Assembly: GCA_048937405.1 (NCBI GenBank)
Contig: JBHLNF010000005.1
Span: forward strand, 64,001-128,000
Direction: 5' to 3'
Length of the DNA: 64,000 nucleotides
Origin: Promethearchaeota archaeon
GTDB lineage: Archaea; Asgardarchaeota; Lokiarchaeia; Sigyniarchaeales; SOKP01
Below are positions 1-64,000 of the stretch, piece by piece (the stretch's first letter is position 1; each line of letters opens with the position of its first letter). The position numbers were made by a program, and so were the translations under genes. Under the pieces are notes generated by a model. That model made no database searches. It was not told the DNA's origin and saw nothing but the letters and a program-made list of their open reading frames with translations.

Positions 1-141
1 TTTTAATTAAAAAAATTGTATTGATTAACATTAGTTTAATTTAATCTAAATTTTTATTAGTTATTTATCAAAACTATTTAATATTTTTTTATAATTGTTT
101 ATTTATTAGGTATTTATTTTATTTCTAAAAATTGAGATATT

Positions 142-561
142 ATGGAAGAGTCAGAAAAAGAAAATCTATTTGATACTTTTAAAGCTGTTATTGAGAGTAT
201 AGTGAATGAAAAGAGGATGGTTCCCAAAAGTAATAAAAAATTGGTAAAATTAGCTGCAGGAGTAAATTTAGGTCTCCAGATTGAAAAAGATTATATTTTT
301 TGGTTAAATCTGAAAACAGAAGGTGGAATTTTCGTCTTAAATAGAGGAAAATTAGAAGAGTATGATTTTCAATTAATAGCAGCTCCAGAAGATTTGATGT
401 ATTTTTGTAATGGAGAGAATTCAACTGTTCATATGATTACCAATAAAAATCAATTTGGTAAACGAAAACTTAGAATCCAGAAGGGTACTACTGGAAGAAA
501 TCTTGGAAAACTTATGAATCTTGCAAATCTTCTCGTTATTGATAAAGAATCACCATTTTAA
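142..561 (+). CDS. SCP2 (sterol carrier protein 2)-like lipid-binding protein
   Basis: 139 aa; pattern WLNLKTEGG..LNRGKLEEYDFQLIAAPEDL...GK..LRI.G resembles a divergent SCP2 fold; adjacent to an acyl-CoA ligase. Confidence 0.5.
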   Translation: MEESEKENLFDTFKAVIESIVNEKRMVPKSNKKLVKLAAGVNLGLQIEKDYIFWLNLKTEGGIFVLNRGKLEEYDFQLIAAPEDLMYFCNGENSTVHMITNKNQFGKRKLRIQKGTTGRNLGKLMNLANLLVIDKESPF

Positions 562-683
562 CTTAATGGAAATTTCTAGTACTCCTATTGATTTACTTTT
601 TATATTATTTTTTTCAATACTCTATTTTATTATATTTTAAAAACACTGAAAAAGTTATATTAGATTCTTCCAAAAATAAGATT

Positions 684-2336
684 ATGACAGAAAAAAAAAT
701 GTCAGATGAAAGGCTTTATTATAAGCATTGGCCTGATAATGTTCCTAAGAAAATAGAATATGATGGTAAGACTCTAGTGGATTATTTTGAAGACTCAGTG
801 AAAGTATATGAAAATAATGCTTTAACATATTTCATGGGATTTGAATTAACTTATAAACAAGCACAAGATATTGTATATCGAATAGCTACCATACTTACAA
901 ATATTGGCATAAAGAAAGGGGATACTGTGGCTATCCATTTTACGAATAATCCAGCATTTATTACAGCTTATTTTGGTGTGATAAAAATTGGAGCTATAGT
1001 AACTAGTATATCACCACTTTTTAAGAGTCTAGAAATAAAACGTCAATTGAACGATAGTGAAGCTAAAGTCTATATAGGATGGGAGGGATTTTCCCAGATA
1101 GTAGATTCTATTATTTTAGAAACTAATGTGAAACATAAGTTTTATAGCAATTTAGGCCCTTATCTTTCATTAGATCCTATGGCTCCTCCTCAATATCCAT
1201 CTAGTAGCGACCCTACATGGGAGGATATTATAAGAAACACTCAACCAGATCCACCTAAAATCCAAATCAATCCAGAGGATCTTGCTATGCTCCAATATAC
1301 AGGAGGAACAACGGGATTCCCTAAAGGAGCAATGATAACACATGGAAGTATAGCAAATTGTATTTCACAAGCAGAAGCATTGTTTGTAGAAAAAGAACTT
1401 GGAAAAGAAGTAATAGTTGCTGCATTACCTTTTTATCATATTTATATGGCTTTTATGATGAATATTGCTGTTCATTTGGGAGGAAAACTTGCTTGTGTTT
1501 TTAATCCAAGAGAAGCACATGAAATTATTGAAGTTATTGAAGTAACAAGAGCTACTTTATTTCCGGGTGTTGCAGCGATTTATAATAATATTAATAATTA
1601 TGAGAATATTGAAAAGCATGATCTTTCGAGTATAAAATATTGTTTTAGTAGCGCTGGACCACTTCCTGATGAAATTCGGATTAGGTTTGAAGAATTGACA
1701 GGAGCAAAACTGAGGGAAGCGTATGGTTTAACTGAAATGTCTCCAGTTGTAACAGCAAATCCTTTTGAGGGATTGAATAAACCTGGTACTATAGGGATAC
1801 CAATTCCTAATACTGAAGTAAAAGTTATCGATCAAGATGAAAAAACATTACCTATAGGGGAAGTTGGAGAAATTATATGTAGAGGACCACAAATGATGAA
1901 AGGATATTTCAAACAAGAAGAAGAAACTGCCAATACTATTAAAAAACATGAAGATGGAAACTTTTGGTTACATACGGGAGACTTAGGTGTTATGGATGAG
2001 GATGGTTATATAACTATAAAGGATAGATTAAAAAATCTCATTAAATATAAGGGGCATTCAGTTTATCCAACAGAAGTAGAAAATTTATTATATAATAATG
2101 AAGTTATTGAAGAATGTGGGGTTATTGGGATTATTGATGATAAAGGGAATGAAAACATTAAAGCTTTTGTTGTCCTGAAAGAAGAATTTAAAGATAAAGT
2201 TACAGAACAAGAGATTATTGATTGGGCAAGAGAAAATATGGCATTTGATAAATATCCTAGATTTGTAGAATTCATCGATGAAATTCCAAAAACAATTGTA
2301 GGTAAAGTTTTACATAGAGAATTAAGGGATTTATGA
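684..2336 (+). CDS. fadD: long-chain fatty acid--CoA ligase (AMP-binding family)
   Basis: YTGGTTGFPKG AMP-binding motif, YGLTE, LHTGDLG, PKTIVGK; start moved from 588 to ATG 684 (699 also possible). Confidence 0.9.
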   Translation: MTEKKMSDERLYYKHWPDNVPKKIEYDGKTLVDYFEDSVKVYENNALTYFMGFELTYKQAQDIVYRIATILTNIGIKKGDTVAIHFTNNPAFITAYFGVIKIGAIVTSISPLFKSLEIKRQLNDSEAKVYIGWEGFSQIVDSIILETNVKHKFYSNLGPYLSLDPMAPPQYPSSSDPTWEDIIRNTQPDPPKIQINPEDLAMLQYTGGTTGFPKGAMITHGSIANCISQAEALFVEKELGKEVIVAALPFYHIYMAFMMNIAVHLGGKLACVFNPREAHEIIEVIEVTRATLFPGVAAIYNNINNYENIEKHDLSSIKYCFSSAGPLPDEIRIRFEELTGAKLREAYGLTEMSPVVTANPFEGLNKPGTIGIPIPNTEVKVIDQDEKTLPIGEVGEIICRGPQMMKGYFKQEEETANTIKKHEDGNFWLHTGDLGVMDEDGYITIKDRLKNLIKYKGHSVYPTEVENLLYNNEVIEECGVIGIIDDKGNENIKAFVVLKEEFKDKVTEQEIIDWARENMAFDKYPRFVEFIDEIPKTIVGKVLHRELRDL

Positions 2337-2366
2337 AAGGAATAAAAGAATAATAAAAAAAGGTAT

Positions 2367-2822
2367 TTAGTAATATTCTGTCTCAACTATAGTAGTTGAG
2401 TTTACGAGCTCTTGAGCGGCTTTTGTTGCTCTCATGACTTTTGCCATATTTCCTATTAATTTAAACTTACCTGCCATAAGCCCTTGGATTGGATCAATCT
2501 CCTTATTCAACATTTTAATCCAATTATCATAAGGTCCTGAGAATTCAAACTCTGCTCCAACTTTTCCTTCTCCTAATGGTCTTGGCGGAGAATTAGGAGG
2601 TAAAATGTCATATTGTTCTCCTTCTGCTAATGCTTTTACACCAGTACAATCTCCTTTATAAAGACCAACAAACATTTTCAATTCTTTATCTAGATTACCA
2701 CTAGGTTTAATGACAAAGATAAAATCTCCTTCCCACCAACTTGCAGCTTCTTTATAATTTTGATTGTTATTTAAAGCTTTCATATAAGCATCAAGCCATT
2801 CTTGTGTCCCAACTTTTGGCAT
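2367..2822 (-). CDS. SCP2 sterol-binding domain protein
   Basis: EWLDAY..ALN.N..YKEAA..WEGDF and LDPIQGLMAGKFKL.GNM-like (IDPIQGLMAGKFKLIGNM) SCP2 signature; start at M4. Confidence 0.8.
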   Translation of the reverse strand: MPKVGTQEWLDAYMKALNNNQNYKEAASWWEGDFIFVIKPSGNLDKELKMFVGLYKGDCTGVKALAEGEQYDILPPNSPPRPLGEGKVGAEFEFSGPYDNWIKMLNKEIDPIQGLMAGKFKLIGNMAKVMRATKAAQELVNSTTIVETEYY

Positions 2823-2954
2823 ATTTATCACTTCTCAAATAATTTTATCTAAATTGGAATAGATTTATGATCAGTATAAAGAAGAATTCTAAATAAACAA
2901 TTTCATACAAGAAAATTCTATTAATATTAAAAATAAAGAGACGTAAAAATAATA

Positions 2955-4091
2955 TTATATGCCAATACCTATAGTATTTCCAATACCTGCTAAAATGATT
3001 CTAGTTCCCTTTTCAGTTCTCTTTCGAATTGAAATCTTTATTTTTTCAACAAATTGAGCTACAGATTTAGTAATGGGCCTTTTCATAGTAGTTATTGCAT
3101 CCTCTAAAGATTGTTTACAAATTAGGGCATCAATAGGGATTGCTTTTCCGGTTGAAGCTTCTTCAATAAGATACTTTTCAACTCCAATCCCTCCTATAGC
3201 AGCTCCGACACCAACTGCAATTGAACCTGTTTTATCTCCAGAGAGCTTTAAACCAGCATCGATCATTATAATCCTTGAAATATAATCTCCATGTTGTTCA
3301 ATTAATTGTTTAATTGCTTTTCCTGGTTTTCCGACAGTTCCACCTGGTCCTTTAGCTCGCACCACATACACAGTTCTATCTTCAAAATCAACTTCTTGGA
3401 CAATTGTTTCTCTTACAATTTCATCTGCTCTAATATCTTCTTCTGTTATGGATTTAAGAAAACTAGCTGCGACTAATGGCCCAAGTCCATCTCCAATTGG
3501 GCTACCTTCAGAGAAAGCTTTTGCAGCATGATAATATGCCTTAGCCATACTCATGATTAATCCTAATTGAAAGGAAATCTGCACTAATAATATCATTGAT
3601 TTCGACTTTTTCCCAAGAATTAGGTAGTGCCGAATCAACCTGTAGATGAAATCTATAGCCATTGTTGCTTCCAATAAATTTTCTAGATTAGCTCTTTGCA
3701 CAGAATCTGCATTTGGAGCTAGCATTTCAACTTCTTCTTTATATCTATTATCTCTCACATCTACAACATGATCAAATTTAGGAACGATTCCATAGGGATC
3801 AAGAGAGACAGGTGAGATAGTAACGAATGTTAGAAAATCTTCTATTTGTAACATCAAATCTTTCTGAGTTTTTTTTTTATCAGCAAATTCCTTGAAGTTA
3901 GTTATTAAAATTTCTTTACACTCATCATTCCATTTTTTTAATTTTTCTAAAGCAACCTGAATGTCTTTAGATGCTTTCCATGCTTGAATCTTTTGTCCAT
4001 AAAACATTGAAATAAAAATTAGAACAAGCCACAATAACGATATGATAAGAGATACTGGATCTGTTTGTGCCGGTTGATAAATGTTATTCAT
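2955..4091 (-). CDS. DUF1512 family archaeal membrane-anchored protein
   Basis: N-terminal TM, PVSLDPYG, PIGDGLGPLVA, GPGGTVGKPG, GIGNTIGI. Confidence 0.8.
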   Translation of the reverse strand: MNNIYQPAQTDPVSLIISLLWLVLIFISMFYGQKIQAWKASKDIQVALEKLKKWNDECKEILITNFKEFADKKKTQKDLMLQIEDFLTFVTISPVSLDPYGIVPKFDHVVDVRDNRYKEEVEMLAPNADSVQRANLENLLEATMAIDFIYRLIRHYLILGKKSKSMILLVQISFQLGLIMSMAKAYYHAAKAFSEGSPIGDGLGPLVAASFLKSITEEDIRADEIVRETIVQEVDFEDRTVYVVRAKGPGGTVGKPGKAIKQLIEQHGDYISRIIMIDAGLKLSGDKTGSIAVGVGAAIGGIGVEKYLIEEASTGKAIPIDALICKQSLEDAITTMKRPITKSVAQFVEKIKISIRKRTEKGTRIILAGIGNTIGIGI

Positions 4092-4209
4092 CTCATTGTT
4101 AAATTATTTAGTATTTGAAAACTCTAATTTCTCTAGTTCTTATAATAAAAAAATTTATTTATTCTTTTCTATTATAAAGCATAGAAAAAAAGAAATTGCA
4201 ATATGTTCT

Positions 4210-4650
4210 ATGATTGAAGAAGAAGACGATGAGGATGTACTAAAAAAAAAAATTACATTAAAAAGTGTTTTAAAAAACATATTATTAATTCTATTAATGG
4301 TATTAGGCGGTATATTCATTTATCTTGATATTGGGCTTGATACCGTCTCAAGTTGGACAATTGGTATCATGCTAATGTGTCTTGGATTATCTTTAGTCCA
4401 AATTCAAAAAACCCCTCCTGAACCTATCAGACAGACTCTTTCAATACTAATCTGTAACTTATGTGGTCTTACAAAAGTAAGAAACTATGAGAAAGGAGAC
4501 TTTGTCTTTAAAAGATTAGATAAATGTGAAAAATGTAATGATTTAATGGAGATAAAAGATATATATTCTGTAAGGTTAAAGAGTCCTACTGAAAAAAATA
4601 AGGGACAAGAAAGTAATAGGGATTCTCAAAAAGAAAATATCAAAAAATAA
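4210..4650 (+). CDS. small membrane protein with C-terminal zinc ribbon
   Basis: two hydrophobic helices, then CNLC...RNYEKGDFVFK...CEKC; ATG 4210 preferred because 4081 overlaps the divergent gene. Confidence 0.7.
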   Translation: MIEEEDDEDVLKKKITLKSVLKNILLILLMVLGGIFIYLDIGLDTVSSWTIGIMLMCLGLSLVQIQKTPPEPIRQTLSILICNLCGLTKVRNYEKGDFVFKRLDKCEKCNDLMEIKDIYSVRLKSPTEKNKGQESNRDSQKENIKK

Positions 4651-4673
4651 ATATCTAATCTTATTCAATTAAT

Positions 4674-4680
4674 AGGAGGT
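4674..4680 (+). promoter_or_regulatory. Shine-Dalgarno site for coaD
   Basis: AGGAGGT 7 nt upstream of in-frame ATT. Confidence 0.6.
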
Positions 4681-4687
4681 TCTTCAG

Positions 4688-5131
4688 ATTCTCAAAAAAG
4701 TAGGATTAGGAGGAACTTTCGATCATCTTCATGAAGGTCATAAATATCTATTAAAAATAGCCCTCTCTATTTCTGAAAATATTGAAATTGGATTAACAAC
4801 TCAGGATTTACTAAAAAATAAGCAATATTCTTCAAAATTGGAAAATTATCAAACTAGAAAAAAAAAATTAAAAAACTACATTAGTTCTATTACCGATTTA
4901 AATCGAATTAATATTGTTGAGATATCAAATTGGGCGGATATGGATGAATGTGCTCAAGATCCAGAATATGAGGGCTTAGTAGTCAGTCAAGAAACATATG
5001 ATAATGCTTTAAAGTTAAATGAAAATAGAACGAAAAGTGGGCTAAATCCTCTTGTTCTAATTGTTATACCACTTCTAAAGGATGATAATAACAATAAAAT
5101 TAGTTCTACATCAATAAGAGCTAAACTATAG
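4688..5131 (+). CDS. coaD: phosphopantetheine adenylyltransferase (archaeal/eukaryotic-type cytidylyltransferase fold)
   Basis: frame of ORF 4838 stays open upstream and reads LKKVGLGGTFDHLHEGH (HxGH); also LVVSQET and KISSTSIR; start inferred at ATT 4688 behind AGGAGGT. Confidence 0.85.
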   Translation: MLKKVGLGGTFDHLHEGHKYLLKIALSISENIEIGLTTQDLLKNKQYSSKLENYQTRKKKLKNYISSITDLNRINIVEISNWADMDECAQDPEYEGLVVSQETYDNALKLNENRTKSGLNPLVLIVIPLLKDDNNNKISSTSIRAKL

Positions 5132-5319
5132 AAAACTTATTTTTAAATTGAAATTAAGAAAAATTGATAAAAAAAACAAAAATTTTTACATAATTCTAGA
5201 TATTACTATAATCAAGAACTTTATTCTAGTGATTTGATGATTATGGAATGGTATCCTGAAACTATATATATGAAAATAAGTTCCTTCCAAAAATCATACT
5301 ACTTTAGATTCTTTATTCT

Positions 5320-5361
5320 GCCAAGGGAATAATTTTTTCAAACTAAATTTAGTCCCTTGGC
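5320..5361. repeat. 9-bp perfect inverted repeat (hairpin) in the coaD-pheS intergenic region
   Basis: GCCAAGGGA (5320-5328) / TCCCTTGGC (5353-5361), 24-nt loop. Confidence 0.7.
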
Positions 5362-5466
5362 TGCGGATTTTTTGATTTTAAATTTAGTATAATCCACTTT
5401 TTTGCAGTAAAATTTAGAAAACATCCTTCTAATTCAAGAAAGAGTAATTTACAATAACTAAATCCA

Positions 5467-5481
5467 CGAAAGATTTAAATA
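5467..5481 (+). promoter_or_regulatory. possible BRE-TATA promoter of pheST-pheA
   Basis: CGAAAGA-TTTAAATA about 55 nt upstream of the pheS ATG; weak evidence in AT-rich DNA. Confidence 0.3.
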
Positions 5482-5535
5482 CGTTAGAGATTTTAAAAGA
5501 TATAAGAAAAACGTAATTTAATTTGGAATTAATTT

Positions 5536-7071
5536 ATGACGATTCGACTTAAAAGAGAAGTAATTGATATTTTAAGGGTATTAAAGAAAAAAAATTCAGA
5601 AATACTCGCAACAGAATTAGCAAAAGAACTTAAAATTGACTATATTGTACTTATGTCTGCGATCAATAGCTTGATTGAATACAATTTAGGAGGATTTAAA
5701 GAAAAAGATGTTCATCAAATCACTTTAAATAATGAAGGTAATAAATATTTAAAAGAAGGGCTTCCTGAACGTCAATTATTAAATATCTTATTAGAAAATA
5801 ATATTAAAGAAATTACTTTAGATGATTTCTTAAAAAAATCTAATTTGGATAAAAATATCTTCTATATTGGAATTTCAAATTTAAAAAAAAATCGTTGGAT
5901 ATCTCAAAGTAAAGCTTCAGGAAAGAATAAAATATTTCTTACAGCAGATAAGTTTCCTGAAACAGATATTGAAAAATTTCTTTTAAATTTTGAAAAAAAC
6001 TCTGTCATTGATTATTCTACAATCTCAAAAAATGAAATTAAGCAATTAGATTCATTAAATAAAAGGAAATTAATAAAAAAACATTATAAAACTAATAGAA
6101 TTATATATTTAACAGATAAAGGGAAAAAGATTGAACTTTCAAAAATTAAAGAATTAGCAGAAGTAAGTAAAATAACTTCTGAGATGCTAGTCTCTGGAAC
6201 TTGGAAAGATTATGATTTAAAATTATTTGATGTTACTAAACCTGGACCATTATTAAAAGCAGGAAAATTACATCCAATGATAAAATTAATTAATGAAATA
6301 AGAGAAATATTCATTTCTATGGGATTTACTGAGATAAGAGGTCCTATTATTGAAAGTGCATTTTACAATTTTGATGCTCTATTTCAACCACAAGATCATC
6401 CCGCTAGAGAAATGCAAGATACTTTTTATTTAAATAATCCAAAATTGGCAAAATTACCAAAAAAAGATAGAGTTCAAGCAGTTAAAGAAACACATGAAAA
6501 TGGAGGTGACTCAGGTTCTCATGGATGGGGTTATAAGTGGGATATAAGTACAGCTCAAAAAACAGTGTTAAGGACTCACACTACAGCAACAACAATAAGA
6601 AGATTAGCAGAATATTATAAAAATAATGAAAAACCCCCCATTAAAGTTTTTTGTATAGATAGAGTTTTTAGAAACGAAAAAGTAGATAGATCTCATTTAG
6701 CAGAATTTACTCAAGTTGAAGGAATAGTTATAGATGACAATGTAACCCTTTGTGATTTAATTGGAGTACTATCAGAATTTTACAGAAAATTAGGTTTTAA
6801 GAAAATTATAACTAGACCTGGATTTTTCCCTTATACTGAACCGAGTATGGAAATTTCTGTATATTATGAGAAAATGGGTGAATGGTTAGAAATGGGTGGT
6901 TCTGGTATTTTTCGACCAGAAGTCACATATCCTTGGGGAATAAAAAATCCAACACGTGTTTTGGCATGGGGACAAGGACTAGAAAGAATAGCAATGTTAT
7001 ACTTTAATCGTGATGATATGAGAGATTTATATATTAATCCAATTAAATGGTTAAGGAGTCAATCATACTAA
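5536..7071 (+). CDS. pheS: phenylalanine--tRNA ligase alpha subunit (archaeal long form)
   Basis: N-terminal wHTH region, FYNFDALFQPQDHPAREMQDTF, LRTHTT, FPYTEPS, GLERIAM. Confidence 0.97.
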   Translation: MTIRLKREVIDILRVLKKKNSEILATELAKELKIDYIVLMSAINSLIEYNLGGFKEKDVHQITLNNEGNKYLKEGLPERQLLNILLENNIKEITLDDFLKKSNLDKNIFYIGISNLKKNRWISQSKASGKNKIFLTADKFPETDIEKFLLNFEKNSVIDYSTISKNEIKQLDSLNKRKLIKKHYKTNRIIYLTDKGKKIELSKIKELAEVSKITSEMLVSGTWKDYDLKLFDVTKPGPLLKAGKLHPMIKLINEIREIFISMGFTEIRGPIIESAFYNFDALFQPQDHPAREMQDTFYLNNPKLAKLPKKDRVQAVKETHENGGDSGSHGWGYKWDISTAQKTVLRTHTTATTIRRLAEYYKNNEKPPIKVFCIDRVFRNEKVDRSHLAEFTQVEGIVIDDNVTLCDLIGVLSEFYRKLGFKKIITRPGFFPYTEPSMEISVYYEKMGEWLEMGGSGIFRPEVTYPWGIKNPTRVLAWGQGLERIAMLYFNRDDMRDLYINPIKWLRSQSY

Positions 7072-7089
7072 GAGAGAGGTTTAAAAGAA

Positions 7090-8766
7090 TTGCCAACAAT
7101 AGAATTAAAAATTGAAAGGCTAGAGAAATTAGTTGGAAAAAAATTAGAGATTAAGGATTTAGAATATGATTTACAGTGGATCGGTTTGGATTTAGAGGAT
7201 ATTGATGAAGAGGAACAAAAAATTAAAGTAGAATATAATCCAAATAGACCTGATTTTTCAAGTCCAGAAGGAATTGCTAGAGCACTTAAGGGTTACTATG
7301 AAATTGAAATTGGTTCGCCTACATTTGAAATTATTCCTGGAGAAATAGAATTAAATGTCGATCCAATAGTAAATCAAGTTCGACCATATATTGTATGTGG
7401 TGTTATAAGAGATATAGATTTGGATGAAGATGAAGTTGGGACATTGATGACTATACAAGAACATCTTCATTGGGCAGTTGGACGAGACAGAAAAAAGGTT
7501 GCAATAGGTGTCCATGATCTTGATAAAATTCTTCCTCCATTTCGATATACTGCGGTAAAACCAGATTCAGTAAGTTTTATTCCTCTCCATGGTGATGGAT
7601 ATCCAATGAATTTGGAGGAAATATTATTATTGCATGAAAAAGGAATAGAATATGCTCATATATTAGAAGGGAAAGAAGTATATCCCATAATTTTTGATAG
7701 TAATGATGAAGTTTTATCATTTCCTCCAGTGATAAATGGAATTTTAACAACCGTGACAGATGAAACAAAAAATCTATTTTTGGATCTAACCGGAACAGAT
7801 TTTAAAGCAATTAATTTAGCTTTAAATATTTTATCAACGACTCTAGCAGACATGGGTGCTAAAATTGAAAGTGTAAAAGTAAATTATGAGGATAAAGAAA
7901 ATATTATTACTCCTAATTTTACTCCTGAAAAATGGGAAGTTGGGATTAGTTATATAAATGATTATATTGGTTTAAATTTATCATCTAAGGAAATGATTAA
8001 ATGTTTTAATAAAGTTAGATTAGATGCGAAGCAGTCCAGCAAGAAGGATACCTTAAATATTTGGGTACCAACATACAGAGGAGATTTTATGCATGTTGTC
8101 GACTTTACAGAAGAGTGTGCGATTGGGTATGGTTATGAAAAATTACCAAGAACTATCAGTGAAGGATGTATCGGAGAGTATCATTATATTCAGTCATTTT
8201 CTAATAAAATAAGACATTTATTAATTGGAGCAGGATATCTAGAAGTTCTTAATTTTATATTATCTAATTCTGAAAAACATTATGACTATATGAATATAAA
8301 GTATGAAGAATCAAATCAGGTTGGGATTTTAAATCCCGTATCAAGAGAATACAATACTACAAGAACATTATTATTACCAAAATTAATGGAAACACTTCTA
8401 TATAATAGATCTGAAGAAAAGCCAATTAAGATTTTTGAAGTTGGAGACGTTATAATATTAGATTCTAAAGAAGAAACTGGTGCTAAAAGAGAAGTTCATC
8501 TTTCAGCTGTTTCTTATCATGAAAATGCTAACTTTACTGAAATAAGATCTTTATCAGATTTCCTTATGATTTCTCTTGGGTGTTATAGTGATTATCAAAT
8601 TAAACCTGAGGAAAGTTCCACATACATTAAAGGTCGATGTGGCGGAATCTATGTTAAGAATAAAAAAGTTGGAGAAATTGGTGAAATTAATCCTGAAGTC
8701 TTATTAAATTTCAAATTAGAATTCCCGGTTGCAGCCATTGAGTTAAATCTACAGGCTTTTATGTAA
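7090..8766 (+). CDS. pheT: phenylalanine--tRNA ligase beta subunit (archaeal type)
   Basis: MPTI start (TTG), NRPD, R.RKKVAIGVHD, LSFPPVIN, FEVG; follows pheS. Confidence 0.96.
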   Translation: MPTIELKIERLEKLVGKKLEIKDLEYDLQWIGLDLEDIDEEEQKIKVEYNPNRPDFSSPEGIARALKGYYEIEIGSPTFEIIPGEIELNVDPIVNQVRPYIVCGVIRDIDLDEDEVGTLMTIQEHLHWAVGRDRKKVAIGVHDLDKILPPFRYTAVKPDSVSFIPLHGDGYPMNLEEILLLHEKGIEYAHILEGKEVYPIIFDSNDEVLSFPPVINGILTTVTDETKNLFLDLTGTDFKAINLALNILSTTLADMGAKIESVKVNYEDKENIITPNFTPEKWEVGISYINDYIGLNLSSKEMIKCFNKVRLDAKQSSKKDTLNIWVPTYRGDFMHVVDFTEECAIGYGYEKLPRTISEGCIGEYHYIQSFSNKIRHLLIGAGYLEVLNFILSNSEKHYDYMNIKYEESNQVGILNPVSREYNTTRTLLLPKLMETLLYNRSEEKPIKIFEVGDVIILDSKEETGAKREVHLSAVSYHENANFTEIRSLSDFLMISLGCYSDYQIKPEESSTYIKGRCGGIYVKNKKVGEIGEINPEVLLNFKLEFPVAAIELNLQAFM

Positions 8767-8816
8767 TTTAATGAATTAATATCAATAAAGTAATAATTTT
8801 ATAGATTTGATCTTAA

Positions 8817-9920
8817 ATGAATGAGAAAACGAATAATAAAAATGAATTAGAAAATTATCGAAAGGAAATTAACAATATCGATAATAAACTCATTGAACTC
8901 TTGAACGAAAGAAGTAAATTTGTTCAAAAGATAGGAAATCTCAAAATAAAATTAAGAATGGATACACATCAGCCAAAAAGAGAAAAGGAGATAATAGATA
9001 GAATTAAACAAAAATCAACAATATTAAAACCAATGAGTATTGAAGCTATTTGGAAAGAAATTATTAGTGCAAGTAAACTCATTCAAGGTTTCGTTGATAA
9101 AGTAGGATTTTTAGGACCAAAGGGTACATTTACCCATCAAGCCGCATTGGAATATTTTCCAAAAGCAGGTACGGAATTCATATCATTCAATAATACACTA
9201 GAAATATTTGAGAATATCGCAAAAGAAATTATAGATTTTGGTATTATTCCAATTGAAAATAGCCTTCAAGGCACAGTTAGAGAAAATCTGGATTTATTAA
9301 TTGAAAAAGATTTGTTTATCTATGGAGAAATAGAACTGAGGATTATTCAAAATTTAATTTCGTTAAATATATCTGATCTCTCAAAAATCGAGAATATAAT
9401 TTCGCATCCACAAGCATTTGCCCAAACAAGAAAATGGCTCAAAACAAATATGCCGACTGCAAATTTAATCAATACCAGCTCAACTGCTGAAGCAGTTCGA
9501 AGGGTTAGTGAGTTAAATAATGAAAGTTATGCTGCCATTGGTACAGAGTTTTCAAGTAAATTATATGGTTTAAAAGTTTTAAATTCTAGAATTGAAGATG
9601 ATCCCTCAAACTATACAAGATTCTTAATTATATCAAAAAAAGAAAATGAATATATAGAAGGAAATATTAAAACCTCGATAGTTTTTGTGACGAAACATAT
9701 TCCAGGAGCTTTATATGGCGTGTTGAAAATTTTTGCGGATACAAACATAAATTTGTCAAAAATTGAATCACGACCGAGAAGAAAGGGACGATGGGAATAT
9801 ATTTTTCTCATGGATTTTGAGGGAGATAAGGATAATCCAAAAATAAAAAAAGCAATCGAAAAAATGAAAGAAAATGTTATTTGGTATAAAATTTTAGGTT
9901 CTTATCCTTTAAAAAAATAA
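8817..9920 (+). CDS. pheA: bifunctional chorismate mutase/prephenate dehydratase (P-protein)
   Basis: AroQ-type N-terminus (R.EIN.ID..LIELLNER), LGPKGTF, PIENS, SHPQA, NYTRF, ACT domain with IESRP. Confidence 0.93.
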   Translation: MNEKTNNKNELENYRKEINNIDNKLIELLNERSKFVQKIGNLKIKLRMDTHQPKREKEIIDRIKQKSTILKPMSIEAIWKEIISASKLIQGFVDKVGFLGPKGTFTHQAALEYFPKAGTEFISFNNTLEIFENIAKEIIDFGIIPIENSLQGTVRENLDLLIEKDLFIYGEIELRIIQNLISLNISDLSKIENIISHPQAFAQTRKWLKTNMPTANLINTSSTAEAVRRVSELNNESYAAIGTEFSSKLYGLKVLNSRIEDDPSNYTRFLIISKKENEYIEGNIKTSIVFVTKHIPGALYGVLKIFADTNINLSKIESRPRRKGRWEYIFLMDFEGDKDNPKIKKAIEKMKENVIWYKILGSYPLKK

Positions 9921-10284
9921 ATCTGATTTATCTTTTCTTAATTCTTTTATTTAAAAAAATTATCGAATTAATAAAATTAAAGTTTTTCTAAAAAATATTG
10001 AGTTTTATTAGCAATAATCTTCTTTTGAATTATTTCTAATTTTACTAATTTAAAGCTATTTTAATTTAGAACATTGAATAGTTAAAATAAAAGAGAATGC
10101 TATAAGAATGAAATATTATAATCATCTTCTACGATAAAATAAAATGAAATACTATTAAGTTTTAGAAACTTTTTTACTTTATAAAAAATACACAAATATA
10201 CTTGTTTAAATTAAATTTGTAATTTTTTAAAATTAACTCTTAATATTCTCCCATCTTTATTTAAAAAAATTGGATAAATGAAAT

Positions 10285-10998
10285 ATGTCTGATATAAGAA
10301 TTGATGGACGAAAATTTGATGAGCTTCGCGAAATATCGATAAAAAGGAATTACCTTAAATATCCCGAAGGTTCTGTTTTGATAACTCAGGGAAACACAAA
10401 AATAATAATAACAGCATCCATAATAGAATCAGTTCCAAGATTTTTAGTAGATACAGGGACAGGTTGGATAACTGCCGAGTATTCAATGTTACCAAGGGCA
10501 ACACAAGTAAGAAATCAAAGAGAGCTTAATAGAGGAAGATCAGTTGAAATACAACGATTAATAGGGCGGAGTATACGTGCAGGTTTTAATTATGAAAAAC
10601 TTGGTGAACGTACAATAAGAATTGATTGTGATGTTATCCAAGCAGATGGAGGGACTAGATGTGCTGCTATAACTGGAGCTTTTGTAGCAGTTTTTGATGC
10701 TTTAAATTATCTATATAATCAACAACTTATTTATGATTTTCCAGATTATAGGGTGATATCAGCAGTATCTTTAGGTTTAAAAAATGATCAGATTTTATTA
10801 GATCTAAATTATCATGAAGATTCGAAAGTTGATGTAGATTTTAATTTAATTATGAATGAAGATTCAGAGATTATTGAAATTCAAGGTACTGCTGAAGGTA
10901 CTCCTTTTACAAAGAAAAAGTTAAATGAAATTATTGATTTGGGAGAAAAAGGGATTATGGAATTGATAAAAATTCAAAAGAAAGAATTAAATATATAA
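10285..10998 (+). CDS. rph: ribonuclease PH (bacterial type)
   Basis: GWITAEYSMLPRAT, EIQRLIGRSIRA, DCDVIQADGGTRCA, LDLNYHEDS, IEIQGTAEG. Confidence 0.9.
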   Translation: MSDIRIDGRKFDELREISIKRNYLKYPEGSVLITQGNTKIIITASIIESVPRFLVDTGTGWITAEYSMLPRATQVRNQRELNRGRSVEIQRLIGRSIRAGFNYEKLGERTIRIDCDVIQADGGTRCAAITGAFVAVFDALNYLYNQQLIYDFPDYRVISAVSLGLKNDQILLDLNYHEDSKVDVDFNLIMNEDSEIIEIQGTAEGTPFTKKKLNEIIDLGEKGIMELIKIQKKELNI

Positions 10999-11197
10999 AC
11001 AATTTTTAATTTTGTTAATACTTTTCAACTGAGAATCTCAAGATTAATTATATTTTTTGAAATATAGTTATTATTTTATTTATTTTAAAAAAAATATCAT
11101 TAAATCTCCAATTAACGATTTTAATAATGATATATTGTATTAATTATATATTTGAGAATAAATCTTTTCAATCTAAATTCATACATTTAATAGAGAT

Positions 11198-12433
11198 ATG
11201 CTTAGTAATTTTTTTTTTAATCTAATTCAAAAATTTATTAGTTTTAAGAGGAGTAGATTTTATCATTTTATAAAATCAATAATATTTCCATTTGTTATAA
11301 AGAATGTATCCAAACTATTTAATAGCAAAATTAATGAAAATTTAATTGTCATGGGGGCTTATGGGGGCGGGGGTTTTGTTGATAATACAAAATACCTATT
11401 CGAATTTTTAAATAAAAAATCTAAATATACCCTAGTTTGGATTGCTAAATTAAAATCGGTTCGGAAACTTCTAAGAGAAATAGGTTTTAATGTAGTCTCA
11501 ATGTATAGTTTACAGGCTATTAAAATTCTAAGAAGGGCAAAATATATATTCATAACCCATAATTATGAGGACATTTTACCTATAGAGTTTTCAAATGGAT
11601 CTACCATTATTCTTACATGGCATGGATTACCAATTAAAAACGTTGAAGTTAATCTTAAAGAGAGTTTTATATATAATAAGTGGGGGGACATTTTTCACTT
11701 AAAGCTAAAAAATGATGATTATATTGATTATTTGTTATCTCAATCTAGTAATGAAAACGATGTCAATATATTAAGTTCTCAACTTAAAATAGCACCAAAT
11801 AAAATCATTTCGTTAGGATACCCTAGAAATGATATTCTATTTAATAAAAACGATAAATTAATTGAGAATATAAAAAATAATTATGATATTCCTTATAATG
11901 TTCAACAAGTATTTTTGTATGCACCAACATTCCGAAGTAACCGAACTTTTACTCTTCCTTTATCAGAATCAGATATAATAAACTTAAATAAAATCCTTAA
12001 AGAAATAAACTCAATTCTAATCTTAAAACCTCATATGATCACAGAAAGAGTTCGATTTGAGAATTATGAAAACATTAAGGTTTTAGATAAAAAAACGGAT
12101 TTTCAGGAGTTATTACTCATATCAGATGTTCTTATTTCAGATTATTCCGGTGCTTGGATTGATTATCTTTTAACATTAAAGCCCATTCTAATATTCACAT
12201 ACGATTTAAATAATTATCGAAAAAAAAAAGGATTAAATTATAACTTAAATGATATAGCTCCTGGTCCAATTCTATACAATGCAAATGAATTATTTGACGC
12301 GATTAAGAATATTGATATTATTGATAAAAATTATAAGCAAAAAAGAGAAGAAATTAGGGATAGATTTAATGATTTCAAAGATGGAGATTCAACTAAAAGG
12401 ATCTTAGATTTTCTTAAAATAAAATATGAATAA
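11198..12433 (+). CDS. CDP-glycerol/ribitol phosphotransferase (TagB/TagF family)
   Basis: DNTKYLF, TWHGLPIK, GYPRND, LYAPTFR, KPH, SDVLISDYS. Confidence 0.9.
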   Translation: MLSNFFFNLIQKFISFKRSRFYHFIKSIIFPFVIKNVSKLFNSKINENLIVMGAYGGGGFVDNTKYLFEFLNKKSKYTLVWIAKLKSVRKLLREIGFNVVSMYSLQAIKILRRAKYIFITHNYEDILPIEFSNGSTIILTWHGLPIKNVEVNLKESFIYNKWGDIFHLKLKNDDYIDYLLSQSSNENDVNILSSQLKIAPNKIISLGYPRNDILFNKNDKLIENIKNNYDIPYNVQQVFLYAPTFRSNRTFTLPLSESDIINLNKILKEINSILILKPHMITERVRFENYENIKVLDKKTDFQELLLISDVLISDYSGAWIDYLLTLKPILIFTYDLNNYRKKKGLNYNLNDIAPGPILYNANELFDAIKNIDIIDKNYKQKREEIRDRFNDFKDGDSTKRILDFLKIKYE

Positions 12434-12454
12434 GTTTAATTTATTAAAAAAAGT

Positions 12455-13645
12455 CTAATGTGCTTCAATACCTAATTGTTCTGGATGTTCTTGAAAATAT
12501 CCAACACCATCTTTGATTATGTCAATAATAGATCTTAAAGGTCTCCATCCAATATCTCTTCTAATTTTATCATTTTTCCCAATTAACAAGGGAACTTCAC
12601 TAGGACGTAATCGATTTGGATCTACAAATACATCAGCAGAAATATTATAGATATTTTTAGTTAACTTTACATAATTAGCTATAGTTATACCTTTACCTGA
12701 ACATACATTATAGGGCTCACCGTAATTTCTTTTTTCACTGGTCAATATATAAGCATTGACAGTATCCTTTACATGTGTATAATCTCTTATCGCGTTTGGA
12801 TTTCCAATTATTATGTTATTCCTTAAACCATTTAAGATTTCAACGATTTGTCTATGAATTACACTAGTAACAAATTGAATTCCTCTTCGTGGGCCTTCAT
12901 GATTGAAACCACGAGTAATTATACTTGGAACGCCATAAGAATTATGATATAACCATGCTATTTGCTCTGTTGCACATTTCGAAATTCCATATATACTTCT
13001 CGGACGAAAAGGATTTTTTTTTATATCTTCAGTAACTGGAACCTCCTGTGGATCAACTAAGCCATATTGTTCACTACTACAGGCTACTTGAATACTTACC
13101 AAATTATGATCAAATCTCCTAGCAGCCTCAAATATTTTTATTGTTCCAATAATATTATTATGAGTAACTCTGGCAGGCTCTCTAAATGAAGTAGGTACAA
13201 AAGACTCAGCAGCAAGGTGAAAAACAGCATTGGGTTCAATTTCTTCAAAAATTGCAAAAATTCTTTCTGCACTTGTAATGTCTGCTTCATGTAATGTTAC
13301 TTTTCCCCTTAAGTGTTCAATATTTTCGTGCATAGGTACCGCATGCCTACGAATCGTTCCATGTACTTCACATCCTAAATCCAATAATTGCTCTGCTAGA
13401 TGACTTCCAGCAAAACCACTTATACCAGTTATTAAAACTCTTTTTTCTTTCCAAAAATTTCTATCTGGTTCAGAAGATTTCAAGTTTTTAAAGTCATCTA
13501 AATAATCATCAATTTTTTCGGGATTGATAATAAATCCTTGACTCTCAAGCTCTTTAACACGAGGGTTTTCCTCAATTGCTTCATCGATAGGTATCAGATT
13601 ATTCATAGTATTAAAAAATATTTTTTCAATTTTTAAGTTATTCAT
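12455..13645 (-). CDS. GDP-mannose 4,6-dehydratase family protein
   Basis: ITGISGFAGSHLAE, HLAAESFVPTSF, SSEQYG, YGISK, FNHEGPRRG, RPSEV; start may be M14. Confidence 0.85.
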   Translation of the reverse strand: MNNLKIEKIFFNTMNNLIPIDEAIEENPRVKELESQGFIINPEKIDDYLDDFKNLKSSEPDRNFWKEKRVLITGISGFAGSHLAEQLLDLGCEVHGTIRRHAVPMHENIEHLRGKVTLHEADITSAERIFAIFEEIEPNAVFHLAAESFVPTSFREPARVTHNNIIGTIKIFEAARRFDHNLVSIQVACSSEQYGLVDPQEVPVTEDIKKNPFRPRSIYGISKCATEQIAWLYHNSYGVPSIITRGFNHEGPRRGIQFVTSVIHRQIVEILNGLRNNIIIGNPNAIRDYTHVKDTVNAYILTSEKRNYGEPYNVCSGKGITIANYVKLTKNIYNISADVFVDPNRLRPSEVPLLIGKNDKIRRDIGWRPLRSIIDIIKDGVGYFQEHPEQLGIEAH

Positions 13646-13832
13646 AAGATTTTAATAAAAGTGCCATTGATTAATGAGTTTTAGAAAAATTAATTTAATT
13701 ATTTTTAAATTCTAAATCCCTTTTTTATTTATAAAAAAGTTATATAATAATTTTTAATATTAGAAATAAGAATTAATTTAGAAAAAATTTTAGATACAAC
13801 GTATATTATTTGACTAAAAAAATCTTATTAAA

Positions 13833-15011
13833 ATGGTAAAAATTCTTCTTTATTCTCCACTTGCTGTTGAAAATGGCAGAGGTGGTGAAATTTCATCTAT
13901 GGAATTAGCAGCAGGATTAAATAAATATTACAAAACAACTTTTATCCATACAAATATCTTTATTGGTGAAAAATTGTTATCCAAAATGGCAATTAAAGCT
14001 AAATTAAAAGGATTGCGGATAAGAACTCGAATGAAATTTGCTACATTAAAAATCTCAAACTTAGTATTTTCATTTCCTTATCCCAAAGATTTAATAAAAT
14101 TATATAGAGAAGTTAAAAAAAATGATATTATTTATACATCTTGTTCTACTTTTAAGCAAAATCTTATTTTCATGTTTTTTAGTCTAATACATAGAAGGGG
14201 AAGGTTTATTATTGGATATAGAAAACCACTATATAGTGAAAAGCTTTTTTCTCTATACAATATCAAATATAGATTATCAATATTATTTTTTTCATTATTT
14301 AAAAAGAGATTTTATCATCATACATTGTCTAAAAGTACCAAAAACTTCTTACAGAAATTTTATAATTCCAAGAAAGTTATTCATATTGTTCATGGTATTG
14401 ATTTAAAGTTATATCGTGATAACAATTTTCAAGAGAAATCAAAAAATTTACTGAATTATATTTATATTGGATATTTAGATGATATTCATAAAGGAGTTAA
14501 TGTTTTAATTGAAACTTTAGATGAATTTCTAAAAGAAAATCGAGATTTAAACCTTAAATTTGAATTCTGTGGTATGGGCCCCTTAGATAAAAAAATTCAA
14601 GCTTTAGAAAGAAAATATCCTAAATATGTAAAATTTCATGGATATATAAATAATAATTTAGTACCAGAATTTTATAAAAAAAGTGACATCTATCTTTTCA
14701 CATCTAGAGTCGAACCATTTCCAAGATCAATTATGGAAGCATTAGGTGCAGGTCTTTTGGTAATTTGTAGCAAGACAATAGGCTCTGTTGAATTATTAAA
14801 AGGACAAGAATTTGCATTTTTCTTAAAAGAATTAGATAAATCCTCAATTAAGAGAAAAATCTTAGAAACATATAATTTATGGAAAAATAATCCAGAAAGA
14901 ATTTTAGAATTGCAGAAATTAGCTAAAAATTATGTTTTTAAGAATTATTCTAGTGAGATTGAACTTCATATGTTTAGAGATTTACTTCAAAAAATAATTA
15001 AAAATGTATGA
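13833..15011 (+). CDS. glycosyltransferase family 4 (GT-B)
   Basis: HGID, HKG, SRVEPFPRSIMEA. Confidence 0.88.
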   Translation: MVKILLYSPLAVENGRGGEISSMELAAGLNKYYKTTFIHTNIFIGEKLLSKMAIKAKLKGLRIRTRMKFATLKISNLVFSFPYPKDLIKLYREVKKNDIIYTSCSTFKQNLIFMFFSLIHRRGRFIIGYRKPLYSEKLFSLYNIKYRLSILFFSLFKKRFYHHTLSKSTKNFLQKFYNSKKVIHIVHGIDLKLYRDNNFQEKSKNLLNYIYIGYLDDIHKGVNVLIETLDEFLKENRDLNLKFEFCGMGPLDKKIQALERKYPKYVKFHGYINNNLVPEFYKKSDIYLFTSRVEPFPRSIMEALGAGLLVICSKTIGSVELLKGQEFAFFLKELDKSSIKRKILETYNLWKNNPERILELQKLAKNYVFKNYSSEIELHMFRDLLQKIIKNV

Positions 15012-15102
15012 ATTATTATATTAAAGAATAAGAGCATCGCACATTCGGATTTTTGAAAATAATATTAGATTTTTGTATAATAATGATTAATTAGTTGCTT
15101 TT

Positions 15103-16362
15103 TCATTTTAATAAATTCTCAAAAAGTTTAATATAATCATCTATAATGAAATTCCAATTAAATTCTTTTATTACTCTTTCATGACCTTTTTTCCCCATTA
15201 TTTTTCTTTTTTTTTCATTGTAATAAAGATATAAAATTTTCTCCACTAAATCATTTAAATTATTTGGTTTTACTAATAAACCTGTTTCCTTATTCTGAAT
15301 TGCTTCGATTATTCCTCCAGAAAAAGTTCCTATTACAGGTGTATAGAAATAATTTGCTTCAATAAAAACAATTCCAAATCCTTCAATTGATTCTTTTTTA
15401 ACAATTGAAGGCATTACAAATACATCTGAAAGTTTAAAAAACTTATTTCTTGTTTTAATATCTGTAAAACCAACAAATTCGACCTGTTTTTTTAAATCTA
15501 ATTCTTCGGCAATTTTTTTTAATCTGGGTGTTTCTTCACCTTTTCCTATTAAATAATATTTTAATTTGATTGAGGGTTCTTTTTCTTTTAAGACTTTTAT
15601 AGCTTGTATGACTAAATCAAATTTTTTTCTTATAACGTGTCGCCCAACACTTAATAAAACAAATTGGTCTTCTGGAATATTAAATTCTTTCCTTAATTCT
15701 TCTCTTGATTCTTTAATTTCATAGTCCTCAGGAATTAATCCATAGTAAATAACGGATAATTTATTTTCATCTAAATGATGAACTTTCTTTATTAATTCTT
15801 TAAGTGCATAAGTTCCTAAAATCAAGAGATCCATATTCTTAAATAGATAAGTTCTTAATGAAAACGGTGAATGAACAAGAAATTCATTTCCATAAGCTAA
15901 TGATACCACTTTTTTGTTAATCAATCTTGATAATATGAATGCTAAAGATAATGTAATCCCTGTTCCAGTACCAGCAAGGATTAAATCAATATTTAATTTT
16001 TTGATTTTATGATAAATTTTAATCAAATTTTCAATTGAATTGTATAAATTGTTAGGTTGAATAATCAGATAAAGAATTATTTTTAATCGATCTGAAAGTC
16101 TTGATCTTTTATCTTTTAATATATTCCAGAAAGTTAAAATTATAAAATAAAGAAAAGCCTTTTTTTTTAAATTAGATAGTAAACTTCGCATACTATAATC
16201 TTTTTTTTCAAAAATATTAATAGTGAATTTAGATTTGTAATATGGATTAAAAAAAAAGATTCTGTGATTTCTTTCATTAAATAATTTCAAGAGACTGTCT
16301 AAAACGTGACCAATACCTCCTTGTTCGGGAGGATTTCCATAATATAAGAGCGCGATGTTCAT
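15103..16362 (-). CDS. glycosyltransferase family 4
   Basis: GGIG, YGNE, SVGRH..RK, EGFGIVFIEA, GGIIEAI. Confidence 0.9.
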   Translation of the reverse strand: MNIALLYYGNPPEQGGIGHVLDSLLKLFNERNHRIFFFNPYYKSKFTINIFEKKDYSMRSLLSNLKKKAFLYFIILTFWNILKDKRSRLSDRLKIILYLIIQPNNLYNSIENLIKIYHKIKKLNIDLILAGTGTGITLSLAFILSRLINKKVVSLAYGNEFLVHSPFSLRTYLFKNMDLLILGTYALKELIKKVHHLDENKLSVIYYGLIPEDYEIKESREELRKEFNIPEDQFVLLSVGRHVIRKKFDLVIQAIKVLKEKEPSIKLKYYLIGKGEETPRLKKIAEELDLKKQVEFVGFTDIKTRNKFFKLSDVFVMPSIVKKESIEGFGIVFIEANYFYTPVIGTFSGGIIEAIQNKETGLLVKPNNLNDLVEKILYLYYNEKKRKIMGKKGHERVIKEFNWNFIIDDYIKLFENLLK

Positions 16363-16712
16363 CTTATCTTAAATAGTGAAAAAATAATTATAGGTCTGAA
16401 TTTTTTTTTAAATCGGTAAATATATTAAAAATATATTACTTATAACCATATTTTAATTCTTTTAATAAAATTTAGGTAACTAAGTGCTGTTTATAATTTA
16501 AGACAAAAAAAATTTATCTTTTTTATCCATTATCATTTTATTTTGAGAGAAGCGATTAGCAATAGATAATCTAATAAAAGATGGTTTATTAGAAATTATC
16601 AATAATGAAAAATAACAAACAAATTAACTATAAGATATACAGACCCTCAGGATCATCTTTGGATAGAATTAAATGATACAAATTAATTTTATGAAAAATA
16701 GGAAACTTATAT

Positions 16713-17876
16713 ATGAATAGCTTTGATAAAAGGCAAAGAATAACTAATGGAAAATTAAGAGTCTTATATTTCACACCTCTATTCACCTCCACAAATATTA
16801 ATATAGAAAATTATATGACAAATCAAGTAAATGCACTAATACGATATTATGAAAAAATTGAACTTTTAATATATTCCACACGTCCAAATAAAAATGAAGT
16901 AATTAGATATAATGATAGAATCTTATTAGTAAATAGGATCTCTTACAAAAATCTTCTTTTCATAAAAGATATGATTAAGATTTTTACTAAATTTAAACCA
17001 CACGTAGTACATTCACATTATATCGTACCTTCAATTTTTGTTAATATATTCGCGAAGATCTTCAGAGTACCGACCATATTGCATGGCAGAGGACAAGATA
17101 TGAATTATAGACCATACCATCATATCAAGAATAAAATATTATTATTAATATCTGGAAAATTAAACAATATGATTTTAACAGTATGCAAATCTATGAGAAA
17201 TGACTGCTTAAGATTTAAAATAAAAAAAAATAAAGTTAGGGTAATTTATAATGGTATAGATTTTGTAAAATTTTGTCCAAAAGATAAGTCTTTTTTTTTA
17301 AATAATCGTCCATTGGAATTGATACATGTGGGTTCATTTGGTCCTAGAAAAGGGCAACATTTAGTCATTGAAGCATGTAAAAAATTAAAAGATAATAACA
17401 TTAATTTCCATCTAACTTTAATTGGGAGAGATACCCAAGGACAAGAATTAGCTGTTTTGATCAATAAATATGATTTAAAAGATTATGTAGAGCGATTAGG
17501 AGTGTTAAACCATAAAGACCTTCCGTCCTATATGGAAAAAGCAGATATATTAGTATTTCCTTCATTAACAGAGGGATTACCAAATGCGGTGTTAGAAGCA
17601 ATGAGTATGAAGCTAGCAGTTGTGTTAACAAATGTAGATGGCAATTTAGAGTTGGCTCAAGACATTGGAAGTATTTTAGTTGATATAAATAATTCACATC
17701 AGTTATACGAGGCTATTTTACATTATTATAATAATCCTAAAGATATTGAAAATGGTGGGGAAATAAATAGAAATTTTATAGTTAAGACATTCAGTTGGGA
17801 GAAACATGCGAAAGAGTTGTATTATGTGTATAATTTATTAGCAAACAGGAAGAAGAATATAAATGATAAGCTTTAA
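16713..17876 (+). CDS. glycosyltransferase family 4
   Basis: VIYNGID, RKGQ, EGLPNAVLEAM. Confidence 0.9.
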   Translation: MNSFDKRQRITNGKLRVLYFTPLFTSTNINIENYMTNQVNALIRYYEKIELLIYSTRPNKNEVIRYNDRILLVNRISYKNLLFIKDMIKIFTKFKPHVVHSHYIVPSIFVNIFAKIFRVPTILHGRGQDMNYRPYHHIKNKILLLISGKLNNMILTVCKSMRNDCLRFKIKKNKVRVIYNGIDFVKFCPKDKSFFLNNRPLELIHVGSFGPRKGQHLVIEACKKLKDNNINFHLTLIGRDTQGQELAVLINKYDLKDYVERLGVLNHKDLPSYMEKADILVFPSLTEGLPNAVLEAMSMKLAVVLTNVDGNLELAQDIGSILVDINNSHQLYEAILHYYNNPKDIENGGEINRNFIVKTFSWEKHAKELYYVYNLLANRKKNINDKL

Positions 17877-18684
17877 AACAATTCGTAGAATTTTTTCAAA
17901 AACATTCGCTATAGCAGAAAAAAACATTCGAGTACAGTTTAGATTTAAATTTAATGTAGTTTTAAGATGGTTTGTTCCAGTCATCACATTATTAATGCCT
18001 ATTATTATCTTAAATAAATTCTTTGATAATGATGTGAATGTAGGTCCATGGACACCTCAAAATTATCTGATTTTCATATTTATTGGATACAATATTATGA
18101 TCATGAATACAATGATTGGATACATTCCCAAATATTTATTAAGAGAAAAATATTGGAAGACGCTTCCTGCGCTTATAACTTCTCCTTTTAATAGATTTTA
18201 TTTATTATTTGGCTATATTCTTTCTGAATTTCTAGGAATTATTTTACCTTTTTTAGCATTCTTTATAGCACTTTTAATTCTTTTTCCAATTTCGATTGTA
18301 ACAATAATAAGTATAATTATAATGTTCCTATTTGTTGGAATAATTTTTTCTGGCTTAGGATTATTTTTAGGAGTATTTGCAATATCAAATGAAAATTATC
18401 TTTTTGTTTTTGATTTTATGGGTAGACTACTTTTTTGGTTTAGTTGTATATCTTATCCGTTTCAGTTATTCCCAAAAGAAGTTCAAAGCATTATTGATAA
18501 AAATCCGATTTATTATATGATTGATCTTATTCGTCTAACATGGATTGAAGATAATATTGTTTTAACTGCTTCTTCTCATTTAACACATATAATCATATTT
18601 TCAATTTCTATAATCATATTTCCCATCTTGTGTGTTTATCTATTTAATTTAATATATAAAAAATTAGGGATTTCAGGGTATTAG
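17863..18684 (+). CDS. ABC-2 type exporter permease
   Basis: about 6 hydrophobic segments, REKYWKTL (EK..GTL-like), NPIYY..DLIR. Confidence 0.85.
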   Translation: MISFKTIRRIFSKTFAIAEKNIRVQFRFKFNVVLRWFVPVITLLMPIIILNKFFDNDVNVGPWTPQNYLIFIFIGYNIMIMNTMIGYIPKYLLREKYWKTLPALITSPFNRFYLLFGYILSEFLGIILPFLAFFIALLILFPISIVTIISIIIMFLFVGIIFSGLGLFLGVFAISNENYLFVFDFMGRLLFWFSCISYPFQLFPKEVQSIIDKNPIYYMIDLIRLTWIEDNIVLTASSHLTHIIIFSISIIIFPILCVYLFNLIYKKLGISGY

Positions 18685-18685
18685 A

Positions 18686-19603
18686 TTGAATAATTCTATA
18701 ATAGAGACTTTTAATTTGGGAAAAATATATCATCTGAAAGGAAAAAAACGTATTCATGCGTTAGAAGATGTGAATATTCGTATAAAAGAAGGGGAAAAAT
18801 TTGGTTTATTAGGTCCAAATGGGGCTGGTAAAACAACGATGATTTCTATATTATCCACTTTAATACAACCTTCAAGTGGTTATGCTATTATTGATGGAGA
18901 TAATATTCTCAAAAAACCAAATGTTGTTAAGAGTAAAATTTCCCTTATGCTAGGAACTGATATGATATATTATAGAATCACGGGATACTCAAATTTAAAG
19001 TTCTTTTGTAAGGTTTGTGATATAAAAGATTATAAAAGAAAAATTGTAGAGGTAGCTAAAGAACTTGAAATGGAAAAATGGCTTAATGAGTATGTTGAGC
19101 GATATTCCTCAGGAATGAAGTGTAAACTATCTCTATGTAGAGTTCTACTTTCCGAACCTAAGATCTTATTTTTAGATGAACCCACATTAGGTCTTGATAT
19201 TAAAACAACAAATTTTATCATTGATAAATTAAAAAAGTCAAAGGAAACAATCTTTTTAACGAGTCATAATATGGATGTTGTAGAAAAATTATGTACAAAA
19301 ATTGCATTTATTAATCATGGTAAAATCATAAAAATCGGTAGTAAAGAAGAACTTAGCAAATTATTACATAAAAGAGTAAAAGTTTTTATTGGTATTGATA
19401 AAAATAAGCAAGAATTACAAAAAGAGTTACAACAGCAAAATTTCATAACAAATGTTAATGATGAAGAAAATGGTCTTAATATTGAATTATCAAATAGTGA
19501 AGATTATAGTAAATTATTCCCAATATTAACTAAATATAAAATAACAAAAATAAAAGAATTAGATTTGTCTGTTGAGGATTTATTTTTAAAAACATTTGAA
19601 TAG
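18686..19603 (+). CDS. ABC exporter ATP-binding protein (NodI/DrrA-like)
   Basis: GPNGAGKTT, YSSGM signature, LFLDEPTLGLD, SH switch; TTG start. Confidence 0.93.
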   Translation: MNNSIIETFNLGKIYHLKGKKRIHALEDVNIRIKEGEKFGLLGPNGAGKTTMISILSTLIQPSSGYAIIDGDNILKKPNVVKSKISLMLGTDMIYYRITGYSNLKFFCKVCDIKDYKRKIVEVAKELEMEKWLNEYVERYSSGMKCKLSLCRVLLSEPKILFLDEPTLGLDIKTTNFIIDKLKKSKETIFLTSHNMDVVEKLCTKIAFINHGKIIKIGSKEELSKLLHKRVKVFIGIDKNKQELQKELQQQNFITNVNDEENGLNIELSNSEDYSKLFPILTKYKITKIKELDLSVEDLFLKTFE

Positions 19604-21296
19604 TACCGAAAAAACTCCATCAAGTATGTTGATACTTACATTCGAAATATTATTTGATATAATAAATAATTTATATAATTTTAGAGTATTTAGAAAAATC
19701 CTAATTCAAAATAGGATAAGGAAAATCAAACTTAAAGCTATTTTTTATTTTACACTAAATAGATTATTGAATATATTCGATAGATTATTTATTATGGGAT
19801 ACCATTTAACGAGACGTAAATATAGTATCCCAAATAATCCTCAGTTAATACAGAACAAAGATAAAAAAATTTCATTTCTATATACCATTTTTTCTGATTT
19901 ACAATTGATTGGTCGAGGAAAGGATGGAGAAGTCTATATCGCAAAGCCGATTAATAATGATAAAAAACAAATTGTAAAAATTTTATCATTCTATGGACTA
20001 AAATTCTTACCAATAACAAAGGAGTTTGCTTCATTCAAAATTATCTCCAAATATCTGTATCAAATTGATATTTTAAATAATTCTTTCATAATTTATCCTT
20101 ATGAAAAACTATCATTACCAAACTCTTCACCTTTAGATTTTTTAGATCAACTGATTATGATTAGTGAATTAGAAATCGAATTAATCAAAAATAATTTGAT
20201 ATATCTAGATTTTTCTAATAAGCATCATATCAATTATTTGATTGACTCAAATAATAATTTGAAAATTATAGATTATACAGGGGGTTCTTTTTATTACATT
20301 GACAAGATTAATACTAAATTAAAATTTAATCGTATAAATTTAATTACAGCTAAAAATCGTTATGTTCAATCTAAATTATTAATTCATATTTATTATTGGG
20401 GATTAGGGCGAAAGAATTATAAAGGTAAAATTCAAGATTCTTATCTAGAAATTTTTAAATTTTTAGAAGTATGTCGAAAAGAATTTTTTGGAAGCGTATA
20501 TTTTGAGTTGTTCTCGTATATTATAAATACGGATTTATTAAAAATTGGAAGCTGGGAAAATTTAATTAAAATTATAAAAAGAATTAAATGTGAAAATAAA
20601 TATTTTTTGATGGAGAAGGCTGACATTGATAAAGTAATTGTTAGAAACAATCAAATTAAGGTAATAGGCTACCAGAATTATAATATATCTATAAAAGATA
20701 AAAAGATCATTCCAATTAAAGGTAATTCTAAATTATGGCGAACTGATAAAAAATATGAATTAATATTAAATTCACTTAACCTTATAAAAGAATTAAATAT
20801 TGAAATTAATAGTTTTATAGATATCGGTTCCAATTTAGGTTTATATGTCTTTACTGCTTGTTTAATATATGGAATACGTAAATGTGTTGGGATTGATTAT
20901 AACTCCGAATATATCGAAAAAACCAATAAGATTAGAGATCATCTAAACTTAGAAAATTGTATTTTCTTGGTAAATAAGTTTGAAGATTTAAACGAGAAAT
21001 ATGATTGCGTGGTGGCAGTTGGATTAATTCATCATCTATATCACCGTACAGAATCTTATGGCTCTTTAGAACCAATTATTAAAAAATTAAGCGATCTTAC
21101 AAAGAAAGCGTTAATAATTGAATTTCCAACGGAGCATGATGAGAAAGCTAAGAAGTGGACTAATATACCAGGTAGAAAAAAACTTGAAAAATATAATTTA
21201 AACAATTTTTTAAAATGTACAGATAAGTATTTCAGCAAAGTAATCAAGATAGGAGATATAGCTAATACTAGATTAATGTTTCTTTTATTAAAATAA
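19596..21296 (+). CDS. protein-kinase-like domain fused to class I SAM methyltransferase
   Basis: IGRGKDGEVY Gly loop, VK Lys128, YLD...N catalytic loop, IIDY; C-terminal FIDIGSNLG, VGID, HHL..EFP. Confidence 0.7.
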   Translation: MNSTEKTPSSMLILTFEILFDIINNLYNFRVFRKILIQNRIRKIKLKAIFYFTLNRLLNIFDRLFIMGYHLTRRKYSIPNNPQLIQNKDKKISFLYTIFSDLQLIGRGKDGEVYIAKPINNDKKQIVKILSFYGLKFLPITKEFASFKIISKYLYQIDILNNSFIIYPYEKLSLPNSSPLDFLDQLIMISELEIELIKNNLIYLDFSNKHHINYLIDSNNNLKIIDYTGGSFYYIDKINTKLKFNRINLITAKNRYVQSKLLIHIYYWGLGRKNYKGKIQDSYLEIFKFLEVCRKEFFGSVYFELFSYIINTDLLKIGSWENLIKIIKRIKCENKYFLMEKADIDKVIVRNNQIKVIGYQNYNISIKDKKIIPIKGNSKLWRTDKKYELILNSLNLIKELNIEINSFIDIGSNLGLYVFTACLIYGIRKCVGIDYNSEYIEKTNKIRDHLNLENCIFLVNKFEDLNEKYDCVVAVGLIHHLYHRTESYGSLEPIIKKLSDLTKKALIIEFPTEHDEKAKKWTNIPGRKKLEKYNLNNFLKCTDKYFSKVIKIGDIANTRLMFLLLK

Positions 21297-21447
21297 AGAT
21301 TCTTATCTTACACTATAGCTAATTTGTATATAATTTCTTCATAATCAAACTACATAAGTTATGTGAGATGAGAAATAAAAAAGTGGATTTTTTCTATTTA
21401 TATTGATTTATAGACAAACTAAGTATTCTTTTTACACTCGTATACTC

Positions 21448-22224
21448 TCAATACTTAATTTTCGTTTTATATTTTATAACACCTATTCCACCTGTTTTCT
21501 GAGTAGGATCTTCATAAAATTCATCGAAATCATATTGATTTTTAATTTGTTCCCAAAATTTATAAACTGTATTTATAGATCCAGATAAATTTACAATATC
21601 ATGAAAAGCAATTATTCCATCATCCTTTACTAATGGACTATACATTTCAAAATCCTTTTTAACACCTTCATAGCTGTGGGAAGCATCGATAAATACAAAA
21701 TCTATCTTTTTACTATCTATAATTTTTTTAACTTGAGATAAGGTAGAAGCTTTATGAGAATTAGCTCTAATTAATTTTAATTTTTGATGCTGTAATGGAA
21801 ATCTCTTAATTAATGGAATCCTCCAATCTGGTAGGAGATTATTAAATTTTCTTTTAGGTAGATCTATACTGATAATTATTGCTCTGGTATCAATAACTCT
21901 TGAGAATAAAAATAAGGTACCCCCATTTAAGGTACCTATTTCAAGTATGATTCTTGGTCGAAGTTTCTTGATTTTTTCTAATAATTTTAATAATTCAGAT
22001 TTAATTTGTTGTAGCTTTATAATATTATTTCGAGGTAATTTAAAAAAATCAAAAAGTTGACCCAAATTACAATTTTCAGGGATAAATTTTATAGATACTA
22101 ATAAATTAATTGTTTTATAAAAATTCAACATTCTTAGGAATGGTTCTTTAACAAGTAGACTCATCCCCTTTTGCCTAATTTTAAAAGCTATAGACTTCTT
22201 TATTCTAACAATAAATTTTAACAT
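21448..22224 (-). CDS. class I SAM methyltransferase (Methyltransf_24-like)
   Basis: ILEIGTLNGGT, ISIDLP, DFVFIDASHSYEGVKKD, IAFHD. Confidence 0.88.
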   Translation of the reverse strand: MLKFIVRIKKSIAFKIRQKGMSLLVKEPFLRMLNFYKTINLLVSIKFIPENCNLGQLFDFFKLPRNNIIKLQQIKSELLKLLEKIKKLRPRIILEIGTLNGGTLFLFSRVIDTRAIIISIDLPKRKFNNLLPDWRIPLIKRFPLQHQKLKLIRANSHKASTLSQVKKIIDSKKIDFVFIDASHSYEGVKKDFEMYSPLVKDDGIIAFHDIVNLSGSINTVYKFWEQIKNQYDFDEFYEDPTQKTGGIGVIKYKTKIKY

Positions 22225-22236
22225 AATTAATTTGGT

Positions 22237-23499
22237 TTACTTAATAGTTGCTTTGAATAATTTGATATATTCATTTGTTATTAGTTTCCAATTATATCTA
22301 TTTATAACTCTATTATATCCATATTCTCCCATTCTTTTTCTTTCTTCTTCATTTTCATATAAATAAACAATTGCATCTACTAGATCTTTTAAATTATCTG
22401 GTTTAATTAATAAACCAGATTTCCGATCTTCAATAGCTCCAATAATTCCACCAGAACTCGTACCAATTACTGGTAGCTTATAATAATTAGCCTCAAGGTA
22501 AACAATACCAAAACCTTCAATTGATTTTTTCATTGAGATAGAAGGCATTATAAAGACATCTGAGGCTTTTAAATATTTTTTTTTCATTTCATCATTAATA
22601 GCTCCTAAAAAAATGATTTCATCGTTTAATCCTAAAGCTTGTGTCATACTTTTTAATCTTCCTGTTTCCTTCCCACTTCCTATTAAATAATATTTTATGT
22701 TGGGATATGAGTATGATTTTTTCAAGAATTCCATAGCTTGGATAACTAATTGAAAATTTTTTCTAGGTGCATGACGACCAACACTAATTAAGATAAAATC
22801 TTTGGGTTTTATATTTAGTTCATTCCTTATTTGGAGATTATCTTTTTTTATTTCATGATCCGGAAGAAAAAGACCATAAGGAATTACTATTAATTTGTCT
22901 TCGCTTAAATGGTTTATTTTCATTATTAATTCTTTATTCTTATCACTACTTACTATTATCTTATCAATAAGTTTTAAGTAATGAGTTTTTAGAGATAATC
23001 TAGTGCGAACTAAGAAATCTGTACCATGGGCATGGCATATGAATTTTTTCCCTATTAGTCTAGATAAAATAAATCCTAAAGGCATCATAACATTATCACA
23101 AACACTTCCATAAATCAAATCGGGATTTATTTTTTTTACTAATGGATAAATCCTTGATAAATTTTTTAATAGACTTATTATGATTTTTTGTTTAATGAAG
23201 AGATATAATAACATACATAACTTGAAATAGAGTTTTACTTTTTTAACAGTAAGTATTTTCCATATTGAATATAAAAAAAAAAAAATGTAATTTCGTTTCT
23301 TAAATAATGCTAATAAATCTCTCAGTTTAAAAATCTTAGTATACTTTAGAATATTAAATATATTTTTTCCTCTATAAGTATTATTAAATATAAATAGTGT
23401 TTCTTCTCTATCCCTGAATGCTTTACACATATCTGTAAAAAATCTACCGATTCCTCCATACACAGGGTAAAATTCAGATGCCAATAAACAAATTTTCAT
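22237..23499 (-). CDS. glycosyltransferase family 4 (paralog of 15103-16362)
   Basis: GGIG, HGTD, SVGRHAPRK, EGFGIVYLEANYY. Confidence 0.9.
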   Translation of the reverse strand: MKICLLASEFYPVYGGIGRFFTDMCKAFRDREETLFIFNNTYRGKNIFNILKYTKIFKLRDLLALFKKRNYIFFFLYSIWKILTVKKVKLYFKLCMLLYLFIKQKIIISLLKNLSRIYPLVKKINPDLIYGSVCDNVMMPLGFILSRLIGKKFICHAHGTDFLVRTRLSLKTHYLKLIDKIIVSSDKNKELIMKINHLSEDKLIVIPYGLFLPDHEIKKDNLQIRNELNIKPKDFILISVGRHAPRKNFQLVIQAMEFLKKSYSYPNIKYYLIGSGKETGRLKSMTQALGLNDEIIFLGAINDEMKKKYLKASDVFIMPSISMKKSIEGFGIVYLEANYYKLPVIGTSSGGIIGAIEDRKSGLLIKPDNLKDLVDAIVYLYENEEERKRMGEYGYNRVINRYNWKLITNEYIKLFKATIK

Positions 23500-23721
23500 A
23501 TTTAGAGTAATGTTTTCACTTTAAATTATAAATTCAATTCAATTAAGAGACTTTATCTAATAACCCTTGTTATACTGGATAGAACTTAAATTTTCCTTAT
23601 GTTTTCATCAATCCATTATATAATTCTTTATACAAATAATTGATTCTAATTATATATCATTACATAACATTAAATATAATGAAAAGCTCTCCTACTTAAA
23701 ATATTAATATGTGAATTTTCC

Positions 23722-23961
23722 ATGTCTGAAGATGAGTATAAAGTAGAATATACAACCGTTTCAATTCCTAAGCCTTTAGTTGAAAAAATTAAAGAAAGAA
23801 TGAAAGGGACAGGTTTCTCTTCTGTATCTAGTTATGTCACATATGTTTTACGACAAGTTATTTCTTCAATAGAAGAAGAAGAGAAATCAAAACAAGCATT
23901 TACAAAGGAAGAAGAAGAAAAAGTGAAGCAAAGATTAAGGGATTTAGGATATATTGATTAA
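23722..23961 (+). CDS. ribbon-helix-helix (CopG-like) protein
   Basis: TTVSIPKPL.EKIK....GTGFSSVSSYV.YVLR; C-terminal EEKVKQRLRDLGYID. Confidence 0.85.
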   Translation: MSEDEYKVEYTTVSIPKPLVEKIKERMKGTGFSSVSSYVTYVLRQVISSIEEEEKSKQAFTKEEEEKVKQRLRDLGYID

Positions 23962-23998
23962 TAATAATCTTTGAATTTAGAGGAGGTTATGAAATTAA

Positions 23999-25147
23999 AT
24001 GATAAAACCACATGGTGGAACACTGATTAATAAGGAACTCCCTAAAATTGAAAAAGAAAGAATAATAGAAGAGATCGATGAATTTAATAGTGTTATAGTT
24101 AAACCAGAGACTCTTAAAGTAATAAAAAATATTGCTTTTGGTGTTTTTAGCCCCTTAGAGGGATTCATGAATGAAAATGACTATCATTATGTATTAAATA
24201 CTATGTACTTAGAAAATAACGTTGCGTGGCCATTTCCAATTACTTTGGATGTCTCTGAAGATGAGATAAAAAATATACACGCTAATGATAAAATAATTCT
24301 AACTGATGGTAATAAGACTCCTATTGCATTGATGAATATAGAATCAATATATGATTATGATAAGAAAGAGTATGCTGAAAAAACTTATGGTACAGTGGAT
24401 AAAAATCATCCAGGAGTAATGAGGGTTTTTAATTATAAAGAAAAACTCATAGGAGGAGAAATTTTCTTGATTAACGAACCTAAGCCAATATTTCCGGATT
24501 TAGATTTAAAGGCCATCGAAACAAGAGTTTTATTTAAGGAAAAGGGGTGGGATAGAGTTGTTGCATTTCAAACAAGAAATCCCCCTCATTTAGGTCATGA
24601 ATATGTTCAAAAAGCAGGATTAACTTACGTGGATGGATTATTTATCAATCCTGTTATTGGAAAGAAAAAAAGAGGGGATTTTTTAGATATAGTAATCATT
24701 GAGGCATATAAAGCACTTATAAAAGAGTATTATCCAAAAGATAGAGTAGTGTTGAGTACTTTTGAAACCGAAATGAGATATGCTGGACCAAAAGAAGCGA
24801 TTTTCCATGCTATAACTAGAAAAAATTTTGGATGTGATCATATTATCATTGGTCGAGATCATGCTGGTGTTGGGGATTATTATGGACCTTATGATGCTCA
24901 TGATATCTTCGAAAAATTTCCAGATTTAGGTATTGAACCAATAAAATTTAGATCTTTTTCAAAGTGTGCAAAATGCAATGCTGTTGTCAATGATAAAATA
25001 TGTCCACATCCCCCAGATATGCAAAACTTTTTTGCAGGGAGAGAAATTAGGGCTGCTCTTCAAAATGGAAGACTTCCTGATCCAGAAGTAATGCGTCCCG
25101 AAGTTGCGAAAGTGATATTAAAATATGAAAATCCATTTGTATTATAA
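23999..25147 (+). CDS. sat: sulfate adenylyltransferase
   Basis: PHGG.L, FSPLEGFM, FQTRNPPH.GHE, MRYAGPKEA, GRDHAGVG. Confidence 0.96.
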   Translation: MIKPHGGTLINKELPKIEKERIIEEIDEFNSVIVKPETLKVIKNIAFGVFSPLEGFMNENDYHYVLNTMYLENNVAWPFPITLDVSEDEIKNIHANDKIILTDGNKTPIALMNIESIYDYDKKEYAEKTYGTVDKNHPGVMRVFNYKEKLIGGEIFLINEPKPIFPDLDLKAIETRVLFKEKGWDRVVAFQTRNPPHLGHEYVQKAGLTYVDGLFINPVIGKKKRGDFLDIVIIEAYKALIKEYYPKDRVVLSTFETEMRYAGPKEAIFHAITRKNFGCDHIIIGRDHAGVGDYYGPYDAHDIFEKFPDLGIEPIKFRSFSKCAKCNAVVNDKICPHPPDMQNFFAGREIRAALQNGRLPDPEVMRPEVAKVILKYENPFVL

Positions 25148-25197
25148 TTATTAAATGTAAAGTAAATGAAACTAAGAAGCAGTTTTATTATCGAGTA

Positions 25198-26586
25198 ATG
25201 AATATTAATCAAAGAAAATTAGTTATCATCGGATTAGATTGTGCAACTCCTAAAACTCTTTTTAAGGATTTCATAGACGATTGCCCAAATATTAAAAAAA
25301 TGATGCAAAAAGGTGTATATGGTAAATTAAGAACCTGTGATCCCCCAATTACGATTCCAGCTTGGATGGTAATGAGTACTGGAAAAAAAGCAGGAAAATT
25401 AGGATTATATGGATTTAGACATAGAAAAGGGAATTCGTATGATGACTTTTGGATATCTACATCTTATAATATTAGGGAACCAAAAGTATGGGATATAATT
25501 GGAGAAAAAGGTTTAAAATCTTGCATACTGGGTGTTCCTCCAACTTATCCTGTTCAACCAATAAATGGTTGTTTAGTTTCTGGTTTTATTACTCCAGATA
25601 TAACTTCAAATTATACATATCCTCCAGAATTAAAAGAAGAAATTAAAGAAAATGTTGGAGAATACATTTTAGACGCTAATTTTAGAGTAGATGATAAGTT
25701 AAATTTATTGAAAGACATTTATGAAATGACAAAAGTTCAATTTAAAACTATTAGATACCTGATACAAAATAAAGATTGGATATATTGTAAATTTGTAATT
25801 ATTGGATTAGATCGATTTCATCATGCATTTTGGAAATACTATGATAAAAATCATCATAAATATAAGCCTGGAAATAAATTAGAAGGAGAAATGAAAAAAT
25901 TTTACCAGTATTTGGATTCAGAAATCGGAGAAATCTTGAAAATTGTTGGGGAAAATACAATAATAATGATTGTATCTGATCATGGTGCTAAGGCAATGAA
26001 AGGTCTAATATGCATTAATATGGCTCTTGAAGATTTGGGTTTATTGAAATTTAAGTCTAAACCAACACCGGGTAAAAAGTTATTAGATGCGAATATAGAT
26101 TGGAATAATACATTTGCTTGGGGTTGGGGGGGATACTATGGGAGAATTTTTCTTAATGTTGAAGGTAGAGAACCTCATGGAATTATTAAACCTGAAGATT
26201 ATGAAGAAAAAAGGGATGAGATAATTAAAAAAATTAAATTAATAAAAGATAATAAAGGTAATCAAATGAATACAATAATTTATAAACCAGAAGAGTTATT
26301 TGAGACTTTAAATGGAAATCCACCAGATCTAATGGTCTATTTTGATGATTTAAATTGGAGATCCGCTGGGACGGTTGGATATAATTCTATGTATTTAATT
26401 GAAAACGATACTGGTCCTGATGATGCAGTTCATGATTGGTACGGAGTTTATCTTATTTATGACCCAAAGAAAAAATTAGGTAAAAATCTTGGAATTAAAA
26501 GTATACTTGATATAGCACCAACATCCCTTAAAATCTTAGGAGTTAAAATTCCTAAAGATATGGATGGTAATGTTATAAATTATTAA
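25198..26586 (+). CDS. alkaline phosphatase superfamily nucleotide pyrophosphatase/phosphodiesterase-like protein
   Basis: IIGLDCA, PPITIPAW (Thr nucleophile), DRFHH, SDHG, DIAPT. Confidence 0.85.
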   Translation: MNINQRKLVIIGLDCATPKTLFKDFIDDCPNIKKMMQKGVYGKLRTCDPPITIPAWMVMSTGKKAGKLGLYGFRHRKGNSYDDFWISTSYNIREPKVWDIIGEKGLKSCILGVPPTYPVQPINGCLVSGFITPDITSNYTYPPELKEEIKENVGEYILDANFRVDDKLNLLKDIYEMTKVQFKTIRYLIQNKDWIYCKFVIIGLDRFHHAFWKYYDKNHHKYKPGNKLEGEMKKFYQYLDSEIGEILKIVGENTIIMIVSDHGAKAMKGLICINMALEDLGLLKFKSKPTPGKKLLDANIDWNNTFAWGWGGYYGRIFLNVEGREPHGIIKPEDYEEKRDEIIKKIKLIKDNKGNQMNTIIYKPEELFETLNGNPPDLMVYFDDLNWRSAGTVGYNSMYLIENDTGPDDAVHDWYGVYLIYDPKKKLGKNLGIKSILDIAPTSLKILGVKIPKDMDGNVINY

Positions 26587-26609
26587 AAAATGTAAGAGAA
26601 AGATAAAAA

Positions 26610-27155
26610 ATGGAACATAAAGGGTTTACATTATGGTTTACCGGACTACCGTGTTCAGGTAAAAGTGTGCTTGCTGACTCAGTGGCAAACGATTTAAAGA
26701 ATAGAGGAATGAAAATAGAACGTCTTGATGGTGATATTGTTAGAAAGAGCTTAACTAGAGATCTAGGATTTACTGAAGAAGATAGAAATATGAATATTGA
26801 AAGAGTTACATTTGTAGCTAAATTATTAACTCGAAATGGTGTTGCTGTTCTTGCTTCATTTGTATCACCATATAATAAGATTAGAGCTTATTCACGAGAA
26901 GAAATTGGAGATTTTATACTTGTCTATGTAAAATGCTCTCTTGAAGAGTGTGAGAGAAGAGACGTAAAAGGGATGTATGCAAAAGCAAAAGCAGGAGAAA
27001 TTAAAAATTTTACTGGAATTGACCACCCTTTCGAAGAACCAGATAATCCTGATATTATTGTTGAAACTGATAAGCAAACAGTTGATGAAAGTAAAGAAAT
27101 TATCTTACATGCTTTAATTTCAATGGGTTATTTGCCAAATAAACATAATAAATAG
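26610..27155 (+). CDS. cysC: adenylyl-sulfate kinase
   Basis: WFTGLPCSGKS, LDGDIVR, RDVKGMY, FTGID.PFEEP. Confidence 0.96.
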   Translation: MEHKGFTLWFTGLPCSGKSVLADSVANDLKNRGMKIERLDGDIVRKSLTRDLGFTEEDRNMNIERVTFVAKLLTRNGVAVLASFVSPYNKIRAYSREEIGDFILVYVKCSLEECERRDVKGMYAKAKAGEIKNFTGIDHPFEEPDNPDIIVETDKQTVDESKEIILHALISMGYLPNKHNK

Positions 27156-27628
27156 AGTTTTTTGGTTCTATTAGCAAAATCGATATTAATCATTTCAATA
27201 TAATTTTTTTTCTAATTGTAAAAAATCAATGTTTTATTATTCTTGTCTTATCATCGATAAAAATTACAATTTCCATCTATTATATTAAAAATACTGTTTT
27301 AAAGAATTAATGATATTATTTAGATGATAAGTTTATTCTATTTATCCAATTTAAGGTATATAAATATAATTCTTTATACATTCATGTCTAAACTAGAGGA
27401 TATAATAAGATTAATACTATTGATATAAATAATTTCCTATATATTTTAAAAGATCTATTCTTTTAATTGAATAATAAATAGAATATTAGAATCACAAGGC
27501 TGGTTATGCAATAGTAGGAAAAATTTTTTATTTATTTAATGAAATATTAAAAAAGTTTGAAATTTCTAAAATTATAATTTAAATAGATATTTTCTTCTAT
27601 TCCAGAAAAATAAATCAAAATTGATTAT

Positions 27629-28975
27629 ATGAATAAAAATTTTAAAAAAATTCTCTATAATTTACGATATCGCATTTTTCATCTTAGCGATAATAATCCC
27701 TTTATAGGGGAGCTTTTGAAATTTGGATATCTTTATCTTTATTACTTTAAATTTACGATTGAAGAATTATATTTGAATATTAAAGTAAAATTAAGATATG
27801 GTAAAATCAAACTTAACAAAATTTGTTTTATAAATCCTATTGAAGTATTATATGAAATTTCACCTCATAAGTATAACAAATGGAGTATTAACTCTAGAAT
27901 TTTAGACGGAGATTGGGATCATTCAGAATCACTCTTTGAAAACTTAAGAGAAGTTAAAGCAATAGAACAAAGATATAAAGAAGGAATACAATGGGAAGAG
28001 ACGGATTTTTATCATCAAGTTATGGATGAACACGCTAATGAAATAGAAAAGGGATTTAATTATAAAAAACACCTAGATAATGTACTTAAAGGAGTAGATT
28101 CCCTATATTTTCAAATTAAAAAGAGTGGATATAAATCAAAAAATGAATTATATTCAAATAAAAAGATTTATGGGAAAATAGTAAATATAAAAATTGGAAA
28201 AAAAATTCTTGATGAAGTAGCTTTAGCTATTAGTAGAGAAGGACGATTTCTATTTATTAATGGAAAGCACAGACTCAAGATTGCTCAATTATTTTTCATT
28301 AATAAAATTTCAGTTATTTTTGTTTTAAGGCATAAAAAATGGATGGAATTTAGAAAAAAATTAATTATTTTTGCTAAAAATTGTCAAGGAAAAAAATTAG
28401 ATTATCAGCTTACTCATCCAGACCTTCAAGATATTCCTTATAAATATAAAGATCTCTGCTTTAATTTAATTAAGGAAAACCTTAGTGTCTCTCAAGGAAC
28501 TCTTATTGATATTAATGCAAATTTGGGATATTTTTGTCATAAATTTGAGGATGAGGGATTTGATTGTTATGCATTAGAAGAGAATTCAATCTGCTTACAC
28601 TTTTTAGATAAATTAAAAAAAGCAGAAAATAAAAAATATAAAATAATTCCAAAATCCAAATTTGATGATAACCTAGGACTAGAAATAACTTTTGATGTAG
28701 TTCTGGCTTTAAATATATTTGAGAGTATAGGAAAGGAAAAAAAATCTGATAAAATAATTGAATTTTTAAGAAGATTAAATTTTAAGGAATTATTTCTTGT
28801 AGTACCTAATTCAAGAAAACTACGAAACCGTAAGTTGTACCGAAATTTTAACTTAGATCAATTCTTAAAGGATATCACTAGAGAATGTTTTTTAAATAAC
28901 GCTCAATTTGTTGGAAAAATTGAGGAAAATAGATTGTTGTATAAATTCACATCTAGTAAGGTTTATGAAAATTAG
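27629..28975 (+). CDS. ParB/Srx-like domain fused to degenerate class I methyltransferase
   Basis: GDWD..., WEETDFY, AISREG..LFINGKHRL..A; C-terminal LIDINANLGYF, FDVVLAL. Confidence 0.6.
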   Translation: MNKNFKKILYNLRYRIFHLSDNNPFIGELLKFGYLYLYYFKFTIEELYLNIKVKLRYGKIKLNKICFINPIEVLYEISPHKYNKWSINSRILDGDWDHSESLFENLREVKAIEQRYKEGIQWEETDFYHQVMDEHANEIEKGFNYKKHLDNVLKGVDSLYFQIKKSGYKSKNELYSNKKIYGKIVNIKIGKKILDEVALAISREGRFLFINGKHRLKIAQLFFINKISVIFVLRHKKWMEFRKKLIIFAKNCQGKKLDYQLTHPDLQDIPYKYKDLCFNLIKENLSVSQGTLIDINANLGYFCHKFEDEGFDCYALEENSICLHFLDKLKKAENKKYKIIPKSKFDDNLGLEITFDVVLALNIFESIGKEKKSDKIIEFLRRLNFKELFLVVPNSRKLRNRKLYRNFNLDQFLKDITRECFLNNAQFVGKIEENRLLYKFTSSKVYEN

Positions 28976-29000
28976 CAAATTATAGATTTATAATTTAATC

Positions 29001-30305
29001 ATGTATAAAGAATTAAAAACTCAGATAAAAAACTTAATTTTTGATGTTAACGATTTATTTCCTTTGTTAGGAAGACCTCTAATATATGGATGGCGTGTAC
29101 TTCATAGTATTAAATTTATTATAGGAAAAAATATATTAGAATCTAAATGGCAATTGAAATATGACCTGAGAAGGAAAAATTTCAGTAAAATATATTGGGT
29201 CAAGCCTCAGGACATACAATATTGTTTAGCAAAAAAATTTAACAATTGGAATAATAATACCGAAATATTGGAGGGTAATTGGGGCCAGAGTAAATTTCTC
29301 TTTGAAGAATTACCTATTTATCAATTATTATATGAAAGATTTAAAGATAATCAGAAATGGGAAGATATTGGCCATTATCACCAAGTTGTAAATCAAATCC
29401 TTATTGGTGAAAAAAAATGGGGTTGTAAAAATAAAAAGGAGTTCGATGAAAAACTTAGGAAAATTGAGTCATTTTATCATCACCAAAAAAAAAATCATAA
29501 TAAATTTATAAAAAACGATTTTATCCTAAAAAGTGAAGAAAATTTAAAAAATTCACCATTATGGGAAGATATTATAGTAGTTATTAATGAAATTGGAAAT
29601 CTCTTATTTGTAAGTGGAGATTTTAGCCTTTCAATAGTAAAATTACTTGATATTCAAGAAATTCCCATTAAAGTTGTGGCGAGACATAAAAAATGGATAC
29701 ATTTTAAACGCGGTTTACTATATTATGCTCGGTTTGGGTCACTTTACCAAAAGCTTACGCATTTAGATCTTCAAGAGATCCCTTTTAATTATGGAGAAGA
29801 TCGTTTTAACATAATTAAAGAAAATCTTTCAATTTCACATGGAACCCTTCTTGATATTGGTACTAATTTAGGATATTTCTGCCATAAATTTGAAGAACTA
29901 GGTTTTGATTGCTATGGTGTTGAATCTAATTGGTATCAATTTCATTTTTTGAAAAAATTAAAAAAAGCAGAAAATAAAAAATTTAAGATTATAAACGATT
30001 CTATTTTTAATTATGGAAACAATAAAATGTTAGTCTTCGATGTAGTGCTTGCTTTATATATTTTTCATCATTTTTTAAAGAGAAAAAATACATACTTAAG
30101 TTTAATTAAACTATTAAAAAGATTAAAAGTTAAAGAATTTTACTTTGGTGCCTATAATCCTGAGGAATATCGAAAAGCAAAGGTTTATTGTAGATATACT
30201 CCCGAACAATTTGTAAACTTTATAATAAAGCATTCTTGTTTAAATAAAGCCCAATTGCTAACTAAGTTTGAGGATGGGAGAACTTTATTTAAAATTACCA
30301 CATAA
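29001..30305 (+). CDS. degenerate ParB/Srx-like domain fused to class I methyltransferase (paralog of 27629)
   Basis: collinear with 27629; LLDIGTNLGYF, FDVVLALYIFHHFL; GxHR replaced by GDFS. Confidence 0.65.
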   Translation: MYKELKTQIKNLIFDVNDLFPLLGRPLIYGWRVLHSIKFIIGKNILESKWQLKYDLRRKNFSKIYWVKPQDIQYCLAKKFNNWNNNTEILEGNWGQSKFLFEELPIYQLLYERFKDNQKWEDIGHYHQVVNQILIGEKKWGCKNKKEFDEKLRKIESFYHHQKKNHNKFIKNDFILKSEENLKNSPLWEDIIVVINEIGNLLFVSGDFSLSIVKLLDIQEIPIKVVARHKKWIHFKRGLLYYARFGSLYQKLTHLDLQEIPFNYGEDRFNIIKENLSISHGTLLDIGTNLGYFCHKFEELGFDCYGVESNWYQFHFLKKLKKAENKKFKIINDSIFNYGNNKMLVFDVVLALYIFHHFLKRKNTYLSLIKLLKRLKVKEFYFGAYNPEEYRKAKVYCRYTPEQFVNFIIKHSCLNKAQLLTKFEDGRTLFKITT

Positions 30306-30505
30306 AAATTTATACTTTCATATTATTTTACTTGTATTAAATATTCACCAAAGTAATAGATAAAATAAAAATACTCTTGAAAATGATTCACATATCCTCA
30401 TAAAGGGTAAAATTTTTTTTTGAAATTTTTAGATAGATAAAATTTTTGATAATTAAAATTTGAAGATAATTATTTTTTTGGCTAATTTAAGACAAAAAAT
30501 GAAAA

Positions 30506-31447
30506 TTAAGAAATAATTTTTTTCAATTGTTCATAAATTTCTCTTTGATTAATATTATAAAAATCTAATAGAGTTTCTCTTTTGCCTGATTGACCAAATG
30601 AATTGTTTACTCCAATAAATCTCATTGGTTTATGAAAATTTTTAGAATTAATACGTGCTATTATACTTCCAAATCCACAATAGATATTATGTTCTTCTAT
30701 GACAACAATACCATTAACTTTACTTATCTCGTTAACAAGAGATTTATCATTTATTGGTTTAACACTTGGAAGATTAATTACTTTAATAGATATATTTAAC
30801 TTTTTTTCTAAATCTGGAGCAGAATTAATAGCTAAAATACTACCATATCCTGTTCCTATTAAACAAATATCATCTCCATCTTTTAATATGTCTGGTTCTC
30901 CAATAATAAAATTATAATTATCATCGTGAATTTTAGGAAAAGAGCCTCTTGGTAATCTAATGTAAAATGGACCTTTAGCATTAAAACTATAGTCTAATAT
31001 TCTTTCAAGTTCAATGTTATCAGAAGGAACTAAGACATTTAAATTCGGAAGAGTCGCCATTAAACTAAGATCTTCCAAAGCATTATGAGTGCTACCATCT
31101 TCTCCAACAAAACCACTATGAGTTGTAATAATTTTTATATTTAAATTGTCGTGACAAGCAAACCTTATAAATTCCCATGCCCTTCCAATTGTAAAGATAG
31201 AAAAACCACTCACCACAGGTATTTTTCCAGATATTGCTAAACCTAAAGCGGTTCCTATCATATTTTGTTCAGCAATACCCATATTAAAAAATCGGTTAGG
31301 AAAGTGCTTGGCGAAAATAGAAGTTCTTGTTGAGTTTGATAAATCAACATCTAAAACAACTACATTATTTTTTCTTTTGCCAACTTCAACTAAATAATTT
31401 CCAAAAGTATCCCTAAGAGTTAATTCACCCATTTTATTTATTCCCAC
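30506..31447 (-). CDS. transketolase C-terminal subunit
   Basis: DLSNST.T, GIAEQNM, GEDGSTH, EEH...GFG; start may be M6. Confidence 0.92.
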   Translation of the reverse strand: MGINKMGELTLRDTFGNYLVEVGKRKNNVVVLDVDLSNSTRTSIFAKHFPNRFFNMGIAEQNMIGTALGLAISGKIPVVSGFSIFTIGRAWEFIRFACHDNLNIKIITTHSGFVGEDGSTHNALEDLSLMATLPNLNVLVPSDNIELERILDYSFNAKGPFYIRLPRGSFPKIHDDNYNFIIGEPDILKDGDDICLIGTGYGSILAINSAPDLEKKLNISIKVINLPSVKPINDKSLVNEISKVNGIVVIEEHNIYCGFGSIIARINSKNFHKPMRFIGVNNSFGQSGKRETLLDFYNINQREIYEQLKKIIS

Positions 31448-32291
31448 CTTGTAATTTCTCTTTTATTTCCTCCAATTCTTTAAGAGCGGCATGATATTCT
31501 GCTTTATTTGGAACTCGACTATGGAATTCTTTTGTATGTTGCATAAATGAAATATCAGATCCTTTTATTAGATAAGATATAATAACTTTAGGTTTACCAA
31601 TTATTGCCTTCGATCTTTGAAATCCTTCTAATATCTCTTTAAGATTTGAACCATCAACTTCAATAACTTCCCAACCAAATGCTCTCCATTTTTCTGCCAA
31701 TGGCTCTAAAGCCATTACTTCTTCGGTTGATCCATCACTTTGGATTCCATTACGATCAATAATTGCTATTAAATTATCCAATTTATAATGATTAGCCACC
31801 ATTGCAGCCTCCCAAATAGCTCCTTCGTTTAATTCACCATCACCAACCAGAACATATATTGAATTATCTAATTCATCTAATTTGGCGGCTAAACAACAAC
31901 CAACTCCAATAGACAGCCCCATCCCTAAAGAACCAGTTGAGATTTCAATTCCAATTTCGAGATTTTTAACGGGATGCCCCTGTAATTTCGAGTTAAATTT
32001 TCTTAATGTGAGTAAATCTTCTCTTTTTATTAATCCAAATCTAGATAAAACCGCATACAATGCAGGAACTGCATGTCCCTTACTTAAAATGAATTTATCT
32101 CTTTCTTTCCATGTAGGATTTTTAGGATCTATTTTCATTATATTGTTATAAAGGAGATAGATTATATTAACACATGATAAAGAACCACCTAGATGACCTG
32201 ATTGAGCATTGAATATCATTTTTAAAATATCTTTTTTAATATCCAGTATTTCAACTAAGAGTATCTGCTCCTCAGTTTTAGACAATTCCAT
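31434..32291 (-). CDS. transketolase N-terminal subunit
   Basis: SGHLGGSLS, LSKGHA, LQGHP, GSLG, GDGELNEG TPP motif. Confidence 0.94.
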   Translation of the reverse strand: MELSKTEEQILLVEILDIKKDILKMIFNAQSGHLGGSLSCVNIIYLLYNNIMKIDPKNPTWKERDKFILSKGHAVPALYAVLSRFGLIKREDLLTLRKFNSKLQGHPVKNLEIGIEISTGSLGMGLSIGVGCCLAAKLDELDNSIYVLVGDGELNEGAIWEAAMVANHYKLDNLIAIIDRNGIQSDGSTEEVMALEPLAEKWRAFGWEVIEVDGSNLKEILEGFQRSKAIIGKPKVIISYLIKGSDISFMQHTKEFHSRVPNKAEYHAALKELEEIKEKLQGGNK

Positions 32292-32312
32292 ACTAATACA
32301 ATAGTAGTTAAA

Positions 32313-33311
32313 TTATATGTTATTCATTTCAGTTTTTATATAATTATAAAGCTTTTTAGAATTATAAAATTCAACAGGAGAGAGGATTGATGAAAGCGAA
32401 GCCGCAAATAAAGCTATTTTCACTCCATCAAGAACGGATGTTTCTGAAGCAAACGATAACCCTAATACTGCCATAATGACACTGCCTACAGCAACATAAC
32501 TTGTGACATTTTGTTTTAAGATTGGATTAATTATCTCAACTTTTTCATTGTCGCGTGAAAAAAGAAAACTATCTAATTCTAAATAATTTAGTAGAAGATT
32601 TTTACATTTTGAAGAATTTAAAATTCTTTTACCTGCAATAGTGATACTTGTCTCATTACAACAATCGATTGAAAATGTATCTAATGCTTTCTGGAGATTA
32701 ATTTTAATCAATTCCACATTTTCATAAAGATAATAATTGAATTTTGTAGGACGAACAATTATAGGTATATCTTTATAATTTTCTTTTAAATCATGTAATA
32801 AATTTTTTATAAATAAATCCTCAAATATTCCTTTTAAACCATAATCCAAAATTAAGATTGCCTTTACTTCCTTGGATCTGTTAATTATTAAATCTTTAAA
32901 CTGTCTTATAATCGGTTGAGAGAATCCACCATTATAATCTGTTTCTAAACGCAATAGATGTTGATTCATTGCTTTTATTCGAGTTATTTGTGGTGTAACT
33001 ATATTTTCATTCACAAGAATGCCAGAAGAATCGATGTTTAACTCCTTAATCTTTTTAAGAAAAAAATCTCCTTCATAATCATTACCAATTACAGTACATA
33101 CTTCAGGAATTCCACCCAAAGATTGTATAAACTGTAATACTAATCCTGTTGCTCCAATATAAGCAATTTTACTCTCAATTTTTACATTAGGTACAGGTGC
33201 ATCTGGAGAGATTCTATCAGTATATCCTAAAATATATTTATCAATTAACGCATCTCCAATAATTAGGATTCTTTTACCTTTCCATTTAGAAACTTCTTCA
33301 TTAAGAGCCAT
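32313..33311 (-). CDS. HldE/RfaE kinase-domain-like (PfkB) protein with degenerate active site
   Basis: ILIIGD..IDKY..G...RISPDAPVP, Q.LLRL, DYG.KG; GAGD anion hole replaced by AVGS. Confidence 0.8.
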   Translation of the reverse strand: MALNEEVSKWKGKRILIIGDALIDKYILGYTDRISPDAPVPNVKIESKIAYIGATGLVLQFIQSLGGIPEVCTVIGNDYEGDFFLKKIKELNIDSSGILVNENIVTPQITRIKAMNQHLLRLETDYNGGFSQPIIRQFKDLIINRSKEVKAILILDYGLKGIFEDLFIKNLLHDLKENYKDIPIIVRPTKFNYYLYENVELIKINLQKALDTFSIDCCNETSITIAGKRILNSSKCKNLLLNYLELDSFLFSRDNEKVEIINPILKQNVTSYVAVGSVIMAVLGLSFASETSVLDGVKIALFAASLSSILSPVEFYNSKKLYNYIKTEMNNI

Positions 33312-33320
33312 TATTTCAGA

Positions 33321-33977
33321 CTATTTCTTTAATTCAACTTGTAATTTTTCCCAATCTTTAAGAAAAGAATCTAATCCCTGATCAGTATTAGGATGCTTGA
33401 ACATTTTTTCAAGAACTCCAAAAGGGATTGTAGCGATATGAGCACCCATTTTTGCAGATTCAATTACATGTCTAGAATTTCTAATGGATGCAACAATTAG
33501 TTCGGATTTAAAATCATAGGCATTAAGAATTTCCATTGATTCCCTGAGCATATCAATTTCATTTTGACCATTATCCATTAATCTACCAATAAAGGGACTT
33601 ATATATGAAGCTCCAGCTTTAGCAGCAATCAATACTTGATTTTGTGAAAAAACAAGGGTTACATTTGTTTTTATCCCTTCGGATTCTAGTATCTTAACAG
33701 CTTTAATCCCATCTTTTGTAAAAGGTATTTTAACTATAATATTTGGTGCAATTTTGGCTAATTCACGAGCCTCTTTAACCATTTCATCCGTTGTTAATCC
33801 TATTACTTCTCCACTAATAGGTCCATCAACAAGTTCACAAATCTTCCTTAATTGTTCAACAGGATCGGCACCTTCTTTAGCTAGAAGAGTAGGATTTGTG
33901 GTAACTCCATCAATAATTCCTAATTTTTGCATTTCTTTTATTTGTTCTAAATTAGCGGTATCAATAAAAAATTTCAT
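33321..33977 (-). CDS. tal: transaldolase (FSA/TalC short type)
   Basis: [19 protein letters not shown] Schiff-base Lys, NVTLVFS, SPFIGR, ASIR. Confidence 0.93.
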
Positions 33978-34021
33978 AATGTTTCACGAGTCTATTATAG
34001 TGATAATAATATTAATTAACA

Positions 34022-34564
34022 TTATATATTTATAGCAAATTCTTTCAAATTTTTAAATATCATATCTGGGACTATAGTCCCTATTTTTTTTTGTTCCTTT
34101 AATCCATATCCTGTTAAGACTAAAACGGTTCTGCACTGTGCTGCTGTACCAGTTTGGATATCATTTAAAGTGTCACCAACCATATAAGAGTTAGTTAAGT
34201 CAATGTTATATTGTAATTGCGCTTTTAGAATCATTCCTGGACTTGGTTTTCTACAATTACATAAACCTGTGAAATCGGGGTGGTGAGGACAATAATAAAT
34301 ATCATCTAATTCTATGTGATTTTTCTTTAATATTCCATTCATTTTATTATGAATTGCTGAAAGAGCTTCTTCCGTAAAAAAACCCCTTGCTATTCCTGCT
34401 TGATTAGTAATAATAATCAGCAAGTATCCTTTTTGTTTGAGAATTCTTAAAGCTTCGATTGAACCTTCAATAAATATAAAATCTCTTGGATCTGAAAGAT
34501 AACTAACTTCTTTATTTATAACACCATCTCTATCTAAGAAGATTGCGATATTGCGGTTAGTCAT
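34022..34564 (-). CDS. gmhB: heptose 1,7-bisphosphate phosphatase (HAD)
   Basis: FLDRDGVIN, TNQAGIARG, CPHHP...CNCRKP, MVGD; heptose gene context. Confidence 0.9.
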   Translation of the reverse strand: MTNRNIAIFLDRDGVINKEVSYLSDPRDFIFIEGSIEALRILKQKGYLLIIITNQAGIARGFFTEEALSAIHNKMNGILKKNHIELDDIYYCPHHPDFTGLCNCRKPSPGMILKAQLQYNIDLTNSYMVGDTLNDIQTGTAAQCRTVLVLTGYGLKEQKKIGTIVPDMIFKNLKEFAINI

Positions 34565-35192
34565 GAAGATCAGATTCTTTTAGTAATTTAATCATTTTGT
34601 TTGAGTTTTTAGCTTTTAATATAGTACTAGAGCTAGATAAAATATCTGTATTTTTTAATAACTTTGCATTTGTTAGATTAATTCCACCATCTACATCAAT
34701 CATAAAATTATAATTTTTTTTAAATTCTGCTAATTTATTTACTTTTTGTATGCTATTTGTTATGAATTTTTGACCTGCCCAACCTGGGTTAACACACATT
34801 ATTAAGATAAGATCAATTTTATCTAGAAATGATAAAATTTCAGAAATTTGAGTTTCTGGATTTATAGCAAAACCAACTTTTTTATTTTTTTTTTTAATTA
34901 ATTCTATTAGTTTGTGTTTATCATTGTTAATCTCAAAATGAAATAAAAAAATATCTATAAAGTTAACAATTTTTTCAATATAATCAAGTGGATTCATAAC
35001 CATTAAATGTGCAATTATAGGAATATCATAAGTTTCTTTTAAGGTTTTAAAAACATTCAGATTATTATTTGTATTATTTACAAATTTACCATCCATTACA
35101 TCTACATGAATGTAATCATATCCTTCTAAACCCTTTAAGATATCAGGGGAAAAGTTTTTAGTTGCATGTATAGAGATTGCAATTTTTTTCAT
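34557..35192 (-). CDS. rpe: ribulose-phosphate 3-epimerase
   Basis: HVDVMDGKFV, HLM, NPET, M.VNPGWAGQKF, VDGGIN; C-terminal VAGS motif divergent (SSSS). Confidence 0.88.
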   Translation of the reverse strand: MKKIAISIHATKNFSPDILKGLEGYDYIHVDVMDGKFVNNTNNNLNVFKTLKETYDIPIIAHLMVMNPLDYIEKIVNFIDIFLFHFEINNDKHKLIELIKKKNKKVGFAINPETQISEILSFLDKIDLILIMCVNPGWAGQKFITNSIQKVNKLAEFKKNYNFMIDVDGGINLTNAKLLKNTDILSSSSTILKAKNSNKMIKLLKESDLHD

Positions 35193-35202
35193 GGATTACC
35201 AA

Positions 35203-35769
35203 TTACTCAAAAAGTTCCTTTTCAACTAAATAACAGATAATATGTCCAACGGTTATATGTCCTTCTTGAATCCTTGGAGTATTAGTTGAAGGTATTTTTA
35301 AACAAATATCTGTAATTTCCTCGATTTTATTATATTTGCTACCTGTAAAACCCACTGTTGTAGCACCTTTTTCCTTAGCTTTTTTTAATCCTTTTATTAC
35401 ATTAGGTGAATTTCCAGATGTACTAATACCTATAACAACATCTCCTTTTTCTACAAATGATGAAACTTGTCTTTCAAACACAAATTCAAAACCAAAATCG
35501 TTAGCTGTAGCAGTAAGAGTAGATGTGTTGGTGTGAAGAGCAAGAGCAGGAAGAGATTCACGATCTTTATAGAATTTTCCAACAAATTCAGTTGCTATAT
35601 GCTGTGCATCTGCCGCACTTCCACCATTACCAAAAAGAACCACTTTTTTTTTATTCTTGTAAGCATCTATAATTTTATGAGAAATATCTGCAATTATTGG
35701 TGATAATTTTTTAATTTCCTCTGTTATATTGTTATTTTCGTTTAAGATTGATATAATTTCGTTTTCCAT
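35203..35769 (-). CDS. gmhA: sedoheptulose 7-phosphate isomerase
   Basis: GNGGSAADAQH, TA.AND, ISTSGNS, RIQE.H...GH. Confidence 0.95.
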   Translation of the reverse strand: MENEIISILNENNNITEEIKKLSPIIADISHKIIDAYKNKKKVVLFGNGGSAADAQHIATEFVGKFYKDRESLPALALHTNTSTLTATANDFGFEFVFERQVSSFVEKGDVVIGISTSGNSPNVIKGLKKAKEKGATTVGFTGSKYNKIEEITDICLKIPSTNTPRIQEGHITVGHIICYLVEKELFE

Positions 35770-35800
35770 CTTATCATCACCTTTATTAAATTATTCACAT

Positions 35801-36829
35801 TTAATTAATTTCCCATACTTCAAGACCATTAGGATTGAAATGAAAATTAACAATTTTTCCTCCTATTTTTTCTAACTCTTGAATTACTTTAAATTTTTGA
35901 TTAGGATCTGAAAATAGTAATAAGTGGCCTCCACCTCCAGCACCCAATAACTTTCCACCAAGAACACCAAATTTTCTTGAAGTTAAATAGAAATTTTCAA
36001 TATCTTTATTTGATATTTTACTACTTAAGCTTTTTTTTGCAATCCACCCCTTATGCAAGAGATCTCCGAATTCATTAATTTTATTTAAATTATTAGATTC
36101 CACAATATCTCTCATAGAATGGGCAACATATTTTAAATCCTGCATAGCTTCCACGAAGGATTTCTTTTCAATTTCATATCCTTTTAATACTTCATCCTGA
36201 ATATCAGAAGAAAAATGAGAGCCTCCAATATAACATAATATTAAGCAAAACTGAAGTTCATTTAGCATTTCAGCACTTATATCAATCGGGATTACTTTAA
36301 CAGTATCCGAAAATTCAATAAAATTAAGACCACCATAAGCAGCGGCAAATTGATCTTGATATCCTCCTTTTTGCTTTAATTCGATTCGTTCAATATCATA
36401 TGCCTTTTGTGCAATTTCATGTTTTGAAAATCCTTTATTATAATATCTATTTAGGGCGCCAATTAAAGCAACAGACAAAGAAGAAGATCCCCCCATTCCA
36501 GAGCCCGCAGGTAGTTCTGAGAATATAAAAATATCTAATCCATCATCTACATTTAAAACATTTATAATTCCTTTAAATAATTCAAAATCAGTTGAGTAAT
36601 CTTTATCCCCAATTTCAAATATGTATTCTTTTCTAAGATTTAGAGAATAAATTCGAATTTTTTTATCTTTCCTAGGCTTTAAAGTTATATAAATATGACG
36701 ATCAATTGTAGTACTTATAACACATCCTCCATGTTCAATGCAATATGGAGCCATATCTGTTCCTCCTCCTCCAAAACTTATTCGAAATGGAGCTTTTGAA
36801 CGAATGATCATAATAATAGTGTAATTCAA
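35801..36829 (-). CDS. hddA: D-glycero-alpha-D-manno-heptose 7-phosphate kinase (GHMP)
   Basis: APFRISFGGGGTD, PAGSGMGGSS, GGYQDQFAAAYGG, GKLLGAGGGG; next to gmhA. Confidence 0.85.
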   Translation of the reverse strand: MNYTIIMIIRSKAPFRISFGGGGTDMAPYCIEHGGCVISTTIDRHIYITLKPRKDKKIRIYSLNLRKEYIFEIGDKDYSTDFELFKGIINVLNVDDGLDIFIFSELPAGSGMGGSSSLSVALIGALNRYYNKGFSKHEIAQKAYDIERIELKQKGGYQDQFAAAYGGLNFIEFSDTVKVIPIDISAEMLNELQFCLILCYIGGSHFSSDIQDEVLKGYEIEKKSFVEAMQDLKYVAHSMRDIVESNNLNKINEFGDLLHKGWIAKKSLSSKISNKDIENFYLTSRKFGVLGGKLLGAGGGGHLLLFSDPNQKFKVIQELEKIGGKIVNFHFNPNGLEVWEIN

Positions 36830-37037
36830 TAATTTATGTAATTATCAAATAACTTCATTTTAAATCATTAAAAAATTTGTTTGTTATACAATTTTTTAAC
36901 TTTTTATTAAAGAATTTTTAAGGTTTCATGCTAAGAGTCTGTAAGAAATATTAATTTTATTAAGTTATGATATTCTTTAATTTAAATAATTCCTTATGAA
37001 CTATTAAAATAATCATATTGAGATTTATTATCTTCTT

Positions 37038-38171
37038 ATGTTAAAAAAGGTATTAATTACGGGAGGAGCAGGATTCATTGGATCTCATTTAGCGGATAAA
37101 TTGATTGAACAAAAGAATTATGAAGTATCTATTCTTGATATTTTGGATGAACAAGTTCATGGAAAGACAAATAATCCCCCAGATTATTTAAATAAAAAAG
37201 TAAAATTTATCAAAAATTCTGTTACAAATTATAAAAAATTAGAGGAATTAATAAAACAAAATGAGGTTATTTTCCATTTAGCTGCTAAAGTTGGCGTTGG
37301 ACAATCAATGTATCAAATTGAAAAATATGTAAATAATAATATTCTTGGTTTGGCAAATTTGCTTGATATTTTAGTCAATAGCGAACATAACGTTAAAAAA
37401 TTAGTAATAGCATCATCAAATACCGTATATGGAGAAGGAAAATCTCAATGTAATAAATGTGGGGTAATTATTCCAAATCTAAGATCTATAGAACAATTAA
37501 AAAAAAAAGATTGGGAGTTATATTGTCCAAAGTGTAGATCTAAGGTCAAACCTCTTTTAACTGATGAAAAGTCAAGATTAAATCCAAGTTCAATATATGC
37601 TTTTTCAAAACAAGCACAAGAAAAAATGGGGCTATTAATTGGTAATACATATGGAATTAATACAACAGTATTAAGATTTTTTCTAGTTTATGGTATGAGA
37701 CAATCATTATCAAATCCATATACAGGAGTATGTGCTATTTTTAGTATTAGGGCACTTTACGGAAAACCCCCAATTGTTTATGAAGATGGTGAACAATCAA
37801 GAGATTTTGTTAATGTAAGTGATGTATGTCAAGCTTTAATTCTTGCTATGGAAAAAGAGGCCGCAAATGGAGAAGTCTTCAACGTTGGTACCGGAGTCCC
37901 TATAACTATTAAGGAAGTAGCAGAAACTATTATTCAAAAAGTAGATCCGAAATTAAGACCTATTTATAATCAACAATACAGGATTGGAGATATAAGACAT
38001 TGTTCAGCTGATATTTCAAAAATAAAAAACAAATTAGGTTATTTACCAAAATTATCATTTAAAGAAGGAATAGATGAATTGATAGATTGGATAAAATCAC
38101 AAAAAGATGATGTTCAAAAACCCTCTCAAAAAGCTATAGAAGAATTAAAAGAAAAAGGATTATTACAATAA
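37038..38171 (+). CDS. NAD-dependent nucleotide-sugar epimerase/dehydratase with CxxC...CxxC insert
   Basis: ITGGAGFIGSH, HLAA.VGVGQSMY, CNKC/CPKC, YAFSK, NPYTGV. Confidence 0.88.
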   Translation: MLKKVLITGGAGFIGSHLADKLIEQKNYEVSILDILDEQVHGKTNNPPDYLNKKVKFIKNSVTNYKKLEELIKQNEVIFHLAAKVGVGQSMYQIEKYVNNNILGLANLLDILVNSEHNVKKLVIASSNTVYGEGKSQCNKCGVIIPNLRSIEQLKKKDWELYCPKCRSKVKPLLTDEKSRLNPSSIYAFSKQAQEKMGLLIGNTYGINTTVLRFFLVYGMRQSLSNPYTGVCAIFSIRALYGKPPIVYEDGEQSRDFVNVSDVCQALILAMEKEAANGEVFNVGTGVPITIKEVAETIIQKVDPKLRPIYNQQYRIGDIRHCSADISKIKNKLGYLPKLSFKEGIDELIDWIKSQKDDVQKPSQKAIEELKEKGLLQ

Positions 38172-38204
38172 ACATCATAATAGATAATTTATTTGTGGTT
38201 TCAA

Positions 38205-39248
38205 GTGAAAAAGATACTTATAACAGGAGCAAATGGTTTTCTAGGCTCTCATCTAACTGATTTTTATATTATGAAAGGTAATAAAGTATATGGAATTGAT
38301 CTTCCTAATTGTAATTTACATAATTTATCTCATTTTACAAATGAAAAAGTCCAATTTTTTCCCAAAGAAAAAGTAAATTTTTTGGGTAATTCAATTCAGA
38401 TTCCAACCTCAAATGAAAATTTTACATTTTTAGAATGTGATTTAAATAATAGCAATTTATTAGAAAGAATAATTAAAGAAACTGAGCCAAATTATTTATT
38501 TCATTTCGGTGCGCAACCACTTGTTATACCATCTTGGGAAGATCCCGTAGGAACTATAAAAACTAATGTTATTGGAACAATAAATATATTTGAAATTATT
38601 AAAAAATACAAAATGAATACAAGAGTAATCACAGCTTGTACTAGTGCGGAATATGGAACAACAACATCACTAAATAGGCCATTAAAGGAATCAGATCCAT
38701 TAATGGCTATTCATCCTTATGGAATTAGTAAAGTTGCGTCTGAATTACTTTCTAGACAATATTATATAAATTTTGGAATTGAAGCAATAAATATCAGATT
38801 TTTTAATCAAACAGGTCCTAGAAAAAAGGGAGATGCATGTGCGGATTTTACTAGTAAAGTTGCTAAAATTGAATGTAATAAGTCCCCTCCCATAATTGAA
38901 GTTGGGAATCTAAATCCGTATCGAGATTTTACAGGAATAAAAGATTCACTTAAAGCTATATGGTTAGTGGCTACAAAAGGAACACCAGGAGAAACATATA
39001 ATGTATGTTCTAACAAAAAGATTCAAATTAGGCAACTTTTGAATATTACTTTAAGTTTTTCATCAAAGAAAATAGAAGTACGAGAGAATTCTCCTCAAAA
39101 ATTAAGAAGAACAGATGAAGATATTATTCTTGGAGATAATTCAAAAATAAAAAGAGAGTTAGGGTGGGATGTTTCTATTCCTATTGAGGACACTCTAAAG
39201 GATATGTATAACTATTGGTTAGAATATTATTCAAAAAGTAAGGATTAG
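38205..39248 (+). CDS. GDP-mannose/GDP-heptose dehydratase or reductase family (Gmd/Rmd/DmhA-like)
   Basis: ITGANGFLGSHL, AQ..V.PSWEDP, SAEYG, PYGISK, RFFNQTGPR, VGNL; GTG start at 38205. Confidence 0.8.
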   Translation: MKKILITGANGFLGSHLTDFYIMKGNKVYGIDLPNCNLHNLSHFTNEKVQFFPKEKVNFLGNSIQIPTSNENFTFLECDLNNSNLLERIIKETEPNYLFHFGAQPLVIPSWEDPVGTIKTNVIGTINIFEIIKKYKMNTRVITACTSAEYGTTTSLNRPLKESDPLMAIHPYGISKVASELLSRQYYINFGIEAINIRFFNQTGPRKKGDACADFTSKVAKIECNKSPPIIEVGNLNPYRDFTGIKDSLKAIWLVATKGTPGETYNVCSNKKIQIRQLLNITLSFSSKKIEVRENSPQKLRRTDEDIILGDNSKIKRELGWDVSIPIEDTLKDMYNYWLEYYSKSKD

Positions 39249-39288
39249 GATTCTAACGAAAAAATAAAATTATAATAAATAAAATATG

Positions 39289-42200
39289 CTATTTTTTGTT
39301 AAAACTAAATGAAATTACTTTAATTTCATTTTCATTTAAGTTAGAAACGCAATGTGGACATTTTACATCTGTTTTTTTCTTTAATTTTGAAATTACATTA
39401 TCTTTTAAAGCTGCAGAACACTTTTTATTTGGACAAATGTTTAATTTTCCATAAATTTTACCTTTTTCTTCTGAAAGGTCCTTATAACTGATTTCAAGGT
39501 TATCAATATTTATCTTATCTATAATGATATTTTTGTATAATTCAAGAAAATTCTTTAAATACTCCGATTTTGTTCCAATCTTCAGTGATATCTTTTCTTC
39601 TATTTTAAATCCATTTTTTTTACGAATAAATTGAATATTTCTAAGTAAATCATTAATTACTCTTTCAGCTAATAATTCATCATCAACAGACTTATCTAAA
39701 TAAACATTAAAATACTTTGATTCCGCTTTAATTAAATTTTCCGATGCTTTTACAGATTGTACAATTTCTAATTCTTTTACATTTCCAACTTTTTTAATAA
39801 TCTCAGGAAATTCTATTTTTGGCATATCTTTTTTAGTCTCAATAATAATCTTTTTATTCGGCCATCTTAATCTTATTCTATTTTCATCTTTAATAGCTCT
39901 AATTATTTCAATTAATTCACGTGTAAAATGCATTTGGTCTTCTAAATCTAAATGAATCATTGTCTCATCATAAACAGGCCAATTTTGTAAATGTATACTT
40001 TTTGTTTCTTCAAAACCTATTGATTTTAAATTTGATTTAAACATTTTAAGGAAAATCTCTTCACTAATCATCGGATTAATAGGTGCCAATAGCAATACAA
40101 CTTTATAGAGGATTTGGTAGAGAACAGCCATAATCTGAAGCTTATTAGGATCTTCAGAATAAACATCAAGCTTCTCTCTATTTAACATTATGTACCACCT
40201 GCTTATATCATTTACAATAAAATCTCTGATTTCACCTGTTATCCACGGAAGTTGATATTCATCTGACAATTCTGTGATTTTTTTAATTGTAGAATTTAAT
40301 CTTGAAATTATCCAATTATCTAATTTACTTATCTTTTTTATGTCATATTTAACCTTCGAAGGATCAAATCCTCCTAAATTAAATTTTTCGTTTGCATATA
40401 CATAAACATTCCAAATTGTATTTAATATTTTATAAGTATCAGTATATTCCTTTAGATTGAAATTGAAATCTCGACCTGGTTGAGTAACACCTAAACAGTA
40501 GAATCTAAATGTTTCAGCGCCTTTAATGTTTGATAATGATTTATTTTGTTTTAATTCTATGACATTACCATCAATAAGATCTTCAGGATTTATAGCTGTA
40601 CCTTTTGATTTGCTCATTTTAGCCTTTTCCATTAATACCCATCCATGCATGTAGCAGGCATTATAATTCTTGCGACCTGATGATACCATTGCACTATTTA
40701 ATAAGCTATTAAACCATCCTCTAATCTGATCTTTTCCTTCTAATATAAAATCTGCTGGAACCCACGTATCATAATGACTTTTACCATCATAAATTTCTTG
40801 AGCGGCCCACATTACTGAACCAGAATCCAGCCACACATCTAAAATATCAGGTATCCTTTTCTTTGTACCTTTATTACAATCTCTACATTTCCATGTAACT
40901 TGATCAATCCAAGGTCTATGCAAATCTTCAGGACATTCCCCCGCAATTTCTTTTAATTCATCTGCAGAACCTATTACTGTAATATTTCCACATTTTTCAT
41001 TATCACAAATCCATACACTCAACGGAATACCCCAAAAACGTTGTCTTGAAATACACCAGTCCTTTAACGTATTTAACCAACTTTTAAACCATCTATTACC
41101 CGCCCAATCAGGAATCCAATATATCTCTTCATTTTCTTTTAATAATTTGGGAATTAAACTTTCAGTTTTAAAAAACCATTGATTAGTAGCTCTATATACA
41201 AGTTTAGAATCACACCTCCAACAGTGAGCATATTCATGTTCAATTTCACTAGTCAATATGAGTGTACCTTTTTTTTCTAATAAATTCAATATTTCTTGAT
41301 TGGCATCAAAGACAAACTGTCCTTCGAATTTTCCCGCCTCTTTTTTATAAATACCTCTAATATTAACAGGATTGAAAATAGGTATATTATTTGCTACACC
41401 AACTTCAAAATCTTCAGGTCCATGTCCAGGTGCAGTATGTACTAATCCAACACCCTCTGATACGGACACATATTCTTCAGACAGGATTATTGAATGGACT
41501 TTTTCACTCTGTTTTGCTAATTCAAGTTGATAGGGAACTTCTTCTAGTAATGGATGTATATACTTTTTTCCTTCTAATTCTTCACCAATATAGTCTTCTA
41601 CAATTTTGTATTTATATCCTAGTTGTCCTGAAATTAGATGTGTAATTGAATTTTTTGAAAGTATCCAAAATTCTTTTAAATCTTCAATATATACCTTAGC
41701 ATACTCCGCAATCGGATTGACCATTATAGCAGAATTTGCAACTAATGTCCAAGGAGTAGTAGTCCAAATTATGAAATATGTGTCATCAATATCGACTGAT
41801 TTAATTTTTAAGAATAAACTAGTATCCTTTATGTTTTTATATTCATGTTCATGTTTGGCTAAAGCAGTGGCACACCGAGGACAACAATTTAAAGGTCTAT
41901 AAAATTGATAGAGTAATTTATTTTCCCAAGCTTTTTTCAAAGTCCACCAAATTCCCTCAACATAGCTATTTTTAAATGTAATATAAGGTTTTTCCCAATC
42001 CCAAAAAAAACAACCTAATCTTTTAAATTGGTCATTCATAATTGCGAGGTTTTTCAAAGCGAATTCTTTACAATTCTTAATGAATTTATCCATACCGTAT
42101 TCTTGAATCTCTTGCTTATTTTTAATACCTAATTCCTTTTCCATTTGAACTTCAATTGGTAATCCATGAGTGTCATATCCCGGAGTGTCTGATACTTTAA

Positions 42201-42435
42201 ATCCTCTCATACGCTTATACTTTATTAAATAATCTTTTAAAACTTTATTCCAGGCGGTTCCTAGATGGATTGAACCTGTGGTATAGGGAGGGCCATCAAT
42301 AAACCTCCAAAGTTTTTTTCCTTCTTCTTTATTCTTTATCAATGAATAAATATTCTGTTCCTTCCAAAAATCCAATATTTTTTCTTCTATTGCTAATAAA
42401 TTCAATTTTTTATCTAAAATTTCCACAAAAACCAT
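39289..42435 (-). CDS. ileS: isoleucine--tRNA ligase (archaeal/eukaryotic type)
   Basis: DGPPY..G.IHLG, DTHGLPIE, WTTTPWTL, DWCISRQRFWG, EGKDQIRGWF, KMSKS. Confidence 0.96.
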   Translation of the reverse strand: MVFVEILDKKLNLLAIEEKILDFWKEQNIYSLIKNKEEGKKLWRFIDGPPYTTGSIHLGTAWNKVLKDYLIKYKRMRGFKVSDTPGYDTHGLPIEVQMEKELGIKNKQEIQEYGMDKFIKNCKEFALKNLAIMNDQFKRLGCFFWDWEKPYITFKNSYVEGIWWTLKKAWENKLLYQFYRPLNCCPRCATALAKHEHEYKNIKDTSLFLKIKSVDIDDTYFIIWTTTPWTLVANSAIMVNPIAEYAKVYIEDLKEFWILSKNSITHLISGQLGYKYKIVEDYIGEELEGKKYIHPLLEEVPYQLELAKQSEKVHSIILSEEYVSVSEGVGLVHTAPGHGPEDFEVGVANNIPIFNPVNIRGIYKKEAGKFEGQFVFDANQEILNLLEKKGTLILTSEIEHEYAHCWRCDSKLVYRATNQWFFKTESLIPKLLKENEEIYWIPDWAGNRWFKSWLNTLKDWCISRQRFWGIPLSVWICDNEKCGNITVIGSADELKEIAGECPEDLHRPWIDQVTWKCRDCNKGTKKRIPDILDVWLDSGSVMWAAQEIYDGKSHYDTWVPADFILEGKDQIRGWFNSLLNSAMVSSGRKNYNACYMHGWVLMEKAKMSKSKGTAINPEDLIDGNVIELKQNKSLSNIKGAETFRFYCLGVTQPGRDFNFNLKEYTDTYKILNTIWNVYVYANEKFNLGGFDPSKVKYDIKKISKLDNWIISRLNSTIKKITELSDEYQLPWITGEIRDFIVNDISRWYIMLNREKLDVYSEDPNKLQIMAVLYQILYKVVLLLAPINPMISEEIFLKMFKSNLKSIGFEETKSIHLQNWPVYDETMIHLDLEDQMHFTRELIEIIRAIKDENRIRLRWPNKKIIIETKKDMPKIEFPEIIKKVGNVKELEIVQSVKASENLIKAESKYFNVYLDKSVDDELLAERVINDLLRNIQFIRKKNGFKIEEKISLKIGTKSEYLKNFLELYKNIIIDKINIDNLEISYKDLSEEKGKIYGKLNICPNKKCSAALKDNVISKLKKKTDVKCPHCVSNLNENEIKVISFSFNKK

Positions 42436-43147
42436 CTAGCATAAATGTGAATGTTTAGTAAAGGAAGTTAAAATTAAAAAATTTAATTAATTCCTGTAAA
42501 AACTCATATATAGGTTCTTTTAATTTGAAAATCTTATAATATAGGGTTCTATCTTTAAATTGGGTATTTTATCATCTTAGAAAAACCTTAAAAATAATCC
42601 TTTTTAGATAAATTATAATTTTTTAAATTTTAATATTTTTTAAAAATAAAAACACTATTAAAAAATCTTTTTTATTTTGGACTTTTTTTATTTTAAATTA
42701 TACTTTTAGTTATAAAACCATATATTCGATATTAATTTCTACTATTTGATGACTTTGCATCAGTTCCAGAATATTTTTAATATTGGCCTCAGATCAAATA
42801 TTAAAAGAGTTATGTCTTAACAATTTTCATGCTTTTTCAGGATATATAATAACTCAAACTTCATCTTATTAACAATTTTATATTTATTAATTAATTTGCT
42901 TGAAAGTTATATTAAAGATTTGTTTATGGGTATTTTAGATTTTAAAATCAGATTAAATGATATATAAAGACTTACAGAAAACTCTTAAATTAACTTATTT
43001 TGATTCAACAGGTATTTTCATTCAATCGAATTAAAAATAGTTATTTTGTAATTTGGTTGGATTTTATTTTGCTACATATTAAAATTATGATATTTGTTTT
43101 CATATCTCAATAGATTGCTTAATAATAGGTAATTTTTAATACTTATT

Positions 43148-45109
43148 TTGATTAATTTTTCTAACATGACCATGGTTCTCTCACTTATTACTACATATCT
43201 TATTTTTATTTTATTTTCATTAATGATTTCATTATTGGGGGGAATATTCATATATATTTTCCAAAAGTATAATAGAAAGAGATGGAATTTAACATTACTT
43301 GAATATTTTTTTATTTCTTATGCTATTGGGATATTAACATATATTATCATAGCATATTTTCTTAATATAATTAAATGTTTTAATTTTTTCACAGCCTATT
43401 TACCCTTTCTAATAATTTCGATTGGATTTTTACTATATTTATATAGAAAGAAGAGGGTTCAGCATATTTCAATTCGAATTAGGCAATATATAAATTCCAA
43501 TTTTAAAAATATTATAATTTATATCATAATTTTATTTATCATTTATCTACTCCAATTTTTTGTGTTTTGGCCTGAAACTAATAAAAGCAATTCACTTTTT
43601 TCTAGAGATCCTTATTATTGGACTAGCCAGATTCTTTATCTTAATAAGAATGGTATAATAAACTACTCAGAAATCAGCTCAGACTATCCATGGGGTTTTA
43701 TTTTTTTTTGTGGAGGAAACTTACTAATTTCAAATAACTTCACTTCTACATACTATTTTATGAAATTTGCATGTTTTCCTTTTTTAAATTTCTATATTTT
43801 GGTAATGTTCTCAATTTCTAGAAGAATTTTTAAACAACATAGCTTAATTTTTTCCAGCTCACTTTTAGTTTTAACCCAAATTTTCTTTGTTTTCAGAACA
43901 ATGATGTTTATCTCATCATCTATATCGATTTTATTGATTTTGATTTCACTATTGATGATTCTAACAAAAGTTCCAAACTATTTTCTAAGTATAATTATAG
44001 CTGGGACTTTTTTATTCAACCCTGTTTATTCCTTCTTTTTCATATTAATTGTTTTGATTTTTTATTGTACAAAGTTCATATTTTCAAAGCTGGGAAAACC
44101 GTTAATATTAAAAGAAGCATTTATACTTGGAATTTTTTCAATAATATTTATTATTCCTTATATTATTAACGCATATTTCTTTTATGATTTGAATTTTGTT
44201 ATTTTATTCGAGAAATTCTCAAGTTCTCTCGAAATTAGTAATTTCAATGAATCTCTCACCATAAAAAACATTGCTCCGAGTTTAAGGTCTGTTTTATTTT
44301 TGTTAAGTTTATTCAATACCAGTATTATCAACAGTGAATTAATTCTTTATATTGTATTTATTTTAATTTTACCTAGTTTTGGTCTCGTCTTTTACAAAGG
44401 ATTTAAGGGTAGATGTTATAAAGATTTTCTTATTTTCGTAAAAGTCGGATTCTTATTAACAATATTTGTCTTATTGTCACCTTTATTTTTAAATAATATA
44501 ATGTTTTTTGAGAAATACTATATAAGAGTATTGGAAGCTTTTATTCCATTTTTAATAATTCTTTTTGGGATTTTTTGTGAATATGTTATTATAGAATCAA
44601 ATAAATTATGGCATTATATTAAGCTTAAGTATCGAAAAATTAAGTATTGGTCTGAAAAGAATGAATTTAATAGAAAAGTTTTGAATATCCCATTCATTAT
44701 GATGATCTTAACATTATTACCATCTTTCTTAGCCTATAATTATAGCAGAACTCATATAGTCACACACTATTATTATGATGATTCAATAGTTGATTGCGTA
44801 TTTTATATAAATAATAATATTGATGAAGAATCTAATGTTGCAGTATATTTTTATAATGATTCCTCTCTCCATCCAAGTGCAATATACTATTTACTAGATA
44901 ATTATAATTTATTTTATTATCAATTTGATACAAATTTAACCTTAGTTAACTTTTGGGATTTTCTTAATAATAATTCAATTACATTCTTCATTATTAATTT
45001 GAATTTATATAACCAAGATTTTATAGATGATTTTTTTTCAAATAGTTCTTTCAATAAATTAATAGGAAGCCAGAAAATCTCAGATTTTTCTTTATATGGT
45101 GTTATTTAA
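43148..45109 (+). CDS. polytopic membrane protein, GT-C/STT3-like glycosyltransferase candidate
   Basis: more than 10 hydrophobic helices, loop RDPYYW...YPWG, C-terminal soluble domain starting at YINNN..EESNVAV. Confidence 0.55.
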   Translation: MINFSNMTMVLSLITTYLIFILFSLMISLLGGIFIYIFQKYNRKRWNLTLLEYFFISYAIGILTYIIIAYFLNIIKCFNFFTAYLPFLIISIGFLLYLYRKKRVQHISIRIRQYINSNFKNIIIYIIILFIIYLLQFFVFWPETNKSNSLFSRDPYYWTSQILYLNKNGIINYSEISSDYPWGFIFFCGGNLLISNNFTSTYYFMKFACFPFLNFYILVMFSISRRIFKQHSLIFSSSLLVLTQIFFVFRTMMFISSSISILLILISLLMILTKVPNYFLSIIIAGTFLFNPVYSFFFILIVLIFYCTKFIFSKLGKPLILKEAFILGIFSIIFIIPYIINAYFFYDLNFVILFEKFSSSLEISNFNESLTIKNIAPSLRSVLFLLSLFNTSIINSELILYIVFILILPSFGLVFYKGFKGRCYKDFLIFVKVGFLLTIFVLLSPLFLNNIMFFEKYYIRVLEAFIPFLIILFGIFCEYVIIESNKLWHYIKLKYRKIKYWSEKNEFNRKVLNIPFIMMILTLLPSFLAYNYSRTHIVTHYYYDDSIVDCVFYINNNIDEESNVAVYFYNDSSLHPSAIYYLLDNYNLFYYQFDTNLTLVNFWDFLNNNSITFFIINLNLYNQDFIDDFFSNSSFNKLIGSQKISDFSLYGVI

Positions 45110-45396
45110 TAAAACCAATTTTAAAATTAGTAATGATACTAAATAAAATTGTGAAACAATAAGACTTTTTCACATAATAATCACTCATTTTATCCTTAAA
45201 TTGTCTAATAAATATTATGTAGATTACTCCTCTTACATATGGCAAGATATTGTTTGATTTCATCCTATAATAAAATATAATGATTTGAATTCTATGATTT
45301 GAAATCTTGATATCTTGTGTTTTATATGGAAAACTTACAATTTTAACCCTTTTTGTAAATTGTATTAATTTAGTTATTCTTTATTTTGATTCAAAA

Positions 45397-47079
45397 TCAC
45401 CTTAAACAGAAGCCACATTTACCAAATGACTTAATAGTTTGCTCCCAACAGTGATTATGATATGCTCTGTTACAATGTGGGCATTCCGCATGACAATTTT
45501 CTTCACCAGCAATTTTTCTAGAACAGATTGGACATTCTATTTTATGACAAATTACACACGATATAACTGAAACTTCAAAAATTTTCTTAGATATTAAATT
45601 GAATAAATCTACAAGATAACTAAACGGTGTCCATTCATTAAAAAAGTCATTAAAAGAAGCATGCAAATCACTTTTAATTTTTTCATGTGCTTCAAGCTCG
45701 AATTCATTTATCACCTTTACCTCGGGCATTTTCATAGGGTAATCGAGTGGTAATTTAATTTGAAATTCAAACATAAGATCTTCAGTTTTCATTTTCCCTT
45801 TCATTTCTAAGTATAAAGTTGCTGTAGAGGATTCATATTTTATATTTTTATAATGATCTTTTAATAAATCAATTTCAAAATTAATCCTTGAATTTTTGTC
45901 AACTAACCAAGATATTTCTCTTATAATTTCAACAGGCTCTGAATAATTTTCTTTCCAATTCTTATAAGCTTTTAATTCGTTTATGGGGATCAAAATAATA
46001 TCTTGCAATTCAGAGGATAATTTAAGATTAGGTAATTTTGGATAAGTATTTAAATCAATTGCCAGCGTGTATTCCTTGAATCCATATGTTAACAAATGAA
46101 CTTTTAATGAGGATAAACGTTCCGAGACATTTTCACATCTATATTCTCCAGATATTTTCTTTAACTGTAGTTCAATATCTTTTATAAAAAATAGTTTTTT
46201 CTCCAATTCATGTAAAATATCTATTATGTGCAGAGGACTTTTAGCATTCCAATTAATTAAAGCATCTAATGTTATATTAGGTTCTCCAAAAATATTCTCA
46301 AGTTCTTTAGGAAAAGTTATAATTGGCTTTTTCGGATAATTCATAAAATCAATTGAAATTATAAAAGTTTTTGAGAGAGTAATTGTAATATACACATTGA
46401 CAACAGCTTCTTTGATACTTGGCTGGTCATAGGTGTATTCTTGTTGAATTAAACCTAATTCAGTATTGATAATTACACTTATTTGTTCACTTCCTTCTAT
46501 AATAGATTCTTGAATTGGCATAATAGATTCCTTATTAGAATTTTTAATATAGGATGTATTTATTTCTTCTGATTTATTATCATATGGCTTTTCATTATAA
46601 AAGGGATTATCTGGAGTGTCTGTTGAAGGAAGATAGTCCTCATCTTGAAAATCTGGGGGGTAGATATTTAAATCGGGAGTAATATATTCTTCATTTTCAA
46701 AAGAACTATCGATGCTTTCTTGGTCGTCTACAGAAATCAATGATTTTTCGAACATATCCTTTGGTTGTGTTAAATTATCTTTGATTTTTCTTTTAAGCTC
46801 ATGAATAATATCTACCACATTAGATTCTGGTGTCCAGTTAATAAGATTATTTAACTGAAAAGATCCTAATAATTCTTCAATCGCATTATGATATCTAATT
46901 TGAGGAGGTGTGTTTGGAAAATTTTCGTCAAATTCTATTTCTAATTCATATTTTTTATCTCCAGATTCATATACATAGCCATATAGATGAGCTATATTTC
47001 CCGAAACCATCCAAAATGAAAAATATTTTGCAATTCGCTGAGCTTCTTTTAAAATTCTCTGTTTATCCATGGTGATCAT
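45397..47079 (-). CDS. tandem E2-like (UEV/RWD) x4 plus C4HC3 RING protein; putative E3 ligase
   Basis: four roughly 100-aa repeats, each with (F/Y)P..(.)P and a downstream Trp followed by a helix; C-terminal CPIC..CPHC....H..CW...CGFC. Confidence 0.75.
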   Translation of the reverse strand: MITMDKQRILKEAQRIAKYFSFWMVSGNIAHLYGYVYESGDKKYELEIEFDENFPNTPPQIRYHNAIEELLGSFQLNNLINWTPESNVVDIIHELKRKIKDNLTQPKDMFEKSLISVDDQESIDSSFENEEYITPDLNIYPPDFQDEDYLPSTDTPDNPFYNEKPYDNKSEEINTSYIKNSNKESIMPIQESIIEGSEQISVIINTELGLIQQEYTYDQPSIKEAVVNVYITITLSKTFIISIDFMNYPKKPIITFPKELENIFGEPNITLDALINWNAKSPLHIIDILHELEKKLFFIKDIELQLKKISGEYRCENVSERLSSLKVHLLTYGFKEYTLAIDLNTYPKLPNLKLSSELQDIILIPINELKAYKNWKENYSEPVEIIREISWLVDKNSRINFEIDLLKDHYKNIKYESSTATLYLEMKGKMKTEDLMFEFQIKLPLDYPMKMPEVKVINEFELEAHEKIKSDLHASFNDFFNEWTPFSYLVDLFNLISKKIFEVSVISCVICHKIECPICSRKIAGEENCHAECPHCNRAYHNHCWEQTIKSFGKCGFCLR

Positions 47080-47419
47080 ATTGAAAAATTCTTTTGTTTC
47101 TTTCTATTATAAAAGATAGACTTTTTTCTTAAAAATATTTACAAAATTTCCTAAATATAATATAACATAAAGTTAGGATTAATATTTGCTTCGAATGTAA
47201 AAATAAGACAAAAAAAAAATTATAAAAAATGTTAAATGAATTTTTTTCTCTATTCTAAAAATCAATTTAGCTAAGCTTATAAGGTTTTTTTAATAATAAT
47301 GGGAAAATCTATTAATTCCTTTTACGAATATTTAATTTTCAATTTATTTTTATTTTATTTATCTTATTAGAAATTTTTAAAAAAAAATTTTGTAGAATAA
47401 AACTTCCAAAGTGATTTAA

Positions 47420-48430
47420 GTTCTAGATCCTGTAATATCAATCATATTTCCATTATACAATGGAGCTAAATTTCTTAAAAAAAATCTCGATTCTATAAAA
47501 TTATTGAAGAATTTGAATGAAATTGAGCTTGTTATAGTTGATAATAAGTCAAAAGATTCAAGTATTGATATTATCGAATCTTATGAAAAAGAGATTAATA
47601 TCAAATTAATTAAAAATGATATTAATAAAGGTTTTGCTGAAGCGTGTAATACTGCTGCAAAGATTTCTAAAGGTAAATACATTTTTATTACAAATCAGGA
47701 TGTAATTTTTCCTTCAGATATTTTTATAAGATTAAAAAAAATTTATAATAATTTAAAAAATGATCTTGAAATTGTTATTTCTCCAGCATTAATTTTTGAA
47801 AATGGTACAATTCATTATTTTGGAGCAAAAATTCATTTTCTTGGATTCTCCTATACTCCAGAATTAGGAGAAAAATTACCTAAAAAAAGAATTATAAAAA
47901 AAACAGAACGATTCTCAGGGGGTGGTTCATTTATGAAAAAAGATTTTTTTTTAGAAATGGGGGGATTTGATGAATCTTTTTTTATGTATTATGAAGATAC
48001 AGATTTATCACTGAAAATGTTAAGAATTGGACATAAAATATATACTACAAATGATACATTTTTAATTCATCAAAAAAATTATCAGACTTTAAATGATAGT
48101 CAATATTTTTTCCTTGAACGAAACCGATTTATTGTATTAGTAAAAAATTTTGATAATATTCGAAAATTGATACCATTCATCATTATTATTGAAATAATCC
48201 TATTATTTCATTCGATTTTAATTAGAAAATTTAAATTAAGGATTAAAATTTATATTGATATACTTTCAAAAATTAAATATTTAGAAAATTTAAGGGAAAG
48301 ATCCAAAAAAGAAAGTTCACTTCTTTCATATAAAAATTTGTCAAAAAAATTAGATCCTATCCTACTTTGGAAACTACGGAATGTAAATGGTTTGAGGAGA
48401 TTATTAAAAATATTGAATATAATTCTTTAA
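47420..48430 (+). CDS. glycosyltransferase family 2
   Basis: frame open from 47420: VLDPVISIIFPLYNGA; IVDN.S.D, N.GFA...N, NQD, FFMYYEDTDL; exact start unclear. Confidence 0.85.
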   Translation, partial: VLDPVISIIFPLYNGAKFLKKNLDSIKLLKNLNEIELVIVDNKSKDSSIDIIESYEKEINIKLIKNDINKGFAEACNTAAKISKGKYIFITNQDVIFPSDIFIRLKKIYNNLKNDLEIVISPALIFENGTIHYFGAKIHFLGFSYTPELGEKLPKKRIIKKTERFSGGGSFMKKDFFLEMGGFDESFFMYYEDTDLSLKMLRIGHKIYTTNDTFLIHQKNYQTLNDSQYFFLERNRFIVLVKNFDNIRKLIPFIIIIEIILLFHSILIRKFKLRIKIYIDILSKIKYLENLRERSKKESSLLSYKNLSKKLDPILLWKLRNVNGLRRLLKILNIIL

Positions 48431-48444
48431 AAATTTATGATAAA

Positions 48445-49320
48445 ATGATAAATGAAAAATTAAGAAGATTAATTGATATACTGTTAACGCAATTTTTTAA
48501 AAATATAACTTCTAAATCAGCTGGAAGTTTACTTTTTTATCATATTGTTCTAAGAGGAGGATATGGTATAAACAAATTTTTTTCGTTAAGTGGAGAAAAT
48601 CTCAAACTTTTAGTAAAAAACACCACAAATACGCTAGCATTAAGAGAACTTAACAGATTAATTCGTAAAGCAAAAAATCTAGAAGATATGGTTGATCTTG
48701 GCTTGTCGTTTTACTTTATTCTTCCGGATATCCCCTCTTCATTATTTTATAAAATTCATATAGTTAGTTTTCAGAATAGATTTGAATTGATTGAGTTTTT
48801 AAAATTAATCAAATCAATTAAACCAAAAATAATTCTTGATATAGGAACAGGGATGGGAGGAACACTTTTTTTGTTATCAAGATTTTCAGATCCTGATGCG
48901 CTATTAATATCCGTGGATTTACCAGAAATATCTATAGGAGGACGAAGTTTTCCAAACAATCCTTCCTTTTTTAAAATTTTTGCAAAAAAAAAACAAAAAG
49001 TTGTATTGATAAGGGAGGATTCTCATAAGTTTTCTACATTCAATAGAATTAAAAAAGTATTAAATAATAGAAAAATTGATGTTCTATTTATCGATGGAGA
49101 TCATAGGTATGAAGGATTAAAGCAAGATTTTGAAATGTATAAAACGTTAGTCAAATCTGGTGGATTGGTATGTTTTCATGATATTGTCTCTGGACAATAT
49201 AAAAACGTTGGTGATGTACCACATTTCTGGGATAATATTCGAAAAGAATTTAACTTTAAGGAGATAGTTGAAAACTGGAATCAAGGAGGATTCGGTATTG
49301 GAATTCTCTTCATTGAATAA
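48445..49320 (+). CDS. class I SAM methyltransferase (Methyltransf_24-like; paralog of 21448)
   Basis: ILDIGTGMGGTLFL, SVDLP, FIDGDHRYEG.K.DFEMY, FHDIV, GIG; ATG 48445. Confidence 0.88.
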   Translation: MINEKLRRLIDILLTQFFKNITSKSAGSLLFYHIVLRGGYGINKFFSLSGENLKLLVKNTTNTLALRELNRLIRKAKNLEDMVDLGLSFYFILPDIPSSLFYKIHIVSFQNRFELIEFLKLIKSIKPKIILDIGTGMGGTLFLLSRFSDPDALLISVDLPEISIGGRSFPNNPSFFKIFAKKKQKVVLIREDSHKFSTFNRIKKVLNNRKIDVLFIDGDHRYEGLKQDFEMYKTLVKSGGLVCFHDIVSGQYKNVGDVPHFWDNIRKEFNFKEIVENWNQGGFGIGILFIE

Positions 49321-49556
49321 TTGTTAGTTTCTTAATTTTAATAGTGAAAATCTAAAGGGTTTAACGAAAAACGAACAAAAAGGAGGTAAATTTATACTGC
49401 AAAGTTAAGTTTTCCAAGTTATAAATTCCTTTGAAGAAGATATTTAAAAGTCAAAAAAATTTCTGAAAACCTAACACGAAATATTTAATACCTTTTTTCT
49501 CGTTATAAGCTTTTTAATTACTGGATTTATCAAATTCCAAAATATAAAGATTAGGC

Positions 49557-50540
49557 TCAAAAAGTCTGGATCTTTTTTTTAATATAATAAAAATCTGAAA
49601 TGATATATTTCACACATGATCGATTTGTTCTTCTCTTAATACCTATTCTAAATCCTTGCCAAATAGAATTAAGCCTTATAATAATAGATTTAAACTTTCC
49701 TGTAATGAAATTTAAAAGAATTATTGTTAAATTCATTACAGAGAAAATGTAATAAAAAAATAAAATATCAATGAATTTTGCATGTTTCCAAACAAGTATT
49801 TGGGAATTTCTAGTAAAGAGGTGATTATTAAAAATCATTCTTTTCTCATTAATAATTCGTGGAATATTATGATATATAATTGTTGTCGGAACATAATATG
49901 ATTTATATCCCTTCTTCTGAGCTCGTAAATTCCAATCTGGATCTTCATGATACATAAAAAAGATTTCATCCATTAAACCAATTTCATCTAATACTTTTTT
50001 ATTTATAAAGACAGCTGTACCAGGAGCAAACCCTATAGTTTCGATCCTATTGTATTTTTTGTTATATGGATCGTATTCTAGATAACCCCGATTTCCCACA
50101 ACAATAGCTGATCTAAAGTTAAGAAATGCACCTGTATTCCATAAAATCTTTTTGTTTTTATAAATTTTAATCTTAGGAGTAATCATTCCCGCGTTTGGAT
50201 GAGTTTCTAAAAATTTTACCATTTTTTCAATAAAATCAGAACTAACAATTGTATCATAATTTAATAAACATATATAATCTCCATTACTCAATTTTATAGC
50301 TTTATTACTACCGCTAACAAAATATAAATTAATATTACTTCTTATTAAATTAATTTTGAGGTTATTTTCGAATTTTTCCAGTTTATTCTTGAGATCTAAA
50401 TATAAATTATATTTAGAACCATTATCTAAAATAACTATCTCAAAATTTTTGTAGGTTTGATTCTTTAGTGACTTTAAACAATCTATTGTATGACTATATT
50501 GATTATAATTTAAAATTATTACTGATACTAATTTTTTCAT
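49557..50540 (-). CDS. glycosyltransferase family 2
   Basis: VSVIILNYN, LDNGS, LLNYD, FFMYHEDPDWNLR. Confidence 0.9.
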   Translation of the reverse strand: MKKLVSVIILNYNQYSHTIDCLKSLKNQTYKNFEIVILDNGSKYNLYLDLKNKLEKFENNLKINLIRSNINLYFVSGSNKAIKLSNGDYICLLNYDTIVSSDFIEKMVKFLETHPNAGMITPKIKIYKNKKILWNTGAFLNFRSAIVVGNRGYLEYDPYNKKYNRIETIGFAPGTAVFINKKVLDEIGLMDEIFFMYHEDPDWNLRAQKKGYKSYYVPTTIIYHNIPRIINEKRMIFNNHLFTRNSQILVWKHAKFIDILFFYYIFSVMNLTIILLNFITGKFKSIIIRLNSIWQGFRIGIKRRTNRSCVKYIISDFYYIKKKIQTF

Positions 50541-50637
50541 GAAAATATCTTTTTATTATATTTATGATTATTTTTCAATTCTGTAATTTGTGAATATTCA
50601 TTAATATTATTTATCAAATTTTTATTATCTTTATAGA

Positions 50638-51624
50638 TTATAGTTTTTGAAGGTTTTGAGCATAATGATAATCGTTAAGAAGATATTTTTCACAAGATCT
50701 ATTAGTTCTTCTTTTAATACCTATTCTAAATCCATGGTATATTGAATTAAATTGAACTAAATGGATTTTTTTCTTTCTTCTGATAAAATAATAAAAAGTG
50801 TCAATAATATTCATATAGAAATACAAGAAATAAAAAATTAAAATAACTCTTAATTTTGCATACTTCCAGATTAGTATTTGAGAATTTCTTTTAAAAAAGT
50901 AATATGTAAATAAAGAACCTCTTTTTTTAACATCAAGAGGAACATTATGATAAACTGTTGTTGTTGGAACGTAAAAACTTTTATATCCTTTCATTTGAGC
51001 TCTTAAATTCCAATCTGGATCTTCATGATACATCATAAAAATCTCATCGATTAGTCCAATATCATTAATTATCTTCTTTCTTAGAAACAGAGCTGTGCCC
51101 GGAGCAAAATCTATTTGCTCAATCTTATTATATTTTTTATTACTTGGGTCATATTCTAAAAATCCACGATTATTCACTATTTGAGTAGATTTAAAATTAA
51201 TAAACGCCCCAGCATTCCATATAAATCGTTTATCTTCATAAAATTTAATTTTAGGTGTAATAAAACCAACATTAGGATTATTTTTTAAAAATTCTACCAT
51301 TTTTTCTATAAAATCTGCTTCTGCAATAATATCATTATTTAATAAACAGATGTATTTTCCATTTGACAATCTTATAGCTTTATTATTCCCTGCCCCGAAA
51401 TATAAGTTCTTATTGTTCCTAATTAAATTTATATTTAATAAATGTTTAAACTGATTCAATTCCTCTTTCAATTTTAGAAATAAACTATAATTCGAACCAT
51501 TATCAACAAGTAAAACTTCAAAATTTCTATAAGTTTGATTTTTTAATGATTCCAAACAATTAATTGTAAATATATTATTATTAAAATTCACTATTATTAC
51601 AGAGACTAATTCTTCCATAAGCAA
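50638..51624 (-). CDS. glycosyltransferase family 2 (tandem paralog of 49557)
   Basis: VSVIIVNFN, VDNGS, LLNND, MYHEDPDWNLR, shared GIKRRTNRSC tail. Confidence 0.9.
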   Translation of the reverse strand: MLMEELVSVIIVNFNNNIFTINCLESLKNQTYRNFEVLLVDNGSNYSLFLKLKEELNQFKHLLNINLIRNNKNLYFGAGNNKAIRLSNGKYICLLNNDIIAEADFIEKMVEFLKNNPNVGFITPKIKFYEDKRFIWNAGAFINFKSTQIVNNRGFLEYDPSNKKYNKIEQIDFAPGTALFLRKKIINDIGLIDEIFMMYHEDPDWNLRAQMKGYKSFYVPTTTVYHNVPLDVKKRGSLFTYYFFKRNSQILIWKYAKLRVILIFYFLYFYMNIIDTFYYFIRRKKKIHLVQFNSIYHGFRIGIKRRTNRSCEKYLLNDYHYAQNLQKL

Positions 51625-51899
51625 ATTTAATAGTAAATAAGATGTTAGTTGAGTTTGAAAGAGTATGAAAAAACTTAAATTTTTCCGGATTTAGTGAATT
51701 TCAATATCAAGTCACTAAAGAGCAGTTTTTAATAAAATTAGGAATTAAAATTAACCTTAAATTGACATCTGTAGAACATTATTCAATTTTAATAAATCGA
51801 TTCATATTATTATTAATTTCGAAGAATGAATAATTTTTTTAAAAAAGATAAATTAGATTAAAAAATAAATTTTAAGAGTTTATGTGTTGAGTTTAAGAG

Positions 51900-53453
51900 C
51901 TGTCGCTTCCAAATATCGTTCTGGTTATTTTAGATTCGCTAAGAGCAGATAAAATAAATAGCACTCATAATGGTAAATTATTAACTCCAAATATTAATAA
52001 ATTACTCAATAATTCATTATACTTTAAAAACTGTATTTCAAATAGCACATGGACATTACCTTCTCATTTATCTATGTTTACAGGGTTATATCCTACTCAA
52101 ATTAAATTAACTGGCAAAAATCTTGATAAATTAAGTCAAAAAGTTCCTGTATTAACAGAATTATTGAAAGATCAGGGATATTATACTATTTGTTATACTG
52201 AAAATCCATGGATTAATAGCTATTTTAGAGTAACAAGAGGATTTCATAGGATTTTCTATAATTTTGGTTTATCATTTTTTAATTTAAGCAAAAATAAAAT
52301 TGTAAATTCATTGAAATTGTTATTAGAATTTTTTGAGAAATATGTTGTTATGAAGATTAAATCTAAGCGGTTATTAGATTCATGGGGAATGTATAAACTG
52401 ATAATTGACCAAATGAATAAGAGAATAATACGATCTATAACTTGGAAAAGATTTTTATGTGACTATAAAAACACAATTAATCTTCTAAACAAGCTTAAAC
52501 ACATAATATTAAATTACTCAAATGAGAAACCCTTTTATCTTTTTTTGAATATCATGGCAACTCATTCTCCATATATTCCTATCAAAAAAGCTTTAGATTA
52601 TCTACAAATCACAACTAAAGATCTTAAAGTATTAAAACACATTCTTTTAAATCCAACATTTTTTAATCTCCGTATAAACGTAAGAGGTAAATCTTTAACT
52701 GAAAAACAGACAAAAACACTTCAGAAATTATATGATTCGTGTGTATATTACTGTGATTTAATTATTGAAAAATTGATTTCAATCTTCAAAAAATTAGAGT
52801 TATTAGATAATACTTATATAATAATTACTTCTGATCATGGAGATCATCTCTGTTCAGAATTCGATAATTATTTATATGGTCATGGGGTTTATCAAAGTGT
52901 TTATGATTCACTAATTAAAGTACCACTTATAATTTATAAACCCAACTTGAAGGAGGGAATAATAGACCATCAAGTTGAATTAAAAGATTTATTTCATACG
53001 ATACTCCATTTAACGGGATTTTTTAAGGATAATAATGAGTATTTTGACCTTAAAAAATCAATATTATATCAAATTAATAATAATTTAACCCCTAAATATA
53101 TATTTGGAGAAAATTTAAAATCAAAAAAGGAAACAAGAACGTTAGTTCGCTCATTTAAAAGGTACATCAACCCCTCTTTAATTCAAAAATTAACCAACAA
53201 TATTCATTTTCTTCGCTCAAATTCTTTTAAATACATAAGCTATGAAGAAAAGGTTGAAGAATTTTATGATTTAATAAATGATCCTTTCGAAAAAACAAAT
53301 ATAATCTCGGATAATCATGAAGAATATTTGAAAATGAAATTATTTTTAGAGGAACATCTAAAATATATAAAGAATCCAAAGAATTTGGCTGAAATACTAA
53401 CTAAAAAAGAAAAATTAGTCCTTAGAAGAGTTATGAAAAATATAAAAATTTAG
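51900..53453 (+). CDS. sulfatase-like hydrolase/transferase (alkaline phosphatase superfamily)
   Basis: frame open from CTG 51900: SLPNIVLVILDSLRAD...TPNI...WTLPSHLSMFTG; THSPY, SDHGD, YDL.NDP.E. Confidence 0.85.
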   Translation: MSLPNIVLVILDSLRADKINSTHNGKLLTPNINKLLNNSLYFKNCISNSTWTLPSHLSMFTGLYPTQIKLTGKNLDKLSQKVPVLTELLKDQGYYTICYTENPWINSYFRVTRGFHRIFYNFGLSFFNLSKNKIVNSLKLLLEFFEKYVVMKIKSKRLLDSWGMYKLIIDQMNKRIIRSITWKRFLCDYKNTINLLNKLKHIILNYSNEKPFYLFLNIMATHSPYIPIKKALDYLQITTKDLKVLKHILLNPTFFNLRINVRGKSLTEKQTKTLQKLYDSCVYYCDLIIEKLISIFKKLELLDNTYIIITSDHGDHLCSEFDNYLYGHGVYQSVYDSLIKVPLIIYKPNLKEGIIDHQVELKDLFHTILHLTGFFKDNNEYFDLKKSILYQINNNLTPKYIFGENLKSKKETRTLVRSFKRYINPSLIQKLTNNIHFLRSNSFKYISYEEKVEEFYDLINDPFEKTNIISDNHEEYLKMKLFLEEHLKYIKNPKNLAEILTKKEKLVLRRVMKNIKI

Positions 53454-53505
53454 GATCAAACACTTAAAAAATAATGTTCAAATTTAATACGTAAACTTTA
53501 CATCA

Positions 53506-53676
53506 TTAATAATTAGAAAAGACCTTCATTTTTAGATATATATTATCTTTCGACATATTATCAATAAGCAAAACTTCAAAGTCTTTATAGGTTTGTCTCT
53601 CTAATGATTTTAAGCATTCTATAGTATACTTATAATTATTATAATTAATTATTACTACAGAAACTAATTTTTCCAA
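53506..53676 (-). pseudogene. truncated GT2 (third copy of the 49557/50638 family)
   Basis: my translation: MEKLVSVVIINYNNYKYTIECLKSLERQTYKDFEVLLIDN..., stop after 56 aa. Confidence 0.8.
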
Positions 53677-53901
53677 GTTGAAATCCTTAATATATTAGTT
53701 TTGTTTTTAATTTGACAACATTGAAATTTCTTAAATTTTTCTAATTAGAAAATTTATACTTTTAAGATTAGACTGTATAGCTAATTCTAAATCTCAGATT
53801 TATTTGAATAAAATTAAAATCTAATCATAATTTTAAATCATTAGTAAAAAAATGAAAAAAAGATTGAAATAAGTATCAAATATAAAAGCTAATTTATTAA
53901 T

Positions 53902-54723
53902 ATGATAAAATCTAAAGCTATAAAAGAAAATTTATCACAGATTTTTGCTTTAACTGAAAAAAATATTAAATTAGCATTACGATATAAATTAGGTTTAGTT
54001 TTGTCCTACATTAACCATATAATCGCTATTTTTACACCACTTGTAATAATGTATAATATATTTGATTTTAGAGTTAGTTTAGGCTTTTGGACAATTCAAA
54101 ATTTCATTTTATATCAATTCATTGCGTATAATATAATGCTGATGTCAGGAATAGTTAATACTTTTCCTAATCAATTTCTTGGAGAAAAATATTGGAAAAC
54201 TTTACCTGCTTTGATAATTGGGCCTTTCAACAGGTTCAATCTTTTATTTGGGATATTCTTTTCTCATTTAGCATTAATTTCTTTCCCATTTATTATTTTT
54301 TTTATTTTAGGTATAATTTGGGAACCTATTTCAATAATTACAATAATTTTGATTCTTTGTATATTCTTTTTAATAGCACTAATCTTTAGTGGGATAGGTT
54401 TAATTCTTGGAATATTTGCTATTTCAAATGAAAATATATGGAATATTTTATCATTTTTATTATTATTTGTTTTTTGGTTTAGTTGCATTACATATCCTTT
54501 TGAAGTTTTTCCAGAATTTATCCAGAAAATAATTAATTTGAATCCGTTTTATTATATATTTGATTTTTTACGTATAACTTGGATTCAAAATAATATAATA
54601 ATTACAATTCAGAATTACTTTTTCCACTTTATTGTTTTGATATGTACATCAATAATTCTGCCCTTTATAGGTGTTTTTCTTTTTAATCTAGTTTATAAAA
54701 AATATGGAATAACTGGTTATTAA
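53902..54723 (+). CDS. ABC-2 type exporter permease (paralog of 17863)
   Basis: same length (273 aa); EKYWKTLPALI..PFNRF, FAISNEN, WFSCI.YPF shared with 17863. Confidence 0.85.
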   Translation: MIKSKAIKENLSQIFALTEKNIKLALRYKLGLVLSYINHIIAIFTPLVIMYNIFDFRVSLGFWTIQNFILYQFIAYNIMLMSGIVNTFPNQFLGEKYWKTLPALIIGPFNRFNLLFGIFFSHLALISFPFIIFFILGIIWEPISIITIILILCIFFLIALIFSGIGLILGIFAISNENIWNILSFLLLFVFWFSCITYPFEVFPEFIQKIINLNPFYYIFDFLRITWIQNNIIITIQNYFFHFIVLICTSIILPFIGVFLFNLVYKKYGITGY

Positions 54724-54728
54724 TTAAA

Positions 54729-55646
54729 ATGAATAAAATAATCGAAGCTGTGGATTTATCAAAAAAATATAAATTAAAACGTCCTTGGAAAGTTCTTTTA
54801 GCCCTAGATAAAATAAACCTTTCTATTAACAATGGGGAAATTTTTGGTTTATTAGGTCCAAATGGAGCTGGTAAAACTACATTAATAGAAATACTAACCA
54901 CAATAAAACAACCTTCAAGTGGTTATGCAACAATTAAAGGTTATGATGTATTAACACAACCCAAAAAAATAAAACCTTTGATTGGATTAATGCTTGCTGG
55001 TGAAATGCTTTATCACAGAATAACGGGATATGATAATTTAAAATTTTTCTGCAAGATATATAAAATTCCATCATACAAAGAAAAAATCCAAGAAATATCA
55101 GAAGAATTTGGTCTTACTAAATGGCTTGATCAATATGTTGAATATTTCTCAAGTGGAATGAAAATGAAATTAGCATTATGTAGAACTTTATTATTGGAAC
55201 GTGAAATTTTATTTTTAGACGAACCAACCTTAGGTTTAGATGTAAAATCAAAGAGTTTTATTATAGAAAAAATAAAAAATTTAGACAAAACAATATTTTT
55301 AACGAGTCATGATATGAGTGTAGTAGAAAAGTTATGCGATCGTGTTGCTTTTATTAATTCAGGTAGAATTTTGAAAATTGGAAACAAAAATGAAGTAAAA
55401 ATGCTTAAAGAATCAGAAGTTAAAGTATATATAGATATAAAAGATAATAAATCTGAACTAAAAAGAATTTTAATAAATCAGAATTTTATAAAAGAGGTAT
55501 TTGAAAAGAATCAAGGCTTAGTTATCACTTTAAATGAAAGAGAGGATTATACAAATTTATTAAAATCTTTATCTAAATTTAAAATACTGAGAATAAGTGA
55601 ACCAGATCTGTCTCTTGAAGAATTATTCCTAAGATTAATTGATTAA
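54729..55646 (+). CDS. ABC exporter ATP-binding protein (paralog of 18686)
   Basis: same length (305 aa); GPNGAGKTT, FSSGM, FLDEPTLGLD. Confidence 0.93.
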   Translation: MNKIIEAVDLSKKYKLKRPWKVLLALDKINLSINNGEIFGLLGPNGAGKTTLIEILTTIKQPSSGYATIKGYDVLTQPKKIKPLIGLMLAGEMLYHRITGYDNLKFFCKIYKIPSYKEKIQEISEEFGLTKWLDQYVEYFSSGMKMKLALCRTLLLEREILFLDEPTLGLDVKSKSFIIEKIKNLDKTIFLTSHDMSVVEKLCDRVAFINSGRILKIGNKNEVKMLKESEVKVYIDIKDNKSELKRILINQNFIKEVFEKNQGLVITLNEREDYTNLLKSLSKFKILRISEPDLSLEELFLRLID

Positions 55647-55741
55647 TAAAAAAAAATTATAAAAATAAATTAGTAAAGCTATTTATTGGAACAAGTCTTG
55701 GTACAATGTATATTTGAAAATCAAGACCTACCTTTTTTATA

Positions 55742-56827
55742 TCATTTTTTGTCTTGTTCTATATTTAATCCATAATAAGTAAGTACTTTTCTAATTCCAT
55801 TCTCAAGACTTTGAACACATAAAAAAATGATAGGATAAAAAGCCATAAATATCAATCCATGTGTGGCAAATGCTAAAAATATTTGTGAATAAACTAAAAT
55901 AATAAAGATTCCATAAATTTTTACCCATCTAATAATATTTTTTCTTTTGTTAAATATAATAAAAAATAACATCATTTCCCAAATACCTATTGTATACCTA
56001 AATAAGCCATTTTCTTTGAATAAATCCTCCAATCTAAATTCAATAAATCCTTTTATCATACCAAGTGAGAAATATTCATTTCCACCATAAAGCGTGTACC
56101 AATTAGGATGATTTGAAATAAGATCTGGTCTCGTTAATGTTCTTAATAAAATAAAGATTACAAGTCCAGGAAGAATATAAATAATTAGTTTAAAAAGTTT
56201 ATCGAATACTTCTTTATAATTATTAAAATTTTGCTTTTGATTAAAAAAATTGTAAAGAATAAAGACCGGAATTGAGAATATGGCACTTTCTTTTGTTAAT
56301 ATTCCAAGACATAAAAAAAGACCATAAAGTTTTTTATTATCTTTTAATATGCAATAAAAGGAACATATTAAAAATAAATATCCTGGAAGATCTACCATAT
56401 AAATGAAAGCAAAAGCGTTGACTAAAAATTCAAATTTTGGTAATGTAATGCTCCAGAACAAAAAAAAGCCTATAAGAGAAAATGCCTTATTAAAATGAAT
56501 TCTAAGTGTAAAATAGAGCATTATTCCTGTTAAATAAAAAGATATAAATCCAATTAATGCAAACTCTAAAACAAAATCAAATGGTAATATTTCTACAATA
56601 AAGGGAATTAATACCCTATAACAATATGGTTGAACTATCTCTTTTTTAAAAATGATTGTGATATCTTTAGACATTTCAACATAACAATAAAAATCATCAT
56701 AATTAACACCAGTGTATTCAGTAATACCAGTTCTAATTCGGATTAAAATTAAATAAATTAAGAAGTAAGAAAAAACAACTATTTCAATAAAATATTTTCT
56801 AAGAAAATTAGATTTTATAATCTTCAT
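55742..56827 (-). CDS. polytopic membrane protein, GT-C-like
   Basis: TM1 followed by YDDFYCY, PYCYRVLIP, VD, G..TKES; many TM segments. Confidence 0.5.
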   Translation of the reverse strand: MKIIKSNFLRKYFIEIVVFSYFLIYLILIRIRTGITEYTGVNYDDFYCYVEMSKDITIIFKKEIVQPYCYRVLIPFIVEILPFDFVLEFALIGFISFYLTGIMLYFTLRIHFNKAFSLIGFFLFWSITLPKFEFLVNAFAFIYMVDLPGYLFLICSFYCILKDNKKLYGLFLCLGILTKESAIFSIPVFILYNFFNQKQNFNNYKEVFDKLFKLIIYILPGLVIFILLRTLTRPDLISNHPNWYTLYGGNEYFSLGMIKGFIEFRLEDLFKENGLFRYTIGIWEMMLFFIIFNKRKNIIRWVKIYGIFIILVYSQIFLAFATHGLIFMAFYPIIFLCVQSLENGIRKVLTYYGLNIEQDKK

Positions 56828-56979
56828 TAATATTAATTATAAAAAAAAAGAAATAATTAGAATTTTTCTAAGATTATCAACTAAACTTGAAATTTGTTAT
56901 AGAAAGATATATTATTAATTTATATAGAATTTAAAAGTTTAAGTTATAAACTTAAATAAAAAAAACAGAGTGAATTTTT

Positions 56980-57735
56980 ATTAAAGGCGTTATTTTAGCT
57001 GGGGGTTTTGGAACACGTTTATCACCACTTACAAAGGTTACCAATAAGCATCTATTACCTATCTATAACGAACCCATGATATATAAGGTTATTAAAACGC
57101 TTACAACTTCTGGTATAAAAGACATTACTATAGTGCTTGGTGGCGAAAGTGTTGGGGATTTTATTAGATTGCTAGGAGATGGTTCAGATTTTAATGCAAA
57201 TTTTAGTTATGTTTATCAGCAAGGAGCAGGAGGAATTGCTGAAGCTTTATATTTAACTAAAAAAATAGTGAAAAGTCATAAAATTGCTGTTATCTTAGGA
57301 GATAATATTTTTGAAAATTGTTTTACTGATGAGGTTATCCAATTCGAAAATACAAGTGAATATGGTTGTTTTTTATTTTTAAAAGAGGTTCCTGATCCTA
57401 GTAGATTTGGCGTTGCTGAATTGAATGAAAAAGCAGAAATTATTAATATAATAGAAAAACCAGAGAAACCAAAAACCCATTTATGTGTCACTGGACTTTA
57501 TTTTTACGACGAATATATATTTGAAATTATAGAAAAAGTAATCAATGAAATTGGATATTCAGAGAGAGGAGAGTTAGAGATTACAGATGTTAATAATTAT
57601 TATATAAAAACTGGAAAGACGAAAACCAAAATAGTGAAAGGGTTTTGGTCTGATGCGGGAACATTTGAAACTTTATTAAAATGCTGTAATTTTGAAAGTG
57701 AATTTACTAAAAGGGAAAAGGATCTATACCCTTAA
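56980..57735 (+). CDS. rmlA: glucose-1-phosphate thymidylyltransferase / sugar-phosphate nucleotidyltransferase
   Basis: frame open upstream of 57076: (I)KGVILAGGFGTRLSPLTKVTNKHLLPIY; LGDN, EKP, SERGELEITD, W.DAGT. Confidence 0.85.
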   Translation: MKGVILAGGFGTRLSPLTKVTNKHLLPIYNEPMIYKVIKTLTTSGIKDITIVLGGESVGDFIRLLGDGSDFNANFSYVYQQGAGGIAEALYLTKKIVKSHKIAVILGDNIFENCFTDEVIQFENTSEYGCFLFLKEVPDPSRFGVAELNEKAEIINIIEKPEKPKTHLCVTGLYFYDEYIFEIIEKVINEIGYSERGELEITDVNNYYIKTGKTKTKIVKGFWSDAGTFETLLKCCNFESEFTKREKDLYP

Positions 57736-57935
57736 AGATATATACCTTTAAACACATCGGGAGAACAATTTATTATATCCGTCGTAATCAGTTCAATTTG
57801 GTCCTTAAAAGGTTCTATATACTCATCTCCAAACCAAAGAGTGTCTAAGCATGTTAATTTTTGTCCTTTATCAAGAAGCGGTGGGATTATTTGAACATCA
57901 ACAGAACCTGCGCCTCCAAGAACCATTAAATTCAT
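57732..57935 (-). pseudogene. N-terminal fragment of an NAD-dependent epimerase (degenerate copy of 57984)
   Basis: MNLMVLGGAGSV...LDTLWFGDEYIEPFKD aligns to MKILVTGGCGFV...LDLLLFGEEPIESFKD; only 67 aa, ends at the rmlA 3' end. Confidence 0.75.
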
Positions 57936-57983
57936 AGTTATTCAAATTGTTCTTTAGTTTTTCAAAGTAGAACCGAAGAAAAA

Positions 57984-58967
57984 TTAGATTTGATCTGTTT
58001 CAATCAAATATTTATACCAATTAAGATTAATCGTTTTATCAGTTTTTTCGATTTGCCCACTCTCAAGCGACTTAGTAATTTCTTTTGCTGCATCGGTTAC
58101 CGTATAATTTGGTTTGAAATTTAGTGTATCCCTCAATTTATCAAAATTAACTTTATAAGATCTTTTATCTGGCTGTCCATACCATTTTGGATTGTAATCA
58201 CCTAACACGGTAATCGCCAACTCCTCCGCAAGAGCTTGAATTTGATAATTCTGGTCATTAGAACCTATATTGAAAATCTCGTTATCAACAAGTTCCTTAT
58301 CAGCTTCCATTATCTTTCTAATTGCTTGACCCACATCTCTAACATGAATATTTGGTCTCCACTGTGTTCCAGGTTTCATAACATTGACTTCTTTTGTGTT
58401 ATATAATGCATACGTCATACCGTTTACAACTAAATCAAAACGCATTTTTGGAGAAAACCCGTACATAGTAGCTGGTCTCATTATCGTAACACAAAAATCT
58501 TTATCGCTTAGTTTCAAAAGTTCTTTCTCAGCTTTTAATTTAGAATCACCGTAAGCCTCTAATGGCTTCGGCTCTGTAGTTTCATATATTACCTCTTTCT
58601 GATAACCATATACGCTACAAGTAGATGCAAATATGAATCTTTCAACACCAGCTTCCTTAGAATACTCCGCTACTCTGGTACAACCATTAAGGTTTATTTC
58701 ATAAAAGAGGTTTTGTGGTATTCGTTTGAGTTCATCTGGTTGCGAAAGTGCAGCTAAATGGATAACAATGTCAATATCATCTAAAATTGATGGATTGAAA
58801 TTTCTTATATCTTCTTTTATAATTTCCACATCATCCTTAAAGGATTCTATAGGTTCTTCTCCAAATAATAGCAAGTCTAAAATTTTAACTTGATATCCAT
58901 TTTCTAAAAGTAGAGGTACTATTGAGCATCCTACAAATCCACATCCACCAGTAACTAAAATTTTCAT
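57984..58967 (-). CDS. NAD-dependent nucleotide-sugar epimerase/dehydratase
   Basis: VTGGCGFVG, HLAALS, ASTCSVYG, YGDSK, SPKMRFDLVVN. Confidence 0.9.
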   Translation of the reverse strand: MKILVTGGCGFVGCSIVPLLLENGYQVKILDLLLFGEEPIESFKDDVEIIKEDIRNFNPSILDDIDIVIHLAALSQPDELKRIPQNLFYEINLNGCTRVAEYSKEAGVERFIFASTCSVYGYQKEVIYETTEPKPLEAYGDSKLKAEKELLKLSDKDFCVTIMRPATMYGFSPKMRFDLVVNGMTYALYNTKEVNVMKPGTQWRPNIHVRDVGQAIRKIMEADKELVDNEIFNIGSNDQNYQIQALAEELAITVLGDYNPKWYGQPDKRSYKVNFDKLRDTLNFKPNYTVTDAAKEITKSLESGQIEKTDKTINLNWYKYLIETDQI

Positions 58968-59012
58968 ATCTAATTCTCCTTTTTTAGGTTTTTTATGTTA
59001 TAAAATTGAGAT

Positions 59013-59531
59013 TTACTTATTAGGTGAATAATACCAATCCCAAGGTTTTCCGACTCTCGGATCGTTGGTCTTTCCATTAATAGACTTAGGAACTATAGTT
59101 ATGTCATTCCAATCTCTTCTTTCCTCATCAGGATCACTATAATTATAGAGATTATTCACACCGTATAACATTTTTATAGGTTTTGTACCGATGGTTTTAT
59201 ATCCATGCCAAAGAATTCCTGGAACTCTTGCCACCTTAATATGTTCCTCACTTAAGACAATTTCATCTAATTCACCATATGTTGGTGAATCTTCTCTATC
59301 ATCATAAGCACATACCTTAATTGCGCCAGTAATGCAAATAAAATAATCTATTTGACCTTTTAAATGTCTATGCCATGCTCGTACAATATCAAGATAACTA
59401 AAGGATAAATTAAATTGAACGATCTTATCCTCAAATAACAAATCCTTCCAATCTTCTCTTAAAAGCTCAGAAAAAAAACCTCGTTCATCAACAAATTTTT
59501 TGATATCCTTAACAATAATACCATCAATCAT
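59013..59531 (-). CDS. rmlC: dTDP-4-dehydrorhamnose 3,5-epimerase family (cupin)
   Basis: MIDG, DERGFFSE, VRAWHRH, VPG.LWHGY; ATG 59531. Confidence 0.85.
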   Translation of the reverse strand: MIDGIIVKDIKKFVDERGFFSELLREDWKDLLFEDKIVQFNLSFSYLDIVRAWHRHLKGQIDYFICITGAIKVCAYDDREDSPTYGELDEIVLSEEHIKVARVPGILWHGYKTIGTKPIKMLYGVNNLYNYSDPDEERRDWNDITIVPKSINGKTNDPRVGKPWDWYYSPNK

Positions 59532-59724
59532 TGAGTTATATTTTTCTTTTGATGTTTTTTGCTTGTAAATTACAGTTAATAATTTAATTATATTACTGAT
59601 AAATGATAAAATTGACATTTGAAATTAAAATTAACTATTATTTTCCTAATTATTGTATAATCAATTTTTATTTAGACCAAATAATTATTTATAAGTATAC
59701 TTTTCAATCTTTTTGGTTAAGTCG

Positions 59725-60054
59725 ATGAATATTTTACTTAGTTATCCAAATATTACACATCAAGAAGCAGTATTTCCTGGAATCGGTTATCTCAGTGGTT
59801 GGCTAACAAATTAGATAATAGAGGATTGGATTTATGATTCTATAATGAATTATGAACATATAAGTGCAAAAGAAATAAAGAAAATTCGAGATAGGTTTGC
59901 ATTTAATGTATATGTGAAAATTAATTTATTAAAAGCTATTAGAACGTTGTTGCAGGGTGTTTTTTATAATAATTATATGGAAAATAGATCAAAGATACCA
60001 ATATTTCTGAGAAAATTAATACAAAGAGTTGCAAATACATTTATTTATAGTTAA
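59725..60054 (+). pseudogene. remnant of a B12-binding radical SAM gene (termini only)
   Basis: ATG 59725 reads MNILLSYP...FPGIGYLSGWL, then TAG at 59812, and continues in frame into ORF 59845; no CxxxCxxC. Confidence 0.5.
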
Positions 60055-60132
60055 CTTAAAAATTAGCTAATTCTAAAAATAATTATGAGAGTTTTATATT
60101 ACAAATTTAATTTTTAATGATGTGAAATAACA

Positions 60133-61053
60133 TTGAATAAAATTTTAATTGTTGGTGCGAGTGGACTAACTGGTTTTAAATTAGCTTACTTAGCTAAAAC
60201 TGAAAATCTTGTATCTTGTACCTATAATAATAGACCTATAGAAATCGAAAATTGTAAAATGTATAAACTTGATAAAACTAATACAGAAAAAACACTTACC
60301 GTCTTAAAGAAGGTCAATCCTGATGTAGTAATAGATTGTTCAGCATTACATAATGTAGATTATTGTGAGAAAAATGAAGCAGAGTCTAAAAAAGTTAATG
60401 TAGATGGAACAAAATTCATAGCCGAAGTTTGTAAAAAAATTAATGCGAAATTAATTTTTTTATCTACTGATTATGTGTATGATGGGATTAAGCAGTCCTA
60501 TACAGAAGAAAGTAATCCAAATCCTTTAAATATATATGGAAAGCATAAATTAGAAGCTGAAAAGGAGATAATTAAAACAGGAATTGATTATGCAATAGCT
60601 AGAACAAGTTTAGTTTTTGGATGGAATCCAAACGAATTAAAAGGATTAGTATCGAGTTCTGGAAAAACAATGAATTTTGTAATTTGGGTTTTAAATAAAC
60701 TTAGAAATGGTGAAAGTTTGAAAATTGTTTCAGATCAATATAGTACTCCAACTTTGGCGGATAATTTAGCAGAATTTTTATTAAGTCTAGCTGATTCTAA
60801 TACTACTGGCGTGTTTCACACTGTAGGTAAAGAATGCATAAGTCGATATAACTTTACAGTTAAAATCGCAGAGATATTTAATATAAATCAAGAGTTAATT
60901 ACTTCTGTTACAAGTGAAATGTTTAAACAAATAGCTAAAAGACCAATGAATTGTTGTTTAGATTCAAGTAAATCAGAACGGATACTTAAAATCAAACCAT
61001 TAACTATTGAAGAATCACTTTTAAGAATGAAAAATCAAGAAGAGGGTTTTTAG
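60133..61053 (+). CDS. rmlD: dTDP-4-dehydrorhamnose reductase family
   Basis: IVGASGLTG, NVDYCE, STDYVYDG, YGKHKL.AE, DQYSTPT, AKRP. Confidence 0.88.
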   Translation: MNKILIVGASGLTGFKLAYLAKTENLVSCTYNNRPIEIENCKMYKLDKTNTEKTLTVLKKVNPDVVIDCSALHNVDYCEKNEAESKKVNVDGTKFIAEVCKKINAKLIFLSTDYVYDGIKQSYTEESNPNPLNIYGKHKLEAEKEIIKTGIDYAIARTSLVFGWNPNELKGLVSSSGKTMNFVIWVLNKLRNGESLKIVSDQYSTPTLADNLAEFLLSLADSNTTGVFHTVGKECISRYNFTVKIAEIFNINQELITSVTSEMFKQIAKRPMNCCLDSSKSERILKIKPLTIEESLLRMKNQEEGF

Positions 61054-61171
61054 TATCTTTTTGGATTAATTTAAGAGAGTAAAATCAAATCTTATTTATT
61101 ATTAATAAAAATCCTTAATAATTTTTTTACCTTTTTTATTAAGCTTCTTTATTCCAAAGAAATTTATTATT

Positions 61172-61643
61172 TCCAATTATTTATTCAAACTTTGGCACTT
61201 TACTAAGTCCATAAATAATAAAAAAACTTATAGAAAATGTTAAAAAGATGAAATAAGAGCTATAACCCAGAAAAGATAACAAAACTCCCATGGATCAAAA
61301 AGGATATTAAGTAATTCTTCAGATGAAAATTCTATTGGTTTTCTTTCTATTATAGAAGGTATAATAATATATACAAAACAAAAGAATAGGTATGGAAACA
61401 AAATTTTCTTGAATCTTTTTTTATAAAACGTCAGTATTGAAAATTCCTCCCAGTATTTCAAAGATAAAGTAAAACCTGAAATGAATATAAAAATTGGTAC
61501 AGCCAATTGAACAATTTGATCTAAAAATTCAATAAAAGGGTTAGTTGTAGTGGCAAATTGAAAATAATATGTAAAAATATGTATTAAAATAACCTCAAAA
61601 TCGCAATTGCACGTAAGGAATTTATTTCATAAAAGTTCTCCAT
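61172..61643 (-). pseudogene. acyltransferase-3 (OafA-like) pseudogene
   Basis: ATG 61643 MENFYEINSLRAIAIL, frameshift, VILIH...AVPIFIFISGF...FYKKRF.KILFPY, stop, then C-terminal-like LSKVPKFE*IIG. Confidence 0.75.
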
Positions 61644-63070
61644 TAAATGATTTTAATCGATTTTGATCTATATAAGAATATTCCTAAGATTGGTAAAATA
61701 AGTTGATAATTCTTAACTAAAGTGTATATACTTTTAATCCACCATCTTGGATTTAGAAAGAGAATTTTATACAATTCTTTTATTTCTTTTTGTAGGTTAA
61801 GTTGGAATGGTTTATAATGATTCTTATCTAGAGGAATATCTGTGATTTTCTCTTTTAAACTTAAAATATCACTAGTCCAATTGTTTTTTATTGCTAAATC
61901 TGTAAATTCAGTTCCGTTCATTGCTAATATGATTGAAATCTGCATTAGTTCAGGTAATGTTAATTTCACAAAGTTTTTTGTTTCTTTAAGTGATCTTTTA
62001 TTTTCTCCAATATATCCCAATATCAAATTCAATTGTATAGGAATTCTCGCTTTTCTAGTCCCTCTTAAAGCTTTTATCGCTTGGTTAATCTTAATTGTTT
62101 TTTTCATATTATTTAAAATAGTTTGAGATCCTGATTCTATACCATAAGCAATCCCTATACAACCTGCCATCTTCATTATTTTTAAAAGTTTTTCATCAAC
62201 TAAGTCAACTCTAGTATCACAAAACCAATTAATTTTAAGATCCTCCTCTATCAACTTAATACAGAATTCGATTACTCTCTTTCGATTGATTGTGAATACT
62301 TGATCATAAAACCAAACGTATTTTATATTCCATAACTTTTTTAAAACTTTTAATTCTTTAACCATATCATCAGCTGAACGTCCACTATATAGAGTATTGG
62401 CATCGGGGCAATAAGCACAACTATAAGGACAGCCCTTACCTGCATAAATTAAAGCATAGGGTTTGATTAATGGAGTGTATAAATAATATGGTTTAAAAGA
62501 TTTGATTAAATCATAAGCAGGTATAGGTAATGTACTAAAATCTTTTGTTATTTTTAGGCTATTATTTACTATAAATTTATTTTTATTTACTCTAAAAGCG
62601 ATTCCTTCGAGTTTATTAAGATCTCCTTTTTTTTCTAAAATATCTATTAGATTCTCAATCACAGTAAAAGGATCATTAATTATTTGGATATCTAAATACG
62701 GAAATCCGGATAAAACTTCTGTTGGAGCATTTTTTGCAAACCAAGAATAACCTATGGTTATGCAAAGAGGGTTAATTTTTTTTACAATCTCACAGATCTT
62801 TAAATCATAACCTATTATCCATGAATTAAAAGTGAAAATTAAACAATCTGCATTCAAATGTTTTAATAAATTTCTTAAATAAAGATAATCTAAATTTAGA
62901 GCATTAGCATCAATAAAATCAATTTGATGGTTTTTAAATCTTAAAATGGAAGCTATGATCAATAATGTTGCTGGAGTATCAACACGGTAATTACAAACAA
63001 ATTCGCATCGCCCTTCACGGGTAACTGATGAACCTTTAAACTTTGGCAGATTTATAATTAATATATTCAT
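61643..63070 (-). CDS. B12-binding domain radical SAM protein
   Basis: N-terminal cobalamin-binding-like region (IDANA), GCPYSCAYC, GIESGSQ.IL. Confidence 0.88.
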   Translation of the reverse strand: MNILIINLPKFKGSSVTREGRCEFVCNYRVDTPATLLIIASILRFKNHQIDFIDANALNLDYLYLRNLLKHLNADCLIFTFNSWIIGYDLKICEIVKKINPLCITIGYSWFAKNAPTEVLSGFPYLDIQIINDPFTVIENLIDILEKKGDLNKLEGIAFRVNKNKFIVNNSLKITKDFSTLPIPAYDLIKSFKPYYLYTPLIKPYALIYAGKGCPYSCAYCPDANTLYSGRSADDMVKELKVLKKLWNIKYVWFYDQVFTINRKRVIEFCIKLIEEDLKINWFCDTRVDLVDEKLLKIMKMAGCIGIAYGIESGSQTILNNMKKTIKINQAIKALRGTRKARIPIQLNLILGYIGENKRSLKETKNFVKLTLPELMQISIILAMNGTEFTDLAIKNNWTSDILSLKEKITDIPLDKNHYKPFQLNLQKEIKELYKILFLNPRWWIKSIYTLVKNYQLILPILGIFLYRSKSIKII

Positions 63071-63189
63071 ATCTAGAATTGTTATTAATACATGATAACA
63101 TATAGATCTTGATTTAAAACTATCTATTTATTTTACAAATTTATCACGATTAAAGTATAAAGAAAAATAGAATTAATTCAAAAAAATCA

Positions 63190-63837
63190 ATGTCATATTC
63201 TAATCAACCTTTAAAGAATAATTTGATCAGTAATTATACACATGCTATTTTAACTAAAAATTTTAGAGAATTTGGCAGTCAAGTTATAATTAATGAATTT
63301 AGCCAAGTTATTGGTATAATAACTCTGAATTTTTTTAGTTTAAATAAAACAATAGAAATTCAAGATATTATAAATAATAAAATTATAAAAATTGAAAGAG
63401 AAAAAAAACCATTTTATAAGAATCAAGTTTTAAGAGATAAAACTAATAATGAAATGGGTATAATAAAAAAAAAGAGATTTTTCTCTTTAATATTAAAAAT
63501 TAATGTAAAGGATAAGAGTCGAAAAAGAAAATATATATCAGTAGGTGATTTTAAAAACTACAATTACAAAATTAATAATGTCTCAGATAATAAAACAGTA
63601 GCAATGGTTAAAGATTTTAGTGAAAAGAATTCTATAGCTCAGAATTTAAATATAAATTTAAAAAACCATTTTTATATCGAATTCTTTAATTCTAATATTA
63701 ATAAATTCCTAATTATAAGCCTTGTAATTTCTATAAACAAAAAAGTATCAAAGGTTAATTCTCTATCGAATATAACTGGTTTAACACGAAGGATTGCTCG
63801 ATTACGTCCCATTGGGCCAGGAAAATCATTTAATTAA
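63190..63837 (+). CDS. LURP-one/scramblase-like (tubby C-terminal-like) protein
   Basis: repeating beta-hairpin pattern (LRDKTNNEMGIIKKK, GDFKNYNYKI, VAMV) and C-terminal hydrophobic helix FLIISLVISI. Confidence 0.55.
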   Translation: MSYSNQPLKNNLISNYTHAILTKNFREFGSQVIINEFSQVIGIITLNFFSLNKTIEIQDIINNKIIKIEREKKPFYKNQVLRDKTNNEMGIIKKKRFFSLILKINVKDKSRKRKYISVGDFKNYNYKINNVSDNKTVAMVKDFSEKNSIAQNLNINLKNHFYIEFFNSNINKFLIISLVISINKKVSKVNSLSNITGLTRRIARLRPIGPGKSFN

Positions 63838-64000
63838 TATAATATTTATGAACTTAATTTTTTTTCTATCTGCATAATTTCTTTTGCTAATTAATCAAAA
63901 TATGGAGCATAATGTACTGATAAATCTCCAAAATAAGAATAAGTAATATTAAATAATGTAATGTTATAAAATTTAGGCAATAAGATATTTTTAGTAAAAT

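Follow-up and report, generated by a model that had tools for sequence, protein, structure and literature searches.

Much of the breadth of ubiquitin signalling in eukaryotes comes from hundreds of E3 ligases in which a RING finger is joined to substrate-binding domains; archaea had been credited with no more than a tiny RING that stands alone. In FANCL (structures 7kzp_L, 9a0j_L, 3k1l and 3zqs), three non-catalytic UBC/RWD-like folds, arranged as an ELF domain and a double RWD, precede a C-terminal C4HC3 finger. Listerin (Ltn1) and RNF25 each hold one RWD-type domain directly beside a RING, which in listerin sits behind a long HEAT solenoid. BRE/BABAM2 and the double RWD of KNL1 are tandem pseudo-E2 domains forming one rigid unit, but they have no RING and act as scaffolds of eukaryote-only complexes. 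RBX1, RBX2 and APC11 carry a three-zinc RING-H2 finger, with an additional zinc site placed between the first ligand pair and the second, and this finger works in a cullin complex. In archaea, a small RING E3 of ~80 amino acids, lacking pseudo-E2 domains, is found beside E1, E2 and JAB protease genes in the ubiquitin operon of Caldiarchaeum and Asgard (PMC5654768, bioRxiv 10.1101/2023.07.25.550441). Here we describe an Asgard protein in which three or four pseudo-E2 domains, with no solenoid, are joined to a three-zinc RING, and which, on balance, probably serves an Asgard ubiquitin-like conjugation cascade as a single-chain ligase of the RING type or as a ligase scaffold. A kinetochore paper mentions "an RWD-like domain" in Asgard (PMC6601020), and our search of the literature on FANCL, Fanconi or RWD in Asgard found no description of such a pseudo-E2 RING protein.

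The gene, from a Loki-type Asgard archaeon, lies in the 64-kb stretch of DNA analysed here (the window), in which tRNA and Rfam scans gave no matches. The reading frame proposed in an earlier note on this DNA is real, and every motif quoted there is found in its place (Table 1). Orthologues are 540–590 amino acids long and begin with MDKQR; Met4 (nt 47070) is therefore the likely start, which would give a protein of 557 amino acids.

Table 1. Features of the pseudo-E2 RING gene, with nucleotide positions in the window and residues numbered along the whole reading frame.
Feature	Residues	Position	Strand	Characteristics
Whole open reading frame		45397..47079	(-)	560 aa; stop codon 45397-45399
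Domain 1, UEV-like pseudo-E2	4-105	46765..47070	(-)	FPNTPP at 54, W82; UQ_con 41 bits; AlphaFold2 pLDDT ~95; no HPN or catalytic Cys
Acidic disordered linker	106-195 (90 aa)	46495..46764	(-)	Long form of family only
Short linear motif EEYITPDLNIYPPDF, within linker	130-144	46648..46692	(-)	Conservation among long forms
Domain 2, RWD-like pseudo-E2	196-297	46189..46494	(-)	YPKKP at 248, W277; AlphaFold2 pLDDT ~90
Domain 3, RWD-like pseudo-E2	298-396	45892..46188	(-)	YPKLP at 346, W375; hhalign and AlphaFold2
Domain 4, RWD	397-504	45568..45891	(-)	YPMKMP at 447, W483; Pfam RWD 30.3 bits
Three-zinc RING	505-560	45400..45567	(-)	Conserved ligand pattern; RING-ligase profile matches

More than 300 full-length homologues were identified, and 84 of the 116 genomes of the family carry just one copy of the gene. 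The protein family was not found beyond one Asgard class in searches of 331–399 genomes. Besides the long form encoded here, it includes a short form of about 350–460 amino acids that consists of three domains and the RING and lacks the linker. The short form is the ancestral core, and the fourth, UEV-like pseudo-E2 domain was added in the order that holds the source genome.

In the AlphaFold2 models, the four repeats noticed in the sequence all adopt UBC/RWD folds, each comprising a helix, a four-strand meander and a second helix (pLDDT ~90; residues 6–104, 196–296, 298–395 and 397–504). Profile–profile comparison of the four sub-alignments with hhalign found all six domain pairs to be homologous (probability 95–99.4%, E 3.4e-8 to 1.5e-21), with domain 2 matching domain 1 at E 2.6e-20 and domain 3 at E 1.5e-21. 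The Pfam models UQ_con on domain 1 and RWD (PF05773) on domain 4 both exceed their cut-offs (27 and 22.8 bits, respectively), and RWD matches with E ≤ 1 extend to 47 of the 48 family members. Of the three domains in the core, domain 4, where the family profile matches PDB E2s (E 1e-6), comes closest to an E2. In rigid-body comparison (VIA), domain 2 matched E2/UEV folds with Z-scores of 9–11, domains 3 and 4 together aligned over 174 residues with the double RWD of KNL1 (Z 10, rmsd 4.5) and domain 4 matched the RWD of a SEA-complex subunit (Z 11.3); the RWD domains of GCN2, RWDD1 and RNF25 were also among the matches.

The catalytic apparatus is gone. hhalign relates domains 1 and 4 to the active E2 family of the source genome itself (96% and 97% probability, respectively), and in this alignment the segment that holds HPN and the catalytic Cys is deleted from both. 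HPN occurs nowhere in the 560-residue protein, and its sole Cys outside the finger, C315, is not conserved. For these reasons we class all four domains as pseudo-E2s of the UEV/RWD type that have lost the active-site loop, as the earlier note had supposed from the missing HPN and Cys in each repeat.

The C-terminal finger has the pattern C508-x2-C511-x4-C516-x2-C519-x9-C529-x3-C533-x2-C536-x4-H541-x-H543-C544-x10-C555-x2-C558, with 12 conserved ligands. Eight of these (C508, C511, C533, C536, H541, C544, C555 and C558) form a C4HC3 cross-brace with RING/PHD spacing and are invariant or nearly so, being kept even by members that lack the insert. The remaining four, C516, C519, C529 and H543, make up the inserted site, whose ligands covary: among the 45 members that have the insert, 44 carry H or C at position 543, and the three that lack it carry A, N or R. 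The pattern in the alignment indicates a third zinc site of the Rbx1 type, completed by a His immediately ahead of the sixth ligand of the cross-brace; H543-C544 corresponds to Rbx1 H82-C83. The finger is thus a C4HC3 cross-brace, as had been proposed, but not the plain RING that was envisaged. It also differs from RBX1, RBX2 and APC11 in its setting, as the Asgard protein has no cullin-binding N-terminal strand and the finger is instead fused to what we propose are its own substrate-binding domains.

Searches with the RING profile matched RING ligases of solved structure at E 9e-5 to 1e-3, among them Pirh2 (8.8e-5), Arkadia (1.8e-4) and RBX1 (5e-4), followed by RBX2 and RNF4, with RNF165 also matched; the RBX1 alignment runs across the whole finger (profile positions 6–61 against residues 41–96). 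Prok-RING_1 is matched by 33 of 48 family members. The top match of the profile, the designed C2H2 array 2i13, was discarded as a repeat artefact of CPxC motifs. The archaeal ribosomal protein aS34 also came up, though weakly (E 0.03).

C4HC3 fingers may also be PHD-type readers, and a somewhat unlikely alternative is that the protein is a non-catalytic ubiquitin-binding adaptor or scaffold like BRE/BABAM2, Mms2 or Tsg101, whose pseudo-E2 domains bind ubiquitin or partner proteins and whose finger is a PHD-like module for binding or dimerisation that activates no E2. BRE, with two UEV domains and no RING, is the third-best Foldseek match (E 1e-5), and although the Pfam BRE model (PF06113) does not match the source protein, a few relatives score above its cut-off, such as P0087 with 30.7 bits. 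The C4HC3 pattern with Y-H-x2-C is one that PHD fingers share, and there are weak PHD, C1 and RH_dom matches, of which the last (Rubicon-homology, 18 bits against a cut-off of 28.1) we ascribe to Cys/His composition. Pfam RING models stay below their cut-offs in the source protein (Prok-RING_1 13.6 against 29.1 bits, zf-RING_2 8.1 against 27.3), and the highest zf-rbx1 score, that of a relative, is 18.8 bits for a cut-off of 31. The Trp of the finger, as read from the sequence, is at C6+1, where E2-binding RINGs usually have it at C6+4, and this counts against a ligase. Against the adaptor, however, the best PHD finger in the RING-profile search scored only 0.055, ~100-fold worse than the RING ligases, and the BRE matches cover just 56–70 of 320 profile positions, on different domains in different relatives. 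The same finger, 55–61% identical, also terminates beta-helix and LRR proteins, which are made of substrate-binding repeats; this suggests the modular logic of E3 ligases.

Operon context likewise argues for a ligase, with one reservation. As had been observed for the window, there is no E1, E2 or ubiquitin gene in it, and genome-wide searches place all of them outside; the claim that the gene stands alone holds for the window but not for the genome, which has two E1–E2 sets. One is an E1–E2–JAB operon of the canonical type on contig C7, in which the small RING gene comes first. The other, on contig C18, comprises a 531-aa ThiF-type E1 (214144-215739) and a 172-aa E2 (217134-217652), and the pseudo-E2 RING protein appears to belong to this second pair. 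Of seven class-level genomes examined, four, belonging to two families, have an E1 gene immediately downstream of the short form and in the same orientation. One of them (G128) has the order short form, E1, E2, JAB protease, so that the pseudo-E2 RING gene occupies the first position, as the small RING gene does in the canonical operon of the source genome, which counts against an adaptor. The operon E2 shares 64% identity, and the operon E1 62%, with an E2 and an E1 of the source genome, and the source-genome orthologues of these operon genes lie ~103–106 kb from our gene. The reservation, which counts against the ligase reading, is that the E1 linkage concerns the short paralogue and not the long form: no ubiquitin-system gene adjoins the long-form gene in the source genome and its order.

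The earlier suggestion of a single-chain substrate-binding E3 therefore stands as plausible, given the RING-ligase profile matches and the short-form E1 and E1–E2–JAB operons, with the ligase activity itself putative. If the protein is a ligase, the RING would recruit a charged E2, probably the 172-aa enzyme loaded by the 531-aa E1 of the same contig, and the three dead E2/RWD domains (aa 196–504) would form one rigid platform holding a putative substrate or acceptor ubiquitin. A complex prediction of domain 4 and the RING with a cognate-type E2, run with alignments for both chains and without controls, scored 0.18 (mark, 0.32), and we count it neither way on binding.

It is quite improbable that the protein is instead a listerin-like quality-control ligase, whose last RWD and RING would bind to the ribosome or to a translation factor, so that products which are stalled or faulty become tagged. 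Yeast and human listerin are matched by Foldseek at E 1e-4 (Ltn1) to 2e-3 over ~190–200 columns, the size of their C-terminal RWD and RING, and the protein's nearest neighbours in language-model features include listerin clusters. These clusters carry PF23009 (UBC_like, which with the RING makes up the listerin C-terminal module). PF23009 has matches with E ≤ 1 in 29 of the 48 family members and gives 25.2 bits on domain 4, but its cut-off is 27. Three annotated relatives (G126, G128 and G129) have an eIF2B-epsilon-like NTP-transferase/LbH gene upstream of the short form, and ileS is a conserved neighbour, adjoining the gene in six of 13 loci; this adjacency may be plain inherited synteny among close kin, however, and we do not adopt ileS as a functional partner. 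The protein has no HEAT-repeat body, and no ribosome-rescue genes were seen nearby.

The comparison with FANCL gives a divided result: the evidence supports an architecture like that of FANCL but not orthology with it. The AlphaFold model of the core is confident and compact (pLDDT 89.2, pTM 0.80), and Foldseek ranks human FANCL first in the PDB for both the whole and the core model (E 2.3e-7 over 402 columns, 370-residue chain), with BRE/BABAM2 and listerin following and fly FANCL also matched. The FANCL domain order is reproduced by the core (aa 196–560) and by the short forms, which at about 365–430 aa are also similar to FANCL in length, and this part of the earlier proposal is borne out. 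In a protein-language-model search, which we treat as a lead only, FANCL clusters were top outside the protein's own family (0.88). A specific kinship with FANCL, also put forward earlier, finds no support. The domain packing differs, with TM scores of only 0.19–0.28 and rmsd of 13–26 Å between our confident models and 7kzp, 9a0j and 3k1l, and FANCL is not among the top 50 rigid-body matches, where ordinary E2, UEV and RWD domains come first; the single Asgard domains are such ordinary folds, whereas those of FANCL are divergent. No FANCL_d1, FANCL_d2, FANCL_d3 or FANCL_C match was obtained for the source protein at E up to 10, nor a FANCL_C match to the gene in the genome search, and PDB sequence searches with the protein, the family profile or the RING profile do not list FANCL. 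FANCL_d1 and FANCL_d2 are sub-threshold in a few relatives (at best 21.7 against 23.8 bits for FANCL_d1), on varying domains. We set these aside, with weak BRE, UEV, UFC1, Med15_C and Knl1_RWD_C matches, as superfamily cross-talk, as they are short and fall on a domain that varies by relative. The third zinc site is a further difference, Rbx1-like and not FANCL-like, as are the N-terminal pseudo-E2 and acidic linker of the long form. Despite the top Foldseek rank, the neighbouring clusters and the short-form layout, a true archaeal FANCL orthologue or direct ancestor, signalling DNA damage by mono-ubiquitination of a DNA-bound substrate, is thus very unlikely: to these mismatches are added the confinement of the family to one Asgard class, the absence of DNA-repair genes among the neighbours seen and the lack of a Pfam FancD2 match in the genome, for which control genomes were equally silent.

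Returning to the ligase reading, at least one Asgard class has used inactive copies of its own E2 to assemble a large, ligase-like protein of many domains, a layout otherwise known from FANCL, listerin and BRE, and the family seems tied to the second E1–E2 pair. A broader and distinctly unlikely possibility is that it represents a pre-eukaryotic RWD–RING ligase form, arising from duplication of an Asgard E2 and addition of a RING, which was ancestral to FANCL and perhaps to the listerin and RNF25 modules and served a second, dedicated E1–E2 cascade with its own substrates. The proteins of the family are small, soluble-looking and well predicted, and candidates for the cognate E1, E2 and ubiquitin-like protein are present in the same genome; both archaeal substrate-specific E3s and the origin of the RWD–RING arrangement are therefore testable in vitro.

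The long form differs from the ancestral core by domain 1 and the linker that joins it to the platform, which together are probably a regulatory or ubiquitin-binding arm, a putative role in which the linker motif would share. The linker has a high content of D, E, S and P, shows a pLDDT of 30–35 across residues 108–196 and is missing from short forms. Within it, one conserved motif (EEYITPDLNAYPPDF) is retained by nearly all long forms, down to ~40% identity, and the remainder varies freely.

The window has a G+C content of ~25% and occupies positions 64001-128000 of contig C18, in a genome of 4.47 Mb and 29 contigs. The gene studied is an uninterrupted open frame of 560 codons. Orthologues begin (MDKQR...) at what is its fourth codon, which makes 557 aa, rather than 560, the probable length of the real product. 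Its nearest database relatives come from Promethearchaeota/Lokiarchaeota MAGs and are mostly labelled 'hypothetical protein'.

The product carries four pseudo-E2 (UEV/RWD-type) domains. These had been proposed in an earlier note from the sequence alone, and the motifs listed there (FPNTPP 54, YPKKP 248, YPKLP 346 and YPMKMP 447) and the Trp residues at 82, 277, 375 and 483 are all present as described; HPN is absent across the protein, as was also claimed. The sole Cys outside the C-terminal cluster, C315, is unconserved. When the 48-sequence family alignment (A1) was split into the four proposed domains and profile was compared with profile, all six domain pairs were related (probability 95-99.4%, E 3.4e-8 to 1.5e-21), with mutual similarity greatest among domains 1-3. 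Domain 1 matched Pfam UQ_con at 41 bits (cut-off 27) and domain 4 matched RWD at 30.3 bits (cut-off 22.8). The active E2 family of the same genome is detectably related to domains 1 and 4 (96-97%), both of which lack the HPN and catalytic Cys segment when aligned with it. The pseudo-E2 assignment follows from this relatedness, the Pfam matches and the missing active-site segment. AlphaFold2 modelled a UBC-type helix/four-strand meander/helix domain in all four repeats, in agreement with the earlier reading. The core alone (aa 197-560) gave a mean pLDDT of 89.2 and a pTM of 0.80, and domains 2-4 and the finger are therefore predicted to form a single compact body.

Residues 108-196 are disordered in the model (pLDDT ~32). 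This linker is acidic and variable except for one sharply conserved motif, EEYITPDLNAYPPDF, which could be a docking site for a pseudo-E2 domain or a partner. A looser second motif, (D/E)EYITPS, lies downstream of it.

Coordinates of the gene, its product and related loci (G000, genome of the window; C, contigs; L, loci; P, proteins)
Feature	Location	Strand	Remarks
Gene studied	window 45397-47079	-	
653-aa multi-pass membrane protein	window 43148-45109	+	no Pfam family; between gene and ileS
AlphaFold2 domains 1-4	aa 6-104, 196-296, 298-395, 397-504		full alignment as input; pLDDT ~90
Linker motif EEYITPDLNIYPPDF / EEYITPDLNAYPPDF	window 46648-46692, aa 130-144	-	persists down to 40% overall identity
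Second E1 (531 aa) and E2 (172 aa)	G000 C18 214144-217652 (L011:4144-7652); E1 214144-215739, E2 217134-217652	convergent	orthologues of G128 operon E1/E2
Canonical Asgard ubiquitin operon	G000 C7 ~333600-337200 (L010:7647-11207)	one strand	five genes
Same three-zinc RING closing other proteins	P0181, P0183, P0190, P0196, P0186; P0200		right-handed beta-helix/NosD (first five); LRR (P0200)
~430-aa NTP-transferase/LbH proteins	L019:6032-7327, L028:9308-10597, L030:9677-10978		

The C-terminal cluster had been described as a C4HC3 RING. C508, C511, C516, C519, C533, C536, H541, C544, C555 and C558 are invariant or nearly so across the family, and C529 is retained in most members. C516, C519 and C529 are missing from three divergent short members that keep the other eight ligands, which identifies the C4HC3 cross-brace as the basic unit and the CPxC...C segment as an insert in its first loop. 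The original description holds for the basic unit and misses a putative added zinc site. Of the 45 members bearing the insert, 44 have His or Cys at position 543, directly before C544, and the three without it have Ala, Asn or Arg there; this covariation points to 543 as the fourth ligand, with C516, C519 and C529, and marks a putative third zinc site whose geometry we infer from sequence. Rbx1 has the matching three-zinc arrangement, its H82 preceding C83 as H543 precedes C544. A finger-only profile (A4) matched solved RING ligases, with Pirh2 (8.8e-5), Arkadia (1.8e-4), RNF165 (3e-4) and RBX1 (5e-4, profile positions 6-61) ahead of RBX2, RNF4 and APC11; among PHD fingers the best score was 0.055, and the finger of a paralogue returned an identical match list. 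Because RING ligases outscore PHD fingers, we favour a RING over a PHD reader, despite Pfam RING models that stay below threshold for the gene product. The hydrophobic I510 between the first two Cys and the basic final residue, R560, are consistent with E2 binding, judging from known RINGs.

Metagenomes contain over 315 full-length homologues (540-590 aa). Searched exhaustively, 1.8 billion representatives yielded 125 relatives, some of them short forms (350-460 aa) whose match is limited to aa ~200-560 and so covers three domains and the finger. The finger also closes right-handed beta-helix (NosD-like) and leucine-rich repeat proteins, with 51-61% identity over ~55 residues. One RING on differing binding domains is the pattern expected of a ligase module, and suggests that the RING-tailed repeat proteins form a set of modular, ligase-like Asgard proteins. 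Searched with the core protein, 115 of the 399 genomes of the phylum carry the family, all but one in the same class: 96 of 133 in the window's family, the others in three more families of the order and three of the class. These last three have short forms only, with several paralogues per genome, so the three-domain form probably came first, and domain 1 and the linker were probably added later in this order. When 331 genomes (≥80% complete) were searched with a profile, the distribution was the same, apart from one weak match in family f16 at profile positions 273-420, in the middle domains, and ~300-aa matches to domain 4 and the RING in four of the six genomes of family f21. The f21 frames (G119-G122, e.g. 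G121:C61:6781-7203; E 1e-13 to 1e-15), some of them interrupted by stop codons, may represent a simpler RWD-RING relative from outside the class.

The gene is monocistronic in the window, with a GT2 gene divergent upstream and the 653-aa membrane protein gene convergent downstream, followed by ileS. ileS adjoins the gene in 6 of 13 relative loci, one from another family of the order, and in five of these six the two share a strand with nothing intervening; the membrane protein gene therefore looks like an insertion, and we regard the ileS linkage as inherited synteny. In four class-level relatives from two families (G126, G127, G128 and G129) a ThiF-type E1 directly follows the short form on the same strand, and in G128 the row continues with an E2 and a JAB protease. 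The G128 E2 is 64% identical to the 172-aa E2 on C18 of our genome and only 34% identical to that of the canonical operon. Its E1 matches the 531-aa E1 on C18 at 62% over the first 156 residues and 42-55% over two further segments. By these identities the genome carries two cascades: the canonical operon (small RING 79 aa, ubiquitin-like protein 112 aa, E1 423 aa, E2 175 aa, JAB protease 284 aa) and a second E1-E2 pair, separated by a methyltransferase and a HAD hydrolase and lying ~103-106 kb from the gene studied. The pseudo-E2/RING family seems to belong to the second.

With moderate confidence, we read the gene product as a RING-type ligase of this second cascade. The analysis establishes the fold, the dead active sites, the ligand pattern, the conservation and the operon context, and the biochemical steps we infer are these: the finger would recruit a charged E2, and the rigid three-domain platform would bind substrate or acceptor ubiquitin, in a role we liken to that of the RWD lobes of FANCL, the RWD of listerin and the UEV of Mms2. 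Domain 1, tethered flexibly by the acidic linker that bears the conserved motif, might be an extra regulatory or ubiquitin-binding arm. An unlikely alternative is a non-catalytic ubiquitin-binding scaffold.

Structure comparison bears on two further readings. In Foldseek searches of the PDB, human FANCL came first for both the full and the core model (7kzp_L, E 2.3e-7, 402 columns against a 370-residue chain), followed by 9a0j_L and 7kzp_M; lower matches were BRE/BABAM2 (6gvw_C, ~1e-5), yeast and human listerin (~1e-4 to 2e-3), fly FANCL (3k1l, 3e-3), the KNL1 double RWD and Mediator subunits. The multi-domain matches, FANCL included, have TM-scores of only 0.19-0.28: they share the order of parts with the gene product, but the packing differs. 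VIA rigid-body comparison gave mostly single-domain matches at Z 9-11, among them ordinary E2s, Mms2/UEV1, the VPS37A UEV-like domain and the RWD domains of GCN2, RWDD1, RNF25 and a SEA-complex subunit; the KNL1 double RWD matched domains 3-4 jointly (Z 10, 174 residues), and FANCL was absent from the best 50 matches. In an independent language-model search, useful for leads only, the nearest clusters outside the protein's own family were those of FANCL (0.88, 0.88, 0.86) and listerin (0.86, 0.84). We consider a listerin-like quality-control ligase, a special case of the ligase reading, improbable. A true FANCL orthologue is less probable still: Pfam FANCL_C matched the gene in neither the protein scan nor the genome search, FANCL_d1 and FANCL_d2 gave only sub-threshold matches in a few relatives and to varying domains, and PDB sequence searches listed E2s and RING ligases, with FANCL not among them. 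The FANCL-like architecture asserted in the earlier note is thus real, and membership of FANCL is not shown.

We found no description of the gene product in the literature, where work on Asgard ubiquitin systems covers a small RING and UEV-Vps23, and it is absent from a 2026 structural-clustering preprint. RING ligases with RWD-type substrate domains are a known kind that would be new to archaea; distinctive here are the four pseudo-E2 domains and the three-zinc finger.

Just past the short form-E1-E2-JAB row of G128 (L019:12286-14368, contig C6), two more proteins are encoded: a second ThiF protein, shorter at 275 aa, and a 394-aa VWA (Ssl1-like) protein with C-terminal RING-type fingers. Elsewhere in that genome (L020:7369-9448, contig C5), a 434-aa three-domain-plus-RING paralogue has a Roadblock/LC7 protein (149 aa) upstream on the same strand. 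A third paralogue group (364-367 aa; L031:7917-10301, L032-L035) is always followed by a ~356-384-aa protein; the two such partners scanned contain zinc ribbons and two RING-like fingers (zf-RING_2 ~30 bits), and the neighbours may form a RING-RING pair. In G126, G128 and G129 the short form and E1 are directly preceded by an NTP-transferase with a left-handed beta-helix (LbH), which in G129 exceeds the Pfam eIF2B-epsilon LbH cut-off; G127 has a 430-aa unannotated ORF (L029:1022-2314) in the equivalent position.
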